Under the pieces are notes generated by a model that did no database searches, was not told the origin of the DNA, and saw only the letters and a program-made list of their open reading frames with translations. Positions 1-64,000 of a stretch of 64,000 nucleotides of DNA are shown here, one piece after another. Source of the stretch: an uncultured Ruminococcus sp. Its GTDB lineage: Bacteria; Bacillota; Clostridia; Oscillospirales; CAG-272. The DNA lies in contig CAZPYK010000003.1 in NCBI GenBank assembly GCA_964590755.1, positions 3,382 to 67,381 on the forward strand, read 5' to 3'. Position 1 is the stretch's first letter; each line of letters starts with the position of its first letter. The translations under genes and the position numbers were made by a program.

Positions 1-1
1 A

Positions 2-1000
2 CCGCGCGAGCGTCTCATCACCGCGCCCGCCAGCACTACGCTGAAGGATGCGAATGATATAATATGGGACAATAAGCTCAACGCTTTGCCCATCGTTGAC
101 GATGAGGACAGGCTTTGCTATTTCGTGTTTAGGAAGGACTATTCCGAGCACAAGGAAAATCCGCTCGAATTGCTCGACGGTCAGAAGCGCTTTATGGTCG
201 GCGCCGGTATAAACACGCGCGACTACGCAGAGCGCGTGCCCGCACTGGTAGAAGCGGGAGCCGATGTGCTTTGTATAGACGCCTCCGAGGGCTATACCTG
301 TTGGCAGAAGCAAACGCTTGACTTTATAAGAGCGCGCTACGGTGACAGCGTGAAGGTCGGTGGCGGCAATGTAGTGGACAGAGACGGTTTCCGCTTTCTT
401 GCGGAGGCGGGTGCCGATTTCGTTAAGGTCGGTATAGGCGGCGGTTCTATCTGCATAACGCGCGAGCAAAAGGGCATAGGAAGAGGTCAGGCAACGGCTC
501 TGATCGAGGTCTGTGCGGCTCGCGACGAGTATTTTGAAGAGACGGGCATATATATTCCGATCTGCTCGGACGGCGGCATAGTGCATGACTATCACATGAC
601 GCTGGCGCTTGCGATGGGGGCGGATTTTATAATGCTCGGCAGATATTTTGCTCGCTTTGATGAAAGCCCGACCAACCGCCTCTTCATCAACGGACAATAT
701 GTTAAGGAATATTGGGGCGAGGGCTCAAATCGCGCTCGCAACTGGCAAAGATACGATCTGGGCGGCAAAGGCGGCTTGAATTTCGAGGAGGGCGTGGATT
801 CCTATGTCGTTTACGCCGGTCCGCTGCATGACAATGTTGCCAAGAGCCTCTATAAGGTGAGATCGACGATGTGCAACTGCGGAGTTACCTCAATACCCGC
901 TCTGCACCGAGAAGCTCGTATGACGCTCGTGTCCTCTACAAGCATAGTTGAGGGCGGCTATCACGACGTTATACTGAAAACAGCGAACGGTAAGCTATGA
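2..1000 (+). CDS. IMP dehydrogenase/GMP reductase family protein, 5'-truncated by window edge
   Basis: The frame is open from base 2 ([38 protein letters not shown].., a CBS-like segment). It is followed by a TIM-barrel core with [15 protein letters not shown] and SDGGI motifs typical of the IMPDH family. Confidence 0.8.
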
Positions 1001-1743
1001 GCGGCGGTACACATGAGGGACATCGCGCAAGGCTGAAGACGCGATTCTTAAAAGAGGGGCTCGATTCCTTCTGCGCGCATGAAGTCGTGGAGCTTTTGCT
1101 GTTTTATGCTATCCCGCAAAGGGATGTCAATGAAACAGCCCACAGGCTCATCGAGCGTTTCGGCTCGCTCCCGGGTGTGCTTGAAGCCGATATTGAAGAG
1201 CTTGAAAGCGTTGACGGAGTGGGGGCGCACGCAGCCACTATGCTCAAGCTGATGAGCGCTGTCACGCGCAGATATGAGATGGAGCGCGGCGGCGCGGAGC
1301 TGAGGTATACCTCGGCAAGGCAGATAGGCAAATATCTTGTTGATATGTACATAGGCATCACGGTCGAACGCTCGTATATTTTGCTGTTTGACAACGGCAT
1401 GAAGCTGCTTGACGTGATCAATGCGGGAGACGGAGTGCTTAATTCGGTGACGCTGTCATCGCGTATGGTGGTGGAAAATGCGTTCAAACGCAACGCATCC
1501 GTTGTTGTCATCGCGCATAATCACCCCAACGGTACCGTTCTGCCGTCGCGCGAGGATCTTGCCACTACCGTGCGATTGAAGCAGGTGTTGGAGAATTGCG
1601 GAGTCACTCTTCTTGAGCATTTTATCGTTTCGGGAAATTATTATAACGTTATAATGGGCAGGAACGGCGGGCAGACGGCGCTGTGCGGCGACATCGGCAT
1701 CAGCATGGAGGACTTTTACAAAGATGTTAATGCTTTCGATTGA
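997..1743 (+). CDS. radC: RadC-like JAB/JAMM domain protein (UPF0758)
   Basis: N-terminal HhH-like region ([48 protein letters not shown]). C-terminal JAMM motif HNHPNG and SRED. ATGA overlap with the upstream gene. Confidence 0.85.
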
Positions 1744-1764
1744 ATTTTCGGAGCTGTGGCTGCC

Positions 1765-2358
1765 ATGGTATTGATAGTTGCCGATGATATCGGAGAGAGA
1801 CTTGAGCTTTACGACTTTCTCAAAAAGCGAGGCATCATAAGCCGAGCACCGTTTTCCGCGGAGGCGGCCGATGTCGTGGGAGCCGAAAGCTTCGCAGCGG
1901 TCGTGTTCTGCTCGAAGATCAGGCGCGACATTCTCGCGCTCCTTCCGCCCAACACGCTGTGTATCTGTGCGGCTGTGGCTTCGGAGGATTGCGAGCCGGG
2001 AATGATATGCTTTCCCGAGTTGCTTTCGGATGAGCTTGTCGACCTCTTGACGGATGTTGAGGGGATACGTCTCCCGTTGCGACGCGGTGAGGTGTGTCGC
2101 CGCGAGGATGGAATATACCAATCCGGGTATCCGCTGAAGCTGAGAGCGGGAGAACGGATAATGCTTGGTTATCTCATGGAGCGCGAAGAGGCTTCCGCCT
2201 CCGAACTTGAGGCGGTGTGCTCATGCGGTCGGCACCGAAAAAGTGCTTCGGATTATGTTTCGGCGATAGTGTCAAGGATAAATCGCAATGCGATGCATGT
2301 TGGAGGCAGAATGATAATCGACTTCGACGGTGAAAATTACCGTATAAGTATAAGCTAA
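1765..2358 (+). CDS. hypothetical protein, receiver-like N-terminus and possible OmpR/PhoB-like winged-helix C-terminus
   Basis: The 200-aa ORF fills the gap between radC and serS. The N-terminus LIVADDIGERLELYDFLKKRG resembles the start of a receiver domain. The C-terminus (LKLRAGERIMLGYLMEREEASASELEAV...YVSAIVSRINRN) resembles trans_reg_C. The start is uncertain (GTG 1756 or ATG 1765). Confidence 0.45.
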   Translation: MVLIVADDIGERLELYDFLKKRGIISRAPFSAEAADVVGAESFAAVVFCSKIRRDILALLPPNTLCICAAVASEDCEPGMICFPELLSDELVDLLTDVEGIRLPLRRGEVCRREDGIYQSGYPLKLRAGERIMLGYLMEREEASASELEAVCSCGRHRKSASDYVSAIVSRINRNAMHVGGRMIIDFDGENYRISIS

Positions 2359-2393
2359 AAATCGCCGGTGGCGCGATATGTGCGAAAAAAAGA

Positions 2394-2422
2394 TTGACTT
2401 TTTTCGATTTTCGTTATAAAAT
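2394..2422 (+). promoter_or_regulatory. sigma-A type promoter for serS (TTGACT-17-TAAAAT)
   Basis: TTGACT lies at 2394-2399 and TAAAAT at 2417-2422 with a 17-nt spacer, about 80 nt upstream of the serS ATG. Confidence 0.5.
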
Positions 2423-2504
2423 ATACGATATACATATTAAAGACCGTTTGAGCCCGTGCGGAGACGCCGCCGATCAAACAAAATCAAATGTACGGAGGGT
2501 GAAA

Positions 2505-3794
2505 ATGCTTGATATAAAATTTGTCAGGGAAAATCCCGACCTTGTGAAGCAGAACATCAAAAATAAATTTCAGGATCAAAAGCTGCCGCTCGTAGATGAA
2601 GTGATAGCTCTCGATGCGGAGAATCGCAAGACCATTCGTGAGGCAAGTGAGCTTCGCGCGGAGAAGAACCGCTGCTCAAAGCAGATCGGTGTGCTTATGG
2701 CGCACGGTCAAAGAGCGGAAGCGGAGGAGATGAAGAAAAAGGTCGCCGAAAGTGCGGCGCGCCTTGCCGAGCTTGAAAAGCTGGAGCCGGAGCTTGAGGC
2801 AAAGGTCAAAAAAATAATGATGCTGATTCCCAATATCATTGACCCCAGCGTGCCCATCGGACCGGATGACAGCTGCAACGTTGAGGTCGAGCGCTTCGGC
2901 GAGCCGACGGTACCGGATTTTGATATTCCTTACCACACCGAGATAATGGAAAGGCTTGCGGGCGTTGACATGGATTCCGCGGGAAGAGTATCCGGTAACG
3001 GATTTTACTATCTTATGGGCGACATTGCTCGCTTGCATTCCGCGGTGTTGGCATATGCGCGCGATTTTATGATAGAAAAGGGTTTTACCTATTGCATACC
3101 GCCCTTTATGATACACGGCAACGTCGTTGAGGGCGTTATGAGTCAAAACGACATGGATGCCATGATGTACAAGATCGAAGGGGAAGATCTGTATCTTATC
3201 GGAACCTCCGAGCATTCGATGATAGGCAAATTCATCGATCAGATCATTCCCGAAGCGTCCTTGCCGCAAACGCTTACCAGCTACAGTCCTTGCTTCCGTA
3301 AAGAAAAGGGAGCACACGGCATCGAGGAGCGCGGCGTCTATCGTATCCACCAGTTTGAAAAGCAGGAGATGATAGTCGTTTGCCGTCCGGAGGACAGCAT
3401 GGAATGGTATGAAAAGATGTGGCGTTATTCAGTCGAGCTCTTCCGCTCTATGGAAATACCGGTGCGTCAGCTTGAATGCTGCTCGGGAGATCTTGCCGAT
3501 CTTAAGGTCAAGTCCTGCGATATCGAGGCATGGTCGCCTCGCCAGCAGAAGTATTTCGAGGTCTGCTCCTGCTCAAACCTCGGAGATGCCCAGGCGCGTC
3601 GCTTGCGCATGAGAGTCAAGGGTGCCGACGGCAAAATGTATCTGCCGCATACACTCAACAACACCGTGGTCGCACCTCCGCGCATGCTGATAGCATTCCT
3701 TGAGAATCATCTGCTTGCCGACGGCAGCGTGACGATTCCCGAGGTGCTGCGTCCTTATATGGGCGGCAAAGAGATACTCGTTCCCCAAAAGTAA
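2505..3794 (+). CDS. serS: seryl-tRNA synthetase
   Basis: MLDIKFVRENPDLVKQNIKNKF.. with a coiled-coil arm and class II core (SYSPCFRKEKGAHG, YRIHQFEKQE, GDAQARRL). The GGAGGG RBS before ATG 2505 supports this start, so the upstream extension to 2394 was rejected. Confidence 0.95.
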   Translation: MLDIKFVRENPDLVKQNIKNKFQDQKLPLVDEVIALDAENRKTIREASELRAEKNRCSKQIGVLMAHGQRAEAEEMKKKVAESAARLAELEKLEPELEAKVKKIMMLIPNIIDPSVPIGPDDSCNVEVERFGEPTVPDFDIPYHTEIMERLAGVDMDSAGRVSGNGFYYLMGDIARLHSAVLAYARDFMIEKGFTYCIPPFMIHGNVVEGVMSQNDMDAMMYKIEGEDLYLIGTSEHSMIGKFIDQIIPEASLPQTLTSYSPCFRKEKGAHGIEERGVYRIHQFEKQEMIVVCRPEDSMEWYEKMWRYSVELFRSMEIPVRQLECCSGDLADLKVKSCDIEAWSPRQQKYFEVCSCSNLGDAQARRLRMRVKGADGKMYLPHTLNNTVVAPPRMLIAFLENHLLADGSVTIPEVLRPYMGGKEILVPQK

Positions 3795-3818
3795 GACAAT
3801 AATACAAAGATAAAAATA

Positions 3819-3861
3819 TATCGCCCAATGCTTTCGCTATCCGCAAAAGCATTGGGCGATA
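3819..3861. terminator. bidirectional hairpin between convergent serS and the THUMP methyltransferase gene
   Basis: The stem pairs ATCGCCCAATGCTT with AAGCATTGGGCGAT and sits between two convergent stop codons, flanked by A/T runs. Confidence 0.6.
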
Positions 3862-3871
3862 ATGTTTAGCG

Positions 3872-5011
3872 TTACCTATTAAGCGTGGGCTGTTTCTTGA
3901 AAAACTGATAGAGGAAGCAGGGGATCATGCCGTTATAAAGCTTGCGCACGGCGTCCGCGCGTCTGCCGTAAAGACGTTCGAAATACTCGCATGAGGTCAG
4001 CACGTATACCTGCCAGGGCTCCATTGCTCTGAAGGTCTTTCCCATATCGCGATAAAGTGCTTCGGCGTCTCTCATGCTCAGCATTCGCTCGCCGTAAGGC
4101 GGATTGCATATAAGAGTTCCGCGCCCGTCTGGCTTTTTGATCTTTGTCGCGTCTGCGGTATAGAATTCGATATGCTTTGAAACTCCCGCGCGTCGCGCGT
4201 TGGCTTTGGCTGTTGCAATGGCGTCGGGGTCTATGTCGGTGCCGCGAGCGCGAAAATCCGTGTCGGTGACGGCATTTTCCGCTTCGTTGCGGGCATCATC
4301 CCAGATGCTTGCGTTAAGTGCGGGGAATTTCTCTCCGGCGAAGGAGCGAAAAAGTCCGGGGGCGCGGTGCGTCATGAGCATAACACCCTCTATGGCTATC
4401 GTGCCGGATCCGCAAAACGGATCCCAGAGCAGGGTGTCCTCTCTCAGCCTTGAATTTATAACGAGCGCGGCCGCAAGTGTTTCGCGAAGCGGTGCCGCGT
4501 TTGCCTCGGGACGGTATCCGCGCTTGTGCAGTGCAACACCCGAGGTATCTATCATCAAATGCGCGATGTCTTTAAAGATGAAGAATTCGATCTGATATTT
4601 TATTCCCGTTTCGGGAAGCCGTAAAAGCCCGTATCTGCCGCCCAAACGGTCGGAAACGGCTTTTTTTATTATGCTTTGGCAGGCGGGTATTGAAGTCAGT
4701 GTGCTTTTTATGGCATGCCCCTTTACGGGGAAGGCGTCATCGCGTCCGATAAATGCTTCCCATTCGATGGCTTTGGTGCCCTCAAAGAGCGCATCGAAGC
4801 TTGGGGCATCAAATGAACCGAGAAGAATGTATATCCTTTCGGCGCAACGCAGGTTGATGTTGGCGCGGGCGCAATCGCGCGGTGTGCCGCGAAAGGTCAC
4901 TCTGCCGTCCATGGTGGACAGGCGTTCGACCCCGAGCGCGTCAAGCTCTGCTCCGAGCAGTTTTTCGAGCCCGAACAGGCAGGTGGCGACATATGTCAGC
5001 TTTTCTTCCAT
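3872..5011 (-). CDS. THUMP domain-containing class I SAM-dependent RNA methyltransferase (RlmK/L / YpsC-like)
   Basis: MEEKLTYVATCLFGLEKLLGAELDALG (THUMP N-terminus), the SAM motif DPFCGSGTIAIEG and the NPPYGERM motif. The start is set at M52 of the listed ORF, which has an AAGGAA RBS. Confidence 0.85.
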   Translation of the reverse strand: MEEKLTYVATCLFGLEKLLGAELDALGVERLSTMDGRVTFRGTPRDCARANINLRCAERIYILLGSFDAPSFDALFEGTKAIEWEAFIGRDDAFPVKGHAIKSTLTSIPACQSIIKKAVSDRLGGRYGLLRLPETGIKYQIEFFIFKDIAHLMIDTSGVALHKRGYRPEANAAPLRETLAAALVINSRLREDTLLWDPFCGSGTIAIEGVMLMTHRAPGLFRSFAGEKFPALNASIWDDARNEAENAVTDTDFRARGTDIDPDAIATAKANARRAGVSKHIEFYTADATKIKKPDGRGTLICNPPYGERMLSMRDAEALYRDMGKTFRAMEPWQVYVLTSCEYFERLYGRRADAVRKLYNGMIPCFLYQFFKKQPTLNR

Positions 5012-5178
5012 GGTTGTGATAGTTCCTTTACGTTTTTTGTTGATGGCGGTTTGGCGTCCCGGGCGTCTTTGGGCTGTCAAAGACGCGGAAACGCTTTTCG
5101 AAGATCTGTATTTCCGACCGAATACGGTGGATTTTTTAAACTTTTTTTGACCGGTGCGGCACATGCGTGATTTTTCGA

Positions 5179-5207
5179 TTGACAGCGCCGCTCTTGTGTG
5201 ATAAAAT
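5179..5207 (+). promoter_or_regulatory. sigma-A promoter (TTGACA-17-TAAAAT with TGn)
   Basis: TTGACA lies at 5179-5184, followed by a 17-nt spacer ending in TGA, then TAAAAT at 5202-5207, upstream of the cpsB-like gene. Confidence 0.5.
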
Positions 5208-5309
5208 ATGTAATAATACGATCGTTTTCAAAATAAAAAGAAGTCGCGGACGCGGTTTTTCGACAGCTCCGAAAAGCCGCATGTCAAAACGAAAGGGATG
5301 GTCACGATC

Positions 5310-6023
5310 ATGGCTGACAGCACGATATACATCGATTTTCATTCTCATATACTTCCGGGAGCCGATCACGGCGCCGAAACGTCGGAGGATTCTACAGCTT
5401 CAATGAATGAGCTCATCGGCCTCGGCGCGGGTGGCGCGGTGGCGACACCGCATTTTTATCCGGAGAACACGAGTGTGGAGCTTTTCAAGAAAAGGCGCGC
5501 CCGTGCCGTCGAGCACTTTAAGGAGACCTGCCTTTCGGAAAGGTGCCCGGTATACGTCGGTGCCGAGGTGGCTGTCTGTCGTTATCTTGAGCGCATGCCG
5601 GAGCTGGCGGAGCTCTGCATAGCAGGTACGAATGTTTTGTTGCTTGAAATGCCCTTCGCTCGGTGGACGGAGGAGATAATCAAGACGGTTGAAAGTATCC
5701 GCAAGCTGGGTTTTGAGGTGATCTTGGCTCACCCCGACAGATACGAGGAGCGTGGAGTGGAAGCGCTGTTCGAACGCGGATTTCGCGGTCAGCTGAACAT
5801 TGCATCATTGGCGACCAAAAATCCTTGGAGAAGACGGCGCCTCTTGCGCTGGGTCGACGACGGACACATACTTGCCATAGGTACGGATATACACAGACCG
5901 GAAGTGCGGGATGATCGCAATGCGTTCCCGCGCGGCATCGAGGTCCTCGGAGAGGACCGCCTTGCGATGCTGAAAATGTCAACAAGCGAGCTTTTAAAGG
6001 GCGCGAAGATATTATCGAGATAA
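5310..6023 (+). CDS. CpsB/CapC-family PHP-domain protein-tyrosine phosphatase (YwqE-like)
   Basis: IYIDFHSHILPGADHGAETSEDS...VATPHFY...ILAHPDRY...AIGTDIH is the metal-binding His/Asp pattern of the CpsB family. The start could be 5298 or 5310. Confidence 0.8.
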   Translation: MADSTIYIDFHSHILPGADHGAETSEDSTASMNELIGLGAGGAVATPHFYPENTSVELFKKRRARAVEHFKETCLSERCPVYVGAEVAVCRYLERMPELAELCIAGTNVLLLEMPFARWTEEIIKTVESIRKLGFEVILAHPDRYEERGVEALFERGFRGQLNIASLATKNPWRRRRLLRWVDDGHILAIGTDIHRPEVRDDRNAFPRGIEVLGEDRLAMLKMSTSELLKGAKILSR

Positions 6024-6039
6024 GGAGCGTGAGGCTGTA

Positions 6040-7449
6040 GTGCCGCTTTCGAAGAAAATAATTAAATGTCATAAGCTCGAAAGAACTGCGGCTTTTATGT
6101 TATGTGTTCTGTTGCTCGGGTGTGCTTTCTTCGGGTGTTCGGGCGATGCTTTCGGAAGCACGACCGATCCCGAATCGACGCCTGCGGTCATTGAGCCCGA
6201 AGCGAGCGGCGAGGCGACGACTGCACCGTCGGATATCACGATCGCGCTTGATGAGGGTATGACCGCGGAATCTGTCGCCGAAACAGAGAATGTGACCGAT
6301 GAGGCAACTCTCACAGAGGAGTTAAATCCGGTCACGGAGACAAAACGGTTGAGTTTTGCCGCGTGCGGGGATAACATCCTTTATCGCCCCGCCATCAGAG
6401 AGGCCGCCACGCGAGCGATCGAGGGTGGGCGAAAGTATAATTTTCGTCCGATCTATAAAAACGTCGAAGATATAATAGCCGACGCGGATATAGCGTTTAT
6501 CAATCAGGAAACGGTGATAGCGGGTGAGGAATACGGATATTCGGGATATCCCACCTTCAACAGTCCGTGTGACATAGCCGATGACCTTGTGGATATAGGC
6601 TTTGATGTCGTTTCACTTGCGAACAATCACATCTTGGATATGTGGGAATCGGGGCTTTTGAATACGCTGAATTATTGGCGTGAGCTGCCGGTCGCGACCG
6701 TTGGCGCGTATATCAACGCCGAGGATGCCTCGGAACTTCGTATAGTCGAACGTGACGGCGTGAAGGTAGCCTTTTTGGCGTACACATACGGCGCGAACGG
6801 CAGACGTCTCGGTTCCGATTCGGAGCTTGTGATATCCTTTTATCGCGAGCAGGATCCGTACTCCGCAAATTACGGTGAGATATTCAAAGAAAAGCTGATC
6901 TCCGAGGTGAGTGCGGCAAAGGCGGCGGCGGATGTTGTCGTCGTGTCGATCCACTGGGGCAGAGAGGATACGCAGGTCATCACCGACGAACAGCGTGAAC
7001 TTGCCGTGCTTTTGTGCGACGCGGGAGCGGATGTCATATTGGGGCATCATCCGCACGTGCTGCAATCGATGGAGTATATTCAAAGCACCAACGGAGATCA
7101 CACGGCTTTTTGTGCATATTCGCTCGGCAACTTTCTCGGAATGCAAGGCTATGATCACAATGCGCTGGGCGGAATACTGACCTTTGAACTGTGTGTGGAT
7201 GCGGACGGTGTTCGCGTGGAGAATGTCAAGTTCATTCCCACCGTGAGCTATTTCAATGTTAACTATCTGGAAAATGAGATATATCTTTTTTCCGAGTTTA
7301 CCGATGAGCTTTGTGCCTCGCACTGTGTCGTGCGACGCGGAGGTGACGGTACCTTCGGGGGCAGAATGAGCATGGCGTCATTGACGAATATCTTGAAAAA
7401 TGCGATCAAGGTCGACTTTTTGCCGGATGCGCTGAAGAACTTGTACTGA
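6040..7449 (+). CDS. CapA-family (PGA_cap metallophosphatase) lipoprotein
   Basis: Signal/lipobox LLLGCAFFGCSG, then a Thr/Glu-rich linker, then a CapA core (FAACGDNILY, DIAFINQET, SLANNHILD, VVVSIHWG, ILGHHPHVLQ). Confidence 0.8.
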   Translation: MPLSKKIIKCHKLERTAAFMLCVLLLGCAFFGCSGDAFGSTTDPESTPAVIEPEASGEATTAPSDITIALDEGMTAESVAETENVTDEATLTEELNPVTETKRLSFAACGDNILYRPAIREAATRAIEGGRKYNFRPIYKNVEDIIADADIAFINQETVIAGEEYGYSGYPTFNSPCDIADDLVDIGFDVVSLANNHILDMWESGLLNTLNYWRELPVATVGAYINAEDASELRIVERDGVKVAFLAYTYGANGRRLGSDSELVISFYREQDPYSANYGEIFKEKLISEVSAAKAAADVVVVSIHWGREDTQVITDEQRELAVLLCDAGADVILGHHPHVLQSMEYIQSTNGDHTAFCAYSLGNFLGMQGYDHNALGGILTFELCVDADGVRVENVKFIPTVSYFNVNYLENEIYLFSEFTDELCASHCVVRRGGDGTFGGRMSMASLTNILKNAIKVDFLPDALKNLY

Positions 7450-7476
7450 CAAACAAGCCATTTCCGGCTGTTTTAT

Positions 7477-7517
7477 ATTGGGACTGTAAAAAACGTAATG
7501 TTTTTTACAGCCCCAAT
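7477..7517. terminator. bidirectional terminator hairpin (capA / alaS)
   Basis: ATTGGGACTGTAAAAAAC-GTAAT-GTTTTTTACAGCCCCAAT forms a ~17-bp stem with one mismatch between the convergent genes. Confidence 0.6.
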
Positions 7518-7539
7518 ATGTTTGCATGCATTCTTCCGT

Positions 7540-10152
7540 TTATTTGCCCGCGGAGGCGAGAGCCGCATCCGCCTTGGACAAATCGGGGGCGCCTGCCATG
7601 GCGGAATCGGGACGTCCGCCGCCCTTGCCGCCGGCAACCGCCGCCACGGCGGAGACCAGCTTGCCGGCGTGTGCGCCGTTTTTGACCGCCTCTGCGCCCG
7701 CGGCGCAGACGAAGTTCAGCTTGCCCTCGAATATTACAGCCAGTATGGCAACGGTATCCGGGTGAGAAACCTTTATTTCGTCCGCAAGCGTTCTTGCCGT
7801 TGCAACGTTCATGCCCTCAAGCTTTCCGCGCACCAGCTTGTATCCGCCCATGTCGACCGAGTTGTTCAGTATCGAATCAAGCTTTGATGCGGCAAGCTTA
7901 GAGCTTAGCGATTCTATCTCGCGTTTGAGTTCCTTTATTTCGCTCATTACCGCCGCGCCTCGCTTCGGCAGTTCTGCGATATTTTGAGCCTTTATCTCCC
8001 TTGCGGTCTCGGCGAGCAGCTTATCGCGCGAGCTGATAAGACGCATGACTTCCATGCCGGTAACGGCTTCGATTCGGCGCACGCCCGCCGCCACCGATGT
8101 CTCGGCGGTGATCTTAAACAGACCTATCTGACCGGTGGAGGAACAGTGCGTACCTCCGCAAAGCTCGGTGGAAAAGTCGCCCATCTTGACCATGCGCACT
8201 ACCTTGCCGTATTTTTCGCCGAAGAGAGCCATGGCTCCGTTCTTTTTGGCGGTCTCGATATCGGTCTCGACCGTTACGATCTTATTATCGGCAAGTATGA
8301 AGGAGTTGACGATATTCTCGACCATTGCAATTTCTTTTTCGGTGAGAGCTTGGAAGTGGGTGAAGTCAAAGCGGCATACGTCCTCTGAGACAAAAGAGCC
8401 TGCCTGTTCGACATGGTCGCCGAGCAAACGGCGCAGCGCCGCCTGCAACAGGTGCGCGGCGGAATGGTTGCGCATTATCGCCTGACGGCGAAGATCGGCA
8501 ATGTCAGCGGTAACGGTGTCCTCGACATTCAAAACGCCCTCGGCAACGGTGCAAAGGTGCAGATATACTCCGTCCTTCTTTTTGGTGTCGTAGACATTCA
8601 GCAAAACGCCGTCGCGGTAGATGGTGCCGCAGTCTCCGACCTGTCCGCCGCCCTCGCCGTAGAAGGGCGTTTTGTCAAGTACGACGGTGCAGTTGCCCTC
8701 GGATACCGTTTCGACGGAATCGTCGTCGGCGATGATGGCAAGCACGCGCGCGTCTTTGGTGCGATAGCTTTCGTAGCCCGCAAATTTCGTCTTTGGCAGG
8801 TCGGAGATGAGCGAGCCCTGAGAATCGGACCAACCGGAAATGTTGGCGCGCGCCTCTCTTGCGCGTGCCTTTTGGGCTTTCATCAAACGTTCGAAGGTCG
8901 CCTCATCCACATGGAGATGCGCCTCCTCGGCTATCTCCTTGGTGAGATCGATGGGGAAGCCGAATGTATCGTAAAGCTTAAATACCTCTTCGCCCGAGAT
9001 GGTGTCGGCATTGTGATCGAGCGCGCCGTGAATTAAGTCGGAGAGAATGGCAAGTCCGGCATCGATCGTTGCGTCAAAGCGGTCCTCTTCGATGGAGAGC
9101 ACCTTTTTGATGTAATCGCGCTTGGCGGTGAGCTCGGGATAGGCACCGCAGCTCTCGCCTATGGCGACTTCGACCACATCGGTAAGGAAGGGGTGGTCGA
9201 TTCCGAGCAGCTTGCCATGGCGGCAGGCACGACGAATTATGCGGCGCAACACATATCCGCGCCCTTCGTTTGAAGGAATAACACCGTCGGATATCATAAA
9301 CATTGCCGAACGGGTGTGGTCGGTTATGACGCGAATGGATATGTCGTTGTTTTTGTCGTTGCCGTAGGTCTTTCCGGCTATGTCGCAGACGGTGTCAAGC
9401 ACGCGTCTTATCGTGTCGACCTCGAACATGTTGTCAACGCCCTGCATTACGCAGGCAAGACGCTCAAGTCCCATGCCGGTGTCGATATTCTTTTGCTTAA
9501 GCTCGGAATAATTGCCGTGACCGTCGTTGTCAAACTGAGAGAACACGTTGTTCCAGATCTCCATGTAACGGTCGCAATCGCAGCCGGGGCGGCAGTCCGG
9601 CTTGCCGCAGCCGTATTTTTCGCCGCGGTCGAAGTATATCTCCGAGCAAGGACCGCAGGGGCCCGAGCCGTGTTCCCAAAAGTTGTCCTCTTTGCCGAGT
9701 CGAACTATATGCTCGGCGGGCACGCCGATCTTATCGCGCCAAATGGCGTAGGCCTCATCGTCGTTTTCGTATATCGAGGGCCAAAGCAGGTCTGAGGGTA
9801 TCTCCATAACCTCGGTGAGAAATTCCCAAGCCCAGGTGATGGCTTGCTCTTTGAAATAATCGCCGAATGAAAAGTTTCCGAGCATCTCAAAAAAGGTTCC
9901 GTGACGCGCGGTGTGTCCCACGCGGTCGAGGTCGGGAGTGCGGATGCATTTTTGGCAGGTGGTGACACGGTGACGCGGAGGCTCCTCCTCGCCCGTGAAA
10001 TATTTTTTCATCGGAGCCATGCCGGAGTTGATCAGCAAAAGGCTCTTGTCGTTGTGAGGTATGAGCGGGAAGGATGGCAAACGCAGATGTCCCTTTGATT
10101 CAAAAAATGAAAGGTATTTCTCGCGTATGTCATTTAAAGAAGTCCATTCCAT
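7540..10152 (-). CDS. alaS: alanyl-tRNA synthetase
   Basis: An 870-aa ORF with MEWTSLNDIREKYLSFFESKGHLRLPSF, FTNSGM-like NSGMAP, a catalytic, editing and C-Ala domain order, and HSAAHLL / CGGTHC editing-domain motifs. Confidence 0.97.
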   Translation of the reverse strand: MEWTSLNDIREKYLSFFESKGHLRLPSFPLIPHNDKSLLLINSGMAPMKKYFTGEEEPPRHRVTTCQKCIRTPDLDRVGHTARHGTFFEMLGNFSFGDYFKEQAITWAWEFLTEVMEIPSDLLWPSIYENDDEAYAIWRDKIGVPAEHIVRLGKEDNFWEHGSGPCGPCSEIYFDRGEKYGCGKPDCRPGCDCDRYMEIWNNVFSQFDNDGHGNYSELKQKNIDTGMGLERLACVMQGVDNMFEVDTIRRVLDTVCDIAGKTYGNDKNNDISIRVITDHTRSAMFMISDGVIPSNEGRGYVLRRIIRRACRHGKLLGIDHPFLTDVVEVAIGESCGAYPELTAKRDYIKKVLSIEEDRFDATIDAGLAILSDLIHGALDHNADTISGEEVFKLYDTFGFPIDLTKEIAEEAHLHVDEATFERLMKAQKARAREARANISGWSDSQGSLISDLPKTKFAGYESYRTKDARVLAIIADDDSVETVSEGNCTVVLDKTPFYGEGGGQVGDCGTIYRDGVLLNVYDTKKKDGVYLHLCTVAEGVLNVEDTVTADIADLRRQAIMRNHSAAHLLQAALRRLLGDHVEQAGSFVSEDVCRFDFTHFQALTEKEIAMVENIVNSFILADNKIVTVETDIETAKKNGAMALFGEKYGKVVRMVKMGDFSTELCGGTHCSSTGQIGLFKITAETSVAAGVRRIEAVTGMEVMRLISSRDKLLAETAREIKAQNIAELPKRGAAVMSEIKELKREIESLSSKLAASKLDSILNNSVDMGGYKLVRGKLEGMNVATARTLADEIKVSHPDTVAILAVIFEGKLNFVCAAGAEAVKNGAHAGKLVSAVAAVAGGKGGGRPDSAMAGAPDLSKADAALASAGK

Positions 10153-10341
10153 GATTGTTATCCCTTTCGGATCGTTAATTGCGAATATTTCGCCTTATAA
10201 TAAATTAGTTATATTATATCACTCTGCACACGAAAAGTCAACACCGAGATACGAAACCGTCTTATTTTACGTTTTTGAGAGTCCGCCGGCGGATCTTGCG
10301 GCTTTTGTGCAAAAAATATGAACAAATTTGCAAAAACCTAT

Positions 10342-10369
10342 TTGCAAAGCGAAGATTTTGTGATATAAT
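10342..10369 (+). promoter_or_regulatory. candidate extended -10 promoter (TTGCAA-16-TGATATAAT)
   Basis: TTGCAA lies at 10342-10347 and TATAAT at 10364-10369, preceded by TGA. It would give a ~240-nt leader before the response-regulator gene. Confidence 0.45.
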
Positions 10370-10610
10370 ATGATTGGTGTTGTGTTTTATTGCTTTTTAT
10401 AATAACGACTTGTTCTTTATAATGTAAATGTAAAATAATGCATGTGAAAATTCATGCAATCATCACACAATACACTTAATGACAATGTATAATCAAAATG
10501 CAAGGCTCAAGCTTTGGCCGAGCCGTGACCGCTCGCGGTCGCTTTTGAGAACAAAAAGAAAACAGCGTAAGACAAAATGAGATAAAAACAAAAACAGGAG
10601 GAGCCAATAA

Positions 10611-11306
10611 ATGAACTACACAAAAATTCTGGTAGTGGATGATGACAGCAACATAAGAGATCTTCTTAAGCAGGGGCTCGAAAACGAGGGCTACGAGGTG
10701 AAGACGGCCTCCGACGGCTATGAGGCTGTGGATACCTTTAAAAAGTATGATCCCGATATCATGCTTCTCGATATAATGCTTCCCGGAAAGAGCGGCAGAG
10801 ATGTGTGCACCGAGATACGCAAGTTTTCCACCAAGCCGATCATTATGATAACCGCCAAGGGAGATGTCGTTGACAAGGTGGTCTGCCTTGAGTTGGGAGC
10901 CGACGATTTTGTCGTGAAGCCCTTTGACCTTAATGAGCTCTTCGCTCGTATAAAGGCGGTGCTTCGCCGTTGCAGCTTCCACGAGGAGCCGGGCGACAGC
11001 GAGGTCATAAAATTCGAAAACATAGAGATCAGCAAGCAAAAATATGAGCTCAAACTGAACGGCAGATCGGTCGATATTCCGCCCAAGGAGCTCGAACTGC
11101 TTTATTTTCTTGCGTCGAATTACAATCGCGTATTCACGCGCGATCAGCTTTTGGATAAGGTGTGGGGCTTTGATTATTTGGGAGACTCCCGCACGGTGGA
11201 TGTGCATGTTAAGAGGCTGCGCGAAAAGCTTGAGGGCGTATCCGAAAAGTGGATGCTGAAGACAGTTTGGGGAGTAGGCTATAAATTCGAAGTGGTCGGC
11301 AACTGA
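10611..11306 (+). CDS. OmpR/PhoB-family response regulator
   Basis: Receiver domain (ILVVDDDSNIRDLL, LLDIMLPGKSG, ITAKG, VKPFD) plus a winged helix (ELELLYFLASNYNRVFTRDQLLDKVWG..RTVDVHVKRLREKL). Strong AGGAGGAG RBS. Confidence 0.9.
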   Translation: MNYTKILVVDDDSNIRDLLKQGLENEGYEVKTASDGYEAVDTFKKYDPDIMLLDIMLPGKSGRDVCTEIRKFSTKPIIMITAKGDVVDKVVCLELGADDFVVKPFDLNELFARIKAVLRRCSFHEEPGDSEVIKFENIEISKQKYELKLNGRSVDIPPKELELLYFLASNYNRVFTRDQLLDKVWGFDYLGDSRTVDVHVKRLREKLEGVSEKWMLKTVWGVGYKFEVVGN

Positions 11307-11449
11307 TCGATCGACAACAATGTCCGGTGTCACGACCGGCGCAACTTGTAAGACAGGGCTGCGGTACGGTAAGTGCTGCGGTCCTGCTTTGTTGTGAGCG
11401 GACAAGGTGCACGGAACGGCTTATCGGGGCACGCTCCCGCCGGAAAGGT

Positions 11450-12952
11450 ATGGTCATTATACAGATGTTTAAAAGTGTTTTTGCCAAGTACACCTCCGCA
11501 TTTATGCTGATAATCGTGATAAGCTTTGCGATACTCACCGCGATAGTCGGAACGCTCATCAACGGCTATACCGATTCCATGCGCATGAGCACGGTGGAAT
11601 CAACGGCGGAGGCCGTTGCGGAATGCATAGAGGAAAAGATCGAAAAAAGCGGGCTTTACGATTTTGCCGCATTTTGCGAGATATACGAAAGCGATATAAG
11701 CACTTTCGTCAATTCGATAGTTCGCGCAAGCAACGAGGATATGCTTGTGCTGGTCACCGGCAATTCGGGAAAGATAGCGGTCGCAAGCGCGTATGATTCG
11801 GTTGAGCTTCGCGGCGCTCAAATACCCAAGCAGATAATGGACGATATAAACAGCGGATCGGAGCCGGATAACCTTGAACGCATAGACGGAATAGTCGACG
11901 AAAAAAGTCTCATTTCCGCGCGGTCGGTATATCTTCGCGACAGCTATATCTGCGGCACGGTCTTTGTTTGCATGCGTGCCGCCGCGGATGAAGGGCTGAG
12001 CGCGGTGGCGACGCGCACCATCGCTCTTGCGAGTCTGTGGGTGCTTTTGGCGGCATTGATCGCGGTTTATTTTATTACCGATCGAGTCAGCGGGCCGCTG
12101 AAGGATATGAGCCGCGCGGCAAAGCGCCTGGCGGCGGGAAGGTTTGATGTTCGAGTTCCCGTGGTCGGAGACGACGAGGTCGCGGAGCTGGCGAGAACCT
12201 TCAACAACATGGCAAGCTCGCTTGCATCTCTTGATGATATGCGCAATGATTTCATGTCAAGCGTCTCGCATGATATGCGCACGCCGATGACGACGATATC
12301 GGGGTTTATCGATTGCATTCTTTCCGGGGCTATACCTCCGGAGCAGCACGAGCATTATCTCAAGGTGATCCGCGACGAGGTGCAGCGGCTGTCGAGGCTC
12401 GTCTCCACGTTGCTTGATATCTCTCGCATACAGGCGGGAGACCGCAAGTTCGTTATGGCTCCGTTCGACATATGCGAGATGGGAAGACAGGTCCTTATCT
12501 CCTGCGAGCAGAGGATAGATGCCAAGCGACTTGAGGTGGAGTTTGATATAGACGACGATAATATGTACGTCAACGGTGACCATGACGCGATATATCAGAT
12601 CGTTTATAATATTTGTGACAACGCGATAAAGTTTTCGAAAGATGCGGGGCTTTTGCGCGTGAGTATTCGATATGCCGAGAACAAGAAGATCAGTGTGAGC
12701 GTCTTCAATGAAGGTGACGGTGTTCCGCTTGAGGATCAACCGTATATCTTTGAGCGATTTTACAAGAGCGACCGCAGTCGCGGCAAGGATAAGAGCGGAG
12801 TGGGACTTGGTATGTTTATCGCCAAGACGATAATCAAGGCGCACGGCGAGGATATCATTCTGCGCAGTGAGCCGGGCAAGGATTGCGAGTTCATCTTCAC
12901 GCTCCCGCGAGCGTCCGCGCCCGAAAGAAAAGCACAATCGGAAGCAAAATGA
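11450..12952 (+). CDS. sensor histidine kinase (HAMP-HisKA-HATPase)
   Basis: N-terminal TM segment, extracytoplasmic segment, second TM segment, HAMP domain, H-box SHDMRTPMTTISGF, and N/G boxes (DNAIKFS, GVGLGMFIAK). The start is set at M42 of the listed ORF (GGAAAGG RBS). Confidence 0.88.
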   Translation: MVIIQMFKSVFAKYTSAFMLIIVISFAILTAIVGTLINGYTDSMRMSTVESTAEAVAECIEEKIEKSGLYDFAAFCEIYESDISTFVNSIVRASNEDMLVLVTGNSGKIAVASAYDSVELRGAQIPKQIMDDINSGSEPDNLERIDGIVDEKSLISARSVYLRDSYICGTVFVCMRAAADEGLSAVATRTIALASLWVLLAALIAVYFITDRVSGPLKDMSRAAKRLAAGRFDVRVPVVGDDEVAELARTFNNMASSLASLDDMRNDFMSSVSHDMRTPMTTISGFIDCILSGAIPPEQHEHYLKVIRDEVQRLSRLVSTLLDISRIQAGDRKFVMAPFDICEMGRQVLISCEQRIDAKRLEVEFDIDDDNMYVNGDHDAIYQIVYNICDNAIKFSKDAGLLRVSIRYAENKKISVSVFNEGDGVPLEDQPYIFERFYKSDRSRGKDKSGVGLGMFIAKTIIKAHGEDIILRSEPGKDCEFIFTLPRASAPERKAQSEAK

Positions 12953-12980
12953 CCGAAAAACGAAAGCTGTGGTATTCATT

Positions 12981-14396
12981 ATGACCGAAGAAGAAAAAAA
13001 TCTTAACGAAGCGCATTCCGACGGTGATGCCGCACGGGATATGCCCGAGGCGGATGCCGTTTTCGACGCGCCGTGCGATTTGTCCGTGTGTGTCACGTGT
13101 ACGCAGCCGGACGCGCCGTCAGGCGTCGCGGATGAGTTGTCGACTGTAAAGGAAAACACAAAAATAAAAAACAAGAAGGAAAAGAAAAGGTCGCGTCGGC
13201 GCAAGCGCGTCGCGACACCCGGAAGCGATGCTCAAAGGCGTGGAAACGGCGAGCGCGGCGGCTGGGTGGCGCTTTCCGCACTTGCGGTTTTTGCATTGCT
13301 GATCTGTCTTGCAACGCTTGTGGCGCTGATGGCGGAATGCGGTATGTTTAGACGCATAACGGAGGCTGTGACGGGCGGCTCGCACGCGAATACCCTGGTG
13401 ACGAATAAATATATCTTTGTCCGCGAGGACGGTACAACCGGCAGACTTTCGATTCCCGAGATAGCAGACAAGGTCTCGCCGTCGGTGGTGGGCATAGCGG
13501 TCAAAAAGACCGCAAGCTCCGGTGTCGGCAGTGGGATAATCAAGACCTCGGACGGATATATCATTACAAATTACCATGTGACCGACGATGCGACCGAGAT
13601 ATATGTTATCACGGCGAACGGTATGAATTATCCCGCGCGATATATCGGAGGCAACGAGCTTGCCGACGTTGCGGTGATAAAGATCGACGCTGCGGGTCTG
13701 ACCGCGGCGGAATTCGGAGATTCGGATTCTCTGGTCGTCGGTGAAACGACTGTTGCTATAGGCACTCCCGGAAGCATAGAATACGCGGGAACGGTGACAA
13801 CGGGTATCATATCCTGCGCAAACCGCAATGTCGGTTTTTACGATGATTCGGGGCTGCTTCAAAAGACGATGCACTTGATCCAGACCAGCACGCAGATAAA
13901 TCCGGGCAATTCCGGCGGACCGCTTATCGACGGTGACGGAAGGGTCATCGGAATCAACACATATAAGATAAAAAGCGAGGGCTTTGAAGGGCTGGGCTTT
14001 GCCATTCCGATAAACGGTGCCTTGAAGGTGGTGGACGCCATCCTTGCCGGCAACGACAACGAGACCGGAGGAATAGTTTCTCTTGCCGCAAAGCTGGGTA
14101 TTACCGGAATGGCGGTCACGCGCGGAACGAGCTTTACGTATGAAAACGAGAGCGGCGCGGTAATGGCTGTGGCGGAAGTCGACGGTGTGGCGGTGATAAC
14201 GATTGCATCCGATAAATACGACGCCGCGCTGAAGCTGAAGCCGGGGGATATAATCACCTCGATCGACGGTATATGTGCTTCGACGATAGATGATATCCGT
14301 GAAGCCGTTGCGAGAAAAACACCCGGGGAGAGTGTGGCTTTGGTGCTCGTGCGCTCGGGATCGGAAATTAAGCTTGATGTTATATTGGGAAGCTGA
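12981..14396 (+). CDS. htrA: membrane-anchored HtrA/DegP-family serine protease with C-terminal PDZ domain
   Basis: Catalytic triad context ITNYHV / DVAVIK / GNSGGPL, a PDZ-like C-terminus, one TM segment (WVALSALAVFALLICLATLVALMA), and a basic low-complexity N-terminal tail. Confidence 0.88.
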   Translation: MTEEEKNLNEAHSDGDAARDMPEADAVFDAPCDLSVCVTCTQPDAPSGVADELSTVKENTKIKNKKEKKRSRRRKRVATPGSDAQRRGNGERGGWVALSALAVFALLICLATLVALMAECGMFRRITEAVTGGSHANTLVTNKYIFVREDGTTGRLSIPEIADKVSPSVVGIAVKKTASSGVGSGIIKTSDGYIITNYHVTDDATEIYVITANGMNYPARYIGGNELADVAVIKIDAAGLTAAEFGDSDSLVVGETTVAIGTPGSIEYAGTVTTGIISCANRNVGFYDDSGLLQKTMHLIQTSTQINPGNSGGPLIDGDGRVIGINTYKIKSEGFEGLGFAIPINGALKVVDAILAGNDNETGGIVSLAAKLGITGMAVTRGTSFTYENESGAVMAVAEVDGVAVITIASDKYDAALKLKPGDIITSIDGICASTIDDIREAVARKTPGESVALVLVRSGSEIKLDVILGS

Positions 14397-14413
14397 CATA
14401 TGTGATATCGGTC

Positions 14414-14450
14414 GGGCTGTCTTGCGTCGGTGAGACAGCCCATGCTTTTT
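14414..14450 (+). terminator. rho-independent terminator after htrA
   Basis: GGGCTGTCT...AGACAGCCC stem followed by ATGCTTTTT. Confidence 0.7.
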
Positions 14451-14481
14451 GAGAGAAAATTCCGAAATCGAAATTTTATTG

Positions 14482-14510
14482 TTGACAACACATGCGTGAC
14501 ATGCTATAAT
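14482..14510 (+). promoter_or_regulatory. consensus sigma-A promoter for uvrBA (TTGACA-17-TATAAT)
   Basis: Perfect hexamers lie at 14482-14487 and 14505-14510 with a 17-nt spacer. Confidence 0.6.
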
Positions 14511-14566
14511 AATTAGACAACGATTTCCGATATGGAATCGAATGGCAAAACGCGCGGGAGAAAAAG

Positions 14567-16555
14567 ATGGGCTCGTTCAAACTCAAAAGCGAATACACTC
14601 CGACCGGAGATCAGCCGGAAGCGATAGAGGCGCTCTCTCGCGGCTTGGCGGAAGGAAAGAGGATGCAGACCCTGCTGGGTGTTACCGGCTCGGGTAAGAC
14701 TTTTACAATGGCAAATGTTATCGCTCGGTGCGGCCGACCGACGATAATATTGGAGTCCAACAAAACGCTGGCAGCACAGGTGTGCTCTGAGATGCGAGAA
14801 TTCTTTCCCGACAGCGCCGTGGAATATTTCGTTTCGTATTATGATTATTATCAGCCGGAGGCGTACATTCCCGGTAAGGATATGTATATCGAAAAGGACG
14901 CGCTGGTCAATGATGAGATAGACCGTTTGCGCCACAGTGCCACCTCTGCGCTCTTTGAGCGTCGTGATGTTATAATAGTGGCAAGCGTCTCGTGCATTTA
15001 TTCTTTGGGTGACCCCGGGGAATATCGCGAGCTGGTTATCGCGTTGCGTCCCGGTATGGAAATGAGCCGTGAAAAGCTCTTGAGAAGGCTGACGGCGGTG
15101 AGCTATACTCGCAACGATATGAACCTGGTGCGCGACAGTTTCCGCGTGCGCGGCGATACTGTTGAAATAATTCCCGCCTCGTCGGGCGACAAGGCGCTCA
15201 GAGTGGAATTTTTCGGGGATGAGATCGAGCGAGTGAGCGAGATAAATGTTGTCACGGGTGAGCTTTTGCGTCGTTTGACATACGCGGCGGTGTATCCCGC
15301 CACGCATTACGCCGTATCCGACGACAAGCGCGAAGCGGCGCTTGCCGAGATAGAGGCGGAGATGCGGGAGCGCGCGGCGTTTTTTACCTCAGAGGGTAAG
15401 CTCATCGAGGCGCAGCGAATTACCGAGCGTACGAAATACGATCTTGAGATGCTCAGAGAAGTCGGATTTTGCTCCGGTGTGGAGAATTATTCCCGCGTTC
15501 TTTCGGGCAGAGAGCCGGGGTCGACGCCGTATACGCTGCTTGATTATTTTCCGCAGGACTATATCATGTTCATAGATGAATCGCACGTGACGGTTCCGCA
15601 GGTCCGCGGAATGAGCGGCGGCGATTCGGCGCGAAAGCGCAATTTGGTTGAATACGGTTTCAGACTGCCGTCCGCGTATGACAATCGTCCGCTTTATTTT
15701 GAGGAATTTGAACAAAAGCTGAATCAGGTGATCTTTGTCAGTGCCACGCCGGGAGATTATGAGGGCGAGCATTCGTCGGCGACCGCCGAGCAGATAATAA
15801 GACCCACCGGATTGCTGGATCCCGAGGTCGAGGTGCGTCCGATAGAAGGGCAGATAGACGACATGCTCGGAGAGATACGAGCGAGGACCGCAAGGGGCGA
15901 ACGCGTGCTGGTCACAACGCTGACAAGAAAAATGGCTGAGGATCTGACGGGATATCTTTCGGATAACGGCGTGAAGGTCAGGTACATCCATTTTAATGTG
16001 GATACCATTGAGCGCATGGAGATAATTCGCGACCTGCGGCTCGGTGTGTTCGATGTGCTGGTCGGAATAAATCTGCTGAGAGAGGGGCTTGACCTTCCCG
16101 AGGTCTCGCTTGTGGTCATTTTGGACGCCGACAAGGAGGGCTTCTTGCGTGCGGAAAGATCGCTGATACAGACCATCGGACGCGCCGCAAGAAACGAAAA
16201 CGGCAAGGTCATAATGTATGCCGATGAGATCACCGGCTCAATGCGACGCGCGATAGCCGAGACCGAAAGGCGCCGACGCATACAGAGAAACTACAACGAA
16301 GAGCACGGCATCACGCCGCACACCGTTGTCAAAGGAATACGCGATGTTATCGACATTGCCGCTCACGGCTCGGGCGCCGATGCCGCTTCAAGCGCAAAGC
16401 GCAGCCGCGCCGATGTCAAGAAGATGTCAAAATCCGAGCGAGAGGCGACGATCGAGCGCATGACAAAGCAGATGAAGGAAGCGGCTCGCAGCCTTGACTT
16501 CGAGCTTGCCGCCTTCCTGCGCGATCGCATTCGCGAGATACGCGAGACAAAATAA
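14567..16555 (+). CDS. uvrB: excinuclease ABC subunit B
   Basis: [31 protein letters not shown], helicase motifs, and a C-terminal UVR domain ([13 protein letters not shown]). Confidence 0.97.
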
Positions 16556-16626
16556 GCTTGAAACATTGAAACGAAAAAATATAAAACAGAGTCGAAAGGT
16601 TCGGAAAACCGCCGAAGGATCAAAAA

Positions 16627-19461
16627 ATGCCTGATTACATTAAAATAAAGGGCGCGCGCGTCCACAATTTGAAAAATATTGATCTTACCATACCCAGAGA
16701 TAAGCTCGTTGTGTTTACCGGACTCTCGGGCTCGGGTAAATCATCTCTTGCTTTTGACACGATATATGCCGAGGGACACCGCAGATTCGTGGAGTCGCTG
16801 TCCTCTTATGCGCGGCAGTTCTTGGGTCAGCTTGATAAGCCGGATATCGATTCGATAGAGGGGCTCTCGCCCGCGATATCAATAGATCAGAAAACGACAT
16901 CCAAGAACCCGCGCTCGACCGTGGGAACGGTCACCGAGATATACGATTACCTCAGATTGCTTTATGCGAGAGTCGGGGTGACGCATTGCCCGGTGTGCGG
17001 AAAGGTGATATCGCGCCAGACCGTTGACCAGATAATAGACAAGATAATGACGCTTCCCGAGGGCACGCGCTTTTTGGTGCTTGCTCCGATCGTGAGAGCG
17101 AAAAAGGGAAGGCATGAAAAGATATTTGCCGATGCGCGTCGCTCGGGATATACGCGAGTTCGCGTTGACGGAAATATGTATGAGCTTGACGAGAAGATAA
17201 CACTTGATAAAAACATTCGTCACAGCATTGAGGTCGTGGTGGACAGGCTGGTCATGCGCGCCGATATAAGGTCGCGACTTGCCGATTCGGTCGAGACCGC
17301 ATTGGCGCTTGCCGAGAAGCGAATGACCGTGGTCACCGTGCCGCGCGAGGAGGATGAGCAGCCCCGGGAACTTGAATTTTCGCAGACATATGCGTGCGAC
17401 GAGCACGGCATATCCTTCGGTGAGCTTGAGCCGCGTATGTTTTCCTTCAATAATCCGGCGGGCGCATGTCCCGCTTGTGCGGGACTCGGAATGACGCGGC
17501 GCGTTTCGGTCGACAGGGTCATTCCCGACCGTTCGCTTTCGCTCTCCGGAGGGGCGATAGCCGTAAACGGGTTTAAAACTTTGGAGGAGGAGAGTTGGAA
17601 CGGCCCGCTCTTCGCCGCAGTTGCGGAAAAATACGGCTTTACACTCGATACGCCGCTGGATAAGCTGACAAAGGAGCAATTCAATATTCTGCTTTACGGC
17701 TCGGGCAACGAAAAATACGAGGTCACACGTTATTTCGGCCACGAGGCGCATCATAAGTCATATACCTTTGACGGCATCATGACTATGATAGAGCAGAGAA
17801 TGGAATACGGCATGAGCGCCGAATATTACGAGCAATTCATAGAGGAGATCCCCTGCGAGGTCTGCCACGGCAGACGACTCAATCCTATGTCGCTTGCGGT
17901 CACGGTCGGAGGCTTGGCGATCGACGAATTTTGCGATCTTTCGGTCGATCGTGCGCTTGAATACATCTCGTCCACCGAACTTGAGTTGACCGACACCGAA
18001 AAAGAGATAGTCAAGGAGGTCATAAAGGAGATACGTGCGCGTCTGGAGTTTTTGAGAAGCGTGGGACTCGGATACCTGACGCTGTCTCGGCGTGCGGGAA
18101 CGCTTTCGGGCGGGGAGGCACAGCGTATAAGGCTTGCCACTCAGATCGGTTCGTCGCTGGTCGGAGTGCTTTACGTGCTTGATGAGCCCAGCATCGGACT
18201 TCACCAGCGTGACAACGATCTGCTGATCGCCACATTGAAGCAACTGCGCGACCTCGGAAATACCGTCATCGTGGTAGAACACGATGAGGACATGATGCGC
18301 AGATCCGATTATATAGTGGATATCGGTCCGGGTGCGGGGGTGCACGGCGGTAATGTTGTTGCCGCGGGAACGCCGGAAGAAGTGGCTGCCAACGAGGCTT
18401 CGCTGACGGGAGCGTATCTTTCGGGCAGAAAGCAGATACCGGTGCCGTCCGAGCGTCGCGCGGGCAGCGGACATTTCTTAAAGATAAAAGGGGCGCGAGA
18501 GCACAACCTTAAAAATATTGATGTTGACATTCCGCTTGGGTGCTTCGTATGTGTCACGGGGGTATCCGGTTCGGGCAAATCCTCGCTTGTGAACGGAATA
18601 ATCAACCCTACGCTTCTTTCCGCTCTCAACGGAGCTCGCCGACGTCCCGGCAATTGCGACGGGGTGGAGGGAGTCGAATACCTCGATAAGGTCATTGATA
18701 TAGACCAAAGTCCGATAGGAAGAACGCCTCGCTCGAATCCCGCCACCTATACCGGACTGTTTAACGACATAAGAGAGCTTTTTGCGCAGACGCGAGATGC
18801 CAACGTTCGCGGCTATAAGGCGGGAAGGTTTTCGTTCAATGTCAAGGGCGGCAGATGCGAGGCGTGTCAAGGTGACGGTGTGCGTAAGATAGAAATGCAT
18901 TTTTTGCCGGATGTATATGTTACGTGCGATGTGTGTCACGGAAAAAGATACAATCATGACACACTGGAGGTCAGATATAACGGAAAAAATATATACGAGG
19001 TCCTTGAGATGACCGCCGAGGAGGGCGTTATATTCTTTGACGGATTGCCCAAGCTGCGTCGCAGACTTCAAACACTGTGCGACGTCGGCCTCGGATATAT
19101 AAAGATAGGTCAGGCATCTACCACCATATCCGGCGGCGAGGCGCAGAGAGTCAAGCTTGCCACCGAGCTTTCCCGCCGCGGCACGGGGCGCACGATGTAT
19201 ATTCTCGACGAGCCGACAACGGGGCTTCACACCGATGATGTGGCAAAACTGCTCACGGTGCTTCAACGGTTCGTTGATGCGGGGAACACCGTGCTCGTCA
19301 TAGAGCACAATATGGAAGTGATAAAGTCTGCCGATTATATCATCGATCTCGGACCCGAGGGCGGTGACGGCGGCGGAACGCTCGTTGCGTGCGGTACTCC
19401 GGAGGATATCGCGGCATGCGAGAACTCCTACACCGGGAAATATTTGAGGGCGTATCTGTAA
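16627..19461 (+). CDS. uvrA: excinuclease ABC subunit A
   Basis: [46 protein letters not shown], two ABC ATPase modules and zinc-finger Cys pairs. Confidence 0.97.
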
Positions 19462-19485
19462 GACACCAAGTTCATGAAATGACAT

Positions 19486-19539
19486 GCGACCGTGACATCG
19501 GTCATAACGCGACCGATGTCACGGTCGCGTTGTATTTTT
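19486..19539 (+). terminator. rho-independent terminator after uvrA
   Basis: Perfect 18-bp stem GCGACCGTGACATCGGTC / GACCGATGTCACGGTCGC with a 7-nt loop, followed by GTTGTATTTTT. Confidence 0.75.
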
Positions 19540-19683
19540 CGATTTGCGGCGCATCCTTGAGATTGTCGTGCGCCGAAATTGTCACAAAAAAACGGCAAGT
19601 GCCAAAATTCACAATTTGTTAACAAAAATGAAACTCCAAAAGCACAAACAGAAGCCGTTTTCGTGGTATATTATAAGCGTTGG

Positions 19684-19710
19684 TTAGCACTGAACTATTG
19701 CGAGTGCTAA
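19684..19710 (+). promoter_or_regulatory. CIRCE operator (HrcA binding site)
   Basis: TTAGCACTG-N9-GAGTGCTAA differs from the consensus TTAGCACTC-N9-GAGTGCTAA at one position. It lies ~75 nt upstream of hrcA. Confidence 0.85.
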
Positions 19711-19786
19711 AAAGTCTGCTCGGACGTAGAACTTGAATGGCACGGCTTTCAAATGACCGGCTTGCCGAGAAAGGGAGGTGCGCAAA

Positions 19787-20872
19787 ATGTACGGCGACGA
19801 ATTGAGTATCCGCAAAAAAGCGATACTTAAAGCGGTGGTCGAATCGTATATTGAAAACGGCGATCCCGTAGGGTCGAGATCCTTGCAGCAGCTTCCGAAC
19901 ATGAGATGCTCCTCGGCAACGATACGAAACGAGATGGCTGAGCTTGAAAGCATGGGTTATCTTGAGCAGCCGCACACCTCTGCGGGGCGGGTACCGTCTC
20001 AGTTGGGTTATCGCTTTTATGTCGATCAGCTGATAGAGCATTACGCCATGACGACCGGTGAGATAGCTCAGATAAGTCAGGTGCTTAAGAGCAAGACGAG
20101 CGAGGTCGATCAGATATTGCTTGCGGCTTCCCGCCTTGCGTCGGCGCTTACTAATTATACCGGTATCGCCGCAAAGCCGAGGTGTGAATCGGTTACGATA
20201 ACAAGGTTTGAGTCCGCTTTCATTGATGAGTTTAATTTCGTTCTTATAATGATAAGTTCGGTCGGCTCGGTCATATCGAAGCACATACGCCTTAACGCGC
20301 CGATCGGGCAGGAGAGCGTGCTCAGGCTCACCGGTGCACTCAACGATAATATTTTGGGGCTTTCCGCAAACGAGATAAATCTTCCGGTAATAATGCGTCT
20401 TGAGGCGTCGATGGGAGATGAGGCGCCGCTCATCGGTCCGATAATCAAGACGGTGTATGCCACCATGACCGAGCTGGACGGCGGAGAGTTGAGGCTTTCG
20501 GGCATAAATCATCTTTTGCAATATCAGGATTATGCCGATACCGATGAGCTCAAGGATCTGCTGGGGACGCTTGAACGCAAGGAGGAGATACTTGATCTTG
20601 TCTCAAGGGAAAAGGACGGAGAGATATCGGTCGTGATCGGTTCGGAATCCCCCGTGAGCGTGATGAACAACTCTTCTCTTGTCTTTAAGCCGATAAAGCG
20701 CGGAGACAAGACGGTGGGAGTCATAGGTGTTCTGGGACCGCTTCGTATGGATTATGCACGTGTGCTTGAAACCATAGAGCGCCTTTGCGGAATGATAGGC
20801 GAGATGATAGATTCGGATGCTCCGCAGGCTCCGCCGGCGTTGACCGGTGCCGGCGACTCCGAGGTGCGATAG
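19787..20872 (+). CDS. hrcA: heat-inducible transcription repressor HrcA
   Basis: ELSIRKKAILKAVVESYIENGDPVGSRSL, AGGGAGGTG RBS, and first position in an hrcA-grpE-dnaK-dnaJ arrangement. Confidence 0.93.
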   Translation: MYGDELSIRKKAILKAVVESYIENGDPVGSRSLQQLPNMRCSSATIRNEMAELESMGYLEQPHTSAGRVPSQLGYRFYVDQLIEHYAMTTGEIAQISQVLKSKTSEVDQILLAASRLASALTNYTGIAAKPRCESVTITRFESAFIDEFNFVLIMISSVGSVISKHIRLNAPIGQESVLRLTGALNDNILGLSANEINLPVIMRLEASMGDEAPLIGPIIKTVYATMTELDGGELRLSGINHLLQYQDYADTDELKDLLGTLERKEEILDLVSREKDGEISVVIGSESPVSVMNNSSLVFKPIKRGDKTVGVIGVLGPLRMDYARVLETIERLCGMIGEMIDSDAPQAPPALTGAGDSEVR

Positions 20873-20908
20873 CTTGATAAGTTTACTGTGAAAGGAATTA
20901 ACATAGAT

Positions 20909-21538
20909 ATGACGGAAACGGAAAAGAATATCAACACAACAGAAGAAACGGTCAATGACAATGAAAAAGTCGATGAGACACCGAGAAACGCGAACGAGGC
21001 GGAAGCGGAAGCTTGCGAGAATGCCGAATGCGGCGACGAAAAGCTTTCTCACGGCGAAAAGAAAAAAGTTAAAAAGCTGGAGAGCAGAGTAGCCGAGCTT
21101 GAAAAAAAGCTTGAGTCCGCAGAGGCCGCAAAAAAGGCGGACGACGACAGATATCTTCGAATGCTTGCGGAATACGATAACTTCAGACGCCGCGCCGCAA
21201 AGGAAAAAGAAGGAATATACACCGAGGCATATTCGGATGCGATATCGGCGCTGCTGCCGATACTTGACAATCTCGACCGCGCCGTGGGATGCACCGATGC
21301 CGCGGCTCTTGCCGAAGGGCTGGCTCTGATAATGAAGAGCTTCGGTGAGGCACTTACAAAGCTCGGCGTAGAGGAGATAAAAGCCGCAGGCGAGACCTTC
21401 GATCCAAACCTTCACAACGCGGTCATGCACATCGAGGATGAGTCCGCGGGAGAGTCCGAGATCGTGGAGGTCTTCCAAAAAGGTTATAAAAAAGGCGACA
21501 AGGTCATCAGACACGCTGTCGTCAAGGTCGCAAACTGA
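20909..21538 (+). CDS. grpE: nucleotide exchange factor GrpE
   Basis: An acidic N-terminus, then YLRMLAEYDNFRRRAAKEKE and the C-terminal FDPNLHNAVMH..GYKKGDKVIRHAVVKV. Confidence 0.9.
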   Translation: MTETEKNINTTEETVNDNEKVDETPRNANEAEAEACENAECGDEKLSHGEKKKVKKLESRVAELEKKLESAEAAKKADDDRYLRMLAEYDNFRRRAAKEKEGIYTEAYSDAISALLPILDNLDRAVGCTDAAALAEGLALIMKSFGEALTKLGVEEIKAAGETFDPNLHNAVMHIEDESAGESEIVEVFQKGYKKGDKVIRHAVVKVAN

Positions 21539-21607
21539 CAAACGCGGTTTTCGATCGAACAACAATAAACAAACAAAAATAATAGCTTCTATAATAAACC
21601 ATAATAA

Positions 21608-23476
<1,869 letters not shown>

Positions 23477-23495
23477 GCGAATTACGGATAAAGAC

Positions 23496-23542
23496 CTTCG
23501 GGGGCTGTGGCATTTTGCGGCAGTCCCCCGAAAGCGGTTTTT
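23496..23542 (+). terminator. hairpin plus T-run between dnaK and dnaJ (partial terminator/attenuator)
   Basis: CCTTCGGGGGCTG...CAGTCCCCCGAAAG followed by CGGTTTTT. Confidence 0.5.
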
Positions 23543-23580
23543 AAAAAAGTTGATTTTATGGAATTTCAAGGTGCTGACAC

Positions 23581-24762
23581 ATGGCAGAGAACAAAAGAGA
23601 TTACTATGAGGTGCTGGGTATCGAGCGCGGCGCCGATGACGATACGATAAAAAAAGCATATCGCAAGATGGCGAAGCAATATCACCCGGATCTTCATCCG
23701 GGAGATAAGGATGCCGAGGCGAAATTCAAGGAGGTCAACGAGGCATATGCCGTGCTTTCGGATGCCGACAAGCGTGCGGCGTATGACAGATACGGCCATG
23801 CGGCGTTTGACGGCAGTATGGGTGGCGGCGGAGGCTTCTCCGGGGGCTTTTCTGCCGATTTCGGCGACATTGGGGATATTTTTTCTTCATTTTTCGGCGG
23901 CGGATTCGGAGGTGGCTATTCGGGTCAGCGCAGAAACGGTCCGATAAGAGGAGACGATATCGGAGTTCGCATTACGATAGATTTTGAGGAGGCTGTATTC
24001 GGTGTCAAGAAGGACGTGAGCTTCAAGCGCGTGACAAAATGCTCCGAATGCGGCGGCAGCGGTGCCAAAAAGGGAACATCCGCCGAGACCTGCTCTGCCT
24101 GTAACGGTACCGGACAGCGCCGTGTTACACAGAGGCTGGGGGGAATGCAGTTCCAATCCACCGTGACCTGTGAGAGCTGTCACGGAACCGGAAGGGTCAT
24201 AAAGGATCCTTGCCGCTCCTGCGGAGGCAGTGGCTTTACGACTGTTCCGAAAACCATTGCCGTGTCTATACCCGCCGGTATCAACGACGGTGAGCGAATC
24301 GCCCTGCGCGGTCAGGGAAATGACGGCAAAAACGGCGGTTCGGCGGGCGATCTTATAATTGAGGTCCGCGTCAGACAGCACAATATCTTCGAGCGTGACG
24401 GCGTTACGCTTTACTGCGATGTCCCGGTGACCGTTGCGGAGGCGACTCTGGGGGCGGAGATAGAGGTCCCGACTCTTGAGGGAGTGCGCAAATACAAGAT
24501 CCCCGAGGGGACGCAGCCCGGAACGCGGTTCACACTCAGCAGATGCGGCGTGCCTTATGTCAACAATTCCTCTCGCAGGGGAGACTTGATCTTCACCGTG
24601 AACATCGAAATACCGCGCGGACTTAACGAAAAGCAAAAGAATGCCATGCGCGCTTTTGCGGACAGCTGCGGTGAATCGAATTACCCCAAGCGTCTGCGGC
24701 TTATCGACAGATTGAAGAATCTCAGAGACAGCAGAGAAAACAAAGAAAACAAAGATAAATGA
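23581..24762 (+). CDS. dnaJ: molecular chaperone DnaJ
   Basis: J domain (DYYEVLGIERGADDDTIKKAYRKMAKQYHPD), a G/F region, and four CxxCxGxG zinc motifs. Confidence 0.96.
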   Translation: MAENKRDYYEVLGIERGADDDTIKKAYRKMAKQYHPDLHPGDKDAEAKFKEVNEAYAVLSDADKRAAYDRYGHAAFDGSMGGGGGFSGGFSADFGDIGDIFSSFFGGGFGGGYSGQRRNGPIRGDDIGVRITIDFEEAVFGVKKDVSFKRVTKCSECGGSGAKKGTSAETCSACNGTGQRRVTQRLGGMQFQSTVTCESCHGTGRVIKDPCRSCGGSGFTTVPKTIAVSIPAGINDGERIALRGQGNDGKNGGSAGDLIIEVRVRQHNIFERDGVTLYCDVPVTVAEATLGAEIEVPTLEGVRKYKIPEGTQPGTRFTLSRCGVPYVNNSSRRGDLIFTVNIEIPRGLNEKQKNAMRAFADSCGESNYPKRLRLIDRLKNLRDSRENKENKDK

Positions 24763-24775
24763 TCGGAGCTCACAC

Positions 24776-25699
24776 ATGAGTTATGAGTATTCCAACTGGA
24801 CAGAGATCAAGCTGACGGTCAAGACCGTATGCCTTGATAACGCAATTGCCATAATGAGCGCCGTCGATCCCGGTCTGATGATAGAGGATTACAGCGATTT
24901 TGATCTGAAAAGCGTTTACGGCGATCTGGTGGACGAAAGAATACTTTCCGCGGACAAGACCATGGCGTCCGTGTCGGTATTTCTGCCCGAGGGCGGAGAT
25001 CTTGACGGTACGCTGAGTTTTATACGCGAAAGGCTTGCGGCAACTTCCATCGAGGGCGTTATATCCACCTCGGGTGTCAAGGAAGAGGATTTTGCCAATG
25101 CATGGCGGCAGTATTACAAGCCTCTGCATATCGGTCGTATAGTTATCGTGCCGAAGTGGGAGAACTATGAGCCTCGTGATGGCGAGATAATTATCGGAAT
25201 GGATCCGGGCATGGCGTTCGGAACCGGTTCGCACGAGACCACAAGGCTGGTGATAGGGCTTTTGGAAGAGACCGTAAAGCCCGGCGACAATGTGCTTGAT
25301 GTCGGTACGGGCAGCGGAATACTTGCCGTTTGCGCGTCAAAGCTCGGCGCCGCACATTGTCGGGCGTATGATATAGACCCGGTGGCGATCGAGGTGGCGG
25401 CGGAAAATGCCGCCGAAAACGGTTGCGAAAACATAGAGGTCGGACGTTCGGATCTTTTGGCGGGCGTTGCCGCGGGTCAATACGATGTGGTATGTGCCAA
25501 TATAGTTGCGGATATCATCATTCGCATGGCGCCGGACATCGGACGCTTTATGCATGACAGGTCGACGCTCTTGGCATCCGGCATCATAAACGAGCGCGCC
25601 GCGGATGTCATTGAGGCGCTTGAGGGCAACGGTTTGTATGTCGCTCGCGCGCTTGAGGACAACGGCTGGACGGCACTTGCGGTGAAAAAACTTATTTAA
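24776..25699 (+). CDS. prmA: ribosomal protein L11 methyltransferase
   Basis: PrmA architecture with WRQYYKPLHIGRIVIVP, GMAFGTGSHETT and LDVGTGSGILA. It sits downstream of dnaJ, as in many Firmicutes. Confidence 0.92.
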   Translation: MSYEYSNWTEIKLTVKTVCLDNAIAIMSAVDPGLMIEDYSDFDLKSVYGDLVDERILSADKTMASVSVFLPEGGDLDGTLSFIRERLAATSIEGVISTSGVKEEDFANAWRQYYKPLHIGRIVIVPKWENYEPRDGEIIIGMDPGMAFGTGSHETTRLVIGLLEETVKPGDNVLDVGTGSGILAVCASKLGAAHCRAYDIDPVAIEVAAENAAENGCENIEVGRSDLLAGVAAGQYDVVCANIVADIIIRMAPDIGRFMHDRSTLLASGIINERAADVIEALEGNGLYVARALEDNGWTALAVKKLI

Positions 25700-25733
25700 G
25701 TTCATTCTACGCAAAGGAAATGCCTTAAGGGAG
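25696..25733. repeat. degenerate fragment related to the 37582-37761 palindromic element
   Basis: AGTTCATTCTACGCAAAGGAAAT matches AGTTCATCCTACGCGAAGGGAAT (37662-37684) at 20 of 23 positions. It is followed by GCCTTAAG, which resembles the element terminus. The prmA stop codon TAA lies at its left edge. Confidence 0.45.
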
Positions 25734-25781
25734 TTTGCGATGATCTTGCGTATGCAGACCGTACGCGTAAGCTTTTTCTCG

Positions 25782-25819
25782 TTGGGGGCTTGTCTCACGT
25801 TGATGAGACAAGCCCCCAA
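25782..25819. terminator. strong hairpin downstream of prmA (16-bp stem, weak T-run)
   Basis: TTGGGGGCTTGTCTCA-loop-TGAGACAAGCCCCCAA. Confidence 0.45.
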
Positions 25820-26098
25820 ACGCGTTTGTCCGCATCCGATCGTTAACGCGTGTCTTTCGTCTCATCACTGTCGGCTTTTAACGCGTCAAGAAGACCGCCG
25901 GGCAAACCGCAAGCCGTTGATTTTTTAAAAAAATGAAATGTTTTTTCGCATAATATATAATAAAATCACGATAAACTATAGACTTTTGACGTTTTTTATT
26001 GTATAATAATATAGTATAATTGCCATTGCGGCGTACCCGCGCCGTCAAGGCAGAGTACTTTGAAATATGTACTATATAATTTAAGGGGGAAAACAAGC

Positions 26099-26596
26099 AT
26101 GAAGAAGAAATTGACTGCGGTCGAATTTCACGGCACTCCCGAGCAGGAAGAGAAGCTTCTTGCGGTGATTGCCAAATACGACGGAGTCAAGGGCAAAATG
26201 ATGCCCATACTCCAGGAAGCGCAGGAGATCTACGGTTACCTTCCGTTAGAGGTCCAAAAGATCATTTCCTTAAAGACCGGCGTGTCTCTTGAGGAAATAT
26301 ACGGTATCACCACCTTTTATTCTCAGTTTAAGCTCAATCCCGACGGTCAGATAGCCATTGCGGTATGTCTCGGTACCGCATGCTATGTTAAGGGCTCGGG
26401 CGAGGTCATCGATGAGATATCCAAACAGCTCGGCGTTCCGGTCGGAGGTATTTCCGAGGATGGCAGATATTCTCTTGAAGCCACGCGCTGCATAGGTGCA
26501 TGCGGTCTGGCTCCCGTGCTTACCGTGAACGGCGAGGTTTACGGACGCCTTACGAAGGCGGATGTTGCCACAGTGCTTGCAAAGTATCGCGATTGA
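26099..26596 (+). CDS. hydC: NuoE-like [2Fe-2S] subunit of NADH-dependent [FeFe]-hydrogenase
   Basis: MPILQEAQEIYGYLP, CLGTACYVKG and CIGACGLAPV (thioredoxin-like 2Fe-2S Cys pattern). AAGGGGGA RBS before ATG 26099. Confidence 0.85.
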   Translation: MKKKLTAVEFHGTPEQEEKLLAVIAKYDGVKGKMMPILQEAQEIYGYLPLEVQKIISLKTGVSLEEIYGITTFYSQFKLNPDGQIAIAVCLGTACYVKGSGEVIDEISKQLGVPVGGISEDGRYSLEATRCIGACGLAPVLTVNGEVYGRLTKADVATVLAKYRD

Positions 26597-26620
26597 TAAG
26601 GGCGAAAGGAAATAAAGAAC

Positions 26621-28513
26621 ATGGAACATACGATCAAAACTATCGAAGCCCTTAACGAGGTTAAGTCGGCTTGCTTGAAAGAAATGGCTCTGCGTACGGG
26701 CGGAGACGCCACCGGCGGAAAGCTTAAGAGAGAGATACTTGTTTGCGGCGGTACCGGATGCACATCCTCGGGAAGCCCGAAGATCTGCGAACAGCTTGAG
26801 GAGCTTTTGAAGGCTCGCGGCGTCGCGGATACCGTAGAGGTCGTAATGACCGGCTGCTTCGGTCTCTGCGCACTCGGACCGATCATGATAGTGTACCCGG
26901 AGGGTACATTCTACAGCATGGTCACGCCGGAGCATTTGGAGGAGATAGTCGACTCTCACATTATCGGCGGTGAGCCGGTTGAAAAGTATATGTATCACGA
27001 AAAGTCGGAAAACGACAAGCTCGTGCCCAGACTTCAGGATACCAGATTCTTCAAAAAGCAACACAGAGTTGCACTGCGCAACTGCGGTGTTGTAAACCCC
27101 GAAAAGATAGAGGATTACATAGCGCGCGACGGATATCAGGCTATTGCCAAGGCGCTGACAACAATGACCCCGGATGAAGTCATTCAGACTATGCTTGATT
27201 CGGGTCTGCGCGGACGCGGCGGTGCCGGTTTCCCGACCGGCCTTAAGTGGAAATTCGCTTCCGGCAACCGCGGCAACGTAAAGAAATATGTTTGCTGCAA
27301 CGCCGACGAGGGCGACCCGGGTGCATTTATGGACCGTTCGGTGCTTGAGGGCGACCCGCATGCGGTGCTTGAGGCTATGTCCATAGCGGGATATGCCATC
27401 GGCGCGGATGAGGGATATATCTACGTTCGTGCAGAGTACCCCATAGCCATTCACAGACTTCAGATCGCCATAGATCAGGCTCGTGCCGCGGGATTGCTCG
27501 GCAAGGACATTTTCGGAACCGGCTTTGATTTCGATATTTCGCTCCGCTTCGGTGCCGGCGCATTCGTGTGCGGCGAGGAGACGGCGCTCATGACATCCAT
27601 CGAGGGCAAGAGAGGCGAACCGCGTCCCCGTCCGCCGTTCCCCGCAGTCAAGGGACTTTTCGCTCAGCCCACGATACTCAACAACGTTGAGACATATGCA
27701 AACATCCCGCAGATCATTTTGAACGGTCCGGCGTGGTTCGCTTCCATGGGAACCGAAAAGTCAAAGGGAACCAAGGTGTTTGCTCTGGGCGGCAAGATAA
27801 CCAATACGGGCCTGGTGGAGGTTCCGATGGGAACCACGCTTCGCGAGGTCGTTGAGGATATCGGCGGCGGTATTCCGAACGGAAAGAAATTCAAGGCGGC
27901 TCAGACCGGCGGACCTTCCGGCGGATGTATTCCCGCTCATCTTATCGATACACCGATCGATTACGATAACCTGCTTGCCATCGGCTCTATGATGGGCTCG
28001 GGCGGACTTATCGTAATGGACGAGGACAACTGCATGGTCGATATCGCAAAATTCTTCCTTGAATTTACCGTTGACGAGTCATGCGGAAAGTGCACCGCAT
28101 GTCGTATAGGTACAAAGCGTCTGCTTGAACTGCTGGACAAGATCATTTCCGGCAACGGTGAGCTTGAGGATATCGACAAGATGCAGGAGCTCTCGATGTA
28201 TATCAAGAGCAACTCTCTTTGCGGTCTCGGTCAGACGGCACCCAACCCCGTGCTTTCCACACTTCGCTATTTCAAGGACGAATATATTGCCCACATCGTC
28301 GAAAAGAGATGTCCCGCCGGCGTGTGCAAGAAGCTGGTGCGCTATCGCATAGTAGAGGAAAACTGCAAGGGCTGCACCGCTTGTGCGAGAGTATGTCCCG
28401 TGGGCGCGATCTCGGGTACTGTAAGAAATCCGCATAAGATCGATCCCGCCAAGTGCGTCAAGTGCGGCGCTTGCATCCAGAAGTGCAAGTTCGGCGCAAT
28501 CGTAAAGGAATAA
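26621..28513 (+). CDS. hydB: NuoF-like flavoprotein subunit of NADH-dependent [FeFe]-hydrogenase
   Basis: N-terminal 2Fe-2S domain, GLRGRGGAGFPTGLKW (FMN/NADH site), ESCGKCTACR, and two C-terminal CxxCxxCxxxCP ferredoxin motifs. Confidence 0.88.
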   Translation: MEHTIKTIEALNEVKSACLKEMALRTGGDATGGKLKREILVCGGTGCTSSGSPKICEQLEELLKARGVADTVEVVMTGCFGLCALGPIMIVYPEGTFYSMVTPEHLEEIVDSHIIGGEPVEKYMYHEKSENDKLVPRLQDTRFFKKQHRVALRNCGVVNPEKIEDYIARDGYQAIAKALTTMTPDEVIQTMLDSGLRGRGGAGFPTGLKWKFASGNRGNVKKYVCCNADEGDPGAFMDRSVLEGDPHAVLEAMSIAGYAIGADEGYIYVRAEYPIAIHRLQIAIDQARAAGLLGKDIFGTGFDFDISLRFGAGAFVCGEETALMTSIEGKRGEPRPRPPFPAVKGLFAQPTILNNVETYANIPQIILNGPAWFASMGTEKSKGTKVFALGGKITNTGLVEVPMGTTLREVVEDIGGGIPNGKKFKAAQTGGPSGGCIPAHLIDTPIDYDNLLAIGSMMGSGGLIVMDEDNCMVDIAKFFLEFTVDESCGKCTACRIGTKRLLELLDKIISGNGELEDIDKMQELSMYIKSNSLCGLGQTAPNPVLSTLRYFKDEYIAHIVEKRCPAGVCKKLVRYRIVEENCKGCTACARVCPVGAISGTVRNPHKIDPAKCVKCGACIQKCKFGAIVKE

Positions 28514-28532
28514 TTCGAAGGAGAACGAGATA

Positions 28533-30287
28533 ATGGAAAAAATAAATGTAACGATCAACGGCAGAGAATATGCCGTAGATAAGGGCTGTACCGTTCTCGA
28601 GGCGGCAAGAGCCGCACATATAGACATTCCCACGCTTTGCTATCTCAAGGATATAAACGAGATAGGCGCATGTCGTATCTGCCTTGTTGAGGTATCCGAA
28701 AACGGCAAGCCCTTCCGCATGGTTGCATCCTGCGTTTATCCCGTGACCGAGGGAATGGCGATACGCACGAATTCGCCCGCGGTCTACAATGCAAGAAAGA
28801 CCAACCTTGAGCTGGTGCTTTCCAACCACGAAAAGCACTGCCTTTCCTGCGTGCGCTCGACCACATGCGAGCTTCAAAAGCTTTGCAACGAATATGGTGT
28901 GGACGAGCACAGATTCGGCGGCGCCGTAAATCACTACGAGATAGACGACCGCTCCCCAATAATCCGTGATAACAATAAGTGCATACTTTGCCGCCGTTGT
29001 GTTGCCGCATGTTCGGCAATGCAGGGAATAGGTGTTATCGGCGCCAACGACAGAGGCTTTGATACGCATATCGCATGTGCCTTCGAGCAGCCGCTTTCCG
29101 AGACCTCGTGCGTAAACTGCGGTCAGTGCATCGTGGCATGTCCCGTGGGTGCTCTTTATGAGAGAGATGACACGGATAAGGTTCGCGAGGCTATTGCCGA
29201 TCCGTCAAAGCATGTATTCATCTGCACCGCTCCCTCGGTACGTGCACAGATCGGAGAGTGCTTCGGCTATGAGCCCGGCACCGATTGCGAGGGCAAGATG
29301 GTAGCCGCACTCAAGGCTCTCGGCTTTGAAGGCGTATACGATATGAACCTTACCGCCGACTTGACGATAATCGAGGAGGCGAACGAGCTCATCGGTCGCA
29401 TCCAAAACGGCGGAAAGCTTCCCATGATCACCTCCTGCTCGCCCGGATGGGTCAAGTTCTGCGAGCATTATTATCCCGAGTTTACCGAAAATCTTTCCAC
29501 CTGCAAGTCTCCGCAGCAGATGTTCGGTGCTGTGATGAAGACCTATTTCGCCGAAAAGACGGGCTATGATCCCAAGGATATCTTCTTTGTGTCTGCGATA
29601 CCTTGTACGGCAAAGAAGTTTGAGGTCGGCAGACCCGATCAGTCGGCGTCGGGATATCCGGATGTTGACGTTGCCATCACCACTCGCGAGGTGGGCAGAA
29701 TGATAGAAAAGGCGGGCATAAAGTTCCGCGAGCTTGAGGATGAGACCTTCGATAAGCCGTTTGATATCGGTTCGGGTGCCGGAGCTATCTTCGGCGCGAC
29801 CGGTGGCGTTATGGAAGCCGCACTGCGCTATGCCGCAGAGATCATTCTCGGCAAGCCGCTTGAGCAGCCTCTTGAAACGCCCGAGGTCAGACGCGCGGGC
29901 AACGATATAGGCTACAGGACCGCATCCTACAAGGTCGGAGATACGACGGTAAATGTTGCGGTAGCTTCCGGAACCAAGAATGCAGCGGCACTTTTGGATG
30001 ACGTGAAGGCGGGCAAGCTGGATGTTCAATTTATTGAGATCATGGCATGTCCCGGCGGCTGTGTAAACGGCGGCGGTCAGCCTTATCAGCCGGCGTCGGT
30101 GCGCAACAATGTCGATCTTCGCGCACTTCGTGCCGCCGTCCTCTACAAGGACGATCGCGATTGCGATATCCGCGAATCTCAGAAGAATGCGGCTGTGATG
30201 AAGCTTTACGAGGAATACTTCGGAAAGCCCAACAGCCACAAGGCGCACGAGGTCCTGCATACATCATACATAAAGCGCGGGCTGTAA
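28533..30287 (+). CDS. hydA: [FeFe]-hydrogenase catalytic subunit (multi-cluster, group A type)
   Basis: N-terminal 2Fe-2S domain (CRICLVEV), a His-ligated cluster (HEKHCLSCVRSTTCELQ), and two 4Fe-4S motifs. H-cluster motifs are TSCSPGW (variant of TSCCPxW), IPCTAKKFE and IEIMACPGGCVNGGGQP. Confidence 0.9.
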   Translation: MEKINVTINGREYAVDKGCTVLEAARAAHIDIPTLCYLKDINEIGACRICLVEVSENGKPFRMVASCVYPVTEGMAIRTNSPAVYNARKTNLELVLSNHEKHCLSCVRSTTCELQKLCNEYGVDEHRFGGAVNHYEIDDRSPIIRDNNKCILCRRCVAACSAMQGIGVIGANDRGFDTHIACAFEQPLSETSCVNCGQCIVACPVGALYERDDTDKVREAIADPSKHVFICTAPSVRAQIGECFGYEPGTDCEGKMVAALKALGFEGVYDMNLTADLTIIEEANELIGRIQNGGKLPMITSCSPGWVKFCEHYYPEFTENLSTCKSPQQMFGAVMKTYFAEKTGYDPKDIFFVSAIPCTAKKFEVGRPDQSASGYPDVDVAITTREVGRMIEKAGIKFRELEDETFDKPFDIGSGAGAIFGATGGVMEAALRYAAEIILGKPLEQPLETPEVRRAGNDIGYRTASYKVGDTTVNVAVASGTKNAAALLDDVKAGKLDVQFIEIMACPGGCVNGGGQPYQPASVRNNVDLRALRAAVLYKDDRDCDIRESQKNAAVMKLYEEYFGKPNSHKAHEVLHTSYIKRGL

Positions 30288-30312
30288 GCGCTGATAAAAT
30301 AAAGCTGAAAAT

Positions 30313-30338
30313 GGGGATGCCGATCTTGCGGCATCCCC
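30313..30338. terminator. bidirectional hairpin between hydA and spoVB
   Basis: GGGGATGCCG-ATCTTG-CGGCATCCCC forms a 10-bp perfect stem between convergent stop codons. Confidence 0.55.
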
Positions 30339-30350
30339 TAAATAATGCAA

Positions 30351-31958
30351 TTATTCCGCTGTTTGTGAATGGCGTGAGCTTCTTTGAGGCAAAAGTGACG
30401 ACCTCAGCCAGTGCCAAAGTTCGCTGTCTACGCTTCCGGTGGCATAAAGAAACGTCGCATAGATCAGAAGTGTAACGAGCATACGGCATGCCAGCGCCGC
30501 TTCCGCGCTCATGCTCGATAAAAACTGCGGCAATGCCAACAAAAGCAAGCGTGTGCAAGAGGTCGCTCCGACCACAGACAGCAACGGCAGTGCTATCCAG
30601 TGAATGAGTTTCGGACGCATGGCGCTCACTCGGAGCAAGCGTGCGGCGCTGAGCGCAAAATTGATCAGCTCGCTGATGTACAGCACTGCGATATATCCGT
30701 TTATTCCGAATAATGGCAGAAGCAGCCACACCAGAAGCGCCGACAATGCCGAATCCGCAATATTGACATTCATCGTATATACCTGCTCGCCCAAGCCTTT
30801 AAGCATTGAGTCGGTAACGGTATCAAGATACATCACGGGCATAAGAGGCCCCAGCGCACGTATCTGGCGAGAGACATCCGACGAGCCGTAGAGAACGTTG
30901 CCCAATTCATCCGCAAAGCAGATAAAGATTCCCGCAGCTCCCGCACCGAAAATGACAGTCAAGCGCCATACTCTGCCGGAGATATAGGATATTCTTTTTC
31001 GTTCGTTCAGAGCCGAGGCGGTGGTGAGTTCGGGGATCAGCAGCCCGGTAAAGGAGTTGATCACGGCATACGGGAACATGACGATCGGCATTACCATGGC
31101 GTTCAGCATACCGTATTCTGCAAGAGCGGTAACGCGCGACGAGCCCGATCTTTCCAAGCCGAGAGGGATCAATATGTGTTCTATGGTCGTAAAGCCCGAC
31201 CGAACATACGAGCTGACGGCGACCGGAAGTGCGGTGGACAGCAGCATGCGTGTGCTTTCTCTCGCGCTTGTGTGTGAGTATCCCTTGCCTATATGAAAGC
31301 GCAGATCGAACAAAAAAAGAATAAATCCGACCGCGCAGGAAAGAATTTCGGATATTGCGCCGCCAAGCACCAGCGCGGTACAGCACCATTCGGCTCCCAG
31401 CGGCAAAAAACGCATGAGCAAAAACGACACCGAAAAAATTTTGACAGCTTGCTCGGTTATTTGCGACAGTGCACTCTTCCATACTCTTCTCACGGCGGAA
31501 AAATACCCCGACAGTGCAGAAGATATCGATATGGCGGGCAGGGACAAGCCGAGAAGCCTTAACTGCAGCACCGTACGCTCGTCGTTTAAGATTACTGTTC
31601 CTATACTGTCCGCCAGAGTGATCATCAGCAGTGCCGCCAAGGTGCCGAATCCGAGTGCGTATACGAGAGCGCGTTTAAGCGCTGCGCGTGCGGTGCCGCC
31701 GCCCCTGTCCTCTCCGTCGCTCAGCGCCTTGGCGACCGTTCTCGCGGTCGCAAGGTTTATGCCGGATGTTGCCAATGTCAGTCCAAATCCCCATACGCTT
31801 GTGCAGAGCGAATACAGCCCCATTACCTCGGCGCCGACTTTGTTGGATATCCAAACGCTGAAGCTGACTCCGACTGCGCGCATGATGATCGCCGCGCAGG
31901 ACATGAGCAATGAATTGTATATCAGTGTGCGCGCATGACTGCGCTCGCCGGGTAGCAT
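30351..31958 (-). CDS. spoVB: stage V sporulation protein B / MOP-superfamily (MurJ-like) flippase
   Basis: A 535-aa polytopic membrane protein whose N-terminus LIYNSLLMSCAAIIMRAVGVSFSVWISNKVGAEVMGLYSL is typical of SpoVB. Strong GGGGGAGGTG RBS. Confidence 0.8.
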   Translation of the reverse strand: MLPGERSHARTLIYNSLLMSCAAIIMRAVGVSFSVWISNKVGAEVMGLYSLCTSVWGFGLTLATSGINLATARTVAKALSDGEDRGGGTARAALKRALVYALGFGTLAALLMITLADSIGTVILNDERTVLQLRLLGLSLPAISISSALSGYFSAVRRVWKSALSQITEQAVKIFSVSFLLMRFLPLGAEWCCTALVLGGAISEILSCAVGFILFLFDLRFHIGKGYSHTSARESTRMLLSTALPVAVSSYVRSGFTTIEHILIPLGLERSGSSRVTALAEYGMLNAMVMPIVMFPYAVINSFTGLLIPELTTASALNERKRISYISGRVWRLTVIFGAGAAGIFICFADELGNVLYGSSDVSRQIRALGPLMPVMYLDTVTDSMLKGLGEQVYTMNVNIADSALSALLVWLLLPLFGINGYIAVLYISELINFALSAARLLRVSAMRPKLIHWIALPLLSVVGATSCTRLLLLALPQFLSSMSAEAALACRMLVTLLIYATFLYATGSVDSELWHWLRSSLLPQRSSRHSQTAE

Positions 31959-32084
31959 TTTCGAACACCTCCCCCAAAAATGACACAGTAAATACTATGC
32001 GCCGCGACACGATATCATTCTTGTATCATTCCCGACAAGCGTCTGATCCGGCGCAAATTATTTTAATAAAAACGGTCCGATTTA

Positions 32085-32113
32085 TTGCATGTGAGAGAAA
32101 AATATAGTATAAT
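32085..32113 (+). promoter_or_regulatory. sigma-A promoter (TTGCAT-17-TATAAT) driving the rhaA leader
   Basis: TTGCAT lies at 32085-32090 and TATAAT at 32108-32113 with a 17-nt spacer. The predicted start site falls at the beginning of the first tandem repeat unit. Confidence 0.6.
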
Positions 32114-32335
32114 AGGTTCGGAATGTGATACACAGCAGATTTAATAGTTCTGTTTCCTCACCTTGACTTCAAACGCCGACGCGTTTGAAGTCCGAAGCGG
32201 GGTACAGAATTTTATAGTATGGTTGGTTCGGAATGTGATACACAGCAGATTTAATAGTTCTGTTTCCTCACCTTGACTTCAAACGCCGACGCGTTTGAAG
32301 TCCGAAGCGTGGTACGGAATTTATAGTTCGGAATA
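32103..32335 (+). repeat. tandem direct repeat, period 110 nt, two full units plus a truncated third start
   Basis: 32116-32199 is identical to 32226-32309 (84 of 84 nt). The flanks are near-identical, and a third TATAG-TTCGGAAT start lies at 32322-32335. Confidence 0.9.
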
Positions 32336-32380
32336 ATTTTTAAAAATATCATATAAAGCTTGAAAGGTCGGTGATCTTTA

Positions 32381-33637
32381 ATGGATCGAAATGTTATCTA
32401 CGAGAATGCGCGAGAGCGTTATGCCAAGATCGGAGTCGATACCGAAGCTGCGTTGGCGACTCTCATGTCCACACCGATATCCATGCACTGTTGGCAGGGG
32501 GATGATGTGCGCGGCTTTGAAGGTGCATGTGCTCTTGACGGAGGTATTCAGGCAACGGGGAATTATCCCGGAGCTGCGCGCACTCCAACCGAGCTTATGA
32601 GTGATATGGATAAGGCGCTCTCTCTTATTCCGGGTAAGCACAAAATAAACCTCCATGCGTCCTATGCCGTCTTTGACGGCGAGGTTCATGCCGACAGGGA
32701 TGCGCTGCTGCCCGAGCATTTTGCGCCGTGGGTGCGCTTTGCCAAGGAGCGCGGTCTGGGCATTGATTTTAATCCCACGTTTTTCTCGCATCCGATGGCG
32801 GCATCGGGGCTTACGCTTTCAAGCCCGGATGAGAGCATTCGCGGCTTTTGGGTCCGTCACGGTATTGCTTGTCTGCGAATAGCCGAGTATTTTGCGCGCG
32901 AGACCGGGACAAAGTGTCTTATGAACATATGGATCCCGGACGGGTATAAGGATGTCCCGGCCGACCGTTTGGGGCCGCGTATGCGTTTTGCCCGTTCGCT
33001 TGATGAGATCCTGGGGGCGGGATACGATCGTGAGCTTGTGGCGGTGTCTCTGGAATCCAAGGTCTTCGGAATAGGGCTTGAATCCTACACGGTCGGCTCG
33101 TCCGAATTCTGCCTTGAATACAGTGCGCGTCACGGACTTGTTCCGCTCATGGATAACGGACATTATCATCCTACCGAGAAGGTGAGCGATAAGATATCGT
33201 CGATGCTTTTGTTTTCGGAAAACATAGCGTTGCATGTTACGCGAGCCGTCAGGTGGGACAGCGACCATGTCGTGCTGTTTGATGACGAGACACGCGAGAT
33301 CGCAAAGGAGATAGTCGGATGCGACGCGCTTGGGCGCACATATCTTGCGCTTGATTATTTTGATGCAAGCATAAATCGCGTGGCGGCATGGGTGATAGGT
33401 ATGCGAAATCTGCAAAAGGCACTGCTTTCGGCATTACTTATGCCACATAAAAAGCTTACCGAGCTTCAGAACAATGCCGAATTTACCGAGCTTTTGATCA
33501 TGAACGAAGAATTGAAAACGCTTCCGTTCGGCGCGGTGTGGGAGGAGTTTTGCACACGTGCGGGAGTTCCCGTCGAGCTTGGGTGGTATAATGAAGTATC
33601 TAAATACGAGAGAGATGTACTTTCTCTGCGCAATTGA
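32381..33637 (+). CDS. rhaA: L-rhamnose isomerase
   Basis: Collinear with E. coli RhaA as I recall it: SMHCWQGDDV, GGIQATGNYPG, MNIWIPDG, ESKVFGIGLESYTVGS, RWDSDHVV, DYFDASINRVAAWVIG. Confidence 0.93.
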   Translation: MDRNVIYENARERYAKIGVDTEAALATLMSTPISMHCWQGDDVRGFEGACALDGGIQATGNYPGAARTPTELMSDMDKALSLIPGKHKINLHASYAVFDGEVHADRDALLPEHFAPWVRFAKERGLGIDFNPTFFSHPMAASGLTLSSPDESIRGFWVRHGIACLRIAEYFARETGTKCLMNIWIPDGYKDVPADRLGPRMRFARSLDEILGAGYDRELVAVSLESKVFGIGLESYTVGSSEFCLEYSARHGLVPLMDNGHYHPTEKVSDKISSMLLFSENIALHVTRAVRWDSDHVVLFDDETREIAKEIVGCDALGRTYLALDYFDASINRVAAWVIGMRNLQKALLSALLMPHKKLTELQNNAEFTELLIMNEELKTLPFGAVWEEFCTRAGVPVELGWYNEVSKYERDVLSLRN

Positions 33638-33683
33638 TCGCAGGCATGCTTTGAGATAGGCTGTAAGAAAGGGCTGATAGGAT

Positions 33684-36600
33684 ATGCTGTATTCAAAAAA
33701 ATCTTCAAAGGAACTTTCGGCAGAGCTTTTTGCGTCTCCGACCTCGGAATATCGCGGTGCGCCGTTTTGGGCGTGGAACTGCCGACTTGAAAGGGACGAG
33801 CTCTTGCGCCAGACAGAAATATTGAAGGAGATGGGCTTTGGCGGGTATCACATGCATGTGCGCTCCGGAATGGCGACCGAATATTTGGGTCGAGAGTTTA
33901 TGGGTCATATTCGCGCATGCGTGGATAAGGCGCGCGATCAAAAAATGCTTGCGTGGCTTTACGACGAGGATCGCTGGCCCTCCGGCTTTGCGGGCGGGCT
34001 GGTTACAAAGGATGAAAAATATCGCATAAGATATCTGCTTTTTACGCCTTTTTCATATGAGGAGGTCGGGGGCAAGATACGCTACGGTAACGAGCAGGCT
34101 ACGGCGCTTCGCAGCGGCAATGGGCGGTTGCTTGCGCGTTATTCGGTAACTCTCGACAAGCGCGGCTGTCTTGCGGCGTATCGCAGGCTTGCCGATGGTG
34201 AAAAGCCTGACGTTGGCGGAAGGAGCTTTTATGCTTATCTTGAAATGCCGCACACTTCCGCGCGATATAACGGCTACACATATGTCAACACTATGGATCG
34301 TAAGGCGATCGAACGCTTTATCGAGGTCACCCACGAGGCGTATCTGCGTGAGGTCGGAGATGAGTTCGGAAGGACCGTGCCTGCCATATTTACCGACGAG
34401 CCGCAGTTCACGCATAAGCAAACCTTGAGTTCTGCCGATTCTCTTGAGGATGTGGCGCTTCCGTGGACCGATGATCTTGAGGATACCTATCGAAGCGCGT
34501 ACGGCGTCTCGTTGCTTGACAGCCTTCCCGAGCTTATATGGGAGCTTCCGGAAGGAGTATCAACGATCAGATATCATTATCACGATCACGCCTGCGAGCG
34601 TTTTGCAACTGCGTTTGCCGACACTCTCGGATCGTGGTGCGATGCTCACGGTATAGCTCTTACCGGACACATGATGAAAGAGCCGACTCTCGGCACGCAG
34701 ACCTTTGCCGTCGGCGAGGCGATGCGCTCGCTGCGCGCTTTTGCGCTTCCCGGCATCGATATGCTTGCCAACAGGCATGAATATACGACCGTAAAGCAGG
34801 CGGCGTCTGTCGCGCATCAATACGGTCGAGAGGGAGTGCTCAGCGAGCTTTACGGTGTGACGGATTGGGATTTTGATTTTCGCGGGTACAAGCTTCAAGG
34901 AGATTGGCAGGCAGCTCTCGGTGTTACCGTGCGGGTGCCGCATCTTTCGTGGGTATCCATGGAAGGAGAAGCGAAACGTGATTACCCCGCTTCCATTAAC
35001 TATCAATCCCCGTGGTACCGTAAGTATCCTTTGGTAGAGAATCATTTTGCGCGTCTCAAAACCGCGCTCACGCGCGGCAAAGCGGAAATAAGAGTGGGAG
35101 TCATTCATCCCATAGAATCCTATTGGCTGCATTGGGGGCCTGCGGAACAGACCGCGCTCGTGCGCAGCACGCTGGATTCTCAATTTGCAAATGTCACGGA
35201 ATGGCTGCTTTTCGGTTCTGTGGATTTCGATTTCATCTCCGAATCGCTGTTGCCGTCGCTTTGCCCTAACGGTGGTGCTCCGTTAAAGGTGGGCAGCATG
35301 GAATATGATGTCATTATAGTTCCGGGCTGCGAAACGCTTCGCCGCACCACCTGCGAACGTCTTGAGGCGTTCCGCGCAAACGGCGGAAGGCTGATATTCT
35401 TGGGCAGTGCTCCGAAATACTTGGATGCCGTGGCTTCCGACAGGCCGAAAGCATTGTTCGAAATATCTGAGCAGATCGGCTTTTCGCGCGGTGAGCTGTT
35501 GTCCGCGCTTGACTCGGAGCGGATTGCGGATATAAGGCAAGCAAACGGAGAGCTCACGACCGAGCTGGTCCATCAGCTTCGTCGCGACGGTAACGGTCGA
35601 TGGCTGTTTATTGCACGAGGTAAGGATCCTTCAAATAAGGATATATCGAAAAAACGGAAGATAAAGGTCACTGTTCGCGGAATTTGGCGTGCGAGACTTT
35701 ACGATACGATGAGCGGCGGTATACTGCCGACGGCTTTTCGACATGTCGACGGCAACACCGTAATGAATTATGAGCTTTGGATGCATGACAGTCTGCTTAT
35801 AAGGTTGGATCCCTGCGCGGAGGCGGACGAATATCTGCCGATGCCGTCGAAAAAAACGGCGCAAGCTTGTATAAAGCTTCCTTGCCGTGTGCCCTTTAAG
35901 CTTTGCGAGCCGAATGTATTGCTGCTTGACAAAGCCGAGCTTTCATTTGACGGCAGCGCGTTTGAACCGGAAGAGGAGCTTTTGCGCGCGGACACGCGGC
36001 TTCGCAAACGGCTGGGGTGGGAGCCGTGGGGCGGAAGCTCAAATCAGCCGTGGTGTATTCCGGCAGAGGAACCGACGCATAGAGTGAGACTCAGATTCAC
36101 AATAGAAAGCAAGATCGCGGTAAGCGGTGTGCACCTTGCGCTTGAATGTGCCGAAAGCACCGAGATCACCTTGAACGGTGTGCATGTTCCGTCGAATGTT
36201 GATGGCTTTTACGTTGATCGCGCGATCAAAACTGTGCCGCTGCCAGATATCCCCGCGGGAGCATCCGTGCTTGAGCTTGCGTCTCCGTTCGGCAGGCGCA
36301 CGGCAATAGAATGGTGCTATCTGCTCGGAAGTTTTGGCGTTGAACTGCACGGTGCATACAGATGTATCACCGAAATGCCGAAGCTGCTTGCATGGGATAC
36401 GATAACGACGCAAGGTATGCCGTTCTACGGCGGCAAGCTTGATTATCTTGCGGAGATCGACACTCACGGAGGAGATGTGAGCCTGCGCTTGCCTCAATAT
36501 CGCGCGGCGGTATATGAGTGCTCACTTGATGACGGCGAGCCGACAGTGGGCGCGTTTGCACCATATGAAGTGACATGGCGCGACGTTCCTGCCGGTAAGC

Positions 36601-36788
36601 ACCGCATTAATATCGCGCTTTATATATCACGCGCCAATGCTTTCGGACATCTGCACTGCGCCGACCGCAAGCTTTCGTATGCCGCTCCGGGTGCGTGGAG
36701 AACCTCGGGCGACGCGTGGTGCGATGAATACCGAGTGCTTGATGAGGGCTTGCTTGTCGCTCCGGTGATATGTGAGTCTGAAAAGTAA
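33684..36788 (+). CDS. large cytoplasmic glycoside-hydrolase-like protein (family unresolved, possibly rhamnosidase-type)
   Basis: A 1034-aa ORF with no signal peptide. The N-terminus YRGAPFWAWNCRLERDELLRQTEILKEMGFGGYHMHVRSGM resembles the TIM-barrel start of GH106-like / 'glycosylhydrolase-like jelly-roll' proteins. It is adjacent to rhaA. Confidence 0.6.
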   Translation: MLYSKKSSKELSAELFASPTSEYRGAPFWAWNCRLERDELLRQTEILKEMGFGGYHMHVRSGMATEYLGREFMGHIRACVDKARDQKMLAWLYDEDRWPSGFAGGLVTKDEKYRIRYLLFTPFSYEEVGGKIRYGNEQATALRSGNGRLLARYSVTLDKRGCLAAYRRLADGEKPDVGGRSFYAYLEMPHTSARYNGYTYVNTMDRKAIERFIEVTHEAYLREVGDEFGRTVPAIFTDEPQFTHKQTLSSADSLEDVALPWTDDLEDTYRSAYGVSLLDSLPELIWELPEGVSTIRYHYHDHACERFATAFADTLGSWCDAHGIALTGHMMKEPTLGTQTFAVGEAMRSLRAFALPGIDMLANRHEYTTVKQAASVAHQYGREGVLSELYGVTDWDFDFRGYKLQGDWQAALGVTVRVPHLSWVSMEGEAKRDYPASINYQSPWYRKYPLVENHFARLKTALTRGKAEIRVGVIHPIESYWLHWGPAEQTALVRSTLDSQFANVTEWLLFGSVDFDFISESLLPSLCPNGGAPLKVGSMEYDVIIVPGCETLRRTTCERLEAFRANGGRLIFLGSAPKYLDAVASDRPKALFEISEQIGFSRGELLSALDSERIADIRQANGELTTELVHQLRRDGNGRWLFIARGKDPSNKDISKKRKIKVTVRGIWRARLYDTMSGGILPTAFRHVDGNTVMNYELWMHDSLLIRLDPCAEADEYLPMPSKKTAQACIKLPCRVPFKLCEPNVLLLDKAELSFDGSAFEPEEELLRADTRLRKRLGWEPWGGSSNQPWCIPAEEPTHRVRLRFTIESKIAVSGVHLALECAESTEITLNGVHVPSNVDGFYVDRAIKTVPLPDIPAGASVLELASPFGRRTAIEWCYLLGSFGVELHGAYRCITEMPKLLAWDTITTQGMPFYGGKLDYLAEIDTHGGDVSLRLPQYRAAVYECSLDDGEPTVGAFAPYEVTWRDVPAGKHRINIALYISRANAFGHLHCADRKLSYAAPGAWRTSGDAWCDEYRVLDEGLLVAPVICESEK

Positions 36789-36844
36789 AGTCGTGTGCCG
36801 CCGCGAAATGCTTATTATTATTTCAGAAAGAGTATTTTGAACTT

Positions 36845-37585
36845 ATGGATCTTATTCGGTTGCTTTTTATAGTTTGTATCGCCTTTGGAGCAAGCTTTAT
36901 ACAACGTGTTTCCGGCTTTGGGCTCGGCATCTTTGCCATGACCTTTTTGCCGTACATAATGAGCGAATACACCGAGGCAAACGTATTGACCTCCATGATC
37001 TCGCTTATCATGTCATTTTCGGTCGTTTGCCGTATGTTTGGGCATATACATTGGAAAAATCTGATATGTCCGTTGATAGGCAACTTGGTGCTGACGCATA
37101 TAACCGTGAATTTCATGTCGGAATACGGAGATGGCGTACTGCGATTGCTGCTCGGTATAGCACTTGTTCTGCTCAGCATTTATTTTATCAAATTTTCCGA
37201 AAAAGTGCATATCCGTGCCACATGGTATACCGGTCTTATTTGCGGATGTCTTTCGGGGGTGCTGGGAGGGCTGTTTTCGATGGGAGGGCCGCCGATAGTT
37301 ATTTATTATATGGAGTCGGAATCTGATCATGAAGAATATATGGCAACCATTCAAGCATACTTTTTTACGTCCGGAATATATTCCTTGATCGTGAAATCAA
37401 AATTTATCACGCCGAATGTATTTGCGGGGTTGGCGGTGAGCCTTGTCGGAATCCTTGCGGGGGTATATTTCGGCAAACGCGTTTTTTCGCGTCTTGACGG
37501 AAAAAAGCTCAAAAAGCTCGTCTATGTATTCATGGCGCTCAGTGGGCTGGCAAATATCGTGACCGCACTTTTGAAGATGCTTTAA
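36845..37585 (+). CDS. TauE/SafE (TSUP) family membrane transporter
   Basis: A 246-aa polytopic protein with FGASFIQRVSGFGLGIF and GGLFSMGGPPIVIY motifs typical of TSUP. Confidence 0.8.
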   Translation: MDLIRLLFIVCIAFGASFIQRVSGFGLGIFAMTFLPYIMSEYTEANVLTSMISLIMSFSVVCRMFGHIHWKNLICPLIGNLVLTHITVNFMSEYGDGVLRLLLGIALVLLSIYFIKFSEKVHIRATWYTGLICGCLSGVLGGLFSMGGPPIVIYYMESESDHEEYMATIQAYFFTSGIYSLIVKSKFITPNVFAGLAVSLVGILAGVYFGKRVFSRLDGKKLKKLVYVFMALSGLANIVTALLKML

Positions 37586-37761
37586 GGCAACACCGCACAA
37601 TTCTTTTTGCTCAATTGCGCGGTCAGAAAATTCGTCAGATAAAACAAATTTCCGCGCGTGTAGTTCATCCTACGCGAAGGGAATTTGTGAAATATGACGG
37701 ATTTTGTGCAAGCAAGTGAGTAAAAAAGGCGGAAGCCGCGAATTGTGCGGTGTTGCCTTAA
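37582..37761. repeat. 180-bp palindromic MITE-like element with perfect 22-bp terminal inverted repeats
   Basis: TTAAGGCAACACCGCACAATTC (37582-37603) is the exact reverse complement of GAATTGTGCGGTGTTGCCTTAA (37740-37761). The interior is an imperfect palindrome. There is no ORF. Confidence 0.8.
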
Positions 37762-37770
37762 AAACAATGT

Positions 37771-37806
37771 GGGGCTGCGAAAGGTGTTTGTGCCTTTCGC
37801 AGCCCC
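37771..37806. terminator. bidirectional terminator (tauE / spo0A)
   Basis: GGGGCTGCGAAAGG-TGTTTGTG-CCTTTCGCAGCCCC forms a 14-bp perfect stem. Confidence 0.7.
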
Positions 37807-37815
37807 GCCGGCGGT

Positions 37816-38598
37816 TCAATAAAGCTTGTATTTCAGTCGAAGGTTATCCGCGATCATGGCGATGAATTCCGAATTCGTAGGCTTGCCGCGGTCGTTTTGA
37901 ATCGTGTATCCGAAATATGAATTCAGCGTGTCGACATCGCCGCGATCCCATGCGACCTCTATGGCATGCCGTATCGCGCGTTCGACGCGAGAGGTCGTCG
38001 TTTGATATTTCTTCGCTACGGTGGGATAAAGCACCTTGGTGACGGAATTTATAACGTCGCTGTCCTTTACCGTCATCAATATGGCGGTGCGAAGGTATTG
38101 ATAGCCCTTGATATGAGCGGGAACTCCGATCTGGTGGATTATCTTTGTGACCTGCGTTTCTATATCCGGTGTTCCCGAGGAAGCGCCGAGGCGACCGCTG
38201 TCGGCTTGATCTTCATGTGCGCGCAGGATGCTTTTAATGTGATCGGCGAGGCTTTTGCAGTCTATCGGCTTCAAAAGGCACAGAGAGGCACCGGAGTTCA
38301 TTGCTTCTGTAAAAATGCTTTGTGCCGGCACTGCCGAAGTTATCACAAAAGCGGGAGGTGCATCCGGCGCAAGCTCAAGACTTCGTGTGCTGCGCAGCAC
38401 TCCGATGCCGTCAAGCTTTGAAAGCCATATGTCGATTATCGCCATATGCGGATGTATCTTTGCTATCAGTTCTAACGCTTCCTCGCCGTTCGATGCTTCG
38501 AACACGGTGCCCAGGCCGGAGGCGCGCAAGCCCTCCGACATTTGCATACGTTCGTTTTGATCGGCGCATGCGATAAGTATCCTTGTTTTATTATCCAT
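37816..38598 (-). CDS. spo0A: sporulation master regulator Spo0A
   Basis: The C-terminal effector domain is near-canonical ([20 protein letters not shown]...[35 protein letters not shown]...[14 protein letters not shown]). A receiver domain lies upstream. The start is set at M25 of the listed ORF. Confidence 0.93.
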
Positions 38599-38694
38599 TG
38601 TTATGACCATTCCTTTCTCGATGGGCCGTCGAGCTCGAAGAATGTGACCTTCAAGCCGCCGTGCCGTCATTATTTGTTTGGATCTGACAATATT

Positions 38695-38723
38695 ATTATA
38701 CCAAATTCTACCAATAATTGCAA
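38695..38723 (-). promoter_or_regulatory. candidate sigma-A promoter for spo0A (TTGCAA-17-TGgTATAAT)
   Basis: On the minus strand, TTGCAA lies at 38723-38718 and TATAAT at 38700-38695, preceded by TGG. Confidence 0.5.
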
Positions 38724-38987
38724 TATCTATTATAAAAAATATTTCACAAAAATAATGGGCGAATATTGTAAGAAATTACCAACCGAGTCGCGCAAAAACA
38801 CAAAATATGCTGTTGCGGCGCGAATGCGCTCACAATATGTAGTGGTGTTTTGCAGAGTGTCATTTTCCGTCGAGATGCGCGGACGAGGCATAATAAACAT
38901 CGAATACTTTAATCATTCATTGATTATTCACATTGTTGGATTATAATATATTATTGAAGTGTATGCAATTGAAAGGAACGTCTGTAT

Positions 38988-40043
38988 ATGTCAAGCAAAA
39001 ACGACGCAAGGGCTGCCGCTGCCATAAAGACTTCGATAGGCGGGCAAGCTCTGATAGAGGGCATTATGATGCACGGCCCGAAAAATACTGCCATGGCTGT
39101 CAGAAGACCAGATGGCAGTATCTGTCTTGAGGAGTGGGAGAACGCGCAAAACAATAGGCCTAAGATCACAAAGCTGCCCGTGATACGCGGTGTGTTCAAT
39201 TTTATCGATTCCATGATAATGGGATATAAGTCGCTTATGAGATCTGCGGAGATATCGGGGTTTGACGATGTCGCAAATGATTCCGCCGAGAGCTCATCCG
39301 AAGACTACGATAACAACAATAATGAAGGCTCAGAGAAAAAAAGCTCCGAAAAGAGCGGCAGTTCGGGCGGGATAGGCGAGGGAACGATGGCAGTGCTGAT
39401 GACGGTCGCCACCGTGCTCGGCGTTGCTTTGGCGCTGGTGCTTTTTAAGGTCATACCCGAGACGCTTTATGAGCTTCTGACGCGTCTTGTTCCGTCGTTG
39501 AACGGAGCGGGGTATTGGTGTTCGCTGGCAAGGGCGGCATTTACCGGTGTGCTCAAGATCATTATTTTGGTGCTTTACATGGCACTGATATCGCTCATGA
39601 AGGATATCAAGCGCACTTTTATGTATCACGGTGCCGAACATAAGACGATCTTTTGTTACGAGCACGGTCTGGAGCTTACCGTTGAAAACGTGCGCATGCA
39701 AAAGCGCTTTCACCCGCGCTGCGGCACATCTTTTCTGATATTGATGCTGTTGATATCGATAGTTGTCACGATGTTTATACCTTCCCGCCTCGTAGACAAT
39801 CGCGTCTTGAACGTTTTGCTTCGCACGGGTATCGGAATACTTCTTTTGCCCGTTATAATGGGGATAGGATATGAGCTTTTGAAACTTGCCGGGCGTCATG
39901 ACAATGTTTTTACCCGAATAATGTCCGCTCCCGGTGTATGGCTTCAGCATATCACGACTCGCGAGCCGGATGACAGCATGATCGAATGTGCCATAGAGGC
40001 TGTAAAAAAGGTCATTCCCGATGACGGGAGTGACAAGTGGTGA
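38988..40043 (+). CDS. DUF1385 (YqhQ-like) membrane protein
   Basis: IGGQALIEGIMMHGP..., MYHGAEHKTIFCYE, RFHPRCGTSF and GYELLKL motifs, with a Ser/Asn/Glu-rich low-complexity insert. Confidence 0.8.
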   Translation: MSSKNDARAAAAIKTSIGGQALIEGIMMHGPKNTAMAVRRPDGSICLEEWENAQNNRPKITKLPVIRGVFNFIDSMIMGYKSLMRSAEISGFDDVANDSAESSSEDYDNNNNEGSEKKSSEKSGSSGGIGEGTMAVLMTVATVLGVALALVLFKVIPETLYELLTRLVPSLNGAGYWCSLARAAFTGVLKIIILVLYMALISLMKDIKRTFMYHGAEHKTIFCYEHGLELTVENVRMQKRFHPRCGTSFLILMLLISIVVTMFIPSRLVDNRVLNVLLRTGIGILLLPVIMGIGYELLKLAGRHDNVFTRIMSAPGVWLQHITTREPDDSMIECAIEAVKKVIPDDGSDKW

Positions 40044-40064
40044 TCTCCGTATTGGTTTGAGATA

Positions 40065-40100
40065 ATATGCGGCGAGGGCTGTCTCACTAATGTGAGACAG
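40065..40100 (+). terminator. rho-independent terminator after the DUF1385 gene
   Basis: AGGGCTGTCTCAC-TAAT-GTGAGACAGCCCT followed by GTTTTT. Confidence 0.75.
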
Positions 40101-40132
40101 CCCTGTTTTTATTGTCATGGTCCGAGAGGATC

Positions 40133-41119
40133 TTATGAAGGTCTATGAGATCGAGATGGCTCATACAGCCTTCCCTGGTATGTGTTTTCGGAATACATGA
40201 GCTTGTCTATATCATTTATCACGGCGGTCTTTTGGCGGCTCCATTGCGGAGCTATCAAGTTCTCGGACAGTCCGTCTCCGGTCAAACGAGCCACGATCGT
40301 GTCGGGCGGCAGAAGTTCAAGCGCCGACACGATCAATGATACATAGTGCTCCCGAGTCAGCGGAATATATTGTCCCGCGGCGTATATTCTTGAAAGTTCG
40401 GTATCCTTCAGTACATGCAGCAGGTGAAGCTTGACCATGTCAGGTCGCAGTGCCGCCGCGTCGCGAACCGTTTGCAGCATCATTTCATCCGTCTCGCCCG
40501 GCAGTCCGAGTATAAGGTGTATGCAGACCATTGCCCGCGGACACATCCGACGCAAACGTGCATATCCGTCGCAAAATGTCGCAAAATCATGACCGCGGTT
40601 TATCAACGCGGCGGTGGCATCGTTTGAGCTTTGCAGACCGAGCTCAACGGTGAGGTCGGTCCTTTGCGAGATGTCGGCAAGCAGAGCGCAGATATCATCG
40701 CCAAGGCAATCGGCGCGCGTTGCTATGTCCAACCCGATCGCATTTTGAAATCTTATCGCGGACATGTACAGCGCTTCAAGTGTGCCGACATCCGCATATG
40801 TGTTCGTGTGTGCTTGAAAGTACGGCACACATCTGCTTACATCCCATTTCTTTGCCAACGCGAGCCTGCCGAGTTCGTATTGCCGTTCGATCGCTTTCTC
40901 GTTCGGTATGCTGTCACCGCTGCCGCTCGGGGAGCAATATATACATCCGCCGACGGCGCAGGTGCCGTCAATGTTCGGGCAGGTAAATCCCGCGTCAAGC
41001 GGTATCTTGACGACCCTGCCGCCGTATTTTTGTCGGCAATAATATTCAAACGTAAAGTACCTTTTATTGCTGTCGCTGTATTTATACGGATTTGTCAAAC
41101 GCTGAGGTGTGTGTTTCAT
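40133..41119 (-). CDS. TIGR01212-family radical SAM protein (YtqA/YhcC-like)
   Basis: KIPLDAGFTCPNIDGTCAVGGCIYCS, then a TIM-barrel radical-SAM core with LILGLPGET. Confidence 0.85.
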   Translation of the reverse strand: MKHTPQRLTNPYKYSDSNKRYFTFEYYCRQKYGGRVVKIPLDAGFTCPNIDGTCAVGGCIYCSPSGSGDSIPNEKAIERQYELGRLALAKKWDVSRCVPYFQAHTNTYADVGTLEALYMSAIRFQNAIGLDIATRADCLGDDICALLADISQRTDLTVELGLQSSNDATAALINRGHDFATFCDGYARLRRMCPRAMVCIHLILGLPGETDEMMLQTVRDAAALRPDMVKLHLLHVLKDTELSRIYAAGQYIPLTREHYVSLIVSALELLPPDTIVARLTGDGLSENLIAPQWSRQKTAVINDIDKLMYSENTYQGRLYEPSRSHRPS

Positions 41120-41168
41120 GTTTTTAAAATGTCGGCTGCCGTTGCATGTGAAACGACAGCCGTAATTT

Positions 41169-42455
41169 TTATTGGCGCTCGGAGAGCAGCTTTTCTATGG
41201 CTGTGATCTTTACACAGCAGGTGAGAACGTTCATGGCGCATCGCAGCTCATCGTCCGACGGGTAGGTCGGCGCGAGTCTGATGTTGGCATCATGAAGATC
41301 GTTTCCGTAAGGATATGTGGCTCCCGCCTTGGTAAGCTTGACACCGGCATCCAGGCACATGTTATATGTGCGTTTTGCGCAGCCGTCAAGCGTGTAGAGG
41401 CTGATAAAATATCCGCCCTTCGGACGAGTCCAACGAGCCGCGCCTGTGCCGCCCAACTCCCGCTCAAGCGCATCCAACGTTATTTCGAATTTGGGACGGA
41501 TCAAGTCGGCGAGCACGCGCATGTGAGAGCGGATATTCTCTGCGGTGCCGAAATATTTTACATGCCGTATCTGATTTATTTTATCAAATCCGATCGTCTG
41601 CACCCCGAGTATCGGCTTTATTTGTGCGAGATTTCTGTCCGAGGCGGCAAATATCGCCACTCCAGAGCCGGGAAAGGATATTTTGGAGGTCGAGGCAAAA
41701 TAAAACACATAGTCCTCGGTGCCTTGCTTTTCGCATTCCGTGAAGATGTCGAGCAGTGTGTCGGCATCCTCGTAAAGATCGTGCACGGCGTATGCGTTAT
41801 CCCAAAAGATGCGAAAATCCGGCGCGGCGGGCTTGAGTGCCGCGAAGCGGCGTACGGTATCATCCGAATAGGTGATCCCGTCCGGATTCGAATATTTCGG
41901 GCAGCACCACACGCCCTTGATCTGAGGGTCGGCGGAGACAAGAGCTTCCACGGCGTCCATGTCGGGGCCGGTGGGAGTCATTGCGACGGTTATCATCTCG
42001 ATGCCGAGCGATTGACATATCGCAAAGTGCCGATCGTATCCGGGGGAAGGGCAAACGAATTTGATCTTGCCCTGTTTGACCCACGGTACATCGGTGCCCG
42101 CAACGCCGTACAGCATTGCGCGAGCCACGGTGTCGTACATCAAATTGAGAGATGAGTTGCCGCAAACGATGATGTTCTTTTCCGGTATGGACAAAAGATC
42201 GGAAAAAAGCTTTTTTGCTTCGGGAACGCCCTCAAGCAACCCGTAATTGCGGTAGTCAAAGCCGTCGGAAGAGCGGCAATCTTCGGTTTTTGAGATGCAA
42301 TCAAGCATGCCAGTGAGCAGATCCAACTGCGCCTTGCCCGGCTTTCCGCGTGAGAGGTCCAAGTTATAGCCCTTGGAGCGATATCCCGCGTATTCTCTTT
42401 GCAGTTCGGAATATATTCGGAGAAGTTCGGGATCCGTCATCTCGGAGTATTTCAT
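41169..42455 (-). CDS. PLP-dependent aminotransferase (putative aspartate aminotransferase, PF12897-like)
   Basis: [22 protein letters not shown] and [15 protein letters not shown] (Lys-PLP context). It is adjacent to asnS and a DinG-like helicase, echoing the dinG-aspB-asnS neighbourhood of Bacillus. Confidence 0.78.
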
Positions 42456-42495
42456 TATATGAACAGACCTTTCTGGTGTGGTATGGGCGAGCGTA

Positions 42496-43890
42496 TCAGA
42501 AATCGGCGCTTCCCGTGGTACGAGGGAAGGCTTCAACATCGCGAATGTTTGTCATTCCCGTGACGTACATGATCATTCTTTCAAAGCCGAGACCGAAGCC
42601 GGCGTGCTTGGTGCCGCCGTAGCGCCGCAGGTCGCAGTACCAGCCGTATTGCTCCGGTTCGAGTCCGAAGCGTTCGATCGCTTCTTCGAGTTTATCAAGG
42701 CGTTCTTCACGCTGTGAGCCGCCTATCAGTTCTCCGACGCCCGGTACAAGCATATCCGCCGCCGCAACGGTCTTGCCGTCATCGTTTTGGCGCATATAGA
42801 ATGCCTTGATGTCCTTGGGGTAGTCGGTCACGAATACGGGTTTTTTGAAGATCTGCTCGGTGAGATATCTTTCGTGCTCGGTCTGCAGATCGATGCCCCA
42901 TTTTACGGGATAATCAAATTCCTTGCCGCTTTGCACGAGAAGCTCGACGGCATCGGTATAGCTCACTCTGCCGAAATCGCCGGAAACGAGAGCGGTGAGC
43001 CTTTCGATAAGAGAGGTGTCGATGAATTTGTTGAAGAATTCCAGTTCGGCGGGGCATTCTTTCATAACGAAGTTTACGATATATTTGACCATTGCTTCGG
43101 CGGTGTCCATATAATCCGAAAGATCGGCAAAAGCCATTTCGGGTTCCACCATCCAAAATTCGGCAGCATGGCGCTGGGTATAGGATCGCTCGGCGCGGAA
43201 GGTGGGACCGAAGGTGTAGACGTTTGCAAATGCCATTGCAAAGGTTTCAACATTCAACTGACCGGAAACGGTAAGTCCGGTGCGCTTGCCGAAGAAATCT
43301 TTGGAATAATCTATCTCGCCGTCGGGTGTGCGCGGAGGATCGTTGATATCCAGCGTGGTCACCTGAAACATTTCGCCCGCTCCCTCGCAATCGGATCCGG
43401 TGATGAGAGGCGTGTGAACATACACAAAGCCCCGCTCGTGGAAGAAGCTGTGGATGGCGTAGGCGACGCAGGAGCGCACACGGAATACCGCGTTGAAGGT
43501 GTTGCTGCGCGGACGCAGATGTGCGATGGTGCGGAGATATTCGAAGCTGTGTTTTTTCTTTTGCAGAGGATAATCGGGAGACGAGACGCCTTCGATGACG
43601 ACCTTATCCGCCTTCATTTCGAAGGGCTGCTTGGCTTCGGGAGTCAGCACGATCGTGCCGGTGATGACAAAGGAAGCGCCGACATTCTGCTTGATCACCT
43701 CGCGGTAATTATCGAGCTTTGATTCCTCTATTACAATCTGCAGATTTTTAAAATATGAGCCGTCATTGAGCTCTATAAAGCCGAAAACATTGCTTGAACG
43801 TATGGTGCGAGCCCATCCGGCAACGGTGATCGGTGCGGAGGTGAATTCTTCCGCCGAGTCGTAGATTTTTTTGATCTCTGTGCGTTTCAT
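42496..43890 (-). CDS. asnS: asparaginyl-tRNA synthetase
   Basis: [23 protein letters not shown] (OB fold) and class IIb motifs [21 protein letters not shown] and [22 protein letters not shown]. The start is set at M56 of the listed ORF (AAAGGA RBS). Confidence 0.95.
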
Positions 43891-44063
43891 TTTTTGCCTG
43901 TTCCTTTCTCGGTAGATTGTCGCTTGAAGGCAAGGTCCTTCAAGACGGTTCTCCTTTTCTTTGTGACATGTGAGGTACACTTGAATACTGTAATAACCGT
44001 AACAACGCTCTTGTGCAACAATTTTGCGCATGCTATGCATTCCCGAGGAGCACAATATGCATC

Positions 44064-44092
44064 ATTATAACACAATTTGCTTTAATAAGCAA
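44064..44092 (-). promoter_or_regulatory. candidate promoter for asnS (TTGCTT-17-TGtTATAAT)
   Basis: On the minus strand, TTGCTT lies at 44092-44087 and TATAAT at 44069-44064, preceded by TGT. This gives a ~165-nt leader. Confidence 0.5.
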
Positions 44093-44146
44093 GATGTAAA
44101 ACATGAAATTGCAAAAATAATTATTTAAATAAGCTTATTTGTCAGC

Positions 44147-46606
44147 TTATTTGCTCCAAAATCTCTTTAGGATGTCGGGAAGCTCGGCTATATCGTTCAC
44201 ATTTTTGGTGTTCTTCCAATGAGCGGGGAAAAGAGCACGGTATTGCGGCGTTGCGTATCTGTCATCTATCAACACCACGACGCCGCGGTCGTCGGACTTG
44301 CGTATGACGCGGCCCGCGGCTTGAAGGACCTTGTTCATGCCCGGATATGTGTATGCGTAATTATAGCCGTCGTCATTTTTGTTTTGATAGTAATCTCTGA
44401 TCAGATTCCTTTCAAACGACAACCCGGGCAAGCCGACGCCGACGATCACGACTCCGATCAGTTTGTTTCCGGGCAGATCGACGCCCTCAGAAAAACTGCC
44501 GCCGAGAACGCAAAAGCCTATCCGCAATATATTGCTGTCATCCGCAAAGAACGAAATGAACGCATCCCTTTCGGCGGGTGACATTCGCGGACTTTGCTTT
44601 GTGACCTTAACGTTCGGATACTTGCGTGTGAAATGCCGAAATACGGCATCGAGATATGCATATGACGGAAAGTAAACTATGTAATTTCCCTTGCGCGCGG
44701 ACGCGGTGGCTGCGATCACAGAGGATATACGGCGCGCGGAACGCTCGCGATCTTCGTAGCGCGTGCTTACGGATGAGACCGTTGCGATCAGAAGCTGCTC
44801 TTCCGGAAAGGGAGAGGGGATGGAAAGCGAGACCGCGCGCTTTCCGCCTCCGAGTATTTCGGAAAAATAATCGGAAGGGGTCAAGGTGGCGGAGAAAAAT
44901 ATCGCCGAGCGACAGGCGTTCATCGCCGCATTGAGAGCGGCGGACGGATCAAGGCAATATTGCCTGATAAGTATCCTTCCGTTCGATATGTCGATATAAG
45001 TCCTGTATCTGTCGTCATACGCTTCGGACGCCGTTGCCCATTTGCGGCAGATGCGCGCCATGCGCGCACAGGCGGAGATCGCTTCGTAGCGCTCCTCGGT
45101 GTCGACCGGACTGCCGCTCGTGTGCAGGAATGCTTCGCAAGCACCGCCGAGCGCCTTTATGTGTTCTCCGACCGAGGGAGGGGTCTCTCTGCCCACATAA
45201 TAGCCGAATTCGGAGCCGTCATCGTTCTTGCGAATATTGTCAGAGCAATATGATCTTGCCTCGTCGATCGCGGCATCGAGCTTGCGCACTGCCGAGGATA
45301 TTTTTTCTCCGAGAAGCGGCAGGTGACGCGAAAAGGATTCGAGGCGGTCGGAGGATAGCTCGGCTGAGCAGATATCGCGAGCCCTTTCGGGCAGGTTGTG
45401 AGCTTCGTCGATCAGAAGTATCGCGGATCGGTCACGATCACGGTCGCCGTTACCCTCTTCCGAAAAAAATCTTTTGAGCTTTACCGACGGATCGAATACA
45501 TAATTATAATCGCAGATTATCATGTCGCAGAGCTCGGCAATGTCGAGAGAAAGCTCATACGGGCAGATCGAAAATTCACGCGCGGCGGCAAGTATCGCAC
45601 TTTGCGATATGCCGTGATATTTTTCGAGCAAAGAAAATATTGCTTTGTCTCGCTTGTCGTAATAACCTCGCGCATAAACGCAGGAGCGCGGAGTGCAACA
45701 GAGATTGCCGCCTCCGCACGCTGCCGCCGCGGGGTTGATGCAGCATTGTTCTCTGGAGGCAAGCACCAAAGTTCTGTACAGGAGTCCGCTTCCGGCAAGC
45801 TCGGCGGCGGCGCGGAATGCCTCGCGTCGCGTGGCGGCTTTGGCGGTCAAGTAAAAAATGCGTCGACCGTAGCCGTCGCCGAGCGCGCGCACGGCGCCGT
45901 AGATCGCGGATACCGTTTTGCCTATCCCGGTCGGAGCCTGCGCAAAAAGGCGCTTGCCGTTTTTTGCCGCTCGGTATATCGAGCTTATGAGCTCGCTCTG
46001 CCCCGGGCGAAGCTCGCTGTACGGGAACTTAAGAGCTTTTACGGATGTGCGTCGCGTGAGCACTCGGTCGCGTTCGTCGCACAAGCGGGCGGATATTCGC
46101 TCAAGCAGTGAGGCGAGAAAAAAATCAAGATCATCAACATGATATGCGCCGTAAAAGGAATTTGTCTTTGATCCTCCCGCGGCGACATAGGTCACGCGAC
46201 AGCCGATGCGCGAAAGCTTGTTTTGCGCGCAATACATCAATGCCAATATCTTGGCGCGCGCGAAATGTGCGGGTAATGGAGGTTCCGCAAGCATCGACGG
46301 AGCGACCGTTATGAGCACCTCCGCTTCATGAAGAGCCGTCTGCTCGCTTGAAGTGTCACTCGGGTGAATGATATCCGCCGTTCCGCATATATGCAGATCG
46401 AAGCCGTGAAACGGTCGGATCATCTCAAGGCGGCAGTGAAGTGCGGCGCCCTCTCCGGATCGTGAACGGATGATCTTTTCGGTGCCGCAGTTGCACGAAA
46501 GCTCGGAGCGCTTTTTTCTCGCGTCGAGATCTCCCGCGGCGCAGGCAAGCTCACAGAGCTCGGATACGTCGATGTGAAGGCGGCCCTGTTCGAGGTCGTA
46601 TTCCAT
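44147..46606 (-). CDS. DinG/XPD-family Fe-S ATP-dependent DNA helicase with extra ~200-aa N-terminal domain
   Basis: Walker A AQAPTGIGKTVS, DEAH box LLIDEAHNL, a Cys cluster (CCINPAAAACGGGNLCCTPRSC...CPY) and a C-terminal helicase domain (QAAGRVIR). The start is set at M16 of the listed ORF. Confidence 0.85.
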   Translation of the reverse strand: MEYDLEQGRLHIDVSELCELACAAGDLDARKKRSELSCNCGTEKIIRSRSGEGAALHCRLEMIRPFHGFDLHICGTADIIHPSDTSSEQTALHEAEVLITVAPSMLAEPPLPAHFARAKILALMYCAQNKLSRIGCRVTYVAAGGSKTNSFYGAYHVDDLDFFLASLLERISARLCDERDRVLTRRTSVKALKFPYSELRPGQSELISSIYRAAKNGKRLFAQAPTGIGKTVSAIYGAVRALGDGYGRRIFYLTAKAATRREAFRAAAELAGSGLLYRTLVLASREQCCINPAAAACGGGNLCCTPRSCVYARGYYDKRDKAIFSLLEKYHGISQSAILAAAREFSICPYELSLDIAELCDMIICDYNYVFDPSVKLKRFFSEEGNGDRDRDRSAILLIDEAHNLPERARDICSAELSSDRLESFSRHLPLLGEKISSAVRKLDAAIDEARSYCSDNIRKNDDGSEFGYYVGRETPPSVGEHIKALGGACEAFLHTSGSPVDTEERYEAISACARMARICRKWATASEAYDDRYRTYIDISNGRILIRQYCLDPSAALNAAMNACRSAIFFSATLTPSDYFSEILGGGKRAVSLSIPSPFPEEQLLIATVSSVSTRYEDRERSARRISSVIAATASARKGNYIVYFPSYAYLDAVFRHFTRKYPNVKVTKQSPRMSPAERDAFISFFADDSNILRIGFCVLGGSFSEGVDLPGNKLIGVVIVGVGLPGLSFERNLIRDYYQNKNDDGYNYAYTYPGMNKVLQAAGRVIRKSDDRGVVVLIDDRYATPQYRALFPAHWKNTKNVNDIAELPDILKRFWSK

Positions 46607-46689
46607 TTGTGATCTCACCCCTTTTGCGGAGCGCTCGGAACGCTGCCGCACGAAATATCACTCACCGAGAGTTTAACCGTTATATGGTT

Positions 46690-46718
46690 ATTATATCACT
46701 TAATATATCTTAAGTCAA
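46690..46718 (-). promoter_or_regulatory. candidate promoter for the helicase gene (TTGACT-17-TATAAT)
   Basis: On the minus strand, TTGACT lies at 46718-46713 and TATAAT at 46695-46690. Confidence 0.5.
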
Positions 46719-46728
46719 TCTTTAAACG

Positions 46729-46781
46729 AAAAATAGGGACTGCGCCGGGCTTTTAAACAAGCCGTCGGCGCAGTCCTTTTT
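46729..46781. terminator. bidirectional terminator downstream of the DUF1854 gene
   Basis: GGACTGCGCCG...CGGCGCAGTCC forms an 11-bp stem flanked by AAAAA on the left and TTTTT on the right. Confidence 0.65.
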
Positions 46782-46792
46782 ATGAGCGCGGA

Positions 46793-47278
46793 TCAGAGGA
46801 AGCTTGAGATCAATATCCAGCTCTTGCGGTCAAGAGCCGCCAGACTTTCGATCTCATAGCGGTTATCGCTTGCATCTCTGATGATTATCCTATCCTCGGG
46901 ATATATCTTTATATCGCTGTGGCGATTGCGGATGCGGAATTCAACATAGCCGTGATCGGTGTCGACCTTCATCGTCAGCGATCCGGTCGCATCCGAGCAC
47001 TCATGTATCTTCAATATTTTGGGAATAAAATAATAATCGTTGAAGCATGCTTTTACGGCCGCGGCCGATTCGGGAGAAATATCGTCATAGCTTTTTATCA
47101 TGGCTATCTCTTTTTCATCCGAGCTGATAAGAGAAATATAATGATCGCGGTCGGAAATGGGGAAGAGCCTGCGCAATTCAACATCTGTGTAGACTGTTCC
47201 GTCCGCCATGGTAAGCGAAACGCTGAAAACGTCGGTCAGCTCTATCTTTGCCGTTTTGTCCAAAAATTTTTGTGCCAT
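46793..47278 (-). CDS. DUF1854 domain protein (ABC-exporter partner)
   Basis: A ~160-aa soluble protein immediately downstream of the ABC exporter. ATG 47299 overlaps the exporter stop as ATGA, but ATG 47278 has a strong AAGGAGA RBS. Confidence 0.65.
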   Translation of the reverse strand: MAQKFLDKTAKIELTDVFSVSLTMADGTVYTDVELRRLFPISDRDHYISLISSDEKEIAMIKSYDDISPESAAAVKACFNDYYFIPKILKIHECSDATGSLTMKVDTDHGYVEFRIRNRHSDIKIYPEDRIIIRDASDNRYEIESLAALDRKSWILISSFL

Positions 47279-47295
47279 AGATCCGATTTCTCCTT

Positions 47296-49554
47296 TCATT
47301 CAAAGCGGCTTTCCGCCTTTGCGGCGGTAAGCTTGTCCGACATGGATTGTATCTCGACCAGGCGATAATATTTGCCCTTTGCGGCAAGCAGTTCGTCCGG
47401 AGAGCCGCATTCTATTATCTCGCCGTTGTCTACAACAACTATCTTGTTGGCTTTGCTGAGCGTGGAGAGGCGGTGGGCTATCATTATCGTTGTCCTGCCG
47501 GATATCAGCCTTTCGATCGCCTCCTGGATCAGATGCTCGGTCTCCGAGTCGACAGATGCGGTAGCTTCGTCAAACACCAAAATGCTCGGGTTCTTCAGCA
47601 CCGCGCGTGCGATGGACAGACGCTGTCTTTCGCCGCCGGAAAGTCCGACGCCGCGTTCGCCGAGTACCGCGTCATAGCCATCCGGTTGGCGCACGATGAA
47701 TTCGTGCGCATTGGCAACATCTGCGGCATTAAGCACCTTTTCGACGGGACAATTATCGTTTCCGTAGGCGATATTGTTGAATATCGTATCATGGAACATC
47801 AGCGGTTCCTGCTGTACAAAGCCGATCTGAGAGCGATAATAATTCATGTCGATATCCTTTATATTGACGCCGTCGACGAAAATGTCTCCGTCGTAATGAT
47901 CGTAATAGCGCATGAAAAGGTTGATAAGTGTGGATTTGCCCGAGCCGGTGGTGCCGACGATGCCTACTATATCGCCGGGCTCTATGGTGAGATTTATGTT
48001 CTTGAGCGTCTTCTTTGTGCGGTCGAATGAGAAGCTGACATTTTTGAATTCAATCTTTCCCTTGACCACGGGAAGCACGTTGCCTTTGCCGAAATCATGC
48101 TCTGGCTCGGCGTCCAGTATATCGAGTATACGCTCTGCCGATGCCAATGCCGATTGATAAGAATCGTTCAGATTGGCAAAGAAGTTGACCGGACCGTAAA
48201 ACATCGATGCATAGGAAATAAACGATACCAAAAGACCCGCAGTGAGCCCGCCGCTGCCGTTTATTACCATTTGACCGCCGAATGCCCATATCATCACCGA
48301 GCCGATGCTGATGAGGGTGTTGACGATGGCGGGAAAGATATTGAGTATCGCGGAGGCTTGGGAATCGGTGTCATACCATTCCTTGTTGGTCTCCTTGAAG
48401 CGAGCGGTCGTGCCTTCCTCGTTGGTGAAGGATTTTACGACACGAATGCCGGGAATGGTGTCGGTCAAGACCGACGAGACAGCTGTCCAGCGTCTCCAGA
48501 TCCTGAGGTAGAAGGGGCGTATTTTCTTTCCGAATATTCTGGCGCCTATGACGACCAGCGGAACGGGGATCAAGGACAGAAGTGTAAGTTCCGGGTCCAT
48601 GATAAGCATTACGACGATAATGCCGATCATTTTAAAGAACTCAACGACCACTTCCTGTGTTATTCTGAGCATAAACGCGCGCAGCGTGTTGCTGTCGCCG
48701 CTGATTCGGTTGATCACCGCTCCCGTTGAGGTCTTGTCGTAAAAACGCATCGGCAGGTATTGAGCCTTTTCATACACGTCGTTGCGAAGCGCCATAACGA
48801 TACGATCGCCGGATTTTCTCAGCACCGTACCTCGTATCGCACCGATAAGATGTGTCAATATATGCAATATTACAAGCCCGAAAGACACATAGATCAGCCG
48901 TTGCGTATCTTCGCCCGGGAGGATCTCGTCAACGAGGCTCTTGGTGAGAAGCGGCGGCACGAGAGAAAGCGCGGTCGAGGCTACGGCAAGGAAGATGGAG
49001 ATTATCAACTGCTTCCATTCGGGGATCAGATATTTTCCGAGCTTTGAGACCACCTTTTTCTTGCTTGCGCAGTGGATGCAATCGGCACCGGGGGAAGAAA
49101 GTGTGCGACCGCACTTCGGACACACCGACAGCTGTTTTTCGTAGACCGCCTTCATGCAATCGTAAGCGTCGTCGATGTCGCTCTCGCCGGATACCACCGA
49201 GTTCAAAAAGCCCGCCGCGGCTTCGCAGAGAGCGTTGACGCTGAAGGTGTAGCGGAAGATGTTTACTATCTCCCCGCTTTTCAGTGTCAGGCGTAATATC
49301 GCGTTACCGTACATACGCTTGTTTTCCGCCTTCTCGATCTCATCGATCGAAACGGATCTGCCGAAATGGTCGCTGTCCAGCTCGTAGGTCTCGATGTTTT
49401 TTTCGCTTACGAGCAGAACGCTGCGGCAGTATTCGGATTTCACCGAAATGTCGCCCACGATGGCGAAAAGGTAGGGGAATGCCGGGTCTTCGTGCGAGCG
49501 CAGCTTGGTTGTCTCGCTGTCGCTCAGCAGCATGTTGATCAAGAGTTCTTTCAT
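47296..49554 (-). CDS. ABC exporter, fused permease/ATPase, with ~170-aa N-terminal cytoplasmic domain containing a CPKC...CIHC zinc ribbon
   Basis: Six-TM exporter domain, Walker A GTTGSGKST, signature LSGGERQR, Walker B ILVFDEATS and H-loop IAHRLST. Confidence 0.9.
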   Translation of the reverse strand: MKELLINMLLSDSETTKLRSHEDPAFPYLFAIVGDISVKSEYCRSVLLVSEKNIETYELDSDHFGRSVSIDEIEKAENKRMYGNAILRLTLKSGEIVNIFRYTFSVNALCEAAAGFLNSVVSGESDIDDAYDCMKAVYEKQLSVCPKCGRTLSSPGADCIHCASKKKVVSKLGKYLIPEWKQLIISIFLAVASTALSLVPPLLTKSLVDEILPGEDTQRLIYVSFGLVILHILTHLIGAIRGTVLRKSGDRIVMALRNDVYEKAQYLPMRFYDKTSTGAVINRISGDSNTLRAFMLRITQEVVVEFFKMIGIIVVMLIMDPELTLLSLIPVPLVVIGARIFGKKIRPFYLRIWRRWTAVSSVLTDTIPGIRVVKSFTNEEGTTARFKETNKEWYDTDSQASAILNIFPAIVNTLISIGSVMIWAFGGQMVINGSGGLTAGLLVSFISYASMFYGPVNFFANLNDSYQSALASAERILDILDAEPEHDFGKGNVLPVVKGKIEFKNVSFSFDRTKKTLKNINLTIEPGDIVGIVGTTGSGKSTLINLFMRYYDHYDGDIFVDGVNIKDIDMNYYRSQIGFVQQEPLMFHDTIFNNIAYGNDNCPVEKVLNAADVANAHEFIVRQPDGYDAVLGERGVGLSGGERQRLSIARAVLKNPSILVFDEATASVDSETEHLIQEAIERLISGRTTIMIAHRLSTLSKANKIVVVDNGEIIECGSPDELLAAKGKYYRLVEIQSMSDKLTAAKAESRFE

Positions 49555-49729
49555 TTCTCTGTTTTACGACGTGCCGTGCCGGCATGACACGATATGCGCC
49601 GATGGGATGCGACCTCGCGACGAACGGATCGGAGAGCGATGATATCGATCCGCTGTGTTCCGTCCTTGTGTCGATGCACTGTCGCGGGAAGCGTTGTTGT
49701 CAGATATCTCATTTCTGAAACATCAATTA

Positions 49730-49758
49730 ATTTTATCATCAAAAAGTTTCCGTGTCAA
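49730..49758 (-). promoter_or_regulatory. candidate promoter for the ABC exporter (TTGACA-17-TAAAAT)
   Basis: On the minus strand, TTGACA lies at 49758-49753 and TAAAAT at 49735-49730. This gives a ~170-nt GC-rich leader. Confidence 0.5.
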
Positions 49759-49785
49759 TAAAATGAACGATTTATGTGCAAAATG

Positions 49786-49842
49786 ACCAATAATTCGTAT
49801 ATGTATCACAAATGTCGACACATACTTGCTTCGAATTATTGG
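49786..49842 (-). terminator. long hairpin downstream of the 49871-50350 gene
   Basis: CCAATAATTCG (49786-49796) pairs with CGAATTATTGG (49832-49842) around a partly self-paired 35-nt loop. A T-rich stretch follows on the minus strand. Confidence 0.4.
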
Positions 49843-49870
49843 CCATGATATATATTTTACCGATGAACGA

Positions 49871-50350
49871 TCATACTCTGCGGCGTCTTTTGGCGCGTTT
49901 GGCATACGAGATCGATCGCGGTCTGCCGAGTGCCGCGCCGATGGCATAAAAACCGAACAGGGCGACGTGAAGACCCGCCTTAAACCATATCGAGTACTCT
50001 GCCTGCCCCGGAATGAACGCGGATGCCGCAAGCATTGCCAATGATTGAAGTGCCGCTGCGAGCAGTGCTTCGGCAAATGCCGCGCGGTGCTCGCGACGCG
50101 AAGCGACGAACCCTCCCGCAAACGCTCCGAGAAAATATGCCGCCAATGCTGACGGAAGTGTGAAGCTGTCCGGATCCGGGCACGCGATTGCGACAGCCGA
50201 CGCGGCAAGCATGAACATTATGCCCGAACCGACTGATGCGACGGCGGAGAAGCCCACGGTTGCCGCGATGCCGAGTAGATCGTTCTCTTCTTTCTCTTTT
50301 TTTGCAGACGACGGAACAGCTCTTGTCGATCGAATGGGCGTGTTTTTCAT
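49871..50350 (-). CDS. small integral membrane protein (TIGR04086/YrzE-like?)
   Basis: 159 aa with four predicted hydrophobic Gly/Ala-rich helices and a basic C-terminal tail, downstream of yajC. Confidence 0.6.
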   Translation of the reverse strand: MKNTPIRSTRAVPSSAKKEKEENDLLGIAATVGFSAVASVGSGIMFMLAASAVAIACPDPDSFTLPSALAAYFLGAFAGGFVASRREHRAAFAEALLAAALQSLAMLAASAFIPGQAEYSIWFKAGLHVALFGFYAIGAALGRPRSISYAKRAKRRRRV

Positions 50351-50421
50351 TGCTCGTTTATTATCACCTTTCGCAGCTTGTCGGCGGCGGTCGCCGTCTC
50401 TTGCTTAAGTTATATGCAAGT

Positions 50422-50463
50422 AAATAAAAAGATATGCCGTTTCGGATGCGGAAACGGCATATC
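50422..50463 (-). terminator. rho-independent terminator after yajC
   Basis: GATATGCCGTTTC-loop-GAAACGGCATATC forms a 13-bp stem, followed by TTTTTATTT on the minus strand. Confidence 0.7.
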
Positions 50464-50477
50464 GGCGAAAAGCAATA

Positions 50478-50888
50478 TCAGTTTTCTTTGCTTTTTTTTG
50501 CTTTCTTCTTGTTTTCCTTGGCGGGGGCGTCGGCGGGAGCTTTCTTTTCGTCGGCTTTGTCATCGTTTCCGCCGTTGACGGGGACCGTCACTCTCGATAT
50601 CGCGCTCTTGAGGATATGGAGTCTTGTGCGGTCGCGGCTCGTCACTATGGTCACCGTGTCCTCGCTGCTGATGGCGATGATTATGCCGATGATCCCGCCG
50701 ATGGTGACTATCTCGTCGCCGACGGCAAGACCGTTTCGCATCTCATTGGTCTCCTTCTCCTGCTTGCGCTGAGGGCGTATAATGAAAAAATAAAACACGG
50801 CGATCATTATTACGAGCATTGCCAGAGTGATCCATGAGCTGCCGCCGCTGCCGGTATCGGTGGTGCCCGAGGTTAAAAATAAAGGCAT
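50478..50888 (-). CDS. yajC: preprotein translocase subunit YajC with Lys-rich C-terminal extension
   Basis: A single TM segment followed by FYFFIIRPQRKQEKE...GDEIVTIGGIIG, the YajC signature. Confidence 0.85.
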   Translation of the reverse strand: MPLFLTSGTTDTGSGGSSWITLAMLVIMIAVFYFFIIRPQRKQEKETNEMRNGLAVGDEIVTIGGIIGIIIAISSEDTVTIVTSRDRTRLHILKSAISRVTVPVNGGNDDKADEKKAPADAPAKENKKKAKKSKEN

Positions 50889-51126
50889 TGGATATTTCCT
50901 CCGAAAGTTATTTTACCGATATTATACACTGTTTTGCTCACGGTTTCAATAACGAATTGTAAATTATTCGCATTTTCGCTTCAAAAACCACCCTTGATTC
51001 TTGAAAAATAAGGATAATTGTGGTATACTTATGATATAAAAGTGTGCGCGCGTCATTCCGCCGTTTGTGCGTCGCCTCTCGTGTGCGAGGATTGTGTGCG
51101 GAGCCGTGCCGAAAACGGAGATCGAA

Positions 51127-51702
51127 ATGAGTTTTACGGATAATAAAAATAATAAAGAAAAGCTCGATGTCGAAAACTGCCGAAGATCAAGATATCTTGA
51201 ATGCGGCAAGGTCATAAATACACACGGACTTGACGGAACGGTCAAGCTTGAGGTTTGGTGTGACGCCCCCGAGACTCTTGCGTCGCTTAAGCGAGTGTAC
51301 GTGAAGGATGAAAATGCGGAGGACGGTCATTTTTCTGAGCTGAAGGTCCGACGTGCCTCGGTTCAAAAAAGATTCGTATTGGCGAAGCTTGAAGGAGTGG
51401 ACGATCCCGATGCCGCGGAGCGTATGCGAGGCACCGTTCTTTATGCCGAAAGAGGTGATGTCCCTCTGGCTCCCGGTGCGCATTTTATTGCCGACCTTAT
51501 AGGACTTCCCGTCATAGATGCCGACAGCGGTGTTGAATACGGAACGCTTTGCCATGTTTTCAATGCCGGGGCATCCGATGTATATACGATCGACACTCCC
51601 GCCGGCGAGCGCATGATGCCCGCGGTGCCCGAGTTTGTGGTGTCGATTGATATAGATAAGGCTATATATGTAAGACCCATCGAAGGAATGTTTGAGCCAT
51701 GA
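51127..51702 (+). CDS. rimM: 16S rRNA processing protein RimM
   Basis: GKVINTHGLDGTVKLEVW and a PRC barrel C-terminus. ATGA overlap with trmD. The start is set at M21 (GGAGA RBS). Confidence 0.9.
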   Translation: MSFTDNKNNKEKLDVENCRRSRYLECGKVINTHGLDGTVKLEVWCDAPETLASLKRVYVKDENAEDGHFSELKVRRASVQKRFVLAKLEGVDDPDAAERMRGTVLYAERGDVPLAPGAHFIADLIGLPVIDADSGVEYGTLCHVFNAGASDVYTIDTPAGERMMPAVPEFVVSIDIDKAIYVRPIEGMFEP

Positions 51703-52427
51703 TGCGCTTCGATATAATGACCTTGTTCCCCGAGTTGGTGGGGTATGTGCTGTCCGAAAGCATAATCGGTCGGGCGCAGAAGAGCGGTGCCATAGAGGTG
51801 GGAATACACAATATACGCGACCACAGCGAGGATAAGAATCGCCGTGTGGACGACACGCCGTACGGCGGCGGTAAGGGGATGCTCATGGCGGCGCCGCCGA
51901 TATATAATTGCTATAAGTCGATAATAGATGCATCCACGACCGAGATGAGGACGCGGCGCATATTTATGTCCCCGAAGGGCAAGGTGCTGGATCAGCGGCA
52001 TGCTTTGGAGCTTTCGATGAATTACGACAGGCTCATCATCCTTTGCGGTCATTACGAGGGTGTGGATCAACGAATAATCGATGAGATCATAGACGAGGAG
52101 ATCTCCATAGGGGACTATGTGCTGACCGGCGGCGAGATCCCCGCGTGCATTTTGGTGGATGCCGTGGCGAGAACGGTGGACGGCGTGCTTTCGGCGCGCG
52201 AGTGCTTTGAGAGCGAGAGCCATTCCGCGGGTGTCCTCGAATATCCGCAATATACTCGTCCGTATGAATTTCACGGGGTCAAGGTGCCGGATGTGCTGCT
52301 TTCCGGGCATCACGCCAATATAGAGCGCTGGCGCGCCGAGGAAGCGTTGCGACTTACTCAAAGGCTGCGCCCGGATCTGTTGGAAAAGTCGGACGCGAAT
52401 AAGGATAAAACGGATAAAGAAACATAA
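51699..52427 (+). CDS. trmD: tRNA (guanine37-N1)-methyltransferase
   Basis: MRFDIMTLFPE, DDTPYGGGKGM, CGHYEGVDQR and GDYVLTGGE. Confidence 0.95.
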   Translation: MMRFDIMTLFPELVGYVLSESIIGRAQKSGAIEVGIHNIRDHSEDKNRRVDDTPYGGGKGMLMAAPPIYNCYKSIIDASTTEMRTRRIFMSPKGKVLDQRHALELSMNYDRLIILCGHYEGVDQRIIDEIIDEEISIGDYVLTGGEIPACILVDAVARTVDGVLSARECFESESHSAGVLEYPQYTRPYEFHGVKVPDVLLSGHHANIERWRAEEALRLTQRLRPDLLEKSDANKDKTDKET

Positions 52428-52466
52428 AAATGTTTTTAATTCAAAAAAGATAAGGGGGACGATCTC

Positions 52467-54422
52467 GTGAGCGAGCGAAGCGTAAAGAATAAGAGCGAAG
52501 AACGCATGAGCTGCTTTGAGCTTATATGCTCGGACATAGACGAGAAGCTGGACAGCGGTCGGATCGGCGGGACTATGACGGGATATTCTCGCGTTCGGGA
52601 AGATTTTGATTCATCCGCCATAGTCACGACGATCAGACGTTCCGGAAGCGGCAAGGGCGTTTGGCGACGAATAAAGCGCGGCGTGGCGCGTCAATTTGAG
52701 TCATCGGTGCTGATGAATTTGATATATCGCTTAAGGCGGGCTGTGCTGACCGGCATGAACAAGACCTACGGGGTCTTCTTCGTGACATTCGGCATATATG
52801 CTTCGCTTATCTACTTAATTAAAAAATATGCTCTCGATATCTCGGATGTATCATATTGGGATCTTGTTTTCGGTGTGTCATCGGTGATCGTGGCGTTTCC
52901 GTTGCTGTTCAGTTCGCGCTCACTCGTGCAGTCTCTCGGCAGCAGCGTGATATTGCACCATGTTTTGAGCGATGCTTGCGGAGTTACCACCGATAAGCTT
53001 TCCGCAAAAGCGAGCAGACGTGAATCCGAGCAGAGTTGGGCGGTGATCGCGGGCATTGCCTGCGGCATGTTGACATATCCGGTCCCGCCGTCAACGTTTT
53101 TGATAGGCATCTCGTTGATTGCATTTCTTTCCCTTATGCTGACATTTCCCGAGACCGGTGTTTTGATCTCACTGGTCGCGTCACCTTTTTTGAGTCTTTT
53201 GGGGCATCCGTCGATAGTGTTGGCTGCTATGACTTTTATTGCCGCCGGGGGCTTTGCGATCAAGCTTTTGCGCGGTAAACGAACTGCGATCTGCGGTCCT
53301 ATTGAGGTGACGGTGTGGGCGTTTGCGTTGCTTACCGTCGCCGGCGGAGCGTTCACCGCGGAAAACAGCGGAAGCGTTGCGAGCGCTTTGCTGCGTGCTT
53401 CCGTGATGCTTATATATTTTCTGATCGTCAATTCCGTGAAGGACAGAAAAAGGCTCAAGACCTGCATCACGCTCATGGTCGCGTCGGCCGCCGCGGTGTC
53501 CTTCATCGGGGTCGCCGAATATCTCTTGGGGCATGCGGCGTACGATTGGCTGGACAGCGAACTCTTCGCGGGCATTTCGGGGCGCAGTACCTCGGTGTTT
53601 TCCAATCCGAATACTCTTGCTTACTATATAATTACCGTGTTTCCGTTATCTCTTGCGGAAACGGTGTTGGCCAAGGAGCGTCGAGAGAGGGTGCTTGCGG
53701 GTTTTGCGGCGGTATCCATGCTCGTTTGTACGGTGCTTACATGGTCTCGCGGCGCGTGGCTCGGTATGGCGGTGTCGGCGTTTGTGTTTTTGATGATGCT
53801 GAGTTCTCGCGCGATAGCGATAATTCCCATCGGCGCAACGATCCTGTCATTGGCGTCCGCTGCGGCACCGCGCAGTTTCGGAGCGCGCATATCAAGCATG
53901 GTTTCGATGAGTGACAGTGCGAATTATTACCGTGTGCGCATCTGGAACGGTGCCTGCGATATTATAAAAAGATATTTCTTCGGCGGTATAGGCATCGGCG
54001 AGGATATATTCGGCGAGATCTATACCCGCGTGGCAGCCCCCGAGGTGTGGAACGCGATGCACGCCCACAGCCTTTGGCTGCAAATCATCATAGAGCTGGG
54101 GGCTCCGGGAATCATTGTTTTTGCCTTGCTGCTGTTTTTCCTGCTTCAAAAATCATTTGAATGCGTAAGCCGAGGAGACCGAAAGCTCGGTGTGATGTGC
54201 GGAGCGTGCGTGTGCGGCGCCGTTGCTCCGATGGTGGCGGGAGCGTTCGACCATGTGCTTTACAACAACACGGTACTGTTCACCTTTTGGGCTGTTGCGG
54301 GTTTGGCATCCGCGGCGGCGGAGATACGGTGTTCCGAGCTGAATGAAATATCCGTCGGCAACACCTCCGCAGTCAATGACGAAAGGTCGGCCGCCGCGAC
54401 ACTTCGCTTGAAGCGCAAGTGA
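52467..54422 (+). CDS. O-antigen ligase/polymerase (Wzy_C) family polytopic membrane protein
   Basis: 651 aa with more than 10 TM segments and the TWSRGAWLGMAVS motif typical of the O-antigen ligase family. GTG start with an AAGGGGGA RBS. Confidence 0.7.
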   Translation: MSERSVKNKSEERMSCFELICSDIDEKLDSGRIGGTMTGYSRVREDFDSSAIVTTIRRSGSGKGVWRRIKRGVARQFESSVLMNLIYRLRRAVLTGMNKTYGVFFVTFGIYASLIYLIKKYALDISDVSYWDLVFGVSSVIVAFPLLFSSRSLVQSLGSSVILHHVLSDACGVTTDKLSAKASRRESEQSWAVIAGIACGMLTYPVPPSTFLIGISLIAFLSLMLTFPETGVLISLVASPFLSLLGHPSIVLAAMTFIAAGGFAIKLLRGKRTAICGPIEVTVWAFALLTVAGGAFTAENSGSVASALLRASVMLIYFLIVNSVKDRKRLKTCITLMVASAAAVSFIGVAEYLLGHAAYDWLDSELFAGISGRSTSVFSNPNTLAYYIITVFPLSLAETVLAKERRERVLAGFAAVSMLVCTVLTWSRGAWLGMAVSAFVFLMMLSSRAIAIIPIGATILSLASAAAPRSFGARISSMVSMSDSANYYRVRIWNGACDIIKRYFFGGIGIGEDIFGEIYTRVAAPEVWNAMHAHSLWLQIIIELGAPGIIVFALLLFFLLQKSFECVSRGDRKLGVMCGACVCGAVAPMVAGAFDHVLYNNTVLFTFWAVAGLASAAAEIRCSELNEISVGNTSAVNDERSAAATLRLKRK

Positions 54423-54464
54423 GTAAAAAAGGCTGGAGCCGCGAATTGTGCGGTGTTGCCTTAA
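54415..54464. repeat. solo right-end copy of the 37582-37761 element
   Basis: 54415-54464 matches 37712-37761 at 48 of 50 positions, including the complete 22-bp terminal repeat. The stop codon of the upstream gene (TGA 54420-54422) lies inside it. Confidence 0.75.
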
Positions 54465-54504
54465 CGTCTTTGATAGTTTTGATTTGGAAAGGAATATTCA
54501 TAAC

Positions 54505-55035
54505 ATGTCAAAAAATAACGGTACTTCGCGTGCGCAAGCAAAGCATCGATTTAATATATTGGATGCTCTGATAATAATTATCGCGGCGGCTGTTGCGGCT
54601 GTGCTTCTTATGGCGTATCTCCCCGGAGGGCTTGCGCGTATATCGTCGGATGGGGATACCACGATAATCTATACCGTTGAGGTGCAGGGGATCAAGAGAG
54701 ATCTCGCATCCGGGATCTCGGTAAACGATCCCGTCACCGAAAAACAAACGTCGGTCGCGTTGGGGCGCGTCAGCTCCGAGGTCGAGGTGACGGCTTACAA
54801 TTATGTCAGGTATGACACGAAGACCGGAGAGGTCGTGCTTGACGAATATGACGATCTTGCGACGATATTGATAACGATCACCGCCGATGCGCGCTCTGAC
54901 GGATCACGCGGCTATACGGTGAACGGTTGCCGCATTGCGATAGGCGCGGAATACAGCTTGAGCATTCCGAACTTTGAGGGGATCGGAACATGCATAAGCA
55001 TAAGTGAGATATCCGGGAACGGAGGTGCAGAATAA
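54505..55035 (+). CDS. DUF4330-like single-pass membrane protein
   Basis: RFNILDALIIIIAAAVAAVLLMAY N-terminal anchor followed by a beta-rich domain. GGAAAGGA RBS. Confidence 0.6.
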   Translation: MSKNNGTSRAQAKHRFNILDALIIIIAAAVAAVLLMAYLPGGLARISSDGDTTIIYTVEVQGIKRDLASGISVNDPVTEKQTSVALGRVSSEVEVTAYNYVRYDTKTGEVVLDEYDDLATILITITADARSDGSRGYTVNGCRIAIGAEYSLSIPNFEGIGTCISISEISGNGGAE

Positions 55036-55539
55036 ATGAATACCGAAAGATCCGAGAAAAACGGAAGTACGGGGGTGCGCTTCGGTGCGACGGATATAGC
55101 AATAATTTTATTGGTCATAATATCCGTGGCTTCGATCGTAATCCGTATGGTGTCGGACAGCGCGTCCTTTGGAAAAGAGACGGAGGAGTGTGTGCTGCAG
55201 TTTGAAGCCGTGCAGGTGAGATATACGACTTACGACGCGCTTGAAGCGGAGGGGGATGTGTATATAGGCGATCGTTTGCTGGGAAAGTTGTCTTCTCAGA
55301 TCACGTATGCGCCCTCGGCGCTTCACACCTTCGATGATGTCGGCGCTCCCGTTGATGTTCATTATCCCGAAAACACATTGATCGATATCACCGGTGAGGT
55401 TGAATGCTCGCTGGTGAAGACCGAAGGGGGCTATGTTACCGCCGACGGTATCCACCTTGCACCGGGAACCGAGATCACGCTAAAGCTGCGCACGGTCGAC
55501 CTTAAGGTCACGGTGATATCACTGTCTCCGACCGAATAA
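55036..55539 (+). CDS. DUF4330-like single-pass membrane protein (paralog)
   Basis: Same architecture (RFGATDIAIILLVIISVASIVIRMV anchor plus a beta-rich domain). The ATG directly abuts the upstream stop. Confidence 0.55.
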   Translation: MNTERSEKNGSTGVRFGATDIAIILLVIISVASIVIRMVSDSASFGKETEECVLQFEAVQVRYTTYDALEAEGDVYIGDRLLGKLSSQITYAPSALHTFDDVGAPVDVHYPENTLIDITGEVECSLVKTEGGYVTADGIHLAPGTEITLKLRTVDLKVTVISLSPTE

Positions 55540-55638
55540 CACGGTGCGGTACCCGATCGGTTTTCGGTTTTTGACGGAATGATTAATATTTAACGAATCG
55601 GCAATGTAACAGAACGTTAAATATCATCACTTTGTCTA

Positions 55639-55667
55639 TTGATTTTATTTGTTTTGTAGGATATAAT
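55639..55667 (+). promoter_or_regulatory. sigma-A promoter for ptsH (TTGATT-17-TATAAT)
   Basis: TTGATT lies at 55639-55644 and TATAAT at 55662-55667. Confidence 0.55.
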
Positions 55668-55717
55668 ATTAATTAAGACCAAAAGTGTCCCCCAAAGAGC
55701 TTGATAAGGAGTCCGAA

Positions 55718-55981
55718 ATGATCTCACGCGAAGTTACCATAAATAATAACGGCGGCTTACACGCCAGACCCGCAACTTATTTCATACAGAAAGCCAATTC
55801 TTACGTCTGCTCCATTTGGATCCAAAAGGATGATCGCAAAATGAATGCAAAGAGCCTTTTGGGTGTTCTCTCGATAGGAATCGCCAAGGGCATGACCGTT
55901 ACGCTCATTGCGGACGGACCTGACGAAAAGGATGCTCTTGATGGGCTTGAAGCGCTCATCAACACCGGCTTTGCCGAATAA
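55718..55981 (+). CDS. ptsH: phosphocarrier protein HPr
   Basis: GGLHARPA (His15 context) and NAKSLLGVLSIG (Ser46 context), 87 aa, AAGGAG RBS. Confidence 0.9.
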   Translation: MISREVTINNNGGLHARPATYFIQKANSYVCSIWIQKDDRKMNAKSLLGVLSIGIAKGMTVTLIADGPDEKDALDGLEALINTGFAE

Positions 55982-56149
55982 TTGTTGGTTTTTGATCTCT
56001 TTTGCAACGGTGATGATAACGATCCGTTCATTGATCTCGGCTATTCGGTGTATGCTTTTATAATACATAAAGTCTGCCGATGGCAGGATCCGAACAGGGT
56101 TGTCAAGCTTATTGATGACCCTGCTTTGCTGTTGTTTTACAGATAGGGA

Positions 56150-58138
56150 ATGAATAACGATAATAATTTGATTGAAGGCTGCGCGGATGAGATAAAGCGC
56201 GGGCGCTTGCTTGCGGAGGCGTGTGAGCTTCCGCTTTCTCCGGGTGTGTATATTATGAAAAACATATCCGGCAAGGTCATATATGTCGGAAAGTCGCGAA
56301 AGCTTCGTGACCGTGTTTCTCAATACTTTCGCAACGGAGAGAAAAACCTTAAGACCCGCCGCATGGTGGCGTCGGTCGATCGTTTTGAGTATATAGTTTG
56401 CGATACCGAGATCGAAGCGCTCACTCTCGAAAATACGCTTATCAAGCAATACTCACCGCGGTATAATATCAGATTGAAGGATGCAAAATCATATCCTTAC
56501 ATCAAGATTACCGCCGAGGCGTTTCCGCGTCTTGTGATGAGTCGCAAGCGAGAGAATGACGGCGCGAGATATTTCGGGCCGTATTCCGGCACGTCGACGG
56601 TGTTTTCCGTTATGGCGCTCGTGAACAAAACGTTCGGTCTGCCATCCTGCAAAAAGCGTTTCCCCGCAGATATAGGGAAGGAACGCCCGTGCTTATATTA
56701 CAGAATAGGGCAATGCTGCGGAGTTTGCACCGGAAGTGTCGATACCGAACGATACGGAGAGCTGATATCTTACGCCGCCGAGGTACTGCGCGGCAACACC
56801 TCTGCCGCAAGACGCAAGCTTGAGGCCCGGATGTATGAGTATGCGGAAGCCGAGGCGTTTGAAGCCGCCGCGCGTTGTCGCGATACCATAAAAGCGCTTG
56901 AGGCTTTGTCACAAAAGCAAAAGGTCGTGGCCTCTCCCGATTGCGATGAGGATGTATTCGGCGTGTATTATGACGATGCGCTGTCGGTCATGTCAATGCT
57001 GATGATACGCGGCGGTGCGCTGACAGACAAGGTGGATTTTTCTATTCCCGGAGAGGCTATCGTGGATCCGAAGAGTCTGTGCTCTTTGGTGTGCGAATAT
57101 TATCGCAGGTGCGATTCGGCACCGACGCGAGTGCTTGTCGGTTTTGATTGCGACGAGGAAGATATTACCGTAATGTCGGACTATTTGAGCGACATTGTCG
57201 GAGGACGAGTGCGGGTGTCGGTCCCCAAAATAGGTGATAATCGGAAGCTGTGCGACATGGCGGCAGACAATGCCCGAGAGGCGGCACTGCGTCTGCGTCG
57301 CGATCACGACCGAAACGAGGATGCGTTGATAAGGCTTGCCGCGCTCTTGGGACTTGAGGTGATCCCGGAGCGTATAGAGGCGTATGATATCTCAAACCTG
57401 GGCGATGAGCATATAACGGCGGGCATGATAGTTTGCGAGAACGGCAGCTTCAGAAAACGTGATTACAGAAGCTTTAAGATAAGCTCCACCGCGGGAGCGG
57501 ACGATTACGGTGCTTTGCGCGAGACGTTAAGGCGAAGGCTGGCGCATCTTGTGAGCGTTGCCGACGATGCGGCCGAGAGCGATGCGCTGTCCGTTACGCC
57601 CGATCTGATATTGCTTGACGGCGGCGCGGCGCATCTCGGTGTCGCTCTTGATGTCATGGACGAGCTCGGTGTGAGACTGCCTGCCGTGGGAATGGTCAAG
57701 GATGACTTTCACAAGACTCGCGCTCTGATTACCGCGGATGGCGAGGTCGGGATCGCAAAGGAACGCGAGGTATATGGGTTGATCTACCGCATACAGGAGG
57801 AGGTCCACCGCTTCACCGTGTCGAAAATGTCCGCCGCAAAGCGCAAGACCTACAAGACTTCGACCTTGGAGAAGATAAAGGGAATAGGCCCCGCAAAGTC
57901 AAAATTGCTTCTGTCCGCTCTCGGGGGGCTGGGAGCCGTAAAGGCTGCCGACCGCGAGACTCTGTGCGCCGTTAAAGGGATATCGGAGTCAGAGGCGCTT
58001 GCGGTGTACGGATATTTTCATCCGAACTCCGCCGCGGGAGACGAGAAACCCGAACAGCAAATAAATCGCGGGAGGACCGAAAACGATGATGAGGATAATA
58101 ACCGGAAGCGCACGGGGGACGAAGCTTCTGACTCTTGA
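56150..58138 (+). CDS. uvrC: excinuclease ABC subunit C
   Basis: GIY-YIG domain (PGVYIMKNISGKVIYVGKSRKLRDRVSQYF), UVR domain, endonuclease V-like domain and HhH motifs, with a charged ~40-aa C-terminal tail. Confidence 0.95.
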   Translation: MNNDNNLIEGCADEIKRGRLLAEACELPLSPGVYIMKNISGKVIYVGKSRKLRDRVSQYFRNGEKNLKTRRMVASVDRFEYIVCDTEIEALTLENTLIKQYSPRYNIRLKDAKSYPYIKITAEAFPRLVMSRKRENDGARYFGPYSGTSTVFSVMALVNKTFGLPSCKKRFPADIGKERPCLYYRIGQCCGVCTGSVDTERYGELISYAAEVLRGNTSAARRKLEARMYEYAEAEAFEAAARCRDTIKALEALSQKQKVVASPDCDEDVFGVYYDDALSVMSMLMIRGGALTDKVDFSIPGEAIVDPKSLCSLVCEYYRRCDSAPTRVLVGFDCDEEDITVMSDYLSDIVGGRVRVSVPKIGDNRKLCDMAADNAREAALRLRRDHDRNEDALIRLAALLGLEVIPERIEAYDISNLGDEHITAGMIVCENGSFRKRDYRSFKISSTAGADDYGALRETLRRRLAHLVSVADDAAESDALSVTPDLILLDGGAAHLGVALDVMDELGVRLPAVGMVKDDFHKTRALITADGEVGIAKEREVYGLIYRIQEEVHRFTVSKMSAAKRKTYKTSTLEKIKGIGPAKSKLLLSALGGLGAVKAADRETLCAVKGISESEALAVYGYFHPNSAAGDEKPEQQINRGRTENDDEDNNRKRTGDEASDS

Positions 58139-58661
58139 GGGAGATGCGACTCGCCCGACTTCCGAAAGAGCCAAAGAGGCGATCTTTTCGATGCTTCAGT
58201 TTTCTCTTCGCGGAAAAAAAGTGCTCGATATGTTTGCCGGATCGGGGCAGATGGGACTTGAAGCGCTCAGTCGCGGAGCGTCTCTTGCCGTGCTGTGCGA
58301 TATGTCGTCGGCAGCGATCGAGGTCATAAAGAAAAATGCAGCCAAGACGCGGCTGGAGGACGGCTGTCGAATAATCGGCTGTGACGCGCTCAAGCTTGCG
58401 AAATATATCTCCGACGAACGCTTCGAGCTTGTGTTCATCGATCCGCCGTACGCATCCGGGCTGATCCCTCAATGCATTCGTTCGCTTATGAGCGGCGGGC
58501 TTTTGGAGTGCGGCGCTTTGCTCGTTTGCGAGAGCGACAAAAACGGCGCCTTTCCGTCGGACGAGCTTTTTGCCTCCGGCGAGCTTGAGCTTTTAAAAAG
58601 CGCCGTATACGGCGCGGCGCGTGTTACGATAATAAGATATACGGGAGGTGCAATCGAATGA
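58086..58661 (+). CDS. rsmD: 16S rRNA (guanine966-N2)-methyltransferase RsmD
   Basis: MRIITGSARGTKL..RPTSERAKEAIFSML, DMFAGSGQMGLEALSRGA and DPPY. Confidence 0.88.
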   Translation: MMRIITGSARGTKLLTLEGDATRPTSERAKEAIFSMLQFSLRGKKVLDMFAGSGQMGLEALSRGASLAVLCDMSSAAIEVIKKNAAKTRLEDGCRIIGCDALKLAKYISDERFELVFIDPPYASGLIPQCIRSLMSGGLLECGALLVCESDKNGAFPSDELFASGELELLKSAVYGAARVTIIRYTGGAIE

Positions 58662-59158
58662 CGCTTGCCATAGTTCCCGGAAGCTTTGATCCCATGACTC
58701 TCGGGCATAAGGATGTCATAGAGCGTGCAGCGCGGTTGTTTGACAGGGTCGTTGTCGCAATAATGATAAATCCGGACAAGCAGGGAATGTTTACTCTGCT
58801 CGAACGCCAAAGGATCGCCGAACTGACGCTTTCGGGGCTGGACGTTGAGATCCTTGTATCGGAAGGATATCTTGTCGATCTTGCCGAAAGGCTCGGCGCC
58901 GATGCAATAGTCAAGGGCGTAAGAACGACCGAGGATTTTGAATATGAGCAGAGCATGGCTCTGTTCAATCATGAACATTATCCCGATTGTGAAACGATAT
59001 ATCTTCCGTCATACGGAAAAAAGACGAGCATCAGCTCAACCGCCGCGCGCGCTCGGATAATGAGCGGAGAGGCGACCGCCGATCTGCTTGCCGACGCGGC
59101 GGTTGAGTATATACGCAGTCTGAATATGTCGATAAAAAATAATGTAAGTCAACCATGA
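58658..59158 (+). CDS. coaD: phosphopantetheine adenylyltransferase
   Basis: AIVPGSFDPMTLGHKDVIERA and ISSTAARA. ATGA overlap with rsmD. Confidence 0.93.
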   Translation: MTLAIVPGSFDPMTLGHKDVIERAARLFDRVVVAIMINPDKQGMFTLLERQRIAELTLSGLDVEILVSEGYLVDLAERLGADAIVKGVRTTEDFEYEQSMALFNHEHYPDCETIYLPSYGKKTSISSTAARARIMSGEATADLLADAAVEYIRSLNMSIKNNVSQP

Positions 59159-59181
59159 ATGTGAAAGGAATTGTAAAATAA

Positions 59182-61092
59182 ATGAAAGACGGATTTGTAA
59201 AGGTCGCGGCGGCGGTGCCGGAGCTGCGCGTTGCCGATTGCACCTTCAATGCGGATAAGATCATCGAGCTTGCCGAAGAAACCGAGCGCTCGGGAGCGAT
59301 CGTCACGGTGTTCCCCGAGCTTTCGGTGACCGGCTATACATGTCAGGATATATTCTTCCACGGCACGCTTCTCGATGCCGCGGAGAGAGAAGTCGCAAGG
59401 ATCGCGCAAAAAACCGCCGAGCTGGATACGCTGATATTTGTCGGCGCTCCGATATCTCATTTCGGCAAGCTTTATAATTGTGCGGTTGCGTTGCGGCACG
59501 GATCGATACTCGGAATAGTTCCCAAAAGCTTGATCCCGAATTATTCCGAATTTTATGAGGGAAGATATTTTGCTCCCGCGCCGGAGAAAAATGAGCAGAT
59601 CGAATATGCCTCGCAGACCTGTGCATTCGGCACAAAGCTGCTCTTTAAGCATCAAAAGCTCGGCGAGCTGATCGTTGCCGTCGAAATTTGCGAGGATGTT
59701 TGGGGTCAGTTTTCGCCGTCCGGTCCGCATTGTGCCGCGGGCGCCACGCTCATTGCAAATCTTTCGGCATCAAACGAGCTCATAGGCAAACCCGAATACA
59801 GGCACAGTCTTGTCGGTGGCAATTCGGCTCACAACATGTGCGGATATATATACGCATCCTCGGGCAGCGATGAGTCCACGACAGATCTTGTCTTTTCCGG
59901 GCATTCGCTTATTTACGAGGGCGGTGCTTTAATGGCGGAAAAAAAGCCCTTTTCATCCGATCGCTTCATCACCGCGGACATCGACGTAAAAAAGATCGTC
60001 TTTGAACGCGCCAAGAACAATGTTTTTATCAGCCGCCAAAATGAAGAATATCTGCTGATACCGTTCGGCGACTCGCTGACGCAAACAAGGCTTGAAAGAA
60101 GCTTTATGCGGATGCCGTTCGTGCCCGGCGATGACTCGGTGCGCTCCGAGCGATGCCGCTTGATTCTTGATATGCAGGCTACGGCGCTGGCAAAGAGGAT
60201 AAAGCATACGGGAGCCAAGGCTGCCGTTGTGGGGGTTTCCGGCGGGCTGGATTCCGCGTTGGCGCTCATCGTGGCGGTTAACGCCATGAAAAAGCTGTCT
60301 CGCCCCACGACCGATGTCATGACGATCACCATGCCGTGCTTCGGGACAGGGAAGCGGACCCGTTCCAACGCCGAGGAGCTTTCTCTGTTGCTCGGTGCCG
60401 ATTTTAAATGTGTCGATATCTTCGATTCGGTCAAGCAACATCTGAATGACATAGGTCACCCGCTTGACGTGTACGATGTGACATACGAAAATGCACAGGC
60501 TCGCGAGCGCACGCAGGTATTGATGGACATTGCCAATCAATGCGGCGGGCTCGTGATCGGCACCGGCGATCTTTCCGAGGTGGCACTGGGATGGTCCACA
60601 TATAACGGCGACCATATGTCAATGTATGCCGTCAATTGTACGATACCGAAAACGTTGGTAAGGTATATGGTCGGATATTATGCCGACACCTGCGACAACG
60701 AAAGACTTTGCAAAGTTTTATATGATATATTGAATACCCCGGTTTCTCCGGAGCTGGTTCCCTCAAGCGGAGACGGCATTGATCAGCGTACCGAGGATAT
60801 ACTCGGTACGTATGAGCTTCACGACTTTTTCCTTTACTATATGATCAGATGCGGATATTCTCCCGAAAAGTTGCTTAGGATAGCCGCTAAGACCTTTGCG
60901 GAGAAATATGATGAGGATTATATCAAAAAAACATTGAAGCTCTTTTGCAAACGCTTTTTTGCACAGCAGTTTAAGCGCTCCTGTGTTCCCGATGGTGTGA
61001 AGGTCGGAACGGTGGCTCTGTCTCCTCGCGGAGATTGGCGCATGTCCTCCGACACATCGGCTGCCGAATGGTTAAGATCGTTGGAAGATTGA
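59182..61092 (+). CDS. nadE: glutamine-dependent NAD+ synthetase
   Basis: N-terminal CN-hydrolase domain (FPELSVTGY, EICEDVW) and C-terminal synthetase domain (GVSGGLDS P-loop). Confidence 0.93.
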   Translation: MKDGFVKVAAAVPELRVADCTFNADKIIELAEETERSGAIVTVFPELSVTGYTCQDIFFHGTLLDAAEREVARIAQKTAELDTLIFVGAPISHFGKLYNCAVALRHGSILGIVPKSLIPNYSEFYEGRYFAPAPEKNEQIEYASQTCAFGTKLLFKHQKLGELIVAVEICEDVWGQFSPSGPHCAAGATLIANLSASNELIGKPEYRHSLVGGNSAHNMCGYIYASSGSDESTTDLVFSGHSLIYEGGALMAEKKPFSSDRFITADIDVKKIVFERAKNNVFISRQNEEYLLIPFGDSLTQTRLERSFMRMPFVPGDDSVRSERCRLILDMQATALAKRIKHTGAKAAVVGVSGGLDSALALIVAVNAMKKLSRPTTDVMTITMPCFGTGKRTRSNAEELSLLLGADFKCVDIFDSVKQHLNDIGHPLDVYDVTYENAQARERTQVLMDIANQCGGLVIGTGDLSEVALGWSTYNGDHMSMYAVNCTIPKTLVRYMVGYYADTCDNERLCKVLYDILNTPVSPELVPSSGDGIDQRTEDILGTYELHDFFLYYMIRCGYSPEKLLRIAAKTFAEKYDEDYIKKTLKLFCKRFFAQQFKRSCVPDGVKVGTVALSPRGDWRMSSDTSAAEWLRSLED

Positions 61093-61106
61093 GCAAATAA
61101 TATGAT

Positions 61107-61157
61107 ACAGCAGCTTATCCGATCGCGGTGTGCGAGAGGATGAGCTGCTGTTTTTTC
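61107..61157 (+). terminator. rho-independent terminator after nadE
   Basis: ACAGCAGCTTATCC...GGATGAGCTGCTGT stem followed by TTTTTT. Confidence 0.75.
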
Positions 61158-61206
61158 GATTTATTTTTTCGGTGTTTTGGAAACGAAACAACCGATAATA
61201 AGAATT

Positions 61207-62070
61207 TTATTCCGTATAATATTGCGCCTGGGCGTTCCACAGCTCGTAGTATTTGCCGTTTGTGTCGGCAACGAGCGAAGCGTGAGTTCCTTGCTGGATG
61301 ATTGCGCCCTCGTGGAATACGGCGATCTCATCGCAGAACTTACAAGAGGACAGACGGTGAGAGATATAGATGGCGGTCTTGTCGCCTGCGATCTCGTCAA
61401 ACTTTCCGTACGCTCCCCGCGGGAGAGGAATGGCGGTTCCGTCGCTCAGTTTGATCTCCGCCTTGGTTACTCGGCTGATTTGCGTTAGGTTGACGACACA
61501 GGAGCGCCCCGCGCGGTAAAATCGCTCATCAAGCTGCTTTTCAAGCTCGCCCAAAGTCATTTTCACCGTAACGTCAGTCAGAGCGTGAATCGTAACATAG
61601 TTGCCGAACACATCCGCATAACGGATTTGATATATCGGCACACGCACCATTTCGCCGCCGATCTCAAAATTCAAGACCTTTTCGTTCTTGGCAAGTTTCT
61701 CTGCGGCACGGTCAAGCACCGAGCAGAGTTTTTCTTCCTTAACCGGCTTCATAAGATAATGTAGAGCCGCAACCTCGTAACCCTCGGATATGTAATCGGA
61801 GTAGCCCGTGATAAAAATGATCTGAACGGTGTCGTTATTCTTGCGAAGCTGCTTCGCCATCGTTACGCCGTCCATAGCCCCCATTTCGATGTCCAGGAGC
61901 AGAATGTCGCAGTCGCTTTCTTCTGCATAGCAGAACAGGAAGTTCTCGGCAGATGTGAAGGTGTCGATGTGTACCATATGACCGACAGATGCTGCCCAAC
62001 GTTCAACCATATTCAAAATATATTGTCTGTCCGCGTCGGAATCATCACAGATCGCAATTTTGTACTTCAT
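61207..62070 (-). CDS. LytTR-family response regulator fused in frame to the C-terminal ~55 aa of an ABC ATPase (chimeric ORF)
   Basis: aa 1-120 form a receiver (KIAICDDSDADR, LLLDIEMGAMDG, FITGY, LMKP). aa ~135-232 form a LytTR domain (IRYADVFGNYVTIH...RSCVVNL). The tail DKTAIYISHRLSSCKFCDEIAVFHEGAIIQQGTHASLVADTNGKYYELWNAQ is an ABC H-loop and C-terminus. Confidence 0.75.
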   Translation of the reverse strand: MKYKIAICDDSDADRQYILNMVERWAASVGHMVHIDTFTSAENFLFCYAEESDCDILLLDIEMGAMDGVTMAKQLRKNNDTVQIIFITGYSDYISEGYEVAALHYLMKPVKEEKLCSVLDRAAEKLAKNEKVLNFEIGGEMVRVPIYQIRYADVFGNYVTIHALTDVTVKMTLGELEKQLDERFYRAGRSCVVNLTQISRVTKAEIKLSDGTAIPLPRGAYGKFDEIAGDKTAIYISHRLSSCKFCDEIAVFHEGAIIQQGTHASLVADTNGKYYELWNAQAQYYTE

Positions 62071-62182
62071 GTTCTCACCGTCCTTGTCGATCTGTCATAA
62101 GCGCGAGCTCGAAAGCTCGCTTATTGTAACTTTTTCATGTTTAATTATAGCATAAAAATGATAAAAAATCTACCGCACACGC

Positions 62183-62231
62183 AAAAATCCCACCCATTCC
62201 GACAAAGTGATATGGTCGAAACGGGCGGGAT
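62183..62231 (-). terminator. rho-independent terminator after feoB
   Basis: ATCCCACCC...GGGCGGGAT stem (one mismatch), with a TTTTT run following on the minus strand. Confidence 0.6.
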
Positions 62232-62248
62232 GTGCTTGATTGCTTGAT

Positions 62249-64000
62249 CTATTTGGTCAATAACATCCAAAGTGCGTTTATGATGACCGTGGCAAGTACG
62301 CCGAGCATGGTCGGAAGCAATGCCGCAAGCAAGGTCCATTTGATGCTGCCGGTCTCCTTTTTTATTGTCAGCAGAGTGGTTGTGCACGGCCAGTGCAGCA
62401 AAGAGAAGATAACAAAGCAAATTGCCGTTCGTGCTCCCCAGCCGTTTGACAGCAATATAGCTTTTATCGCCTCTGTCCCGCTTATGGCGGACAGACTTCC
62501 GGAGGCGAGATATATCATAAGTGTGATGGGCAATACGATCTCATTTGCGGGTGAACCGAGCATAAATCCCAGCAGTACGGCGCCGTCGAGCCCCATTATT
62601 CGTCCTATGGGATCGATCGCTGTCGCAAGATGTGTGAGTATGCTTGCTCCGCCGAGATCGATATTAGCCAAAAGCCAAATTATAAGTCCTGCCGGAGCGG
62701 CGACCGCAACGGAGCGTCCGAGCACGAAAAGCGTTCTGTCAAGCAATGAGCGCACCATGACCTTGCCGAGCTGCGGGCGGCGATACGGCGGCAGTTCGAG
62801 AGTGAATGCCGACGGTTCGCCGCGAAGCAGAGTTCGCGAAAGCAGATAGGTCGAGAATAAGGTCGCTCCGATACCCAACAATATGACAAGAGTCAGTAAC
62901 GCCGCCGTGGACAAGGAGGAGGCTCCGCTTCCCAAAGCCAAGAATGCCGTCAGTGCCAGTATGATCGACGGAAATCTGCCGTTGCAGGGAACAAGACTGT
63001 TCGTTACGACGGCAAGCAGTCTTTCACGCGGAGAATCTATTATCCTGCAGCCGACCACGCCTGCGGCGTTACAACCAAATCCCATGCACATGGTAAGCGC
63101 CTGCTTGCCGCATGCTTTGCAGCGGCAAAAGGGTCTGTCTAAATTATATGCGATGCGTGGGAGCAGACCCGAGTCTTCAAGTAACGTAAAAAGAGGAAAG
63201 AATATCGCCATCGGCGGAAGCATTACCGCAACGACCCAACCGAGCACGCGTAGCATTCCGAGCACGGCGGCATCGCAGAACCATGTCGGCAAGCCCGAGA
63301 ATATCAGCAACTTATATATCCATTTTTCGATATGTCCGAATGCGGCACTCAATAATTCCGATGGGTAATTCGCTCCGACTATGGTCAACCAAAAGATCCC
63401 CGCAAGCATCAACAGCATAATCGGGTAAGCCGTCGCTCTGCTCGTAACTATGCGGTCGATCGCGCGATCGCGCTTGCTGTAGCCGGATACCGTCGACAGC
63501 TCGGATGTGCTTTCGGCACAGCCGACGACCGAGCGGTAAATATCCGCGGCGCGCTCAACAACGGTCAGTGCGATATCGTCGGCAAGCGCCCGGCGATCGT
63601 AGCCCGCTCTCGAAAGCAGCTGCCGCGCGTCGTCATATGCACGTTTCGTTTTCTCGGATACGTCAATGCCGAAGGCGGGCAGGTCGGCGAGATCCATGCA
63701 GCCGTCCAGCATGCGCAAGGCGATCCAGCGTTTGTTAACGGTCGTGCGAGTCTCACCGCGAGGAGAAGTCAGCGCCGCCTCTATGATCGCAACCGCTTTT
63801 TCGATCTCGTTGTGATATGTTACGGGAGTCGGAATGTCCCACATACGGGCGGCAAGCGTGCCCACGATCGCTCGGCAGATATTCGGAATGTCGCGTTTGC
63901 TTCTTGCTGTGGTTTTTATAACATTCACTCCCAAGAGGTCGGACAGCTTTTTCGAATCGATGTGAATTCCTTTTTTCTCCGCTTCGTCGATCAGATTAAC
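62249..64000 (-). CDS. feoB: ferrous iron transporter FeoB, N-terminus beyond window edge
   Basis: Polytopic gate/nucleoside-recognition membrane domain (LPPMAIFFPLFTLLEDSGLLPRIAYNLD, CMGFGCNAAGV). The frame stays open to base 64000 through G-domain-proximal sequence. Confidence 0.9.
   Translation of the reverse strand, partial: VNLIDEAEKKGIHIDSKKLSDLLGVNVIKTTARSKRDIPNICRAIVGTLAARMWDIPTPVTYHNEIEKAVAIIEAALTSPRGETRTTVNKRWIALRMLDGCMDLADLPAFGIDVSEKTKRAYDDARQLLSRAGYDRRALADDIALTVVERAADIYRSVVGCAESTSELSTVSGYSKRDRAIDRIVTSRATAYPIMLLMLAGIFWLTIVGANYPSELLSAAFGHIEKWIYKLLIFSGLPTWFCDAAVLGMLRVLGWVVAVMLPPMAIFFPLFTLLEDSGLLPRIAYNLDRPFCRCKACGKQALTMCMGFGCNAAGVVGCRIIDSPRERLLAVVTNSLVPCNGRFPSIILALTAFLALGSGASSLSTAALLTLVILLGIGATLFSTYLLSRTLLRGEPSAFTLELPPYRRPQLGKVMVRSLLDRTLFVLGRSVAVAAPAGLIIWLLANIDLGGASILTHLATAIDPIGRIMGLDGAVLLGFMLGSPANEIVLPITLMIYLASGSLSAISGTEAIKAILLSNGWGARTAICFVIFSLLHWPCTTTLLTIKKETGSIKWTLLAALLPTMLGVLATVIINALWMLLTK

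Follow-up and report, generated by a model that had tools for sequence, protein, structure and literature searches.

Tandem riboswitches and leader attenuators are exemplified by the tandem glycine aptamers and by terminator/antiterminator leaders; small palindromic intergenic repeats include the REP/BIME, ERIC, BOX/RUP, and Correia elements and the MITEs; and in CRISPR arrays many short (about 24–48 nt) repeats alternate with unique spacers that are similar to them in length. The operators of the known rhamnose regulators also follow regular geometries, that is, 20-bp palindromes (LacI family), direct repeats with a 10–11-bp period (DeoR family), or a 21-bp periodicity (AraC family) (PMC3870299). 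The locus described here, a tandem array in the 5′ leader of the L-rhamnose isomerase gene (rhaA), resembles several of these systems. Like tandem riboswitches and leader attenuators, it places two structured units in series in a 5′ UTR after the predicted transcription start, with possible competing pairings and, in copy 1, a run rich in U behind the long hairpin; like the small palindromic repeats, its unit is a non-coding, imperfect palindrome of ~100 nt that is present or absent between close lineages in an intergenic region predicted to be transcribed; and, like the rhamnose-regulator operators (AraC-type RhaS/RhaR, DeoR-type RhaR, and LacI-type RhaR; Rodionova et al. 2013, PMC3870299), it combines repeated motifs and a palindrome beside a rhamnose catabolic gene. 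It is also like minisatellite-like, microhomology-mediated tandem duplications in its head-to-tail copies, partial end copy, junction repeats, identical cores, and concerted substitutions between strains. The reading that we prefer, with a probability of about one half, is that the array is a young, species-restricted, concertedly evolving tandem insertion in the 5′ leader of rhaA and the rhamnosidase-like gene that follows it.

The array occupies 32096..32335 on the plus strand of the window (the whole 64-kb stretch of DNA that was analysed), with a period of 110 nt and 2.1–2.2 copies. A repeat search returned two direct 110-nt copies (32096–32205 and 32206–32315) that are 94% identical, and TRF returned 32103–32327 (period 110, 2.1 copies, 94% matches, no indels); the tandem duplication with a 110-nt period proposed in an earlier, sequence-only reading of this DNA is real. 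The copies share an identical core of 85 nt (unit 1, 32115..32199; unit 2, 32225..32309; both plus strand); the identity stands as first described, and its extent is 85 nt from 32115 instead of 84 nt from 32116. Within linker 1 (32200..32224, plus strand; GGGGTACAGAATTTTATAGTATGGTT) are the 9-mer GTACAGAAT and a degenerate version (TATAGTATGGT) of the −10 region, with which the linker agrees at 13/20 positions; linker 2 runs into a truncated third unit (together 32310..32335, plus strand; TGGTACGGAATTTATAGTTCGGAAT), the latter being TATAGTTCGGAAT at 32322–32334. The slight difference between the 3′ flanks and the truncation of the third unit are as originally noted. The microhomology TATAGT is found at every junction (32103, 32213, and 32322). 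When the copies are aligned at the 110-nt period, 0/85 core positions and 7/25 linker positions differ; six of the seven differences lie in 32096–32114 (the linker copy before unit 1, which overlaps the −10 box), aligned with 32206–32224, and the remaining one pairs 32200 with 32310.

Shorter motifs recur within the array. The 9-bp direct repeat GTTCGGAAT flanks each unit (32116, 32226, and 32326), and the 9-mer occurs five times in 220 bp with start-to-start spacings of 86, 24, 86, and 14 bp. Four of the five GGTWCRGAAT decamers that had been counted in the array are present (32115, the first, and 32201, 32225, and 32311); the fifth site, AGTTCGGAAT, matches solely as the 9-mer at 32326, and an unrelated decamer at 20639 brings the total in the window to 5 observed vs 0.46 expected. 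Allowing up to 3 mismatches, neither the 28-nt hairpin nor a 46-nt 5′ part of the core recurs elsewhere in the 64 kb (chance expectation 0), and blastn-short across the window found no further copy of the core.

Composed of two 85-nt repeats with mutually related 25-nt linkers, the array is not a CRISPR, as had been recognized; its geometry and consensus fit neither a CRISPR nor an integron attC site. We also rejected a coding leader peptide (only an ATG-TGA and an 11-codon ORF that lacks an SD sequence) and a second promoter in unit 2 (TATGGT without a −35 box). A 16-codon open frame in the unit ends at a TGA that overlaps the hairpin and is a candidate fragment of a gene 3′ end plus terminator.

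The predicted rhaA promoter (32085..32113, plus strand) has a −35 box TTGCAT (32085–32090), a 17-nt spacer, and a −10 box TATAAT (32108–32113). Both boxes and the spacer agree with the near-consensus promoter previously called; the −35 box, however, matches TTGACA at only 3/6 positions, so the promoter was not listed by a consensus scan. The call is supported by its conservation, as TTATTGCA-N17-GTATAAT(A), in four relatives (L002, L003, L106, and L107). In the window, TTATTGCA-N17-GTATAATA directly precedes the array and the RBS region TTGAAAGGTCGG follows it; both are common to the relatives. L003/L106 and L107/L108 share GTATAATA and TTGAAAGG(T/C) with the window, and L002 keeps the −35 and −10 boxes of the window with GAAAGG in place of the TTGAAAGG motif. 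The RhaA proteins of these nearest relatives are 79–80% identical to that in the window, and the distance from their −10 box to the ATG is 34–37 nt in 3/4 lineages and about 90 nt in L002. The repeat unit is absent from these closest relatives (L002, L003, and L106–L108) despite the same promoter, RBS, and gene. Because the relatives keep the promoter and RBS with short leaders, the window carries a lineage-specific insertion of ~235 nt (32115..32349, plus strand, with bounds set by aligning the leaders by eye with L003/L106 and L107/L108) that comprises the tandem array and an A/T-rich tail; the ancestral short leader and RBS region (CATATAAAGCTTGAAAGGTCGGTGATCTTTA; 32350..32380, plus strand) aligns with ACATAAAAGTATTGAAAGGTCGG of L107/L108.

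The gene after the repeats is rhaA (32381..33637, plus strand; Pfam PF06134, E = 2e-182), as had been stated. It is followed by a gene for a 1034-aa protein (33684..36788, plus strand) that resembles GH106 alpha-L-rhamnosidases (Pfam 2.5e-05, a weak match below the gathering score); this gene is syntenic in sister strains and relatives and is probably co-transcribed with rhaA.

The unit is also present in strains of the same species from other samples (~95.5% nucleotide identity; contigs from at least 10 independent Logan samples). These contigs give only the last 39–40 nt of a unit, so their evidence on copy number and homogenisation is indirect. The sister-strain contigs on the rhaA side begin 30 nt (k−1) before a base that differs between the copies, and contig L082, at 100% identity, stops 30 nt inside core 1; the Logan assembly made from SRR10277277 (possibly, though not certainly, the reads behind the window) branches k−1 nt into the core. 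The sister-strain assemblies break inside the unit as expected for a multi-copy sequence, a pattern equally compatible with dispersed or tandem copies; the duplication, for which the sequence-only reading had advised a check against misassembly, is not an artefact of this contig alone, with independent Logan assemblies breaking k−1 = 30 nt into the core. On the other side, the contigs that carry the upstream gene (P0124 and P0125) all end in a MITE before the promoter, and no 5′ part of a unit was recovered from them. A further candidate for a sister-strain locus, P0002, was rejected as an unrelated rha operon. Between strains, the stretch 32310–32335 varies (GGGTACGAAATTTATAGTTCGAAAT or GTATGAAAT), the same G→A change is found in both visible 9-mers, and the visible 24 nt of the core are invariant.

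The tandem insertion that we favor would have arisen by recombination at short direct repeats (TATAGT and GTWCRGAAT), which multiplied the 85-nt core into head-to-tail copies; concerted evolution (gene conversion or unequal exchange) may then have prevented the cores, but not the 25-nt linkers, from diverging. The copies lie head to tail in register, the terminal copy is partial, and the junctions share microhomology, as unequal or illegitimate recombination predicts. Under a uniform rate, the probability that all seven differences fall in the linkers is (25/110)^7, or about 3e-5 (hand calculation), and the linkers diverge by 28% between copies vs about 4.5% between strains. The restriction of the differences to the linkers (0/85 vs 7/25) exceeds what would be expected of a simple recent duplication and points to homogenisation, to selection, or to separate insertion of the core. 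Together with the head-to-tail copies, the TATAGT junctions, and the concerted G→A change in sister strains, it argues for the homogenised duplication that the sequence-only reading had proposed. The perfect identity of the cores could also reflect purifying selection on an RNA or DNA function, which would favor the rival readings considered below, and the retention of at least two copies across strains diverged by ~4.5% is at least compatible with usefulness. The array differs from minisatellite-like duplications in that its unit has no detectable source sequence.

Each unit contains a perfect 12-bp palindrome with a 4-nt loop (GACTTCAAACGC CGAC GCGTTTGAAGTC; 32165..32192 in copy 1 and 32275..32302 in copy 2, by inverted-repeat search); the perfect P3 stem of the original description is present, with a length of 12 bp instead of 11. 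In copy 1, the outermost G-C pair of the stem has a predicted probability of 0.74 and each of the 11 remaining pairs reaches at least 0.99, and the hairpin is robust (z-scores of −3.2 to −5.4). The minimum free energies (MFE) of the plus and minus strands are −34.4 and −35.5 kcal/mol for copy 1 and −31.6 and −30.5 kcal/mol for copy 2; since both strands fold equally well, the fold is that of a palindrome and not of an RNA specific to one strand. The three-way junction that had been drawn by eye for each unit does not agree with these predictions: at −22.8 vs −34.4 kcal/mol it is 11.6 kcal/mol worse than the MFE structure, and its P1 and ACAG/CUGU pairs have ensemble probabilities of ~0. The CUGU segment is able to pair with two ACAG segments, one upstream and one downstream.

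In copy 1, the palindrome is part of an extended imperfect hairpin (32146..32211, plus strand; AGUUCUGU...ACAGAAUU, then UUAUAGUAU) that is terminator-like but atypical. This longer hairpin is followed by UUUUAUAGUAU, so the earlier statement that the units have no U-tract is not quite right. The 12-bp stem itself is 19 nt from the T-run; the UUUU is abutted only by the extended, bulged stem with its A/U-rich base, and a terminator consensus scan did not flag the extended hairpin. In copy 2, the outer helix shifts register and is followed by UUAU. If the array is transcribed within a ~260-nt leader, each unit would fold into a stable hairpin, that of copy 1 spanning ~66 nt before UUUU. We infer that the likeliest effect on rhaA expression would be constitutive, that is, partial attenuation, pausing, or altered mRNA stability, with copy number as the variable behind it; a switch that senses a ligand or a protein is less likely.

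Rfam 15 gave 0 matches in the whole window at the gathering thresholds, in agreement with the initial failure to match the unit to a known riboswitch or leader class; with E ≤ 10, the only match was MIR8643, a plant miRNA, at 27.3 bits vs a 135-bit cut-off and driven by the two palindromes. The exact hairpin had 0 matches in GTDB genomes; with a free 4-nt loop, it had 0 matches in viral contigs and 8 in metagenome contigs, all of them unrelated palindromes; and the exact 28-nt 5′ core fragment had 0 matches in viral contigs. With distant settings, blastn of the array found no match in plasmids and a single 24-nt chance match (E = 0.8) in phages. None of 80 related rhaA loci, where a conserved leader would be expected to recur, contains the unit: blastn of the leader found no homolog, and the recurrence upstream of related rhaA genes that the sequence-only reading had suggested looking for was not seen. 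A covariance model built from the two copies and run against 0.97 Mb (80+ related rhaA loci) recovered only the copies in the window and the truncated ends in L091, L093, and L094. Among the collections searched, the unit is thus found in one species only, and by sequence it matches no known family.

The rival that survives best, although we consider it unlikely, is that the core represents a mobile or dispersed repeat, small and non-autonomous (MITE-, REP-, or ERIC-like), that forms a tandem dimer in the rhaA leader, such that the identical cores are recent insertions and the differing linkers are target or filler sequence. The array is indeed an insertion relative to the relatives, its cores are identical beside linkers that diverge by 28%, and its unit consists largely of a long imperfect palindrome with an equally good fold on either strand; also, excision of 32125–32334 would leave a leader of ~55 nt. 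The 9-bp GTTCGGAAT flanks each unit like a target-site duplication, but the same pattern is predicted by periodic tandem duplication. The genome also hosts a genuine polymorphic MITE family. The unit, however, has no terminal inverted repeats: by inspection of the sequence, GTGATACACAG... at one end does not complement ...GGTACRGAATTT(T)ATA at the other, and the internal hairpin arms are its only inverted repeats. No second site of the core is found in the 64-kb window, vs three for the real MITE; nothing related to the core fragments turned up in GTDB genomes or in metagenome and viral contigs, and nothing related to the array in plasmids and phages; and a Pfam scan of the larger ORFs throughout the window showed no transposase or RAYT gene. 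The array thus differs from the REP/ERIC/MITE class in lacking terminal inverted repeats, detected dispersed copies, and a transposase or RAYT, and its copies are direct and tandem, not scattered or alternating. The resemblance of linker 1 to the −10 region (13/20) is expected if a promoter-proximal flank was duplicated together with the core. The MITE family itself has 23-nt TIRs at 37581–37762 and a half-copy at 54443–54463, and in sister strains a copy is located upstream of the rhaA promoter region.

Doubtful to a greater degree is the proposal of a cis-regulatory RNA in every unit, namely an attenuator whose 5′ hairpin (ACAG/CUGU and GUGA/UCAC) competes with the terminator-like long hairpin under the control of a ligand or RNA-binding protein, the duplication sharpening the response as in tandem riboswitches. 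The array starts near the predicted transcription start of a promoter common to the relatives, its folding is strong (z about −4), CUGU can pair with either ACAG, UUUUAU follows the long copy 1 hairpin, and the core is invariant between copies and, in its visible 24 nt, between strains. Against this, the unit has no Rfam match at the gathering score and is absent from the closest relatives, whose gene and promoter are the same; the searches gave no homolog from which covariation could be drawn; and a literature search gave no RNA motif associated with rhamnose isomerase. The fold has no strand asymmetry, the three-way junction is disfavored, and the outer terminator-like helix is lost in copy 2; the canonical terminators of the region differ in having a GC-rich stem with a T-run within 0–6 nt. 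The sister-strain change CGGAAT→CGAAAT would make a C-A mismatch unless compensated (our own pairing check). The structured cis-regulatory RNA suggested by the sequence-only reading is not supported, given the lack of an Rfam match and of homologs, the absence of the unit in relatives, and the strand-symmetric fold. Unlike tandem riboswitches, the array has no conservation beyond one species, no observed covariation, and no Rfam family; its units are exact duplicates instead of diverged domains, their structure is not strand-specific, and the terminator-like hairpin is atypical.

We give still less weight to the possibility of a regulatory module of recent origin and specific to the species, in which each unit would be a hairpin attenuator or a platform (RNA or DNA) that binds a trans-acting factor, and which would have been captured into the rhaA leader, amplified to at least two copies, and maintained as identical copies by selection. 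Improbable, and ranked below it, is the reading of the 28-bp palindromes and/or the 9-mers as transcription-factor operators, with palindromes 110 bp apart (about 10.5 helical turns) permitting roadblock or looping repression of rhaA. Perfect 12-bp inverted repeats at about +50 and +160, five 9-mers in 220 bp, a decamer found 5 times vs 0.46 expected in the window, the concerted change of the two visible 9-mers between strains, and the equal fold of both strands, like a DNA palindrome, are consistent with operators. However, a 12-4-12 palindrome with a non-palindromic spacer and 9-mer spacings of 86, 24, 86, and 14 bp fit none of the known rhamnose-regulator geometries, and a scan of the ORFs that are at least 150 aa long from ~7.5 to 62 kb gave no transcription factor of a sugar-regulator family. 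The 9-mer is not directly upstream of rhaA in any fetched relative; the relatives share the promoter and so presumably the regulator, yet they do not have the 9-mer just upstream of rhaA. The duplicated operator array that had been offered as an alternative thus finds no support in the geometries of known rhamnose regulators (PMC3870299) or in the relatives; it also differs from their operators in that its sites are downstream of the promoter, absent in relatives, and without a nearby regulator gene. Finally, an assembly artefact or collapse/expansion error in a genome that really has one unit is very improbable: the assembly is of metagenome type and provides the only full-length sequence of the region, but the copies have different flanks, a distinct junction between copies 1 and 2 was assembled, the SRR10277277 Logan assembly branches exactly k−1 nt into the core, and at least 10 other samples branch in the last unit at the base that differs between copies.

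As a tandem insertion, the array is at face value an ordinary structural variant: hairpin-forming repeats have lengthened a short conserved leader by ~235 nt, in the stretch from the −10 box to the RBS of rhaA, and the gene has not been lost. It also carries a practical warning, since an identical duplicated hairpin beside a promoter resembles a tandem riboswitch to the eye, yet it fails in all of the comparative tests. If the repeat modulates rhaA, it would represent a datable birth of a 5′ UTR regulatory element, bracketed by its absence at 80% RhaA identity and its presence in strains that are about 4.5% diverged. If the array were in fact a newly evolved regulatory module, the binding of a trans-acting factor or the copy number would tune rhamnose catabolism, and the de novo birth of a cis-regulator would have been caught at the population level.

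The L-rhamnose isomerase gene rhaA (32381-33637; Pfam RhaA, 2e-182) is followed 3' by a gene encoding a GH106-like protein of 1034 aa, and its upstream neighbor is a divergent gene of the Polysacc_synt family. The other neighbors are housekeeping genes (hydrogenase, spo0A, dnaK/dnaJ, uvrABC, tRNA synthetases), and rhaA and the GH106-like gene stand among them as an isolated two-gene unit (32381-36788). In L106-L108, the 80% relatives, this arrangement beside the Polysacc_synt gene and spo0A is the same. The window ORFs scanned include no rhaB, rhaD, transporter or sugar regulator, so the remaining steps of the rhamnose pathway must be encoded elsewhere, as must their regulator.

The rhaA leader contains two direct 110-nt copies (32096-32205 and 32206-32315) that are 94% identical in a repeat search of the window; TRF reports a period of 110, 2.1 copies and 0 indels (32103-32327), so the tandem repeat described in the sequence-only reading is genuine. 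The identical stretch is also present, with its coordinates shifted by one base: the cores are 85 nt long (32115-32199 and 32225-32309), and each includes an inverted repeat whose 12-bp stem is perfect and whose loop is 4 nt (GACTTCAAACGC-CGAC-GCGTTTGAAGTC; 32165-32192 and 32275-32302). Four of the five proposed decamers (GGTWCRGAAT) are full matches (32115, 32201, 32225 and 32311); for the fifth (32326), agreement is limited to the 9-mer GTTCGGAAT. The third unit, TATAGTTCGGAAT (32322-32334), is truncated. With up to three mismatches allowed, neither the 28-nt hairpin nor a 46-nt 5' part of the core matches elsewhere in the 64-kb window, and a blastn-short search of the window found no additional copy either. 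Each unit also contains a minimal start-stop ORF, ATG TGA (32123-32128 and 32233-32238), ~7 nt 3' of AGG/TGG, that is possibly meaningless.

The closest relatives of this RhaA are only 79-80% identical (among 185,579 species genomes); in a large protein collection, identity likewise steps from a 98% cluster to about 80%. We compared the leader with those of the relatives' loci L002, L003/L106 and L107/L108 (counted as four lineages). The promoter TTATTGCA(T/A)-N17-(G)TATAAT(A) is common to the window and all relatives' leaders read, and an RBS-proximal motif, TTGAAAGG(T/C)(C/T)GG, is shared by the window, L003/L106 and L107/L108 (L002 has GAAAGG only). In the relatives, the distance from the -10 box to the ATG is 34-37 nt (about 90 nt in L002), and none of these leaders contains unit-like sequence. 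Because the relatives share the promoter (and, apart from L002, the RBS motif) without the unit, the comparison shows that ~235 nt (32115-32349) was added to a short, conserved leader, right where transcription is predicted to start; the window leader reads GTATAATA|GGTTCGGAAT...AAAAATAT|CATATAAAGCTTGAAAGGTCGG. The -35 box matches the consensus at 3/6 positions, so a consensus scan does not list the promoter; support for this predicted rhaA promoter is its conservation in the relatives, not a consensus score. An 8-nt direct repeat, AAAAATAT (32098-32105 and 32342-32349), brackets the insertion, and removal of 244 nt (32106-32349, the spacing of its copies) would restore a promoter of the form TTGCAT-N17-TATAAA. 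The repeat offers a second possible pair of boundaries for the insertion, though this is probably a coincidence, since it is the left -10 box to which the relatives align.

The window is part of an NCBI contig of 68,177 nt. The same species is found in Logan assemblies (independent read-set assemblies) of >10 other runs (SRR33036xxx, SRR33013xxx), with ~95.5% nucleotide and 98% RhaA identity. The rhaA-side contigs of these sister strains all start 94-95 nt 5' of the ATG, in the hairpin loop of the last unit and exactly 30 nt (k-1) before the copy-distinguishing base (GGGGTAC|G or GGGGTA|T); a contig from SRR10277277, 100% identical to the window, stops in core 1 after exactly 30 nt. Such breaks arise in a de Bruijn graph where a sequence has at least two contexts. 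Because the contigs break k-1 nt around it, the unit is, judging from these assemblies, real and multi-copy in several strains, whether tandem or dispersed. The left side in those strains is masked by another inserted element (MITE-like). One further Logan contig, L001, matches the window at 100% identity and has its start at 32362, ~27 nt past the array and off any repeat boundary; candidate causes are another branch or poor read coverage in the A/T-rich tail.

The 110-nt copies differ at 7 positions, all of them among the 25 outside the core (P = (25/110)^7, about 3e-5, a hand calculation assuming a uniform rate): three are in AAA/TTT, three are in the duplicated -10 region (TATAATAG vs TATGGTTG) and one is just 3' of the core. 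This placement, together with a linker divergence of 28% as compared with about 4.5% between whole strains, rules out a very recent duplication of the entire 110 nt; the options that remain are that the cores were homogenised (gene conversion/unequal exchange), are under selection, or came in separately. Both 9-mers that are visible in the sister strains are altered together (GTACGGAAT to GTACGAAAT and GTTCGGAAT to GTTCGAAAT; one sub-lineage has GTATGAAAT), which by its pattern is a signature of concerted evolution. The linker-only mismatches and the joint change support the homogenised duplication that the sequence-only reading had offered as an alternative. Linker 1 is still similar to the promoter-proximal flank (AGAAAAATATAGTATAATAG vs AGAATTTTATAGTATGGTTG) and TATAGT is present at every junction; both fit a duplicated segment that has the -10 region at one end and the 3' 9-mer at the other.

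We favor, with a probability of about one half, a young species-specific leader insertion that was tandemly duplicated, is evolving concertedly and would be transcribed within a ~260-nt 5' UTR. That 5' UTR would carry the array as transcript; any effect on rhaA would probably be constitutive, via hairpin pausing, partial attenuation or a change in mRNA stability.

The best surviving rival, itself unlikely, is that the array represents a small repeat, mobile or dispersed, in the form of a tandem dimer: it is an insertion relative to the relatives, has 9-bp direct repeats at its flanks and shares its genome with a real MITE family, but the unit is without TIRs and has no further copy in the 64-kb window or the collections searched. 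The exact hairpin has 0 matches in GTDB genomes; with a free loop it has 0 in viral contigs and eight in metagenome contigs, all unrelated palindromes. The 5' half of the core has 0 matches in viral contigs, and blastn found nothing related in plasmids and phages. Among the chance matches of the hairpin pattern, the human-gut metagenome contigs L083-L088 contain four or five tandem palindromes AAACGC-N4-GCGTTT with ~20-nt spacing (e.g., L084 1300-1420) that resemble iterons or operator arrays and are unrelated to the window.

The MITE-like element is ~180 bp long and ends in perfect terminal inverted repeats of 23 nt (TTTAAGGCAACACCGCACAATTC / GAATTGTGCGGTGTTGCCTTAAA). It occupies 37581-37762, with the TauE gene on one side and the spo0A terminator on the other; sister strain L091 lacks it there. 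A half-copy is located at 54443-54463, and a related copy lies just 5' of the rhaA promoter region in all ~95.5% strains (L095-L105, positions 1-80). From this distribution the element is apparently polymorphic, small, mobile and active; because its copies vary by site and strain, small insertions would seem to be actively reshaping the intergenic regions of the species, the one ahead of rhaA included.

A regulatory attenuator RNA is less probable still: position in the leader and foldability speak for it, but all available comparative and thermodynamic tests are contrary, and the proposed riboswitch-like RNA is not supported. Blastn found no counterpart in 80 related rhaA loci, and a covariance model built from the two copies yielded, over 0.97 Mb, the window copies and, in L091, L093 and L094, truncated ends, with nothing beyond the species; Rfam 15 gave no match to the unit, and our literature search found no RNA motif tied to rhamnose isomerase. 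Elsewhere, a 617-aa ORF, P0002 (L092 5038-6891), has two RhaA Pfam stretches, which suggests an internally duplicated or fused rhamnose isomerase; it sits in a complete rhaM-rhaB-rhaA-rhaD operon, together with genes for a TRAP transporter and GH88.

In folding, the 12-bp hairpin is the sole robust feature (11 of its pairs have a probability of >=0.99, and the outermost G-C pair 0.74). Copy 1 with the 3' 9-mer prefers a bulged ~66-nt hairpin (AGUUCUGU...ACAGAAUU, then UUAUAGUAU) at -34.4 kcal/mol; the three-way junction folded by eye reaches -22.8 kcal/mol (-29.3 for the best fold with P1 enforced), and its P1 and ACAG/CUGU pairs have an ensemble probability of essentially zero. The outer helix takes a different register in copy 2, owing to the two substitutions in the linker. 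Because both strands fold equally well (plus vs minus, -34.4 vs -35.5 kcal/mol for copy 1 and -31.6 vs -30.5 for copy 2), the structure is a property of a DNA palindrome, and a plus-strand RNA has no support from G-U asymmetry. True terminators nearby have a GC-rich stem and a T-run within 0-6 nt, and the unit would be an atypical terminator at best; the earlier statement that a U-tract is lacking is not strictly correct, since UUAUAGUAU follows the long hairpin of copy 1.

A DNA operator array is more doubtful again, its geometry being unlike that of known rhamnose regulators (PMC3870299) and the motif not being found directly 5' of rhaA in any fetched relative. That the array is an assembly artefact is very improbable.

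The array is outside every described family and is a further example of a well-known type of event; its importance would grow only if expression proves copy-dependent or rhamnose-dependent.
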